Assembly (NCBI RefSeq): GCF_006345805.1
Contig: NW_021834809.1
Location: forward strand, 1 to 45,221
Length of the DNA: 45,221 bases
Direction: 5' to 3'
Source: Octopus sinensis
Lineage: Eukaryota
Made by a program: the position numbers and the translations under genes. How positions within the stretch are numbered: the stretch's first letter is position 1; every line of letters begins with the position of its first letter. This document shows, in pieces, positions 1 to 45,221 of the stretch. The notes beneath the pieces were generated by a model that saw only the letters and a list, made by a program, of their open reading frames with translations, was not told the DNA's origin and made no database searches.

Positions 1-104
1 AAGCCATAATTATATAATGTAATATTTTGAATTCGCCTTAAATGGTCCTTTTACATACTGAACACTTGGTGAAATTGATTACTAATTAATTTTACCCTCA
101 ATGT

Positions 105-106
<2 letters not shown>

Positions 107-181
<75 letters not shown>
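107..181. repeat. (TA)n microsatellite
   Basis: Uninterrupted AT dinucleotide run; source of the YIYIYI ORF artefact. Confidence 0.97.
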
Positions 182-185
<4 letters not shown>

Positions 186-881
186 CAGTGTGAGCACGTA
201 TGTGTTTTTTACATTTCTCGGATCCATGATATCAGTAAAACATGTTATCATAAACTCGGAAAAAAATAAGACCTTTTATCAGAAAGGGCAAGCGTAGAAG
301 AATGGATTAAAACGAAAGAAAGATATGAAAGTATATTCATATATATATATATATATATTCGCGATCACGTAAAATATATGTATATGTCATAGAGCGACAA
401 AACTTTGAAAACAATAGTGTTTAACCTTTTATTCCGTAAATAAATTTAAACGAGTGTATGCGTAATGGAAAAACAAAATATTGTTTACGATAAAAACGTT
501 GTCAGAGCAAAATCTTCGAATGCTGTTCGCTTGATTTGGCCTACTGTCACTCATTCTCATTCCGTATTTCGTTTTACTGTTCTTTCGCCAGATGAGACTC
601 GCCTTGCGTTTTATAATATATGTAACATTGACGTAAAACACTTAAGATACGTGGTAGCATGAAAGCTGGAGATGCGGTAGCAAAAGACAATGAGAAGATT
701 GTAATAAACGATTGTTGAAATAACCGCTTATTTCATTAGTCAATTAGTATTTGACACGTAATATCAAATATGCTCAACAACCCCAGTTTTTCTGTTATAT
801 CACACATGCATACAGACTGACTAACAGACACGCGTACATGCATACATATATAGATACAGACAGAAATACAGACAACACACG

Positions 882-1000
<119 letters not shown>

Positions 1001-1979
1001 AACTTTCTCTCATGACAGAATACTAATTAGTCATTATGATTTCAAAACTTTGAGAGCAGAAATTATTGCACATTAAATATAACTAACGTTCAGTGAACTA
1101 ACTTCATATCTTACGAAAATTACTTGTTTTCATAATTCAATGAACAACCATTTTACTCTTTGTGTCTTTGCTTTTCGAAAATGAAAATTATTAATAAAAA
1201 CATAGAAGTAGCTTCAAAAATACTTGCAGTAAAAACAATTATTGTTTGTGGAGCCAAATATCTCATACAAATGCTTCTGCTTTATACCTAAATGTCTCAA
1301 GTTTTCTATTCGTTTGTGTGAAAAGTGTATTTAACTTGTATATTATCTACTTGTCTCGTGTGATACTACCTCAATCGTTGCGTATGACATTATTTTTTCA
1401 GTGCTGCTGTAGATATATATATTAACACATATATGTGTGAGTGTACGTATATATGCGTATATCGTTGAATATATTTAAACAAACACTGATTTTTATGCTG
1501 CAGATGTATCTTCTGACTTCAGAGCTTCTACCCATATTTGGGTATAGGTTCTAAAATAAGGAAGTACTAGGTAGGAAGCGCAACAACATATATCATAATA
1601 TCATAACTTAGAATATATAATAAATATGCTTATAATCATATATATATACACTGAAGAAACTGGCCTTGGCAAATATATTTTGTTTGTTTGCTGAAAATAG
1701 TTAGAAACCGTCGGTCTGGGATATAGTTGAGATGGTAAATGTTTTTAATTTTGATTCCTTTCATGAATTTATCCCTTTTTGTGTTTCTAGCACAACGCTT
1801 CCTTTTTTGGAAGCCTCTTATTGTATTTCTATATGAATAATATATTGTCTAATGACTAATTCGTCTTTTGTGCTAGGCCGCTGGTAATAATAATTTATTA
1901 TTACCCTATTTTATTATGTTTATATATATTATATATATATATATATACATGTATATATATGAACATATATTTAGGACAC

Positions 1980-1980
<1 letters not shown>

Positions 1981-2064
<84 letters not shown>
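1981..2064. repeat. (TA)n microsatellite
   Basis: Direct reading. Confidence 0.95.
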
Positions 2065-2678
2065 GGCCGGACAGCGATGAGCGTTGTAAAGGGAAGAGGG
2101 TTTAAGTAAATAGGGGAAGAAAGTAGGATTAAAGAATAAGAAAGAGAGAAAATAAATAAGAGGGAGAGACAGAGAGAGACAGAGAGGAGGGTACAAGGGA
2201 GAGAAGCAGGTTTAAAAAAAGGGAAGGTAAGAGTCGTAGATAATATTCATCGAATATTTCTTTTAACAAAGACTGTACGGTGTTCTGCATAAATAAATCA
2301 AGGGTAGAGCAGAAAGAGCAGGACAACAAGTAACATGTGGTAAAATAGACGATAACATGACAAACAGGAAACTAGACAAAACCATGATACAGGGGCTATT
2401 CGCAGCAGATTTACTCATCCGTCAGAATCCGAAAAGTCTTGGTGGTTTCGCCCTCATTTATCCCTGAGACCTCTGGATTCCGATAGCCGCCAGTGTGTTA
2501 AGCTAAAAGCATTAAGCTTCTGGGAAAAAGCAAACGAATGTAAAAAAGAAGGAATACAAGAATGATAACAAGAACAACAAAGCTAGACTGATATACATAC
2601 AAGAGATGAACGGGTAAGCAACAAGTCGAAAGTAATTGTGCATTTACAAATAAATGATTAACAGGAATAATTAACATA

Positions 2679-2838
2679 GACGCAGGAGTGGGTGTGTGGT
2701 AAGTAGCTTGCTTACCATCCACATGGTTCCGGGTTCAGTCCCACTGCGTGGCACCTTGGGCAGGTGTGTTCTACTATAGCCTGGGGCCGACCAGAGCCTT
2801 CTGAGTGGATTTAGTAAACGGAATCTGAAAGCCCGAAG

Positions 2839-2869
<31 letters not shown>

Positions 2870-3088
2870 ATGTTTGTATGTCTGTGTTTGTCCCCCAACA
2901 TCGCTTGACAACCGAAGCTGGTGTGTTTACGTCTCTGTTGCCGAGCGGTTCGGCAAGAAAGACCGATAAAATAAGTACTAGGCTCAGAAGGAATAAGTCA
3001 TGGGGTCGATTTGCTCGATTAAAGGCGGTGCTCCAGCATGGCCACAGTCACATGACTGAAACAAATACAAGAAAAAAATGAAAGAAAG
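2679..3088 (+). mobile_element. tRNA-derived SINE, family B (head GCAGGAGTGGCTGTGTGGTAAG, internal TA/TG tract, A-rich tail)
   Basis: A-box-like TGTGTGGTAAG, B-box-like GGTTCAGTCCC, ACCTTGGGCAG(G)TGT segment and tail GGCGGTGCTCCAGCATGGCC...GACTGAAACAA; colinear with the copies at 5254, 7746, 9113 and 13396. Probably one of the described octopus tRNA-SINE families (OK/OR1/OR2), but I cannot assign which. Confidence 0.9.
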
Positions 3089-5220
3089 GGTCTTTCGACT
3101 ATTAGACATATGCAATTGTGATGAAATAGCAGTATAAGTGCAAGAGAATAAGAATTATACATATAGAATGGACAAACGCCTTTCAGCTATACAACAAAAT
3201 GAAAATATTTGTACAATTACATCATAATTAAATAAAAGAAAAGGTTTTTCGATTATCAGACGATCGTAGTAGGCTGGCGGAGAGGAGAAGTGGAAGGTTT
3301 AAACAGACCGAGCGAGAGGACAGACGAACGTGACAGGACTGGATGACGGCTGGTCGAAAAATGATGACAATGCCTTGGCCGGACAGTGGTCACGTCGTAA
3401 GAGAAGGTAAGGTTTGTAGGCTCAGAGGTATTACAGAAAAAGAGGGAGGGGAGAAGAGAAGGACTAAGCGATAAGAGAGAAGTAAAATGAAATCAGAGGG
3501 ACGGAAGAACGAGAGGCAGTGAAACGAAAGAGTGACAGAGAGACAGAGAGAAAGGAGGGAACAAGGGAGAAAAAAAGGGGGAAGGAAAGAGAAGGTAAGA
3601 CAGGTGACTGTCGTCAAAAAGTACTGAATTCCATAGTATATATCAATAGTATATGTTAATTTAGTCAAGTCTTATAGCAATTTGCGACAGGTGTTGCAAC
3701 TTATCTGAAGATCCTCTGCAACTACCTACAGGCGATACTCTGAATAATAAGAGATTGCCTTCAGCAAAATAAAATGCATTATTCCCCTCTGTTCTAGTAT
3801 CACGTACATTTTTTTGTGACTGTCAGCTGTCAATGTTTGTGTGTTTATTTATGTATGTTAGTTTGTTTGTGTGTGTGTGCGTGTGTGTGTGTGTGTGTGC
3901 GTAACGATCACTATCTGTACATATTCATGTACATATCTGCTTAACTGTTAAAATATCTACGCAAATATGGTGGCTCAGTTTTTTGTGCATGAAGGTAGGG
4001 TGTGAGATTATGTTTCTGTATTTGCCATGTTCCATGTTTCTGTCCGGATAAAACTGCATAATGATACTGAAATGTGTTGAAAATCATCGGTGGCGTACGC
4101 CTTTGAAGTTATATCGTAAATACTTTACTTTATGGAAATATTTAGAAAAAAATTCATTTAAATATTTGAAGCCGTTCTCGCTCCAAAAAAAAAATATTAA
4201 ATATTTTTGTTTAAGCAGTGAAAATGCAACGAACATCTGATGACATCATGATTTGTAGCATGTGCAAAGTTAAAAATAGTTGTATGAAGGCATAACGCCA
4301 GCAAATTTAAGGCTAAGGTTCACTCGATACCCGGAGAATAGTACATGGCGAACACTTTCATTATTGACCCCGAAAGCATAAACATGAATGAACATTGTTA
4401 TGTTTGTTTGCGGCAAAATAAAAATTTTGGTTTTATTGTTGCTTTGGGATTTTGCTGGTCTTCTCCCATCTCTCTTTTCTTCTCCATGTTTCGGATGGCT
4501 TTTAGTTATGGAAGTTTCTTGGGAGTGTTTTGAATTTGATTGTTATTACGCGCGCGCGTTCACATACTTCATATTGTATTCCTATTGTTGATTTCTCACT
4601 TTCTAATTATGACTGTGCTGTCTAAAATAATTTAATTATGCTACACATCCATATATGCAGATACGTGTATTATTGTATGTAACCGACCGTCCCCTCTGAT
4701 GATCGTTTACCTGGAATATTGAAATATATTTCGTGAAGATTTTCACTTTCAATGCAATATTGAACTTCGACTTTTAAATTTTCAAACCAAGCAAATAAAT
4801 CCAATAAAACCAGCAATAACTAAAACTCCTGACATAGCCACCGACAAAAACACTCCTGTTGCACACCTACATACTTTCGTGTACTCTTAAAAAAGATCCC
4901 TATAACCTGCAGCTGACACGCTTAAGTATACACACCTGTTTTTAAAGTTTCATATGTATGAATCAACATTTTTTGCATCATGCATCTCACTCACAACTTA
5001 CACTACAACCTAATAATCATTCAACAAAACTCTACCTACAATAGGATAAATTTTATCTTCACAGGGTCTATATAAAATCATAATTAATTCAATTACATCA
5101 CAGACGGATGGTGGCTAATTGGCCAAAACTTTTGTCGCTATAAACACTCTATTCGTCAGAGAATTATGTTTGTGTACTAGTTTGTGTGTGTGCTTATAGG
5201 TATGTATGTATGTATGTATG

Positions 5221-5253
<33 letters not shown>

Positions 5254-5255
<2 letters not shown>

Positions 5256-5666
5256 CTCTTTTTCTCTTTTACTTGTTTCGGTCATTTGACTGCGGCCATG
5301 CTGGAGCACCACCTTTAGTCGAGCAAATCGACCCCGGGACTTAATTTTTGTAAGCCCAGTACTTATTCTATCGATCTCTATTGTCGAACCGCTAAGTGGC
5401 GGGGACGTAAACACACCAGCATCGGTTGTCAAGCGATGCTAGGGGGACAAACACAGGAACACAAACACACACATACATACATATCTATATACATATATAC
5501 GACAGGCTTCTTTCAGTTTCCGTCTACCAAATCCACTCACAAGGCATTGATCAGCAGAAGACACTTGCCCAAGATACCACGCAGTGGGACAGAACCCGGA
5601 GCCATGTGATTGGTTAGCAAGCTACTTACCACACAGCTACTCCTGCGCCTATAAGCCACTCCTGCG

Positions 5667-5672
<6 letters not shown>
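5254..5672 (-). mobile_element. SINE family B, full length, with a ~19-nt tandem duplication of the 5' end
   Basis: Reverse complement of the 2679 and 13396 copies; ACTCCTGCGCCTATA occurs twice, within 5634-5653 and 5654-5672. Confidence 0.9.
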
Positions 5673-5704
<32 letters not shown>

Positions 5705-5979
5705 AAACACTATTGTTCCTAAATGTGTTTCTTATACCGCCTACGGACTGTTCGAAGCTTACAAACTTCCTACATCTTGATCCTTGGATCTTACATTTCA
5801 TATTTTATATCACCTTCACATTGATCACCTTAACTGATCGATCCGTCGGGCGTCCATCTAACACCGCTGGTCACAACACGTTCTAAACTCCTCTCTGAAT
5901 CGAGCCTTTCTCATCCACGTAATCCCAATTGCCCTCTTTTTCTTTTTCCAATATTATATATTCATATATATACATATAC

Positions 5980-6283
5980 GTGGAGGCGCAATGGCCTAGT
6001 GGTTAGGGCAGCGGACTCGCGGTCGTAGGATCGCGGTTTCGATTCCCAGACCGGGCGTTGTGAGTGTTTATTGAGCGAAAACACATAGAGCTCCACGAGG
6101 CTCCGGCATGGGGTGGTGGCGATCTCTGCTGTACTCTTTCGCCACAACTTTCTCTCACTCTTTCTTCTGTTGGCCTGCTCGCTTAGCCAGCGGGATGGCG
6201 TCATTTGAAGGCTAAAACAATGCGAAGCGCATTGTGACCAGCAATGTGTAACAACATCTGATGGCCTGGTAATCACGGTGATA
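5980..6283 (+). mobile_element. tRNA-derived SINE, head 1 + tail B
   Basis: Head GGAGGCGCAATGGCCTAGTGGTTAGGGCAGCGG...GGTTTCGATTCCCAG (A and B boxes) is nearly identical to that at 15527, but the 3' part after ~6165 is unrelated (GGCCTGCTCGCTTAGCCAGCGGG...CATTGTGACCAGC). Confidence 0.88.
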
Positions 6284-6479
6284 TATATATATACACACAC
6301 GCAGACGCACGCACACACACGCCTATATATATATTCATATCAAGATATACCCACATAAATATGTATGTGGTGTATGAACGTATTTAAGCGTATGCATATT
6401 TTGTATACATATATAATTACATATACATTACGGTATCATGGTTATCGAATATTCTTATGAATTTCTGGACACGATGCAC

Positions 6480-6690
6480 TTCGCATTTTTCGACTTTCCA
6501 ATGACGGCACCCGTTTGGATAGGCGACCGGGCTGCTTTACACGTTCATTGGATGTCTATTCCGTTACAAGATTACACATTTATAACTGACTGGACTGGAG
6601 CAACGAAAAATGATCTGTTTCTCTCAAGAACGCGATAGTATCGAACCCATTATATAACGATCGTGAGTACAATACGTTGATCACTAGGCT
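6480..6690 (-). mobile_element. decayed SINE, head 2 + a third tail type
   Basis: 6590-6690 (TGGACTGGAGCAACGAAAA...TCTCAAGAAC...ATCGAACCC...CACTAGGCTA) is a degenerate reverse complement of the 9704 head; the adjoining 6480-6590 does not match tail A or tail B. Confidence 0.55.
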
Positions 6691-6739
6691 ATACAAATTC
6701 GCTTGTATACACAAACCTACACACACTCACACAAAAACG

Positions 6740-6790
6740 CACACACACACATATACATATATATATGTATATGATTATATGTATATATAT

Positions 6791-6836
<46 letters not shown>

Positions 6837-7090
6837 TACATACTCTTTTACTCTTTATACATACATATATATATATATATATGTATATACACACATGTTC
6901 AATCTTCTGTCTTTCATTTGCCATACACACACACACATATATATGCATATATACATATATGTGTCGTTTACTTATGTTTCTGTTTATATACACGCACATA
7001 GATGTATGTACATATAAACACTAACTCAAGCATAAAACACACATACATGTATTTATATATATATATATATGTATGTGTGTATGTATGTAT
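6740..7090. repeat. compound TA/CA/TATG low-complexity tract
   Basis: Direct reading. Confidence 0.9.
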
Positions 7091-7593
7091 GTATGTATGT
7101 ATGTATGTAGTTATATTGACGGGTCTCGGTGCATAATTCTATGTTCATAAATATCGTTATAGAGATACCCGTATAGAAAAAGTTATATAAACCATCGTTA
7201 TAAAAACATCAATTCGTTTGCGTGTCAGTGTATTTTAACAAATGTTAATATATGAACAACATGCTTTCTTTTTCAATTTATTTTCATTTGAACGTGAAGT
7301 AGATCATTATTTATAGCGAGATTAGATTTTGTTGCTTTACTCCATAAAACTTAGACATAAATCTGAATTTTTACGAGTTTAACTTATTGAAATTGAAAGA
7401 TCTATAACTCAGCATTGCGTGTAGTGTTGGCTGGAGAGAATTAATTACCAAAGAGTAAAATACTGTCCTTATAAAATTGTTTTCATTTGTTTTGTTTTTT
7501 TATTGGGTGCACGAGAGGATAAAATGCTTGTTCTTTGCGGAACGATATCTTCTGAGTTCGAATCCATTTTTATATGTCCGTATGCATGGATAA

Positions 7594-7613
7594 ACACACA
7601 CACACACACACAC

Positions 7614-7650
<37 letters not shown>

Positions 7651-7681
7651 ACACACACACACACACACACACCACACACAC

Positions 7682-7747
<66 letters not shown>
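7594..7747. repeat. (CA)n microsatellite
   Basis: Direct reading; source of the HTHT/VCVC ORF artefacts. Confidence 0.95.
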
Positions 7748-7748
<1 letters not shown>

Positions 7749-7905
7749 AGGAGTGGCTGTGTGGTAAGTAGCTTGCTTACCAACCGCCTGGTTCCGAATT
7801 CAGTCCAAATCCATTGCACCTTGAGCAAGTGTCTTCTACTATAGCCGTGGGCCGACCAAAGCCTTGTGAATGGATTTGGTAGACTAAAACTGATAGAAGC
7901 CCGTC

Positions 7906-7966
<61 letters not shown>

Positions 7967-8133
7967 CATATATATATATTATATATAAATGTGCGTGTGT
8001 GTGTGTGTGTATGTGTGTGCGTGTGTGCTTATTTGTGTGTCTGTGTTTGTCCTCCCAACAACGCTCGACTAAAAGCGGTGCTCCAGCATGGTCGCAGTAA
8101 AATGACTGAAGCAAGTAAAAGAGTAAAAGAGTA
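7746..8133 (+). mobile_element. SINE family B, internally deleted
   Basis: Head GGAGTGGCTGTGTGGTAAGTAGC and tail AAAAGAGTAAAAGAG; the central segment after CCCAACAACGCT is missing relative to the 2679 copy. Confidence 0.88.
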
Positions 8134-8176
8134 ATATATTGGTACATTATTCCTATGAAAGAATTATTCGCCATTT

Positions 8177-8305
8177 AAGGTGGCGAGCTGGTAGAATCGT
8201 TAGTACGGTAGGCTAAACGCTTAGCGGCATTTTGTCCATCTTTGTGTTCTGTGTTGATATTCTGCCAAGTTCGAATTATTCTTTCATCCTATCGGTTTCG
8301 AAATA
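8177..8305 (+). mobile_element. decayed SINE family C head
   Basis: AAGGTGGCGAGCTGGTAGAATCGTTAG...GCTTAGCGGCATTT...CTTTCATCCT matches the 10298 copy with many substitutions. Confidence 0.65.
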
Positions 8306-9112
8306 CCTTTCCAGAACCCATTCCCTCGATCTTACTAAACTTATGCTAAAAATTCAAACAAATTATTAGAGACCGTTTCGGGATTAAATTTTCATGCTTT
8401 GTTCAGAATTGTTTCTGGCTCATGCAAGGCCCGACAATTTGGTAACAAAACTGGTAACATTGGCCTCAGTGCTTCATCAGTACACGTTTATCAAATCCAA
8501 ATGGGGTTGCCCTCTGTGGGCTTTGAACTCAAGAACAAAAAGTATATTTTTTGTATGATCTAACGGTTCTGGCAATAAATAAACTATTACTATTGTCATT
8601 TGTAGTACTAACCATACCTTTAATTTCGACAAAGATTCCAGTTGACGAAAACGCTGTGACTAATAAAGCCGGATTTTGTTTTCCTAAATGAGAATGGCAA
8701 ACATTTTTAACTAAACAGAAAACTTAATTTTCCCAGGTTTGTTCTGAATCTGTCCTTGGCATGTTCACTAATCTACATCATCATACTAGGATTATAAATA
8801 TTCACTTGAGCCATTATCTCGCCTCACAGAGAAATTTCGCTGAATTTATTGCTAAGAAGCACACACCCACGCCTCTTCATTTTAATTTCCTATTCAAATT
8901 GATATTTCAGAAGCTGATAAGAAATTGAAAGAAAAAACTGTAATTGTTTTCTCTTAGTTGTCTCAAATGTGGCCATCATGCAACCAATTTCCGTACAGCC
9001 ACTCTACAGATGTAAACTGATTCTCCTTTTATTAGAAGAAGAAGGTGACTCGTTCTCAAGTTGGTCTCGACTGCTGAATTCGTGTAAAAGCCGACAACAG
9101 ATGTTCCACATA

Positions 9113-9507
9113 GCTGTATGGTAAGAAGCATGCTTCCCAACCACAGTGTTCCGGGTTCAGTCCCAATGCGTGGCAGCTTGAGCAAGTGTCTTCTACTATA
9201 GCCTCGGGTTGACCAAAGACTTGTGAATGGATTTGGTAGAAGGAAACGGAAACTATATCTTTATGTTTGTGTGTCTTGGTTTCTATGTGTGTCCACGCGC
9301 CACCCCATCTCTTCACAACCGTTGTTCGCGTGTTTACGTCCCCGTAACTTAGCGGTTCGGCAAAAGGAGAAGGATAGAATAAGTACTAGGCTTACAAAGA
9401 ATAAGACCTGGGGCCGATAACTTAGATTAAATCTCTTGAAAGCGAAGCTCCAGCATGACCGCAGTCAAATGACTGAGATAAGCGAAAGATTAAATGAATA
9501 AAAGAAT
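9113..9507 (+). mobile_element. SINE family B, diverged copy
   Basis: Colinear with the 2679 and 13396 copies (GGTTCAGTCCC, GCAAGTGTCTTCTACTATAGCC, GATAGAATAAGTACTAGGCTTAC, GCAGTCAAATGACTG). Confidence 0.85.
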
Positions 9508-9703
9508 ATTTCCTAAAGATGGCAGAGTTTACAGTAATGGGGGTCAGGCAATGCAGTTTCAGCACTTCGTGCCCCGCTTGCCATCGGTATACAAAATTTG
9601 ACTAAACAATGAATTTGTCGTACGACAAGTGAAGTGCTGGGCACAGCTGACACTTTCCAGGAGCCTAGCATCCAATCTTGGTCTTCACTTCAGCCGTTAT
9701 AGT

Positions 9704-10040
9704 GAAGGCGCGTGGCTTAATGGTTAGGGTATTCACCTGACGAACTTAAGGTCGTGAGTTCAATTACCGGCGACGCGTTGTGTCCCTGAGAAAGACATTT
9801 TATTTCACGTTGCTCCAGTTCACTCAGCTGGCAAAAATGAGTTATACCTGTATTTCAAAGGGCCAGCCTTGTCACACTCTGTGTCATGCTGAATCTCCCT
9901 GAGAGTTATGTTATGGGTACACGTGTCTGTGCAGTGCTCAGCCACTTTCATGTTAATTTCACGAGCAAGCTGTTCCGTTGATTGCATCAGCTGGGACCCT
10001 CGTTGTCGTAGCCGACGGAGTGCTCCTAACAACAATAACA
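9704..10040 (+). mobile_element. tRNA-derived SINE, head 2 + tail A
   Basis: Head GAAGGCGCGTGGCTTAATGGTTAGGG...GAGTTCAATTACC...TGTGTCCCTGAG; from TACCTGTATTTCAAAGGGCCAGCCTTGTCAC onward it matches the tail of the 15527 and 32361 copies. Confidence 0.85.
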
Positions 10041-10297
10041 TTACAGGAAATTTAAAGAGACTGGAGATACCAGAGCACAAGAATAATAAAGCACCGTTAC
10101 TCCAAGCAAATGTCATGGATCTCGGTAACACACTCGATATATAGCTACGTATCAGCAACAACGGTATATTGTTCCTCATTGAAACTCGACAATCCACAAG
10201 TCACAAGAGAGGAGAAACAGCGATTTACTTGAGTAGCGAATTGTGGCCAAAACATACAAATGGGTCGATATATACGCTCACCTATTTTCCCCTACAT

Positions 10298-10529
10298 AGG
10301 CGGCGAGATGGCAGAAACGTTAGCACGCCGGGCGAAATGCTTAGCGATATTTCGTCTGCCGTTACGTTCTGAGTTCAAATTCCGCCGAGGTCGACTTTGC
10401 CTTTCATCCTTTCGGGGTTGATTAAATAAGTACCAGTTACACACTGGAGTCGATATAATCGACTTAATCCGTTTGTCTGTCCTTGTTAGTCCCTTCTGTG
10501 TTTAGCCCCTTGTGGGCAATAAAGAAATA
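10298..10529 (+). mobile_element. tRNA-derived SINE family C, full length
   Basis: AGGCGGCGAGATGGCAGAAACGTTAGC...TTCTGAGTTCAAATTCCGCCGAGG...CTTTCATCCTTTCGGGG...TAAAGAAATA; colinear with the copies at 22346 and 43591-43999. Confidence 0.9.
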
Positions 10530-10871
10530 TGAAACACTTTCCCCTACTTTCAGTTATATCTTCCAATAAAATACAGTTGTGATGAAGATCTACTTAGAAA
10601 ACTCGTCACAGTTCTTATCCGTCTGGAAGCTTACATCAAACAAGATACCAAGTATCATTAACAGTCCCTCAGTTAATCGTCTCATGTGCTACCCGTATTT
10701 ACTTGCCCGCTAGATGCCTCCTAAGTTATCTTCATACATGCATCTCGTAATCGCTCCGTGTACGGTCCTTCATCTTCTGTTTCATTCTCCATTTATGAAA
10801 CACCGTAATGAGGATACTGGTTGCATACATCAATCCCAGCTTAAGTAGGGTCCTCAACACCTAGTAGTAAG

Positions 10872-11147
10872 TCGCAGCAGCAGTGGCAGTAATGGCCTTA
10901 TCAGCAGCAGTACTGTTAATTGCATCATCAACAGCAGCAGCACCACCACCAGTAATAGTATCATCAACGTCAACAGCATCATCATCAGCAACAGCAGCAG
11001 CAGCACTAGTAGTAGTAGTAGTAGTAGTAGTTGTTGTTGTTGTTGTGTTGTTGTTGTTGTAGTAATAGTAGTAATAGTAGTAGTTTGGTGATAGTAGTAG
11101 TAGTAGTAGTAGTAGTCGTAGTCGCAGTCGTAGTTGTAGTCGTAGTC

Positions 11148-11193
<46 letters not shown>
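10872..11193. repeat. compound trinucleotide tract (GCA/TCA/TAG/TTG/GTC)
   Basis: Direct reading; yields poly-L/T/V/Y ORF artefacts. Confidence 0.92.
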
Positions 11194-11195
<2 letters not shown>

Positions 11196-11262
11196 ACAAA
11201 CACAATAGCAATATGTAGTTTTGTCTTACTGATTTCTTGCGTGCCTTAGGTTTATTATTTAA

Positions 11263-11641
11263 CTAGCAGTATCGCCCGGCGTTGCTCAGGTTTGTAAGGG
11301 AAATAACTATAAAGCATTTTTAGAGAGTTATAGCCAAAAAATAGCAAAAAAATGGAAAAAAATGATGGTAAATTTTTTTTTTTTGATAGTTAAAAAATGT
11401 GGAGTTGCGTCCCCTACACAGTTTGTGGTTTGTCGGTATACCCATGTCGAATTTATCGATTTTTTTCAGAACTGGGGGAACTTTTCAAAATTTTCGCTGC
11501 GTTAGTTTTGAATTATGACATTGGGCTATGTGTGTGTCAAGTTTCATCAGAATCGGTTGAAAGCCATGGTCAGGGTGAGGGTACAAGCAAACAGACACAC
11601 AGAAACACGCACAGACAAACTGCCGTTTATATAGAGAGAGA
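11263..11641 (-). mobile_element. complete non-autonomous Helitron (379 bp)
   Basis: The minus strand starts TC (A|TCTCTCTCTATATAAAC, followed by CTGT-type repeats) and ends with the GC-rich imperfect hairpin CCTGAGCAACGCCGGG (11275-11290), 8 nt, then CTAG|T. It sits between host A and T with no TSD. These are the canonical Helitron termini. Confidence 0.85.
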
Positions 11642-12282
11642 TATTCTTTTAGCATTCAAATTATTCTGAAAGACTCGTGTAACTGAAATAAAACACCGAA
11701 ACTTACCAACAGATAAATAAAAGAACCAGCATCTTGCTGTGCATGCATGCAGTTAACCTTTACATGCTTGTTCTAACCAATCCCACTTTATGAAAATAAG
11801 ATTTTGGCGAACCATTTATTTCATGTCTTACTATTTCACATTCTTTGAGAATATTTCATATTCTTTGAATATGTAATACTTTCGAGAAAATTCAGAAATG
11901 GCACGACAACCTGTTCTTCATTTTCTATTCATTTCACGTTTATTTCAGAAAGCAATATGCAAAGGATAACTGCATCTATTTATGTTTAGATCGGGTGGCA
12001 GTCGGATAGGTGTGATGGCTGTGTCACGCCGATGTGTTCACAAAACGTATTCCATGGTGGACGTGACAAGTTCCAGTCAGAAATGTAACTTTCTCCTTGA
12101 TATCCGCTTTCTGCAATTAGATAATAAGCATATTTAGTTGCTTTTTAAACTGTCTCTACCATCTGCCCTTAAATCATGACATTGATTTCTTTTTCATAAA
12201 ACCAGTGACTGGACATCTTCGATTGGATCGATTCTTGTTCATTTGTGAAATGATATTTATGGTTAGTAATCTCGCTTTGCAA

Positions 12283-12660
12283 CGCTGTGGTTTTATGTCC
12301 AGTTCTACTACGCACCAGCGTAGGCAAGTGTCTTCTATTATATCCTAGAGCTGACCAATTCCCTGTCAGTAAAGTTTTGCTGTCGGAAATTGTGTAGAAT
12401 CCCGTGGTTTATACACATATACATACAGATAAGCATATATACCTACATGTGAGAGTGTCTACGTTTTTGTGTCCCTGTTTGTCATGACTGCACCGTTTGT
12501 TTAGACCTTTATAACTTAGCTGTTCATCATAGATGCCGATAAAATAGGTGCGGGACTTTAAGAAATCATACATTATGTAGCCTGCGTGTTCAACTAAAAC
12601 AACCTCCATGACAATATGCCAGCATGACCGCAGTCCAGTGAATGAAAGAAGTAAATAACA
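12283..12660 (+). mobile_element. highly decayed SINE family B
   Basis: Residual GGCAAGTGTCTTCTATTATA, TAACTTAGC, GCCGATAAAATA and AGCATGACCGCAGTC occur in the expected order. Confidence 0.6.
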
Positions 12661-13395
12661 AATATGAATGAAATAGGAATTGCCTATTCTTATTAAATCT
12701 TATTTAATAACAATCCTATCTTACCATTGCTTGAATAAGCCACCATGTGAAATTGAAAATCCTTGTCAAAACAAACTCTGAAACATGGTTAGTTTCTTTG
12801 TATTATTTTTGGTCAATTGTTACAGGCTCCCAACATGTTGACTGTCGGTTCATGGATTTTCGAAGACCAGAGAGACATGAGATTGCGTGTATAATTCAGG
12901 AAAGATCAAATATCAAAAGAACCTTTACTATCAGAACTTGTCTGGTTTTCACGTCTGTGATTGCATCGCTATCCAACATACATCACTTAAATATAGACAT
13001 AAACAGAAACGCGCGTGAGTGCACGCACGCACTCACCCACACTTGCTCATCAACGCATGAATGCACACGGGCATGCACGCATAGGCACACATATGCATGC
13101 ACATGCACGTACCCAAGCGTACACACGCACGCACATATAGACACAAAATTAACATATGTTTTTTTAAATCATTAAGGAATTACTTAAAAAACTCACTCGG
13201 CTAAGCAATGAGCACGAAAAGTAATGAAGTTCATTGTGCGAAGATAATTAAAAGACTGAAAAGGTCTAATAATATAGAAGCAAGCCAAAAGTTATGTCCC
13301 ATATTTACCGAAAAAGTGAAATAATATTATCTATCAGGCTAACACTTCTTTGCTGTATCAGTGTGGTAAATTGTTTTTCTTTAATGGTGAATATA

Positions 13396-13564
13396 GGCGC
13401 AGGAGTGTCTCTGTGGTAAGTAGCCTGCTTACCAACCACATTATTCCGGTTCCAGTCCCACTGCATGGCACCTTGGCAAGTATCTTCTACTATGGCCTCG
13501 GACCGACCAAAGCATTGCGAGTGGATTTGATAGACGGAAACTGAAAGAAGCCCGTCGTATATAC

Positions 13565-13661
<97 letters not shown>

Positions 13662-13880
13662 ATATATGTGTGTGTTTGTGTGTCTATGTTTGTCCCCCGA
13701 ACATCGCTTGACAATCGATGCTGGTGTGGTTACGTCGCCGTAACTTAGCAGTTCGGCAAAAGGAACCGATCGAATAAGTACTAGACTTACGAAGAATAAG
13801 TCCTCGGATCGATTTCTTCGACTAAAAGCGGTGCTCCGGTACGACCGCAGTCAAATGACTGAAACAAGTAAAAGAGTAAT
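13396..13880 (+). mobile_element. SINE family B, full length, with expanded internal TA/TG tract
   Basis: Complete head to GAAACAAGTAAAAGAGTAA tail. Confidence 0.92.
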
Positions 13881-15526
13881 ACTTTCAAAGCGTTAACCTG
13901 AACTTAACTATTCTCTTTATGGGAAGGCGTATATATGACGGCTTTGGGCAAAACAAAATAAAATTCTGGCTAAGAAACTGGTAGACTGTCAGAATACATT
14001 GTTAACACTTAATAAAACACCGGAAAATCGAAATCTCACACTTGAAATTTTGATCAATGATTCGGACTTAGCTCTCATAATTCATTCAATCAATAGATAT
14101 GAAGTTTATCGTGATGACATTTGTAGTGTAATGCCATAGAGAATTTAATAGTATGGCAAGTCCACTTTGAAACTAACCTACTCAAAATGATATGTCCCTA
14201 AATAATTATGAAGTCTATAGATAGTTATGTTTTGTTTAAAGAGTGACATAATATATTCATCGCTACAAGTATTTTTTATTATAGCAACTATTGTCCTAGG
14301 TGCTAGAGTGCATGCACTATTTTCAGCTAGTTGACAAGAAATCAATATCAACTATAAAGGATGCAAAAGCATCGACAATAGAGCGAAATTCTTTAAATTA
14401 ATTTATTTCGTATTCCATTAGTAGTAAATCTGTCATATTTATTGAAGAAGGTTTCTAAAGTTAATTCGACATTTTGTTTGTAATTTGACATATGTCGGTA
14501 GTTTGCGTTGCGGAAATTCAGTCAGCTGAATGTTGTTATATGTCAGTTACTGCCTACATATGGATAGAATCGGTAAATATTCTATGGGCTTCGCATTCAT
14601 TTTAGAGATATGCTCAGTGATTGAGAATGTGCCTCTATCTATTGATGTGCATCGCCGTTGTGTTTGTTTTAACTGCAAGCAATAATATAATGCACGACAT
14701 AGCATACATGAGAATTGTTTTGATATTTGAAAATCACACGATTATATAAAGAATAGATTTACGGTTTCTTAGGTAAATTAAAAAGAAACATTATATTAAG
14801 ACCGTCTATGGCCGACGTAGATCGCGTTCCAAATTCATTACAAGGTCGTTAGGAGCTTTCAGAAGTTATTCATACATATTTCCCACGTGTGGTGCAATAA
14901 GTTATATTTAATATTATTTTCATGCTACTCTGCGCGAAGCATTCGCCTTGAGGATACACAAATCACATATGATAAGGTTGCATAAATCTAAAATTGTGTT
15001 ATAAAATTGGATATTTTAGGAAATGATAGAATACGTAGGACTGTAGGCAATTCTACATTGTCAGTCAGAAATTATGGAATATAAGGAATATATTAAATAG
15101 AATTAAAGAGTATTTTGGTGTACGAAAGTTCAAGACATCAATAATAAAGTTTATGCTATTAAAAATATTGGAGTATCGTTACAACCTCTTAGCAATATCA
15201 ATTACCAAATAGAAGTACGTGATATGTATGGGGAGAACTGTAAATTATAATGAAAAGTAAAGTACTAGACCTCTGAAAGTGAATCAGCTAAAGAAAACTT
15301 ACAAATCATATATACCAGAATTTTTTATACACACTAACAGATTACATAAATTTAATATCTAATCGAATACATTTGTACTTTGTTCTGAAATTTACTTCCC
15401 TTTGTTTGTGGTGACCTGTAAAATTCATTGATTCTTAATGTATTATTCTAAACCACTTTGCATATCAACACTTCCGGGTACCATTTTTAGGAGTGTTTCT
15501 AGTCTTTTACCTTCTTCAAAATAACA

Positions 15527-15910
15527 GGAGGCGCAATGGCCCAGTGGTTAGGGCAGCGGACTCGCGGTCATAAGATCGCGGTTTCGATTCCCAGACCGGG
15601 CGTTGTGAGTGTTTATTGAGCGAAAACACCTAAAAGCTCCACGAGGCTCCGGCAGAGGATGGTGATGATCCCTGTTGTACTCTTTCACCACAACATTCTC
15701 TCACTCTTACTTCCTGTTTCTATTGTACCTGTATTTCAAGGGGTCGGCCTTGTCACTCTCTCTGTCACGCTGAATATCCCCGAGATCTACGTTAAGGGTG
15801 CACGTGTATGTGGAGTGCTCAGCCACTTATACGCTAATTTCACGAGCAGGCTGTTCCGTTGATTCGGATCAACCGGAACCGTCATCGTCGTAACCGACGG
15901 AGTGCTTCCA
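15527..15910 (+). mobile_element. tRNA-derived SINE, head 1 + tail A, with 11-bp TSD
   Basis: Full element flanked by the direct repeat TCAAAATAACA (15516-15526 and 15911-15921), as expected from target-primed reverse transcription. Confidence 0.93.
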
Positions 15911-16200
15911 TCAAAATAACACTTGAAGTTGCCAATACAGAAATAGCTGTCTGTTTTTCTATAGTATTTCTATCTTCGTCCGATCAGCTGTAACATGTTA
16001 AATGAGTTTACTTCTTTAAAAATACGAGAGAGCAGAAGTACGACTGGAATACATTGTGTTTTACTAGCTTGTTTCAACTAAATAATCTCTCACACATCCG
16101 TATTATTTGAAGCCACGTTAAAGTCATTAATATTTCTAGCGTTTTCATGCGAAAAACATTGTCAAAAATCTTCTGAAAATTATTCTACGCTTTAGATGAA

Positions 16201-16257
16201 GAAGTTATATTCACCAACACTCTGCAACGGAACATGCCTGGTGGTAAAGACGATGAT
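16201..16257 (+). mobile_element. 57-bp Helitron helicase fragment (PTLCNGT.LVVK motif)
   Basis: 49/57 identical to the reverse complement of 17913-17969, counted by eye. Confidence 0.75.
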
Positions 16258-16533
16258 CATCTGTCTCTTATTCCCTTATGGAAAAGATGTTTTTCCCCCA
16301 GATGTTTGTTGTCGCCGGTGATATTAATCACTTAAGGTATTATAGTTGGAAAAGAAACTGTCTTTTACAGTTTTTTAGTCTTGTTGTCTCTTTTATTGGA
16401 GATCACAATAGCTTCTCCACTTAATCTTGCATTGTCTCCGGCTCATTACCCTCTCAGCATTTTTGAGGACTTGTTAATTATGGACATGTTTGGGATTTTA
16501 TCATGATATGACATTGCCTGTGATTAAAATGGC

Positions 16534-16538
<5 letters not shown>

Positions 16539-16620
<82 letters not shown>
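16539..16620. repeat. (TA)n microsatellite
   Basis: Direct reading. Confidence 0.95.
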
Positions 16621-16623
<3 letters not shown>

Positions 16624-16677
16624 AAAAAATAAGTTTGAAAACGCCACTATATTAGATAACTTTTAATTTTCTTATGA

Positions 16678-16722
16678 ATTTTACATGTTTCGGTTCCTGA
16701 AAAAACGAACCTTATCAAAAAT
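16678..16722 (-). ncRNA. minimal type-I hammerhead-ribozyme-like motif (U3-A8 variant), probably a Penelope-like pLTR remnant
   Basis: Minus strand reads ATTT-UUGAUAA-GGUUC(guuuuuucag)GAACC-GAAA-CAUG-UA/AAAU. Stem I 4 bp, stem II 5 bp closed by G10.1-C11.1, palindromic stem III ACAUGU, GUA cleavage triplet; about 60 nt from a (TA)n tract. Confidence 0.62.
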
Positions 16723-17451
16723 ATTATAAAAAGTGCAATAGAAAAGTTCATAAACGTTTCTTACTGTTCTCAATAGAATCCATGTGGTGGTGTTTTGTCG
16801 GTAGTTGGTATAATCGCTATATTACTGTTGAGTGTAGTGAAGAAGTCCATTATTGTTTCTTGTTGGTATCAAAAGGAACCGCTTTTTTGTTACCTTGTGT
16901 TCCAATGGTAGCAACAGTATATATATATATATTATAGTTGTGTTGAAACATGTGATGCGGGAAAATGCAGCATTGACGATAAAATATTTGTGGAGTAAAT
17001 GATGGACTAATTCGACTAAGCGACATGTTATACGTCTGTTTGGAGGATTCCATGTACTAATCTGCCATGGAACATTTGGGTGGGATGTATGTGATTTTTG
17101 AACGTTCTGAAAAGCTCTCTGTGGTTATACTCTGCCTTGCGGCGGACGGTGCTTTGTCTAACACGAGCCATTCGATGGTTGACAGTCAAATGAATGTAAG
17201 TGTAATGGAGATATTGTACGTCAATGGTTACATTCCGAAAAGGGACTGCAATGGGAGACGGCAAAGTCAACTGTCGAAATGTTGCAGAAGGCGAAGGGTT
17301 GACAATGGATTTCTGGTGAAGCTGTAGAATAAGAACATAAACTGAGCCTATGAAGTCACATGAGAATATGGAGTAATGAATTACTTGAAAAGATAAAGTG
17401 CAGTGGTTTACCGCGTGGTTGGTGGGAGTAATAGGAGTTTATGTCTTGATA

Positions 17452-17575
17452 CATAAGTCCATGGAGGAAACTGCTTTGTTGGTGCAGTCTTCGTGTTTGC
17501 TGGTTTTATGCCGAAAAGGCATCCATCACCACCATTCACAAAGAGCAGTGGATACTATAACGCATCGTAGGATGT
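17452..17575 (-). mobile_element. Helitron segment from upstream of the Rep domain (SYDAL*YPLLF..GDG...KAVSSMD)
   Basis: The manual translation, with one stop and one frameshift, matches the conserved Helitron motif SYDALQYPLLF..GEDGY...KKVSAMDFY. Confidence 0.75.
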
Positions 17576-17584
17576 AGTAATTCC

Positions 17585-18300
17585 TAAAAAAACCTCTTCG
17601 TAAACAATATTCTTTGTTTTCCCTTGTGGAACAAATGCAAATAGATTTTTTGAGAGAGTTTCCACTCTAGAGCAGCCAACATTTAATTGCTCGTAGAAGA
17701 AGCATGGCTCTTCCAAGTGAAGTTCTACTACAGACAGTGTTTGACCCTGGGATTTATTGGTAGAGGTTGCGAAGCTGATACGAATGGGAAATTGCACTCT
17801 TCTGAATGAAGAAGGTATTTCTGCTCCTCATGGTATGAGAGGAATTCTGGGTATGAAAATATCCTCTCCTTATCGTCAACCAGAGAGAATGGTGGCCTCA
17901 TTAACTTGTGGCATCATCTTCTTTACCACCAGGTGTGTCCCATTGCAGAGTGTTGGTGGATCTAAGTTCCTAATCAACATTACTGGAATTCCCGGTTTAA
18001 GTTCCAGTCTGTTGGGTGGTAGTCCTGCAGGCTCCAATGAATTGAGAAATTATGTTGGATGATTTAGCACCTCTTCTGGATCTGAGATTGTATCAACTGA
18101 TTTACAGATGTCAGGACTTCCAGAAATGAATGCAGCAGTTGCTCATTACTTTTACTTATAGTGCTGTCTCTTGGAGCCAGTATTGCTCTTTCATACATCC
18201 AAATGAGATTGTGACACTTTTTTGACCAATGGATGTATGAGACAATCAGTTTCTGAAAGCTTCTTCGCAAAGAGTTATCTTCTTTCTCCACGTTACACAG
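17585..18300 (-). pseudogene. Helitron RepHel PIF1-helicase C-terminal half, decayed
   Basis: Translates to YERAILAP...SVDTISDPEEVLNHPT*FLNSLEPAGLPPNRLELKPGIPVMLIRNLDPPTLCNGT...IPRIPLIP*...QFPIRISFATSTNKSQGQTL...VGCSRV...GKTKNIVY, covering PIF1 motifs IV-VI of Helitrons, with stops and frameshifts. Confidence 0.95.
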
Positions 18301-18469
18301 GAAATGGAGTTTTCTGCTCCTAGAGGGCCCGTTACTCAATATGTGAAGAAATTTGAGAGTTTAAAACCATCTCTGGAACATAAGTAATATATATACTCAG
18401 TTTAGAGAAAATCAGTTGCGAAATCCAGAATTTATGCGGGTTTACACAGAAGCACAACCTCACATATAT

Positions 18470-18567
18470 ACGTGTGTGTGTGTGTATGTATATATATATA
18501 CATATAGATATATAGATATATAGATAAATCTATAGATAGATAGATCGATAGATAGACAGACAGACAT

Positions 18568-18617
<50 letters not shown>

Positions 18618-18625
18618 GATAGAGA

Positions 18626-18702
<77 letters not shown>
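18470..18702. repeat. compound GT/ATAG/TA microsatellite
   Basis: Direct reading. Confidence 0.93.
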
Positions 18703-19997
18703 GTCTTGCTTCTCTTCTTGTTGCTCCATTTCCATGGTATCGATATATAGTGTTTCATTCATTTAAACCAGCTTATATTGCTGATTGCGTCTATTTCCAT
18801 CGTCTTCACCGGCCAGATGTGTTTCGTTAATCGTTGTTGATGTTCCATCATTAAATTTTATCCTTAACGTATTCCTTATTTGATCTATTAGAAGACCAAT
18901 TATTTATGTTTTAATTCTTTGATCTATTGAAAGAGCTATTATTAATTTTTTATTCTTTGCTAATTTATACTCGTGTTTCTCATTTATACTTTTAGAAAAT
19001 CTTATACTTTCATCTTCTACCGATAATTCTTTCTCGTTTTTCTTTTTCCGGATTTTGTTGGTCATCACTCTTAAGATATCCTAAGATTCGATTGTAGTGC
19101 AACTTTAAAATATTTTCCTTTTCTCAGACGTGTTGACCCTATTTTTTTTATTTTTTTTATTTTAGTCCCCAATGTTTTCTTAAAGGTAGTGTGCTGCTTA
19201 GTGTACATAACATATTGTCATTATTTCTGTTTTAAGTGTTATATTTCGATTTCTGCCAACGTTCCTTTTTGAGAATATAACACGTATTCTGTTATAAATT
19301 CTATTCCATAATGTTTATAATTTTCTTTACTGTTTATACGATTTTGTAACAATATTTCATTTTGGTGGATAATTTGTTGTCATAACATTTATATATAGAT
19401 GAGTGATGCATTCCTTTCAAATCCATTTAGGCCTATTCTCTTTCTTTTGTTCTTTCTTTCCTTGAGGAGTAAAAGTTAATTGCTTATTGAAGTTGTCAAA
19501 AATTTCCTTCAGATAACGGTGTATTCGTTAATGTTGATATCGAGTTATGTACATTATGGTTTTGGCATATTTTATATGCCAGATCCCGCAAACACGCTCT
19601 CATATTAACGTTGGGCTGAAAGACAGTTTTTTTTGTGTTTTTTACATTTGTGTTGTCTGTCATTTACTGGTGGAGAATGGAACTAATGTGAAGTTGATAT
19701 GAAACATTCCTCGAGTGTTAATTTACACGTAGCATTGAATCACTGGCGAATATGAACACGCGTATTACATTAATTATACAGAATAATGCTCAATAAATAT
19801 TGCAAGCATTCCTTATACAATTACCTATCAACGCTTTCTTCTTTGGATTAGATTCATTAACTATTCTTATTCCATAATCTACGGCGCTGTCAAGCAGCGC
19901 TCTCTTATGCTAATCGTACAAGATGTTCTCTTGTTAAACAACCCCAGTGATCAATTGTTGAGTATACTGTGTTGTATTCTTAAAGCAATCTTGTAAT

Positions 19998-19998
19998 T

Positions 19999-20029
<31 letters not shown>

Positions 20030-20034
20030 CCACC

Positions 20035-20106
<72 letters not shown>

Positions 20107-20135
20107 TCATCATCATCATCATCATCATCATCATC
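19998..20135. repeat. (CAT)n/(CAC)n trinucleotide tract
   Basis: Direct reading. Confidence 0.95.
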
Positions 20136-20861
20136 GGCATCACCATCATCCCTCATTGATGTTATTATCATTCAGTTTCTGAAAATGTACAGATGCAGAT
20201 GACAAAATGGAGTGTGGGCGAAAGTTATGGGAAATTTCCAACACTACGTTTGATATTTTATTATTTGTGATTGAACATCATTTCATGATCGACTTTTATC
20301 TTTACGAGGATTATGAAGTAAGTAGAAGAAATACCGCCTTTTTTGCTTTCTATCGCCGTTACTCTAACGTTCCAAAAGTGTTTGGCATATTGCATGGCGT
20401 ATTCTTCGAAATATCTTGGAATTCACTGGAAATAAAACTCTCAAGAGGGAAAATAAATTATGAAAATGGTAAACATAAATAAGAAGAACTACTTCAAGAT
20501 TGATATTATTGGATGCAAATTATTCCCAATGGTTTACAAAGAATAAATCATTTTACATTTACTACACCAGGAATATTTTTACATATGAGGCGTGAGTTGA
20601 TTCAAGATAAATAAAATAAATAATTAATGCGAAATAGAAACAATATATTCAAATTTATGTAAGTGGAAAAATATTCGATTAAAATTTGAAAACTTGATGC
20701 AGAATTGTTGTTAGTTTTCTTTTTCTTGGGTATATAATTGCTGACAAAAGAAAATTGGTTAATGGGGGTAGAGAGAAGGGAATAACAAGGCTGGATGAGA
20801 TTAGAATAGAATATATAGAAGATATGCGAGAGAAATCACGAGAGAAACACATGCATTTATG

Positions 20862-20929
20862 ATATGTATCTATATATGGATATATATACATATAAATATG
20901 GATATATGTATATATGTATGTATATATGG

Positions 20930-20964
<35 letters not shown>

Positions 20965-21090
20965 ATATACATGCACACAAACATGCATACATATATGTGT
21001 ATATGTATATATATTTATGTATATATCCATATATAAATATATACATATATCCATATTTATATGTATATATATCCATATATAGATACATAT
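20862..21090. repeat. perfect 54-bp inverted repeat with 121-bp spacer in TA-rich DNA
   Basis: 20862-20915 is the exact reverse complement of 21037-21090, including the non-TA landmarks GTATC, GGAT, CAT and AAAT. Confidence 0.85.
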
Positions 21091-21110
21091 ATCCTTATGA
21101 GATATATATA

Positions 21111-21151
<41 letters not shown>

Positions 21152-22345
21152 ATATATATGTATATATATATATCAGGGATAAAGAAAAGAAAAGTATCTA
21201 TCGTGATAGCCACCATGACAGACCGAGTGTGACAGTGTTAAATTGTACTAGAAAAAAGAAATAATAAGATTATCACGTTTGTAATTAAACATCTATCAGA
21301 CAACACTATCAAATCCCAACTTGCAAAATAATGAAATAAATTCCTTCACAGAAATATAGCATTGAAGAATTCCCTGATTCTTTTACATATTTCACACACT
21401 ACCGAATTCTCTCATGTTAAAGCTTGGTTATTTTTTGTTTTAAATCTAGTAATCTCACATTCTCCAGTTGGATTATTCTAATATATTTTTACTGTTCAAT
21501 GTGAGAAAGTTCTTTTTATAGCCAACAATTGACGCTTACCTTTTTCTTCTTTTTTCCTTTCACAGTGAATCAATGATTCGCATCTTTATATTTATTCTTC
21601 AATAAAAAATCATTTGCTTTTATATAATACTTTATCTCTATTTACATAGTTATTTAGTGTTTCAGCACGGTCGCTTGAATTCCAGATAAAATTATTTGCC
21701 GTATATCCTTAGGTCCTGTGTTCATACCCCGCCTGGATCAACTTTCTCTTAAATTCCTATCCTTTCTAGGAGAAGAAAGGACCAACGAATAATTGGAGAT
21801 TATCCATCGACTAACCATCTCCCTTCAAAATTGCTTGTTTTGTGCAAAATTATATATGGCAATGACCTGGCAAATACGCCCACGTTCTCTTTGCTTTCAT
21901 CTTTCTTCCTAGAATCCGTAAAAGTCACTGCACAGCTATTATTCCCAAAGAACCCTAACCACTACTAGCAATGATGCCGACACACTGACACAATGCTTTA
22001 GAATCTGGTACCTCTCATAATTCGATTTATCAGAGCAGAACATCAAATTTCCACTGGATATTCCATTGTCATTTTTGGCAGTGTTTCTTTACTCCTTTAC
22101 CTTATCATTCCTTAAATAGCTTTTCATCCGGTGAAATGTGTGTTTGTGTGTGTATTTTATATATAGTTGCATGTAGAGTGATAAATCAAATGTCCACAAT
22201 AGAGATTATCTACAAGAGTGTAGCTAATGCTACACAAGGGCATCTCAGACCATGTTCAAGAACGAGAACTCGACTATTTGACATAAAATCACCTAAACAC
22301 ACACACGATCGCTCCAGCCTTTACCGCACAGACGCTTTTCCCTCT

Positions 22346-22534
22346 CATTTCGTCTACCGCTACGTTCTGAGTTCAAATTCCGCCGAGGTCGACTATGCCT
22401 TCCATCCTTTCGGGGTCGATTAAATAAGTACCAGTTACGCACTGGGGTCGATGTAATCGACTTAATCCGTTTGTCCGTCCTTGTTTGTCCCCTCTGTGTT
22501 TAGCCCCTTGTGGGTAGTAAAGAAATAGCTATTT
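22346..22534 (+). mobile_element. SINE family C, 5'-truncated
   Basis: Matches the 10298 copy from ATTTCGTCT onward and ends in the 14-bp palindrome GAAATAGCTATTTC. Confidence 0.9.
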
Positions 22535-23024
22535 CCCTCTCTTTCGACGCATCTTTCTCTATTCCTCCTACTTTCTCGCCCTCTCACTCAACATCTCTTC
22601 GCCTCAACTTTTCTCTCTCTTCCCCCCTCTCTGTTTTTTCTCCACCTGTCATTCGCTCATTCTGCCTATCCCACTCCAAAGGTAATGGTACCGGTTCCTT
22701 GGTGCACACGGGTATCTTACCAAATACTTAAGTCACTCCAAACCCAATCGTTTTACCTCCCCTTCTCACTCATATTAAGCCCAACCCTCAGTTTACACAC
22801 ACTCTACTATTCCTCGAGTGTGTGTATTCTACTATTCCTCGACTCACGGCTTTCTTCCAATATTGATGCTTAAGAGTCTGTTTTCTGGAAAATTGAAGCG
22901 GCTTACTCATTTTGCCCCAGCCTAGTTTGTCTCTTATACGCTCAAAGTGAAAGGCGATAAATTAATAAAATGGGGATCAGGTTTCGTATATATATGCATG
23001 TATGTATGTGTGTATATGTATGTA

Positions 23025-23073
<49 letters not shown>

Positions 23074-23621
23074 ACTGATATGCGTGTATTTGTTGTTGCG
23101 TATGTGATGTTGCTTTTGTAGCACCAATTTATATATTAACTTTGAATAATTGGAGAGTTCGCATATTCTTTCCATTATGATTCTGAAATCGTAGCCTTTT
23201 CTATGCTCTCTTCTGGCCGTTCCTCTTAAATTTTCCGCGTGTGTTTCTTGCATCAGTTGTTATTAGTCATACTGTATTTGTGATATTTCTGTACTGGTAT
23301 GTATTGGGAAGAAGACAATACTCACAAATCAAGGGACCACAAGCAATATTTTTATTTTAGTATTTTATTGGTCGTCATATTTGATGAATGGCGTTGTAGT
23401 TATTTATAATTCATCGTACAAATATTAATGACAAAGTGATTAGTAAAAATACCTTGATTTGTACAATGAGGCGCCTACTTTATAAAGATTTTCTCACATT
23501 GCCAGTTGATTGGTTGATCGCGGCAGATTAGTTCAGATCAGAATCATCCATATCCATCTTATCGCTATTTAGTTCCTCCTCCTCCTCCTTCTCCTCCTCC
23601 ACGTTCTCCTCCTTCTTCGTC

Positions 23622-23745
23622 TTCACGTTCTGAGTGCAAATTCCGCCGATTATGATATTGCCCTTCATCTTTTTGGAGGTTGCCTTTCATCTTTTTGGAG
23701 TCGATAAGTACCAGTTAAATACTCGATGAAGTCGACTTACCCCAT
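23622..23745 (+). mobile_element. decayed SINE family C fragment with an internal ~22-nt duplication
   Basis: ACGTTCTGAGTGCAAATTCCGCCGA...TTGCC(C/T)TTCATCTTTTTGGAG (twice)...ATAAGTACCAGTTA. Confidence 0.7.
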
Positions 23746-23792
23746 TTTCTGAAACGGCTTTAATACCTTTAATAGAAAGGATTTTATTATTG

Positions 23793-23997
23793 TTGTTGTA
23801 TTTAGGAATGGTCATTTTGCCAGTTTTGCCAATAAAGACACAATCACAACATATTTGGTGTTAATTTGCTTCAGCTTTATTTATGTTTTACATTAATCTT
23901 AATCGTATTTCGGCCAGAGTTCTTTCGCTAAACTGGCAAAAATAACTATTCCTAAATACATCTGTTTCAACACACGATTTCACATCAAGAATCTTGC
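23793..23997 (+). mobile_element. Penelope-like pLTR fragment with inverted junction (same family as 37565-37830)
   Basis: 23793-23927 matches 37606-37740. 23928-23997 is an inverted copy of the adjacent part of the same element, and the arms 23795-23827 and 23927-23960 are complementary. Inverted truncated pLTRs are typical of PLEs. Confidence 0.7.
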
Positions 23998-24029
23998 AAA
24001 ACAGATATATAAACGTAATTTTATTATAA

Positions 24030-24052
24030 TTATTATCATTATTATTATTATT

Positions 24053-24141
<89 letters not shown>

Positions 24142-24142
24142 A

Positions 24143-24188
<46 letters not shown>
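24030..24188. repeat. (TAT)n-(CAT)n-(TAT)n trinucleotide tract
   Basis: Direct reading. Confidence 0.95.
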
Positions 24189-24189
<1 letters not shown>

Positions 24190-24223
24190 GGCAGTGAGCT
24201 GGCTTCTACGAGGGTTAGGCGGT

Positions 24224-24385
24224 ATTATTGCCTTTGCACAACTTCTAACGCTGGAGATGTACTACGGTGTCAGCAGTTCACTACCACTGAACTAAGGTAA
24301 CACCTCTTATTTTTTGAGCATCTTCCGGAGTATTCTAGTGGTTCCAAGCAGTACTGTTTTCTGCAAGTACTCCACCCGCTCTCTT
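24224..24385 (-). mobile_element. 3' end of a Dong/R4-clade non-LTR retrotransposon
   Basis: Minus frame ERVEYLQKTVLLGTTRILRKMLKK* matches the R4/Dong C-terminal LQK..LLGTARILRKVL motif; it is followed by a short 3' UTR ending in AATAAT. Confidence 0.8.
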
Positions 24386-24460
24386 AATTAACACCAAATA
24401 TATAGTGCGTGTGTATTTATTGGCAAAACTGGCAAAATGACCATTTCTATATACTACAAC
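24386..24460 (-). mobile_element. third fragment of the 37565-type pLTR family
   Basis: Reverse complement of GGAATGGTCATTTTGCCAGTTTTGCCAATAAA...TATATTTGGTGTTAA. Confidence 0.75.
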
Positions 24461-24504
24461 TATAATAATATCCTTTCTATTAATGGTACACGGCCAGCAG
24501 TTTC

Positions 24505-24510
<6 letters not shown>

Positions 24511-24540
<30 letters not shown>

Positions 24541-24583
24541 CTACCACCACCACCACCACCACCATCGTCATCATCATCATCAT

Positions 24584-24633
<50 letters not shown>

Positions 24634-24761
24634 CCACCACACCACCATCATCATCATCATCATCATCATCACCACCACCGCCATCATCATCATCACCACC
24701 ATCGTCATCGTCATCATCATCATCACCATCATCACTACCACCACCACCACCATCATCATCG

Positions 24762-24832
<71 letters not shown>

Positions 24833-24852
24833 GTCGTCGTCGTCGTCGTCGT
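24511..24852. repeat. (CAT/CAC/CGT)n trinucleotide mosaic
   Basis: Direct reading; poly-H/I/S/M ORF artefacts. Confidence 0.95.
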
Positions 24853-25340
24853 CACTGATATCAGGGGTATTATTGCTTGGGCCTCAGATGCCTGTGCTAT
24901 CAGAATATTAGTAGTTGTAATATTTGTAGTATTAGCAGCTGCAGCATATTATTATTATTATTATTATTTTTATTATTTTCAGCATCACCGCCACTACTAC
25001 TGATATTGTCATTATTACTATTTGCATTCATTATTAAATGGTTTTGGTGAACGTTCTTTATTTTCAACTTTTGGCTTGTACTTGAGATAAACATAAATGT
25101 GTGGTGGCTGAAAGAAATGGTGGTGGAGGAGCAGCAGCTTCCCCACCCCCATTCAATTCTACAGGTCTATAAATAGATTCGGTATTTGGTGGGGAGTTCA
25201 GCCATAGAGACAAAAGAATCTTCGCAACCTTTGGGTCAAATGCGTTTACTACTGCCAGTGACCACTGGGAGCGCTGAACTTGCCCTTGAGAAGAAGTAAT
25301 TCAACCTGTTCTATTTGTCATTACTGGTAGAGAAAACAAT

Positions 25341-25420
<80 letters not shown>

Positions 25421-25510
25421 CATTTATTTATTTATTTATTTATTTATACTGATATTCACATTCACGTCTTTGAATTTTTGCTATTATTAATATTATCATT
25501 ATTATTATTA

Positions 25511-26549
25511 TTAGTGTACCCGTGCAGTCAGAAATGACGGAATAACACTAAAATATAATCTTTACAACCTTTGTCTCAGTAATTGCTTCAGCTCCACGTT
25601 TCTCATTCTTAGATATTCTCTCTCCCCTGCTTCTTGCTCTTCTGTTTCATCTTTTGTGCTGCTCTCCCTCTCTCCCTCTCCCTTTTGGATATCTCTCCTT
25701 TGTGCAATTAAGTGTTCCTTTTCACTTTTGCCTTGCGCTCGTCTCTCCTGTCTCACTTCTTGCGATTCACTTAATAATCCTAATGTATTGTTTAATCTTC
25801 TTGCGTTCATTTCTTCCTGGGCGTAACTGGCCGTTCTTCGCCTTTGTCGCACTCTTGTTAACCGCCGCTTTCTGATTCATTCTCCATCGCAGGTGGATAA
25901 GCATATTTAACAAAACAGAGCACGGACTTCAAAACAAATGAGCATATTTGTGTGTCTCTGTCTGTGTGTGTGTGCGTTAGTTTGTTTATATATTTATAAG
26001 TAACCATACAAAGTCGAAAATTACACAAGATTACATTAACGGCATACACACAGACACTTATTGTTTTCTTTTCCAGCAACATCTACGCGTTCTCTATCGC
26101 TACCTTTCTATATGTCTGTCTGTTTCTCTCGCTCTCTCTTTACCGCCTGAAATGGAAAGAGACCTTGAAGACAAACTTCACCGCCTTCGCAAATTTCTTC
26201 ATTCATAAATATTTATATATGTCACTGTATTGGCAAGTATTTGTAAATATTTACAATTACTTCCTTTTATATTTCGCTTTCCATAAACAGACAATATTAT
26301 CAAGCTTTCTTTCAATAGACAATATTTTAATTTTATGACTTAAAAATTACTATTTATTTACTTATCTTATATTTTTGTTAACTTTGCAACTTTTTAAGCA
26401 GAAAATCTTCCAAAACAATCAAATATCCATAGAGATTCAGAACAAATAATATTGAGGCGCAAAAATCTTAGTTACTTATCTTACATATTCCTATTAATGT
26501 TTACCAGTAGAAAAGTCAGCATTCATCGAATAAAAATGCTGTTGTTGTT

Positions 26550-26585
<36 letters not shown>

Positions 26586-26639
26586 GACAGAGAGAGATAG
26601 TGAGAGTGTGGTGGGTGCGTCTGTAGATATATAGAGAGA
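25511..26639 (-). mobile_element. candidate non-autonomous Helitron carrying a RepHel N-terminal charged-repeat fragment
   Basis: 3' end is a hairpin (CCGTCA-TTTC-TGACTGCACGG) plus GTACA then CTAA|T, which fits CTRR. The internal ORF 25562-25852 has ESQEVRQERR/DETEEQ...RLR repeats like 33120-33310. The possible 5' end A|TCTCTCTATATA at 26639 resembles that of the 11641 element but is tentative. Confidence 0.45.
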
Positions 26640-26705
26640 TAGAGTAAGAAAAAGAAAATTAGGTAGCGTTCATCAATGAAATGAAAAGATTTTTGTTTCA
26701 CCCAT

Positions 26706-26912
26706 CTAACCACACATTCTGCAGTTTTCGCTAACGGTAGTATTGTCTATTCTGCACTTCATATAATTGGTCCTTAACGCTTGTTCCTCAGCTGCGCATA
26801 TGAGTGTTTCAATCTCTATATTCAAGTCACTCCTCCTCATCCGTAGCCACCGGTCCTCTGCATCAGTTTTGGCGTTCACATCTCTTACAAACAAACTGAC
26901 TATCCATTTTCT
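26706..26912 (-). pseudogene. Dong/R4-clade LINE fragment (region leading into the CCHC zinc knuckle)
   Basis: MDSQFVRDVNAKTDAEDRW..MRRSDLNIEIETLICAAEEQALRTNYMKCRIDNTTVSENCRMCG matches the R4-clade MHGQF...DLK.ETE.LI.AAQEQALRTN....ID.....CR.C motif. Confidence 0.85.
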
Positions 26913-27002
26913 TTTCCATCTATGCTTTTTTTAAAATTCATTTCTCGTTTAAATTTTTCTTTAGTTACAGGATTATCAGTTTTGATACCTTCTGCCGGGC
27001 CG

Positions 27003-27116
27003 TGTGGAGGTTAGGTGTTTCGTTCATCAACACACACATTACCTGCTCTGAGATTCGAACGCGCGATCCCTCGACCGCGAGTCCAATGCTCTACCCATAA
27101 GGCCATGTGCCTTCAC
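27003..27116 (-). mobile_element. SINE head related to head 1, truncated
   Basis: Minus strand GTGAAGGCACATGGCCTTATGGGTAGAGCATTGGACTCGCGGTCGAGGGATCGCGCGTTCGAATCTC has A and B boxes. Confidence 0.75.
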
Positions 27117-27151
27117 ACACACACACACAAACACACACACATACACACACA

Positions 27152-27194
<43 letters not shown>

Positions 27195-27579
27195 GTATGT
27201 ATATATATATGTGTGTGTATATATATATATATATATACATATATATAGTCCACATATGTGCTCCAGAGATTGTCGGTACAGAAAACTTCCAATACTCTAA
27301 AGATTTAAACTTAGACTCCTGCTTCTTTACATGGAATCTATTTCATAAGGTAAAAATTGTTGCCTCCGAGTATTCAGGCAGCTGTTGGACTTATAACACT
27401 TTTCATTGGCCCCTTTAATGTTCTCTGTCGTTTGTGCTCTGTGTAAGTTGGCCCTATTAATATAAATATCTATATATTTATACGTAAACTTCAACATCTG
27501 AAAACCTCCATCATTTGCTTTCTCTCGTTTTAGGTCTTTATACGTATAAAAATGTATTTCATTCCCTGACTATCATATT

Positions 27580-28720
27580 TGAAATGTTTTAGGCGTACTT
27601 GTAGTATGTATGACATTCACATATTTCATAATACAGCGATAATTTCCTGCATAGGAAATGATTTTGTCTGCTCTTAAAAGAGGCCTCTGTACAAAATGTT
27701 GGTAAATGTTTCTTAACATTATACCTGTCGGCCATCATTAATTTTCTTAGCTTTATTTTATAAATTTGGTATTCTGCATTAGGAAGACCTTATGCTTGTA
27801 TATCGATTAACAACCAGCAACCTACATTTCAGTGGAGTAACATGGTTTTTGTAACGCGTCTGAAGCACTCTGGCTCATACACGAAAAGTCTTGTACCGCT
27901 CCGTTGGTTTATCTGAATGTGTTTTGCTTTTTGTTTTCAGTATCTACGTTGGTATTTCGGCCTTTAAGGAAACCAACCAAAATAATAGACTTAATTTAGA
28001 CAGGTGTGGAAATAAGGATGAGGAAACAATAATTGTAACTTACAACAGAAACATAATTGATTTAATTAGATTAACTTATCAATTCATCGCAATGTCATCT
28101 ATTCGTCCTAATTGATTACTTCCTAAGCAATTCTATTTCCCTATTTGGTTTGAGGCTTCTAGTGTTAAAGCTTGTTTTGACATTTTTCCAAACCGAATTT
28201 TTATCCGACTTTTCTTAAGAAGAATGTGCATCACATGTTACACTGCTTCCCGTTGTCTGTCATCTGAAAGCATATATACCGAAGTTAATTCTGCAGAGGA
28301 AATCTTTTACTGAAATTCTGAATTATGAATGGTCTTTTTTTAACTTGGTTGGAATTTTTTGATGCCAGACGATACAGGTAAACAGAAGTTGTTCCTTTTT
28401 CTTGCTAGAATCTTTTTCTTTTTCATGCTACAATCAGCTTGGAATTATAATTCTTTATATTTCTTGAATCTCTGGAGATTTTTTGATATGTTCCTGATTC
28501 GTTTGAAGAACTGGTAGTCTATTCAATTTATAGAGCTGCCCACTGAAACTTGTCTGTAAATATATAGGACATGGCAAGAATTGAACTCCCAGAGGCAATG
28601 TGTTCAACTTAATAAAAAGAGGCTTTTACGTAGGATCATTGATATTATTTATTTCAATTCTGAACACGTTTTTTACTTGCTAGCGATGATAGGCATTTAG
28701 GCACACCTTTTAATTCTGCA
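27580..28720 (-). pseudogene. heavily decayed Penelope-like element (RT thumb to GIY-YIG endonuclease)
   Basis: Scattered motifs occur in the expected order: ARKRNN (cf. RKRNIIWFNPP, ~28390), LQTRYKNH (cf. FK.RY.NH, ~27850), FCTE (cf. C.LC.EK) and EICECH..K (cf. E...CRH..K, ~27615). Many stops and frameshifts. Confidence 0.4.
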
Positions 28721-29177
28721 TCTAGCATAGAATATTTTGCCATTGTTCGTCTACAATCTTTCTTCTTACATTTCGGGTCGGCCTTCAGAGATATTATCCA
28801 CGCAATCTTCTCTTACTCCCCATCTCTCTCTCCCACACTTTCTGTCTCAGCCCCTTTCTTTCCAGCATTCTATATTTTCATTATTCTGATTATGCATTAG
28901 AATCCTAAATTCTATTCTCTTTGGTTTTATCAACATTTCTGTAGTTTCGTCGCCTACCAAATATTCATTTTCTTCACCGTTGCGAATGTCCAGCTCATAT
29001 ATTAACATCTAGTTATATATCGATAAAACACATATTTTTGTTTCTTGATGTTTAGTTTTAATCACATTTATGAATTTTTCTCTCGTTGTATTTTCGAGTA
29101 CCAAAGTTGTTATTTCGTAAGGGTTTTCTTTCATTATAAAGCACTGCTCTCCTCCGTGTGCAGGATAGATATAATTT

Positions 29178-29330
<153 letters not shown>

Positions 29331-29532
29331 ACTTCTTGTCTATCTATCTTTCTATACATCTCTCTCCTCCTCTGTCTCTCTCATGCATTTTTCATTTATG
29401 GAATAACTGAATGCATGCCAACTTTTGTTAACAGTGTATATATATTTATGTGTATATACATACATATACATACATATATATATATATATGTGTGTGTGTC
29501 TCTGTGCGTTTGTGTGTGTGTGTATTTATATA

Positions 29533-30260
29533 CACGATGTGTAGTCAAAAGATATCGCACCATTTTGATTTCAAAGTATTCGCCTTGGGACTCTACGCAC
29601 TTCCCCCAGTGTTCCTGTCACTGCTGGAAACATACCTGTAAATCCCTGTTTGGAATGCTGTAGAGCTGGGCCGTCGAATTTAGCTTAATGCCCTATGTTG
29701 ACTCACATATTGTCCTTTGAGTTTTTCTTTGTTCTTGAGCTTTGGGAATAGCCAAAAGTCATACGGAGCCTTGTCTGGGTAGTAGAAAAGCCTGACAAAC
29801 AGGTGGTGTATTTAGCTTGACGAGGATCGCTTAAACGACGTGGGCGCAATGAATTGGCTGAACTGACCAATGGCTGATTCCAACTTCGAAGACAATCTTA
29901 TCAATAGTCACATGATAGTATTCATAGATTATTTCTCGAGCCATTTCAACTATTTCGTCGTTTCTACTAGTTGATAATCTGTCATAACTTTGTTCACTGT
30001 TCACTGAGGCGCGGTCAGCTTTGAACCTGTTGTACCACTGCTTTATTTGGTACTTTTCCCAGAGCATCATATCCAAAAGCCTTCTGAATTTTCTCGGTAG
30101 CCTGGGCTTGCGTATCACTAAGTCTTTCAAAGAATTCGATGCAGTATCTTTGCTCTATGCGCTCGGTGACTCAAGGATGCATGCTCAGGAAGAACGCATG
30201 ATCAGAAAGGACGCGACCACATAATACACATGCGAATTTTGCTCACGGTTTAAATATTTT
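29533..30260 (-). mobile_element. decayed mariner transposon (N-terminal HTH region plus 3' terminal segment)
   Basis: Frameshifted translation RIEQRYCIEFFERL...EKIQKAFGYDALG..QIKQWYNRFKADRASVNSE...RLSTSRNDEIVE...TIDKIVFEVGIS is a mariner transposase HTH. The left end TA|CACGATGTGTAGTCAAAAG resembles a mariner TIR; the right end is not resolved. Confidence 0.8.
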
Positions 30261-30387
30261 GGGAAAACAAAAATCAAGGATGGTTACTTAGAAAATACAA
30301 CTCAAAATATATGTATATGCATATTTTTATTATCATTTAGCAAAGGCAACGGAGTAACTCAAGTTCCGATTATTTTTCTGCTATATA

Positions 30388-30435
<48 letters not shown>

Positions 30436-30537
30436 CACACATACACGCACACACATATATCTATCTATCTATCTACTATATATATATATATATATAAGTA
30501 TATGTATATACACATATACATACATACACACACACAC

Positions 30538-30587
<50 letters not shown>

Positions 30588-31400
30588 ATATATATATATA
30601 TATATATATTATATACAATGTATATATAGTGTTTGGATGTACATACCAATTTTAGGAGAAATTCCTTTGAGTGTTGTCTCTTAAAGGTATTTCCAAATTG
30701 TTCATATCAAAAATATGACGATGAATTGTTCCCAGTATCTACTTTTGTTATAGAGTGATATCAAGTAACAAAATACAGAAGTTGTAACGAAACACTCAGC
30801 TGCACGATTAAGCACTTTTTAATTATATTCTCATACGTTCAACTAATAGTGCTGGTTTGATTTTAATTGCCTTCTCATTGTCCTGTAGTGGTAATTATCA
30901 TTACAGGTGCGCTGACATTGTTGCTTGCTTTTTTTTCTTGCAGTGATTCTACTTGTATTTTTAGTATTATTGTCGTTGTTGTTCTTGTTTCTGCTGTCGC
31001 TGCCACCATGCCCTTTCCTCTCCTCTCCATCCTCCGCCTCCTCCCCCTCCGCTCCGTCCTCCTCCTCCTTAATATCTTTAACGTCATCATCCTTATCATT
31101 ATCACCATTATCCTTATCGTCATCATCGTCATTGTCATCGTCTCCTCGTCGGTGTCATCATCTTCTAAATTTGTCAATATTGCTGTAATTACGCCAAGTA
31201 GTCATTCCATAATTATTTTATAACAATGTCTTCCATTTTCTTTTTGTTTTTTTGCAGTTGATTTACAAAAGTGTTTTGACAGTGGAATGGATATCGTATA
31301 GAAAAGGTATGTTAACTCAATCCCTTATAAGGAAAAGTAACTACACGTACATCCACCCCCACCACACACACACGCACACATATAAACGATTTCATTGATA

Positions 31401-31618
31401 CAATTCTATATTTAAGCGATGAAGAATTATATACATTTTTTACATTTCGTTTCGGCTGATATATTCTCCAGTCATCATCAGGTGTCTTGGGAAAATTTCG
31501 AATCTGGGTTCTCATTTCTAAGGTTTTTTTGTCGTTGTTGTTGTTGTTGTTATTGTTATTATTACTAATATTATTATTATTATCATTATTATTATTATTA
31601 TTATTATTGTTATTATTA

Positions 31619-31654
<36 letters not shown>

Positions 31655-31662
31655 TATTATTA

Positions 31663-31696
<34 letters not shown>

Positions 31697-31778
31697 CATT
31701 ATTATTACTACTGTTTGGAATCGAACTCGGAATCTTGAGGTTAATAGCTCGCGCTCTTAACCACTACGCCATATGCCC
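31401..31778 (-). mobile_element. composite short element: tRNA-like Pol III head + (TAA/CAA)n + Penelope-like pLTR with hammerhead core
   Basis: Minus strand GGGCATATGGCGTAGTGGTTAAGAGCGCG...GAGTTCGATTCC (A box 31761-31771, B box 31717-31728), a microsatellite at 31532-31710, then CCTTAGAAATGAGAACCCAG...GACAC-CTGATGA-T-GACTG..CAGCC-GAAACG. Confidence 0.8.
31448..31486 (-). ncRNA. hammerhead core with intact CUGAUGA and GAAA; the cleavage-site half is deleted
   Basis: GACAC CUGAUGA U GACUG gagaauauau CAGCC GAAACG; the sequence after GAAACG is lost compared with the 31827 copy. Confidence 0.6.
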
Positions 31779-31780
31779 GT

Positions 31781-31927
31781 GGGTATATGGAGTAGGAATG
31801 AGAACCCAGGTTCGAAATTTCCCAAAGTCACCTGAACAAGGCTGGAGGGTATATCAGCCGAAACGTTGTGTTAACAACAAACAAAATGAGGACAAATATC
31901 CGTCAAATGTAAATAATGTAAATAATG
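31781..31927 (+). mobile_element. inverted second copy of the same composite element (head truncated to ~15 nt)
   Basis: GGGTATATGGAGTAG joined through TAG microhomology to GAATGAGAACCCAGGTTCGAAATTTCCC...AAATGTAAATAATGTA. Confidence 0.8.
31827..31872 (+). ncRNA. minimal type-I hammerhead-like motif with a mutated core (CUGAACA)
   Basis: GUCAC CUGAACA A GGCUG gaggguauau CAGCC GAAA CG UU/GUGUU. Perfect 5-bp stem II, palindromic AACGUU stem III, and stem I that pairs fully if the GACAC of the other copy is used. Confidence 0.6.
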
Positions 31928-32360
31928 TATCCATTAATGTTTGCATACATTGTACTTTTCTATGAACTAATCTGCCACTTATTACACTGTAGATTTTTAT
32001 CTGTAAATCTATATACATGCCCATATATATATATAAGTACGCACGTGTGTGCCTGTTTGTATGAGTGTTTGGGTGCTTGAGCGTTAGTGTGTGCACGTAA
32101 GATCAAACATAATCCAAAGAGAGGGTGGCCTACGTCAGCAAACGTCTATTATATAGGCCCATGTGTGCATATACATATACATATACATACACAGACACAG
32201 ACACACACACACACCATATGCATACATATATACACATAAATGTCTGTCCTCATGTTCACCTTAGTTGACTCAGGAGCATAAGGTTGTGATTTTGATTTCT
32301 AGAAATAGTAGCTTGTTTATTTCAATTGCATGGCATTTCAATACACGTCATTCAATTATC

Positions 32361-32750
32361 TGGTGGAAGCACTCAGTCGGTTACGACGATGAGGGTTCCG
32401 GTTGATCCGAATCAACGGAACAGCCTGCTCGTGAAATTAACGAGTAAGTGGCTGAGCACTCTACAGGCACGTGCACCCTTAACGTAGTTCTCGGGGATAT
32501 TCAGCGTGACACAGAGAGTGACAAGGCCGGCCCTTTGAAATACAGGTACAACAGAAACAGGAAGTAAGAGAGAGAGAGAGTTGTGGTGAAAGAGTACAGC
32601 AGGGATCACCACCATCCTCTGCCGGAGCCTCGTGGAGCTTTTTAGGTGTTTTCGCTCAATAAACACTCACAACACCCGGTCTGGGAATCGAAATCGCGAT
32701 CCTGTGACCGCGAGTCCGCTGCCCTAATCACTGGGCCATTGGGCCTCCAC
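32361..32750 (-). mobile_element. SINE head 1 + tail A, full length
   Basis: Reverse complement of the 15527 copy; probable TSD ATTCAATTATC (32350-32360) / ATTCACTTATC (32752-32762). Confidence 0.92.
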
Positions 32751-33009
32751 TATTCACTTATCTATCTATATTACAAAAGAAATAGTCATTTGCCCCTTCA
32801 AAAAAAAAAACATTAAAAAAAATCAAGTTGAATTTGACGTTTTCGACGGCGCAATTTCGAAGAGTCGTCACATTACCTCTGTCAGTTCTTCTTTATTACT
32901 TTCTTTTTCCTCCTCTTAATCATTATACAACTTTCGGAATAGAGTATCATATAGATGAGATAATTTTTATAAGAAATCATAAGAATATTTTTCCCTGATG
33001 CCACCAAAA

Positions 33010-36000
33010 ATGCCTGGTTCGAGTTTTTTGACACCCGAAGTTAAAAGGATCAGGGAAAGTATGAAATATCAACTAAACAGAGAAAGACGAGTAAATCAAA
33101 ACAGAGCAATTAAGAGTTGAAACTGAAAAACAGAGACAACATAGACTAGAAAGACAACAAACCCAACGTTTAAAATTATGAACGAAGTGCTGGAAGACTA
33201 GACTAAAATCGAACGCGACATCAATACATTCGTTTAAAGGAAAATTATAATCAAAGGGCTGAAGACAAGAGCAAAGTCGAATGACACAACAGGCACGACT
33301 AAGACTAGAAGCTCAAGGACTTCAAAACCAACACCGTCGATCCTGCAACCATTAAGATATTGATGTCTCTCTTGAAGTGATGAACCAAGTATGCCCCCTA
33401 TTGTAGAGCTTTCAAATTTTCAGGAGAAACTGCCAATTTTACCTGTATGAAGGAAATGTCAATTGAACACCGTTACCTGATTTGCCATCAAAAAAGAAGG
33501 AATTATTTGAAGGTCGGACAGATGTAGGAAACAATTTTAAAAAATATGCCAGACAGTACAATACAAATTTTCAAATTACATCTTTTAGTTAGAAAGAGAG
33601 TCTGCAACCTCAAAGTTACAATTCCCCAGATATAATTCATAGACAAATTTACCATTTCCATGATCCACTAATTCCAGATGCCGATGAGCAAGCCAAATTT
33701 GTTCAACTATACTTCTTAGACCCACAAGACTCAGTTCTACAAGGGATGAGAATTTTGAACAATGAAGCGGGGATAGAAACAAGAATCGTAGAACGAATTA
33801 AAAACGCTTCACGGGAGAGAAATCCATATATTGCTTCGTTCAACATAGCAAGGGAAGTATTCAGAGACATACTAGAGGCCAGTATTATTATTCGTGAGGG
33901 CAGAAGGCCAACCAGAGAGCATGAGAGGCGGTGGAATGTACCAACTGCAAATGAAGTCTGTTATTTCGACCAATACAAAGCAAGAATTATCCTCGAGGCA
34001 TATCGTCATGAAGGATAGAGATGAACTAACCATAATTTCGGACCCATTGCAGTACGTTCTTTTTTACTGAAGTTAACAATGGTTAGAACATCAACCTGGA
34101 TATGACAAACAATAGAGCGACTGACAATCAAGAAATATAGAATAATGAATCATCAAAACGAATTCAATCATATTCTCCGAGGCAGTTTATTATTCTAGCA
34201 GTATTTGGTTGATCAAGCTGCAAAAATTCAATCTAATAACCTCTCTTATTTGATTCAGGATCAAACTGATTTAAGAAATACAATATACTAAGGACTAAAG
34301 GATACAATAAAAGACAATGAGGATTTTAATGATGTTAGAAAAGAGATTCTACGTCTCTCAACAGTTACTGGCGGTCCAAGATACATAACTGAAAATAGAC
34401 GCATGGCTGAAAATGACGTAATTCCAAATGGCCAGAAATTACTTAAAATATTTTTCCTGGACAGATGGCATCTGACAGGCGAGATTTGATTGCAAGAGTT
34501 TTCCAACTGAAGAGACACATTTTTATGGACGTGGTTGTCAAGAGAAAACGTTGAGCTGAAGTCAAAGCATATTCCCATACCGTTGAATACCAAAGGCGTA
34601 GATTGCCATACTGATATGCCTTTTTCTTCGTTGCTAAAAAATATCGGACCAAATGAGATTGATGACTGTGTACGAGCAGAAATTCTATACCCAACAACAG
34701 ATAAGGAACTACATGTTTAATCGTTGCTCATATGATTCATGGTCCATATTTTAATGCAGATTATCCCTGCTGAAAGATGGAATATGCTCCAAGAGATTTC
34801 CCAAACAATATTTGCAAAGTACTGTCTCTGGAGAAGATTATTATCCTCTTTATAGACGAAGATCAGTTGCAATGGGAAGAGTTGAATTTCATAAGAATGG
34901 AAAAGCAATCAACAACAAATGGGGTGTACCTTACGATGAAACTCTTTTAAGAGATTCAAATGCCACTGCAACGTTGAAATCGTTGTCTGCGTGAGGTCAG
35001 TTAAGTACGTCATCAAGTACACGGTGAAAGGAAAAGACTAAGCGGCTGTTCAAATAATGAAATTAGTCAGTATCTAATGGGTAAATATATTGGACCATCC
35101 GAAACAGTTGCATCCATTTTAAGAATTTCTATTCATGAAAGAGCACCTGCAACAGTCAGACTGCAAGTTCATCTATCAGATGAAGAAAGAATATTGGTCA
35201 GAAACAATGAGAATATGGCTGACAATGAACGACATATAGGAACAACTTTGACAGAATTCTTTTCAATGTGCATCAATGATGACTTTGCAAAGGCATTACT
35301 TTATCCTGAAAAATTCATGTATTTCACTTAGAACAGTAGTAATAAATACTGACAAAGAAGAACGCGAGGAAATAGGTTGAAGGCCATTTAAACATTTTCA
35401 AAGAAGAAACACTTGGTCGTGTTTATGTTGTCACACTAAAGGCAGGGCTGTATTATTAAAGAATTTTATTGCACGAAGTTCGTGGTCCTGAAACTTTCGT
35501 CATATTACCAACATACAACTTTAAGGAAGGACGTAAAAGAAGACTTTTTGAAAATGATCAACGTTTGATGATTACCATGCACGATGCCCTAACAACAAGG
35601 CTTCCTAAAGAAATGAGTGAGTTATTCATCGTGATGTTCACACATACAAATTTGCTAGATCCATTAGCTCTTTAGGAGAGATTCAAAGATTCAATATCTG
35701 ATGATTTTTTGAATGAAGAATGATCTTTGCCTATTATGTCAACAAAGGTGTCATGAAGGATGACTTCTGTATGTAAAATAAAAACCAACTGAAATGCCTT
35801 TCAAAAAATCTTGAAGGTTTCAATGAACCCCTTCCTCACAATAATGAAGAAATTGAAATCAATCACGGATTTTTGCATGAATTGAACTACAACATTGATG
35901 AGCAGCGAAATATTGTTGCTGAAAGGACGCCACTGCTTAATAAAGCACCACAGGTCATTTATAATCATGCTGTCGGACGTTTGAACATGAATTTCTCATC

Positions 36001-36322
36001 ACACATTTTAGTTGAGGAACCAGGAAGAACTGGAAAAAACTTTCCTTGCAAATGCCATATTAGCTTTTTACAGAGGTAGATATCAAATAGGTCTTAATGC
36101 AGCTTCATCAGGAGTTGGAGCTACGGTGATATTGGGTAGACGGAGGGGTTATTCCAAATTCAAGATTCCAATCTCAATTCACAAAAAGTCAGTCTGAAAC
36201 ACTGATAAGAAATCCGACTTAGCATATGTCCTGAGAGAAAGAAAACCTATCATTTGGGATGATATATCAATGATAAGAAGAGAATTATTTGAAACTATAG
36301 ACTTATCACTAAGAGATATCTG
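33010..36322 (+). pseudogene. decayed autonomous Helitron RepHel gene, truncated after helicase motif II
   Basis: Motifs occur in order across frameshifts: ETEKQRQHRLE repeats; YCRAFKFSGET Zn-finger-like segment; YARQYNTNFQITSF; KFVQLYFLD; RRPTREHERRWNVPTANEV; DPLQYVLF; QYLVDQAAKI; STVTGGPRY; VEYQRRRLP (HUH motif, His lost, ~34582); YPLYRRRS; NNKWGVPY; CHCNVE..SVKYVIKYTVKGKD (catalytic YxxKY, ~35003-35038); LGRVY; LLHEVRGP; EEPGRTGK (Walker A, ~36015); AASSGVGAT; IIWDD (Walker B, ~36250). Ends at a GT tract. Confidence 0.96.
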
Positions 36323-37299
36323 TGGTGTGTGTGTGTGTGTGTGTGTATGTGTGTGTCTTTGTATTGTGATTTTGTGTGCGTGACTATGTTTCCCACACCA
36401 CTGCTTGGCAACCGTTCTGTGTTGGCTTATTCGCAAAAGAGGAGAATATAATTAGTGCCAGAGTGAAAATAAGTTCTGTTGCAGGTTTATTCGCTTAAAC
36501 ACTAAAACGCAGTGATCGGGAATGGTTGCAGTCCAACAACGGAATCAAGTAAAAGATGAGAAGAGTAAAACATTTATTTTATGAAATATTTGTTGGTATT
36601 TAAAGAAGTTATCAAACTGAAACCTCATTAATTACAATTTCTTTCCAATTTAACATAGGTTAGTAAAGAAATTATATAAACTTTCCATTAAATCCTATCA
36701 AATAATTATTAAGCAATCGTTACATAGAAACTATATTGGATCTAAAATAAAAAGAAAATCCATATTACTAAGCAAAACCTAAACATGTGAAACCTTTCTT
36801 CATCTAGCTATAGTTCTCGTTTGTTTCAAACAAGTTGGGGGATACTTATTTGGTCTATAGCACAAGTTTCATAAGCTGTTATTGTATCAGAGCAGAACTC
36901 ACTGTTATCATATTATTTCATCCTATTTTACAGAAATATATGTCCCAATTCGTCGATTGCAACCTCTTTATCTCATTATATGTAAACCAGAAATTATAAT
37001 AAATTATCTAGCTTGACCATCAGTGAAAATATCTTTTTCGCTGATGGTCATATATATACTTATGGTCAAAATGTATACTCAGCCTCAAATAAAGTTAGGA
37101 AACACAGCACTTTAACTCTTGGAGAACAACCAAAGTTTCCATAACGTCTTGGAAAAAACTTACAGGAGTTCGATAAAATCGGTCAAATTTTGATACTGAC
37201 TGTCAAGACATTTCAAATTTCTGAAGATTTATTACTTTCACCACACATGCATCTAAAGAAAATACTGACCGTGGAAAACTTATGGGTATATATAGATCG

Positions 37300-37530
37300 T
37301 TAGCCACTACACACATTTTTTCTCTCCTTTTTTCCTCTCCTTTTTTTCTCTCCTTTTTTTCTTTCTTTGTCTCTCTCCTTGTGTTTTTCTGTGTCCCTTT
37401 CTGTAGAAGAGCGTAGGCTCGAAATGTAAAAGGCTCTTTCTATTCCTGAGCGTTATAGTAATACATCTGTTTGTTTTGTACACCACCTGTCTTCGTCTTT
37501 TGTTTTTTTCGTAAACTCTCCCTATATATA
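37300..37530 (+). mobile_element. Penelope-like pLTR-type short element ending in (TA)n, carrying a hammerhead-like motif
   Basis: CT-rich leader, hammerhead motif at 37396-37433, and 3' end abutting a TA tract. Confidence 0.55.
37396..37433 (+). ncRNA. minimal type-I hammerhead-like motif (U at position 6, extra A after A9)
   Basis: CCUUU CUGUAGA A GAGC guag GCUC GAAA UG UA/AAAGG. Perfect 5-bp stem I and 4-bp stem II; stem III AUGU is probably a CpG-decayed ACGU palindrome. Confidence 0.6.
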
Positions 37531-37564
37531 TATACATATTTATATATATATTTAAATATTTGTT

Positions 37565-37830
37565 GTGCAAGAATTTTTATGTGAAGTCGTGTGTTGAAAC
37601 AGATATTGTTATATTTCGGAATGGTCATATTGCCAGTTTAGCCAATAAAAACCCACGCACTATATATTTGGTGTTATTTTGCTTCAGTGTAATTTATTTT
37701 TTACATTAATCTTAATCTTATTTCTGCCAGAGTTCTTTCGTCACACTCCTGTGACCGCATCAGTGGTCCTTTGTTTTCTTCATTCTTATTCGTGTCTCTC
37801 CTAACTAACCGTCAGCCATTTTGTATTTCT
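37565..37830 (-). mobile_element. Penelope-like pLTR-type short element of a second family, carrying a hammerhead-like motif
   Basis: Homologous to 23793-23997 and 24386-24460; its minus-strand 3' end runs into the TA tract at ~37523-37560. Confidence 0.65.
37727..37766 (-). ncRNA. minimal type-I hammerhead-like motif (C at position 9)
   Basis: Minus strand CCA CUGAUGC G GUCAC aggagu GUGAC GAAA G aa CUC/UGG. Stem I 3 bp, perfect 5-bp stem II, CUC cleavage triplet. Confidence 0.55.
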
Positions 37831-38186
37831 ATGTATGTTTTCATTTGCGCATGTTTTATCTCTATGCGTCTGTTTATGTTTATTTAGTGTGTGTTGTGGG
37901 GGGATGCCTGTAATTTTGTATCTTCTGTTTATATACGTTCATGTAATTTGTATTTTGTTTTGTTGTTGTTGTTTTTGTTTATTCTTATTTTGTTCATGTG
38001 TTTTTACATCCACCCATTATTATCATTACATATGCTTGTATTTATGTATAACAACAATACTAGTAATAATAATAATAAATCGAATCGAAAAAAAAATATA
38101 TATACATAGATATATACATACACAAACACACACACACACATACACACACACACACACACACACCACACAACACACCCACACACATA

Positions 38187-38227
<41 letters not shown>

Positions 38228-38247
38228 TATATATACATGTATATGTA

Positions 38248-38811
38248 GATGATGACTTCTCAATTTTTCTCGATAGTAGTTCTTTTCCAGAAAGTTCCTA
38301 TTCGCACACCACAAATGTGGATCAAAATGTTTGTCACAGCATCGTTTTCAGCAGCAAGTTCAACACATTCCTGGTTTAGTTTACGATGCAATACCACGCT
38401 GCTTCATCGCCTGATGGGATATCGATTGAGATTCCGAGAAGGTAGACATCGGTACTTAAAGCAACCAATGATTGCCTTAAAATATTTCATGTTCGAGCAC
38501 TTCACGAAGGATCTTTTGAATGATAGCCCAGTAAACTGAACCAGGAATGTGTTGAACTTTCTGAGAACTATGCTGTGACAAACATTTTGATCCATATTTT
38601 TGGTGTGCGAATAGGAAATTTCTGGAAAAGAACTAATCGAGAAAAATTGACAAGTGATCATTTGCATATATATGGCATTCAAAATATTGTTTGTGAAGTA
38701 CTCGAACATGAAATTTTTTAGGCAATCATTTGTTGCTTTAGGTACAGATGTCTACCGTCTCGGAGAGCAACAATCGATATCCCATCAGGCGATGAAGCAG
38801 CGTGGTATTGC
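38248..38811. repeat. interleaved double inverted repeat A-B-A'-B'
   Basis: A (38248-38384) is complementary to A' (38531-38661); B (38388-38522) is complementary to B' (38676-38811); roughly 88-90% identity by eye. Confidence 0.92.
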
Positions 38812-39354
38812 TTAGGCCCCTTTCATCGCAACACCAGAGCTTCCTGTGGCCAACCACTAATGTAGGCGACAAAACTCTGACTCAAACGTTGAACTCTGTC
38901 GACAGACATTTTCCTACCAAATTTGCTGCCAAATTTGTCCTTTCTCTTTCTAGCTCAGAGAGTACCTAGAATTTTCTAGCAAAATATGTCAAGAACACAG
39001 TGAGACTAGGATTTAAAGTATAAAATTATGAAACTAAATAATGAATGACATTTAATGAGTTACTCTTCACTTTTTAGCAATAGGTCTATTATCAAACGAT
39101 AATAATATTGATTTCTTGCCATTACAAAATGCCATGAATATGTAATGAAGGGATATAATATTTTGCATAATTTGCTGCTAATTATTTCCTTCACCCTAGA
39201 GCAATGAAACAAAAGGTCAATACACATTGTATACAAATGTAGAATCATGAGAAACGGATTAAAATATCTTAATGTTATAGAATTTATATCAATTTGCCTT
39301 TCTTTGTGGCCAGAATAGAATTAAAATATTGTTAACGAAATACAGATGATATTG

Positions 39355-39900
39355 TTGTTGATGGTGATGATGATGATGATGGTCGCGGTGACAATGGGGA
39401 TGAAAGGCCAGTGCGCAATAATGATGACGGTGGTGCTGTATGTGGTGAGGATGTTTATGATAATGATGATGACGACGACGACGGCGATGATGATGAAGAT
39501 GATGGTCGTTATGATGATAACTAGGATGTCTTTGACAAAGAGCAACATGATGACGATGATGACGACGACGATGCTGCTGCTGCTGATGATGATGATGACG
39601 ACGACGACGACGACGATGACGACGATGATGATGATGATGATGATGATTACGACGCTTGTGTCTGCGACGATTAACGCTAGCGACAATAACGATGATGATG
39701 GTGATATTAATGGTGGTGGTGGTGGTGGTGGTGGTGGTGCGGCAGCCTCGGTAATGGTAGCAATGCTGTTGGCGGCGAAGGTGGTGATTGTGGTGATGGT
39801 GGGATGATAATATTGGCGATGATGACGACAACGACGACGCTGATGATGATGATATGCCATGATGATGACGGTGGCGAATACAATGATAATGATAAAAATG
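39355..39900. repeat. cryptic trinucleotide mosaic (GAT/GAC/GGT/GCT)
   Basis: Direct reading. Confidence 0.9.
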
Positions 39901-40237
39901 CTGACTGCAGAACTAATTAAGAAGAACAGGATGTCAACTTTGATGACCCTAATTATAACGAGGTTCAAGGGAATACTGGTCAATGTGATTTACAACCAAG
40001 GGCATTCTAATCGTGACCATTACGCCCATCCTTTTTTTTTTTTGCAAAGATCTAAGAAATACATTAACCAATATTAACAACATTCCGTGAAAGAGCTCCC
40101 TGGGATTTGAATGAGGTTTTGATAGGATTTTTGGCAGAGCAAATCACTGCAAGGGATACACCAATTGTAGCAGAATTCACGGGTACGATGCATTAGAAAG
40201 GATGAGAGTTACGGTCTATGCGATGTTGTTAATGCTG

Positions 40238-40356
40238 CTTATGATGATGATGATGATGATGAGGAGGAGGAGGAGAAGGGGGTGAATTATGATGGTGATC
40301 AAGATGATGATGAGGACCGTGGTGGTGGTGATGACGACGATGATGATGATGATGAT

Positions 40357-40400
<44 letters not shown>

Positions 40401-40665
40401 CCTGATGATGATGGGGATGAGAGTGGTGGTGTTAGAACGTGTGGAGTGGTGGTGGGTGGTGGTGGTGGTGGTGGTGGTGGTACTTTAGAGGTGGTGCTTG
40501 TACTGTCGGTAGTATGGTAGTGGCGCTTGCGATGATGGTGGTATTGGTGATAGTTGCAGTGGTTTTTGGCGGCGGTAGGAGGGGTGGCGGCGGCGGCGGC
40601 GGCGGTGATGGTGATGGTGGTGGTGGTGGTGGTGGTGGTGTTTGTTTTGCTGATGGTGATTGCTA
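40238..40665. repeat. cryptic trinucleotide mosaic (GAT/GAG/GGT/GGC)
   Basis: Direct reading. Confidence 0.9.
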
Positions 40666-41349
40666 GTAATTGCGTATATTTCGGTTGTGTAAGCACAGCC
40701 GACGCTAGAACACGGAACTGCTAAAGATTTTTCAACCTCATTTGTTTGTAGAGTACGATTCGGAACGCCTCTAGCAAGATTTTGAATTGAAAAAGAAAAA
40801 ACAAAGAAAAAAAGAAAATAAAAGAAAACAACAACAAAATGCAAAATGTGTTAACTAACGAATTATAGGCGATGCAGAGTTCAGCATTTTATCAATTAGC
40901 GTCGTGTATCGATAATTAGTCGAAATGTGTTGCCGCTAATGAAAAGAAGGATATAAAGAAAGAAAAGTATGATGCAGAATGTAAACTGGGATATACACAA
41001 TTCGTCACTTAATTAACATAAGACCTGGAGGCAAATCACAGTGGACCATTGCTCCTCCTATATTCAAGAATGCTGAGTGAGTTTGCTGATGCTGCTGTTG
41101 CTGCTGTCACTACTACTACAACTACTACTACTACTACTACAACTACTACTACTACTACTGCTGCTGCTGCTGTTGCTGTTGAGCGAACGGTCTTCGTCTC
41201 AGAGCTGCAAGATGGGAGAAGTCCGAAACGTGGTCCTTTGCTACTCGTAAGACCCGCAGAAGAGAAAGCAGGTCAACCTCCGACACCGAGAGCATCGACG
41301 GATGGATGAATGCGCATCCAGGCTCAGCGGTTGCGTAGGAAGTCGGAGA

Positions 41350-41523
41350 CAAGAATCAGGAAGAAAGAGTGAGAGAAAGTTGGGGTCGCCACTACCCCCT
41401 GCCGGAGCCTCGTGGAGATTTAGGTGTTTTCGCTCAATAAACACACACAACGCCCGGGAATCGAAACCGCGATCCTCCGACCAGAAGTCAACTGCCCTAA
41501 CCACTGGGCCATTGTGCCTCCAC
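41350..41523 (-). mobile_element. SINE head 1, 3'-truncated
   Basis: Reverse complement of the 5980/15527 head through GAGTGAGAGAAAGTTG. Confidence 0.85.
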
Positions 41524-41837
41524 TTGCTGCTGCTGCTGCTGCTGCTGTTGCTATTGTTCCTGCTGCCCTTGATTTGAGCAACCGATGTTAGAGAATCGTT
41601 AAAACGTCGGGCAAAATGCTTAGCACGAATTGGTTGAACTTACGTCTTGACAAACATTTTGATCTATGCTTCTGTTGTCTGTATATGTACCCATACATAC
41701 ATACATCCATGGTGGTGGCTGCCCTCTCTTTATCGAGTATGGCCATTGCACGAAGTTTAATCAATGTTGTTATCGTGCAATGCCTGTGCCAAAATATTTT
41801 TTTTTAAGTGAGGAAGGGCTGTGCACTGAGTCAATCC

Positions 41838-41968
41838 CATACATACATACATACATACATACATACATACATACATACATACACTCATACATACATACAT
41901 ACATACATACATACATACATACATACATACTCATACATACATACATACATACATACACCATACAAACA

Positions 41969-42002
<34 letters not shown>

Positions 42003-42025
42003 CATATATAAATACATACATGCAC
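41838..42025. repeat. (ATAC)n microsatellite
   Basis: Direct reading. Confidence 0.95.
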
Positions 42026-42049
42026 ACATACCCACACCTTATATGTATA

Positions 42050-42685
42050 TGAGGCGAAGTCAAAAATTATCCATACTTTCGCCATAACATATCTTTATGT
42101 TCACAATGCCTTCTACGCATGTGTGTTTATAGCTAGTAATATTGCAGTCACGTGATCGGAATTTTAAAATGATGGTACCATTTTTCTTTCTAACGTTACA
42201 ATGTAAGCATGACCGCTCAACAAGCAACGTACACCACAAAAGAACGAAGAGTAAGTAATCTGATTTCTCTAGTCGGAAGGTGTGTCAGGTGCTGAAGTTC
42301 ATCGGAGGCTTTTAGCACAATGCGGGGACAGTGCAGTACCGCGTAAATGTGTACATCAGTGGATCGAGAAGTTTAAAATGGCCAGTCAAGCATGACGCAG
42401 AAAGAGGTTGCAGGACGCGCGTCAACCTCCACCGATAAGAAGATTCATCCAGATCCAGAAATGGTAATAGTGAACCGGTTCACCGTTACATCACTCGGAT
42501 CATTGCTCTTTGTTTTTTTTTTTTGGGGGGGGGGGTTGTGCACATTGCTATTGGTGCCATCAGGCCCAAACATCGACCACTTCACCACAATAGTACCAAC
42601 GATACGCATGCATGCGCAGATGGCTGTGTGACAATAATACAGATATATTATTGGGAAAGTGCAGTTAATTTTTGACTTTCCCTCG
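42050..42685 (+). mobile_element. internally deleted non-autonomous mariner with both TIRs and TA TSDs (636 bp)
   Basis: Left end TA|TGAGGCGAAGTCAAAAATTATCCATACTTTC; right end, reverse-complemented, TA|CGAGGGAAAGTCAAAAATTAACTGCACTTTC. Internal remnant SEGVSGAEVHRRLLAQCGDSAVPRKCVHQWIEKFK is a mariner HTH; the DD34D catalytic region is absent. Confidence 0.9.
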
Positions 42686-42966
42686 TATATGTATATATAC
42701 CTATGTATTACCTCATATGAAGACAAACAAGTTTGTTTATGAAGTGTTGAAATCTATTGTAGAACAAGTAAAAAGGTAATTTTTTTCAACACGTAAATAC
42801 TGAGCAATATATATAAAGAATAAAATCATTTTAAGAGCAGAAACGTTTGCTGGCAACCGGCAAATTTTTTCTGCTTTTAAAAGGATTTTATCCTTTATAT
42901 ATACTGTTTCAGTATTTACGTATTGAAGAACATTCTATATTTGTTTTAATACACACACACACGATA

Positions 42967-43014
<48 letters not shown>

Positions 43015-43024
43015 TATATACGTA

Positions 43025-43101
43025 TGGTTTGTGTCTCTGTGTTTGTCCCCCCCCAACATCGCTTGTAAACCGATGCTAGCGTGCTTACGTCCCTGTAACC
43101 T
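43025..43101 (+). mobile_element. SINE family B internal fragment
   Basis: TGTGTTTGTCCCCCCCAACATCGCTTG...CGATGCT...TACGTCCCTGTAAC. Confidence 0.75.
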
Positions 43102-43590
43102 CATTCCTTTTCCCTCTCTTCGTCACTCTCTTCCTTTCCTCTCTAATTTTCATCTAAATCTATATACACACCTCTGCAAATGCACGCGTACAGGGAACGC
43201 ACGCACATATACACTTACACAAACACACACACACACACACGATATTATATATTATATATTATTTTTATTTTTATGTATGTATTTAATATACATATATATG
43301 TATGTGTAGGTATATATATATATATATATATATATACGCTTTTAAATAAAGTATATATATGTATATATATATACATGTATGTATGTAGTTAGGTACGTGT
43401 GTCTGTATGCATATTAAATATCTTTTCTACAATAGACACAAGGCCGGTAATTTAGGGGAGGCAACAAATCGATTATATCGATCTCAGTGCCCAACTATTA
43501 CTTATATCATCGGCCCTGAAAGAATGCAAGCCAAAGTCGAACTTAGATTGTAAAATTGCTAGGTATTTTGTTCGGCGTCTTAACCTTTCA

Positions 43591-43999
43591 TATTTCTTTA
43601 TTGCCTACAAGGGGCTAAACATAGAGGGGACAAACAAGGACAGCCAAAGGGATGAATTCGATTACATCGACCCCAGTGCGTAGCTGGTACTTAATTTATC
43701 AACGCCAAAATGAAAAATGGCAAAGTCGACCTCGGTGGAATTTGAAATCAGAAAGTAACGGCAGACGAAATACCTATCTCTTTAATGCCCACAAGGGGCT
43801 ACACCCAGAGGGGACAAACAAGGACAGACAAACGGATTAAGTCGATTAAATCAATCCCAGGTCGTAACTGGTACTTATTTAATCGACTCCGAAGGGATGA
43901 AAGGCAAAGTTGACCTCGGCGGAATTTGAACGTACCGGCAGACGAAATAGCGCTAAGCATTTCGCCCGGCGTGCTAACGATTCTGCCAGCTGGTCGCCT
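43591..43999 (-). mobile_element. SINE family C tandem dimer (one head, two bodies)
   Basis: A full copy at 43999-43775 is followed directly by a headless copy at 43774-43591; the junction reads AAAGAGATA|GGTATTTCGTCTGCC on the minus strand. Confidence 0.88.
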
Positions 44000-44421
44000 T
44001 TATCTTCACGTTCATTATAACTACAGAAATGGCTGCTTTGTCACAGGAAATAGAATAAGGATGAGAAAATTATGGACGCGGGGAAGCAGTGTGATTAGTA
44101 GTAGTTCCCGAAAGACGAACCGAAACATTAGAAAGTGAGAAAAGTTGAGGTAAGATAAGGAATATGTTTCAATGAACGAAAATGTGAAGAAGTGCGAAAA
44201 AGTAAGACATCCTTCTTTCCTTTCTCGCCACAGTAATGTAATTTCTATAAATATTGTGGTAATTTCTGCTACGTTAGATACACAGATGATATAAAGGTTG
44301 CAAACTAAAATATAATCAATAAGATTTTCTCCTCAAGGGCTTTCATGACCATCTATCATCGATTATATTTTAGCATACTCCTTTCCAATGCAACGATTTT
44401 TATTAAATTAACACTGCGTAT

Positions 44422-44504
44422 AGGTATGTATGTATGTATGTATGTATGTATGTATGTATGTATGTATGTATGTATGTATGTACGTATGTATGTATGAATG
44501 TACG

Positions 44505-44563
<59 letters not shown>
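44422..44563. repeat. (TATG)n/(TA)n compound microsatellite
   Basis: Direct reading. Confidence 0.95.
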
Positions 44564-44564
<1 letters not shown>

Positions 44565-45221
44565 AATGTATTTTTATGTATAATTATGTAAGTGAGGAAT
44601 ACAACTCATAATTACAGTGGTTTAGAAATACCTACATATGAAATATGCCCTTATTTCTATACGACATACACACCTATATACATATACACACACACACACA
44701 TATCTATATATATATATTATATATATATATATATCTATATATATATATATATATATATAATATGTTGGTATGGTGATTAGGTTGGAAAATGAAAGTGGGT
44801 CTTGCTACAAAGCTTAAAATGACAAAGAAATGTTTTTGAACGCCTTGGAATTATCTCTGTCAAAAGTGCTTCCATTTCTGAAAATTTTATTCCCATAAAA
44901 CACTTCTACAGTGCTTGTGTTAATTCTAAATTTGGGACAATTCACAATTTGGAGAAATTCCATTCTCGGGAAACAAAACTAGGAGTATATCATAAACAAT
45001 TGTATATTTTCACATATTATTTATGCTAGATGAAAGACCTAAAAGCAAGTCCTAAAAAGTTTTCAAATCCGCGGGAATGACTGCAACACAAGTGCACTTA
45101 ACAAATTACTCAATCACGTACAAAACATTGAAAACAAATAGATCTTCAGTATAAGGATTGGAGAAGAATTTGTTGCTATAAGTACACGAATATACAAATA
45201 CACACATACAGATATTTATAT

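What the first reader, a model, noticed from the sequence alone, without database searches (positions are those of the whole stretch)
38248..38811. Interleaved A-B-A'-B' inverted repeat: circularly permuted inverted copy and bistable dsRNA switch
Seen: two ~135-bp inverted-repeat pairs cross instead of nesting, with spacers of only 3, 8 and ~14 nt. A simple fold-back would give B-A-A'-B'. A'B' reads as one continuous sequence (open frame KLNQECVELSENYAVTNILIHIFGVRIGNFWKRTNREKLTSDHLHIYGIQNIVCEVLEHEIF), whereas the left half is its reverse complement circularly permuted and opened in the TATATATG linker, next to a (TA)n tract. Inference: an inverted re-insertion of a ~280-bp circular intermediate (eccDNA or rolling-circle product), or a double template switch. 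If transcribed, A:A' and B:B' helices of this length cannot both form fully with such short loops, giving two mutually exclusive long hairpins. These would be potential ADAR or endo-siRNA substrates in a lineage known for extensive A-to-I editing.
Basis: partly seen in the sequence, partly recalled or inferred. Interest (0 to 1): 0.72.

Follow-up and report, generated by a model that had tools for sequence, protein, structure and literature searches.

The report
Interleaved inverted repeat: a template-switch scar
The two crossing inverted repeats are real, but one already described replication error explains them: about 290 bases copied backwards off the opposite strand, then a return. That makes this most likely an old mutational scar in non-coding DNA, not a re-inserted DNA circle or a shown RNA switch.

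Summary
A (38236-38384) pairs with A' (38531-38674), and B (38388-38522) pairs with B' (38676-38811). Both pairs are inverted and interleaved, about 92% identical, with connectors GAT, ATAGCCCA and G.

The arms differ by 23 substitutions and 6 indels. The structure is therefore old and not an assembly artefact.

No circular permutation is needed. The order X Y' mid' X' Y is what one switch-and-return template switch produces. In the four-point model this is type "3-1-4-2"; at larger scale it is the structural variant called dupINVdup.

On this reading the ancestral sequence was one ~293-bp unit, A+TGGGCTAT+B'. Its whole reverse complement (B-ATAGCCCA-A') replaced the 8-nt middle.

Longer open frames cross the other junctions too, so that argument fails.

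No protein, RNA-family or transposon hallmark was found, and no relatives turned up in any collection I could reach.

The two long hairpins are mutually exclusive but not equal in energy: A:A' wins by 24 kcal/mol (+ strand) and 11 kcal/mol (- strand). Transcription, ADAR editing and siRNA production could not be tested.

Rivals that remain are a self-nested unknown mobile element, capture of a sister-chromatid fragment at a break, and a re-inserted circle. Interest is low to moderate: a clean, unusually large example of a known kind of mutation.

The parts
38100..38235 (.). (CA)n then (TA)n microsatellite that abuts the left end of A. In the model this is where the backwards copy stopped (switch point 3).
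   Evidence: Sequence read; repeat families D1-D3 and I7-I20.
38236..38384 (+). A = X, the left part of the presumed ancestral unit, in its original orientation (fragment L->1).
   Evidence: Pairs with A': 133/144 identical.
38385..38387 (+). Junction 1 filler GAT, between the end of A and the start of the inverted copy. It matches neither possible template.
   Evidence: Alignment ends; sequence.
38388..38522 (+). B = reverse complement of B' (first part of the inverted fragment 2->3). The first 41 nt are identical to the end of B'.
   Evidence: 122/134 identical; I3. The 41-nt identical run is not significant (p=0.19).
38523..38530 (+). ATAGCCCA = inverted spacer (mid'). It occurs once only. 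Its forward form TGGGCTAT is missing between A and B', as the 3-1-4-2 model expects.
38531..38674 (+). A' = reverse complement of A (last part of the inverted fragment 2->3).
   Evidence: I1, I5 and I6.
38675..38675 (+). Junction 2 filler G, between the inverted copy and the resumed forward copy.
38676..38811 (+). B' = Y, the right part of the presumed ancestral unit, in its original orientation (fragment 4->R).
41623..41686 (-). Possible third, much older partial relative of the middle of A (17-mer GATCAAAATGTTTGTCA plus AAGTTCAAC). Weak; it does not reach any junction.
   Evidence: nhmmer 14.4 bits, E 3e-4; 0 of 300 third-order Markov simulations reach that score; local alignment score 24.5 against a shuffle maximum of 21.

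Best explanation
The locus once held a single non-coding sequence of about 293 bp: A + TGGGCTAT + B'. During replication the growing strand copied up to the end of A (point 1, 38384). It then jumped to the opposite strand at the far end of B' (point 2, 38811) and copied backwards through B', the 8-nt middle and A. It stopped at the edge of the (TA)n tract (point 3, 38236), jumped back to the original template at the start of B' (point 4, 38676) and carried on.

The 8-nt middle was thus replaced by the reverse complement of the whole unit, giving A-GAT-[B-ATAGCCCA-A']-G-B'. The apparent circular permutation follows automatically because the inverted fragment overlaps both the sequence before point 1 and the sequence after point 4.

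Shown: the block order, orientations, boundaries and ~8% divergence. Inferred: the replicative route, the direction, and that the (TA)n tract acted as the stalling point.

I see no evidence of a function. If the region is transcribed, the RNA would fold into the A:A' hairpin (about 144 bp) with B in the loop.
For: - Topology and boundaries.
- Rebuilding A + rc(A+mid+B') + B' gives 578 nt against 576 observed, with 548/576 matches. The central block matches rc(outer unit) at 263/287.
[quoted passage not shown] It made up 1% of their human-chimp events.
- A resolved human dupINVdup has the same point order: forward to 18,074,005; inverted 18,532,312->17,793,009; forward from 18,248,955 (PMC6286558). 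Such variants are attributed to FoSTeS/MMBIR.
- The forward 8-nt middle is absent from the outer copy and is present once, inverted, in the centre. The model predicts this; a nested insertion does not.
- Only four free break points and two jumps are needed, all local.
- Point 3 lies at the edge of a (TA)n tract. Such tracts are known fork barriers (my own knowledge).
- A/A' and B/B' have equal divergence (92.4% and 91.0%), which fits a single event.
- No transposon hallmarks, coding signal or RNA family.
Against: - No pre-event allele or orthologous locus could be examined, so the ancestral state is inferred only.
- Neither junction shows microhomology. Both carry short fillers (GAT, G), which suits end joining at least as well as MMBIR. 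With ~4% change per arm since the event, single bases at junctions are not reliable either way.
- The inverted fragment (~293 nt) is much longer than the tens of bp typical of catalogued short template switches, and far shorter than typical dupINVdup variants.
- A weak third relative at 41623-41686 hints that the unit may belong to a dispersed family.
- The window holds several other local inverted pairs, so two repeat copies lying head-to-head is common here.
Confidence: 0.5

Rival explanations
1. Break-and-capture route to the same product. A double-strand break in the 8-nt middle of the unit was repaired by end joining that captured a ~293-bp linear fragment of the same locus, from the sister chromatid or homologue, in inverted orientation.
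For: This gives the identical block order. Both junctions carry 1-3-nt fillers and no microhomology, which is an end-joining signature. The 8-nt forward middle is lost, as expected at a processed break.
Against: It needs three breaks: two on the donor and one on the recipient. The donor fragment must also cover exactly the region around the recipient break. A one-step replicative switch is simpler. The classical staggered-break inversion is physically unlikely here, because the excised piece would be held together by only 8 bp (inference from the coordinates).
Confidence: 0.14
2. Self-nested mobile element. B-ATAGCCCA-A' (38388-38674) is a ~287-bp non-autonomous element that inserted, in opposite orientation, into the middle of another copy of itself (A...B').
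For: The topology is equally compatible. Both copies would be full length with the same ends. There is a possible third partial relative at 41623-41686. Head-to-head repeat copies are common in this window. The element end ...CATATATATG and the (TA)n next to the host copy could be a microsatellite-like tail.
Against: No target-site duplication around either copy. No terminal inverted repeats, poly(A) or tRNA head. The host copy lacks the 8-nt middle it should carry split around the insert: it has GAT...G instead of TGGGCTAT. No other full copy is in 45 kb, whereas the window's real SINE occurs 4 times. No match was found in any collection searched.
Confidence: 0.13
3. A ~281-bp circle (eccDNA/microDNA or a rolling-circle product) of A'-G-B' was closed with ATC, re-opened at the TATATATG linker and re-inserted upside-down 8 nt to the left of its source. 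Equivalently, three successive template switches went once round the unit.
For: The left half is an exact circular permutation of the reverse complement of the right half. The opening point and the insertion point are both TA-rich. (TA)n is self-complementary, so it could prime an inverted switch. The 8-nt spacer begins with ATA, as if it continued the (TA)n tract.
Against: It needs one more break or switch than the 3-1-4-2 event. It also needs two coincidences: re-integration within 8 nt of the source, and the copy ending 1-2 nt from where it began. The open-frame argument that A'B' is the original fails. No rolling-circle or other coding signal was found.
Confidence: 0.07
4. An ordinary orientation change inside a ~285-bp tandem satellite, so that both the AB and BA junctions pre-exist.
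For: None directly.
Against: There is no direct repeat of the unit anywhere in the window. Each half is exactly one unit long, to within 1-3 nt, which random array fragments would not be. The flanks are microsatellite and unique sequence.
Confidence: 0.03
5. Assembly artefact, such as a chimeric or palindromic read.
For: Inverted duplications are a known long-read artefact (my own knowledge).
Against: The arms differ by 23 substitutions and 6 indel events. Artefacts give identical arms and a simple fold-back order (B A A' B'), not a crossing one.
Confidence: 0.03

Closest known systems
Template-switch mutation of type '3-1-4-2' in the four-point model (Loytynoja & Goldman 2017, PMC5453318)
   Same: The output is L->1, then the reverse complement of 2->3, then 4->R, with point order 3<1<4<2. 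This yields two inverted repeats that cross, separated by an inverted spacer. The 1->4 fragment (here 8 nt) is replaced.
   Different: Catalogued events have 2->3 fragments of tens of bp; here the fragment is ~293 nt. The ancestral allele is not observed. The junctions carry 3-nt and 1-nt fillers.
dupINVdup complex structural variant (Brand 2015, cited in PMC5338099; PMC6286558 case P4; gnomAD-SV preprint 10.1101/578674)
   Same: An inversion flanked on both sides by inverted duplications, with two novel junctions and the same order of break points. It is attributed to FoSTeS/MMBIR.
   Different: Human cases are kb to hundreds of kb with a sizeable inverted middle. Here the duplications are 149 and 136 bp and the purely inverted middle is only 8 bp. 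The case series in PMC6286558 reports microhomology of at least 3 bp at every junction; none is seen here.
DUP-TRP/INV-DUP and ODIRA inverted triplications (PMC11293582, PMC10766183; abstracts seen)
   Same: Forward-inverted-forward copies made by two template switches at a replication fork.
   Different: In those, the return point lies before the departure point, so a segment is triplicated. Here nothing is triplicated. They also depend on pre-existing inverted repeats, and none is evident here.
Inversions with inverted duplications at both breakpoints from staggered breaks (Drosophila, Ranz et al. 2007; my own knowledge, not checked here)
   Same: The same X Y' mid' X' Y product.
   Different: Here the excised duplex would be held together by only 8 bp, which makes this route implausible.
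microDNA / eccDNA re-integration
   Same: The size range (200-400 bp) fits, and a circular permutation is what a re-opened circle would give.
   Different: No evidence requires a circle, and re-integration 8 nt from the source is unexplained.

Membership tests
3-1-4-2 template-switch mutation (four-point model) | The derived sequence equals L->1, plus the reverse complement of 2->3, plus 4->R, on one reference sequence. | tested here: met
   The reconstruction gives 578 nt against 576 observed, with 548/576 matches. The central block matches rc(outer unit) at 263/287.
3-1-4-2 template-switch mutation (four-point model) | Point order 3<1<4<2: the inverted fragment overlaps both flanks, giving two crossing inverted repeats and an inverted spacer present once. 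| tested here: met
   Coordinates. The spacer ATAGCCCA occurs only in the centre. Definition taken from PMC5453318.
3-1-4-2 template-switch mutation (four-point model) | The ancestral (pre-event) allele is seen in a sister lineage or a second haplotype. | not testable with these tools
   No genome of this organism or its relatives is in the collections.
3-1-4-2 template-switch mutation (four-point model) | Short range, with a copied fragment of tens of bp. | tested here: inconclusive
   The fragment is ~293 nt. All four points lie within 576 nt, so the event is local, but the fragment is longer than those catalogued.
dupINVdup complex SV | An inverted segment flanked on both sides by duplicated sequence in inverted orientation, with two novel junctions. 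| tested here: met
   compare case P4 in PMC6286558.
dupINVdup complex SV | Microhomology or templated insertions at the junctions (replicative signature). | tested here: not met
   Junction fillers GAT and G with no shared bases. About 8% later divergence weakens this test.
Transposable element, self-nested insertion | Target-site duplication flanking the insert and the host copy. | tested here: not met
   Flanks are GAT / G around the insert and (TA)n / TTAGGCC around the host.
Transposable element, self-nested insertion | Structural hallmarks: terminal inverted repeats, poly(A) tail, tRNA-like head, or a coding region. | tested here: not met
   The ends GCAATACC... and ...CATATATATG are not inverted copies of each other.
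Transposable element, self-nested insertion | Many dispersed copies with the same termini. | tested here: inconclusive
   Only one weak 64-80-nt relative in the window.
Tc1/mariner transposase remnant (my early guess from an 'SPD' motif) | Detectable similarity to the DDE transposase C-terminus. | tested here: not met
   No Pfam hit. tblastn with Mos1 and Hsmar1 sequences written from memory gives only E>5 in this region. Full HMMER against 1.84 billion proteins returns one spurious repeat-protein hit.
Tandem satellite with internal inversion | Head-to-tail copies of the unit. | tested here: not met
   No direct repeat of the unit in the window. Genome-wide copy number was not testable.
Bistable RNA switch | Two mutually exclusive folds of similar free energy. 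| tested here: not met
   -265.4 against -241.5 kcal/mol on the + strand; -240.4 against -229.2 on the - strand. The minimum-energy fold uses A:A' on both strands.
ADAR / endo-siRNA hairpin locus | Transcription of the locus, with A-to-G clusters or 21-24-nt reads. | not testable with these tools
   No expression data are available, and the organism was not identified.

The most novel reading that the evidence does not exclude
The structure is a germline-fixed re-insertion of a ~281-bp extrachromosomal circle (microDNA) beside its own source. Alternatively, whatever its origin, it is transcribed, and the order of transcription decides which of two exclusive ~140-bp hairpins forms, feeding ADAR or small-RNA pathways.
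Probability: 0.07. Interest if true: 0.6.

Novelty: new member of a known kind. Interest (0 to 1): 0.22.

Why it matters
If the reading is right, this is a clean natural example of the rarest observed class of single template-switch events (3-1-4-2). Its size, ~290 nt, sits between the short mutation clusters studied in primates and the kb-Mb dupINVdup variants of human genetics. That supports the view that one mechanism spans all of these scales.

It also carries a practical lesson. Crossing inverted repeats that look circularly permuted need no circular intermediate. Open reading frames in AT-rich DNA cannot be used to decide which junction is ancestral.

As a by-product, such events create long hairpin-forming loci from scratch. 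These are raw material for small-RNA or editing substrates, but nothing here shows that this locus is used that way.

Tried and rejected
- **Tc1/mariner remnant.** I noticed 'QYHAASSPD...' in one frame and suspected a transposase remnant.
- **Relatives elsewhere.** Exact-pattern scans of metagenome, prokaryote-genome and viral collections with conserved 23-25-mers found nothing. A homologue search with the 101-aa central ORF found nothing. Exact look-ups of three window ORFs were not on record. Family size, orthologues and independent assemblies could therefore not be examined.
- **RNA families and tRNA.** Only low-complexity microRNA look-alikes on the (TA)n tract.
- **Single inversions or fold-backs.** Starting from a tandem duplication or a palindrome, enumerating the possibilities never gives A B A' B'.
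- **Staggered-break inversion.** Rejected because only 8 bp would hold the excised piece together.
- **The 41-nt perfectly identical stretch (38388-38428 = 38771-38811).** Not significant (p=0.19).
- **Organism.** Not identified. I ran no further search on it.

Full report

Yes. Three methods agree: the repeat finder, a self-BLAST of 38200-38950 against the window and gapped local alignment.
- A (38236-38384, 149 nt) is the reverse complement of A' (38531-38674, 144 nt): 133/144 identical, 3 indel events.
- B (38388-38522, 135 nt) is the reverse complement of B' (38676-38811, 136 nt): 122/134 identical, 3 single-base indels.

The pairs cross (A B A' B'). BLAST E-values are 1e-44 and 1e-76. As RNA, the 591-nt stretch folds 21 (+) and 16 (-) standard deviations better than dinucleotide shuffles.

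The arms differ by 23 substitutions and 6 indel events. Assembly artefacts give identical arms in a simple fold-back order, so this is an old, real feature.

**2. What is the sequence?**

Nothing recognisable.
- Six-frame and frameshift-corrected translations have no Pfam match.
- A word-based search of 5.8 billion proteins found nothing.
- A full HMMER search of 1.84 billion representatives returned one borderline hit (E 3.4e-4). It is a 939-aa protein built of a short repeated motif, matched in six stretches. I regard it as spurious.
- My early impression of a Tc1/mariner C-terminus was not borne out by tblastn with Mos1 and Hsmar1.
- Rfam and ARAGORN find nothing apart from low-complexity hits on the (TA)n tract.
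- Exact-pattern scans of the metagenome, prokaryotic-genome and viral collections were empty.
- The window's ORFs are not on record in the assembly index.

The window is AT-rich (36% G+C) and full of microsatellites. It carries at least four copies of a tRNA-derived SINE, so it is eukaryotic.

**3. Which junction is ancestral?**

This argument fails. A 96-aa ORF (38249-38539, +) crosses A|B and runs on through the centre. A 101-aa ORF (38404-38709, -) crosses both the centre and A'|B'. None of these frames has a relative. Open frames of this length are common in this window.

The structure is also symmetric: each half is the inverted circular permutation of the other.

**4. A simpler reading.**

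Write X = A, Y = B' and mid = TGGGCTAT. The observed order is then X Y' mid' X' Y. This is the product of replacing mid by the reverse complement of the whole of X-mid-Y.
- Rebuilding A + rc(A+mid+B') + B' gives 578 nt against the observed 576, with 548/576 identical.
- The central block B-ATAGCCCA-A' matches rc(A+mid+B') at 263/287.

The four-point model of Loytynoja & Goldman (PMC5453318) describes any switch-and-return event as L->1, the reverse complement of 2->3, then 4->R. [quoted passage not shown] At larger scale the same point order defines the dupINVdup class of complex structural variants. Case P4 in PMC6286558 reads forward to 18,074,005, inverted from 18,532,312 to 17,793,009, then forward from 18,248,955. 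See also PMC5338099 and the gnomAD-SV preprint. These variants are attributed to FoSTeS/MMBIR.

Here the points are 3 = 38236, 1 = 38384, 4 = 38676 and 2 = 38811.

**5. Why I prefer this to a circle.**

The 3-1-4-2 event needs two jumps and four free points, all within 576 nt, and no coincidences. The circle model needs excision at 38531 and 38811, closure with three extra bases, re-opening at 38675, and re-integration 8 nt from the source. Written as template switching, the circle model needs three jumps, with the last copied base landing 1-2 nt from the first.

The 3-1-4-2 reading also explains two details.
- The 8-nt spacer exists only once, inverted, in the centre.
- The backwards copy ends exactly where a (TA)n tract begins. 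Such tracts are known to impede forks (my own knowledge; this role is inferred here).

The spacer begins with ATA, as if it continued the (TA)n tract, and (TA)n is self-complementary, so it could prime an inverted switch. Three bases do not carry much weight.

**6. Rivals that give the same product.**

*(a) End-joining capture.* A ~293-bp fragment from the sister chromatid is captured, inverted, at a break in the 8-nt middle. The junctions have short fillers and no microhomology, which suits this route. But it needs more breaks. After ~4% change per arm, single junction bases are unreliable.

*(b) Self-nested mobile element.* An unknown ~287-bp element inserted into its own copy.
- Against: no target-site duplication and no terminal hallmarks. 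The host copy lacks the middle it should carry (GAT...G instead of TGGGCTAT). There is no second full copy in 45 kb, whereas the window's real SINE occurs four times.
- For: a weak third relative of the middle of A lies at 41623-41686 (nhmmer 14.4 bits, E 3e-4; 0 of 300 Markov simulations reach that score). Several other local inverted pairs occur in the window. Head-to-head repeats are therefore common here, and copy number within the window is a weak test.

*(c) Classical staggered-break inversion.* This is implausible because the excised duplex would be held together by only 8 bp.

*(d) Satellite inversion.* There is no direct repeat of the unit, and each half is exactly one unit long.

**7. 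The RNA claims.**

The two helices form a pseudoknot topology. Helices of ~135-149 bp with connectors of 3, 8 and 1 nt cannot co-exist for more than a few base pairs (established geometry of H-type pseudoknots). 'Mutually exclusive' is therefore right.

'Bistable' is not. The state with A:A' formed is -265.4 kcal/mol against -241.5 for B:B' on the + strand, and -240.4 against -229.2 on the - strand. The minimum-energy fold uses A:A' on both strands.
- On a + strand transcript, A:A' is also the first pair completed.
- On a - strand transcript, B':B would be completed first and could be kinetically trapped. That is a one-way choice, not a switch.

Either hairpin would be a plausible substrate for dsRNA-binding enzymes. 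B:B' holds a 41-bp perfect run, and A:A' has perfect runs of up to about 25 bp. Nothing available shows that the region is transcribed.

**8. Verdict.**

The finding is real. Its most likely origin is a known type of mutation at an unusual size. It is best filed as a new member of a known kind. I put about 0.5 on the replicative 3-1-4-2 event and about 0.64 on the event-level statement that one inverted copy of the whole unit replaced its 8-nt middle, by replication or by capture. The remainder is split among a self-nested element, a circle, a satellite and an artefact. The functional reading is untested and not favoured.

Noticed in passing
window 6029-6049 (+), 15574-15594 (+), 32681-32701 (-), 41454-41474 (-); tRNA-like head at 41446-41515 (-): Four copies of a tRNA-derived SINE head (B-box-like GATCGCGGTTTCGATTCCC). 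None is expected by chance. Rfam's tRNA model scores 19.2 bits (below threshold) on one of them. The 282-nt pair 15632-15913 / 32361-32642 (93% identical) looks like the SINE body that follows two of the heads.
   Followed up: partly
window 29570-30046 (-) and 42285-42377 (+): Weak mariner-like remnants. Pfam found nothing at E<=0.1, so this is only a hint.
   Followed up: partly
window 31448-31520 / 31793-31865; 16195-16257 / 17913-17975; 42040-42158 / 42574-42695; 23744-23866 / 24386-24511 (third copy at 37606-37679): Other local inverted-repeat pairs, 72-85% identical. Three have no further copy in the window, and one flanks an (ATT)n microsatellite. They could be MITE-like elements or older inverted duplications. 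This suggests local inverted copying is frequent in this genome.
   Followed up: partly
window 38388-38428 and 38771-38811: A 41-nt stretch is perfectly identical between B and B', while the rest of the arms are ~88% identical. A permutation test gives p=0.19, so it needs no special explanation.
   Followed up: yes
window 41623-41686 (-): A marginally significant partial relative of the middle of arm A, lying just upstream of a (CAG)n tract and a SINE head. It may be an older relic of the same sequence family.
   Followed up: partly
window 19950-20160, 23976-24916, 39289-39983, 40222-40700: Long trinucleotide low-complexity blocks, (CAT/CAC/ATT)n and their complements. They produce long spurious ORFs (His-, Ile- and Ser-rich) and many low-identity long-range 'inverted repeats'.
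   Followed up: no
window 850-1056, 18443-18650, 29165-29358: (GATA)n/(GACA)n tetranucleotide arrays in both orientations. (TA)n and (CA)n tracts are also very frequent throughout the window.
   Followed up: no
window 43591-43772 / 43775-43949; related copies at 10348-10534 and 22347-22535: A ~180-nt dispersed repeat, present as an adjacent tandem pair (80% identical) and as two further inverted copies elsewhere in the window.
   Followed up: no
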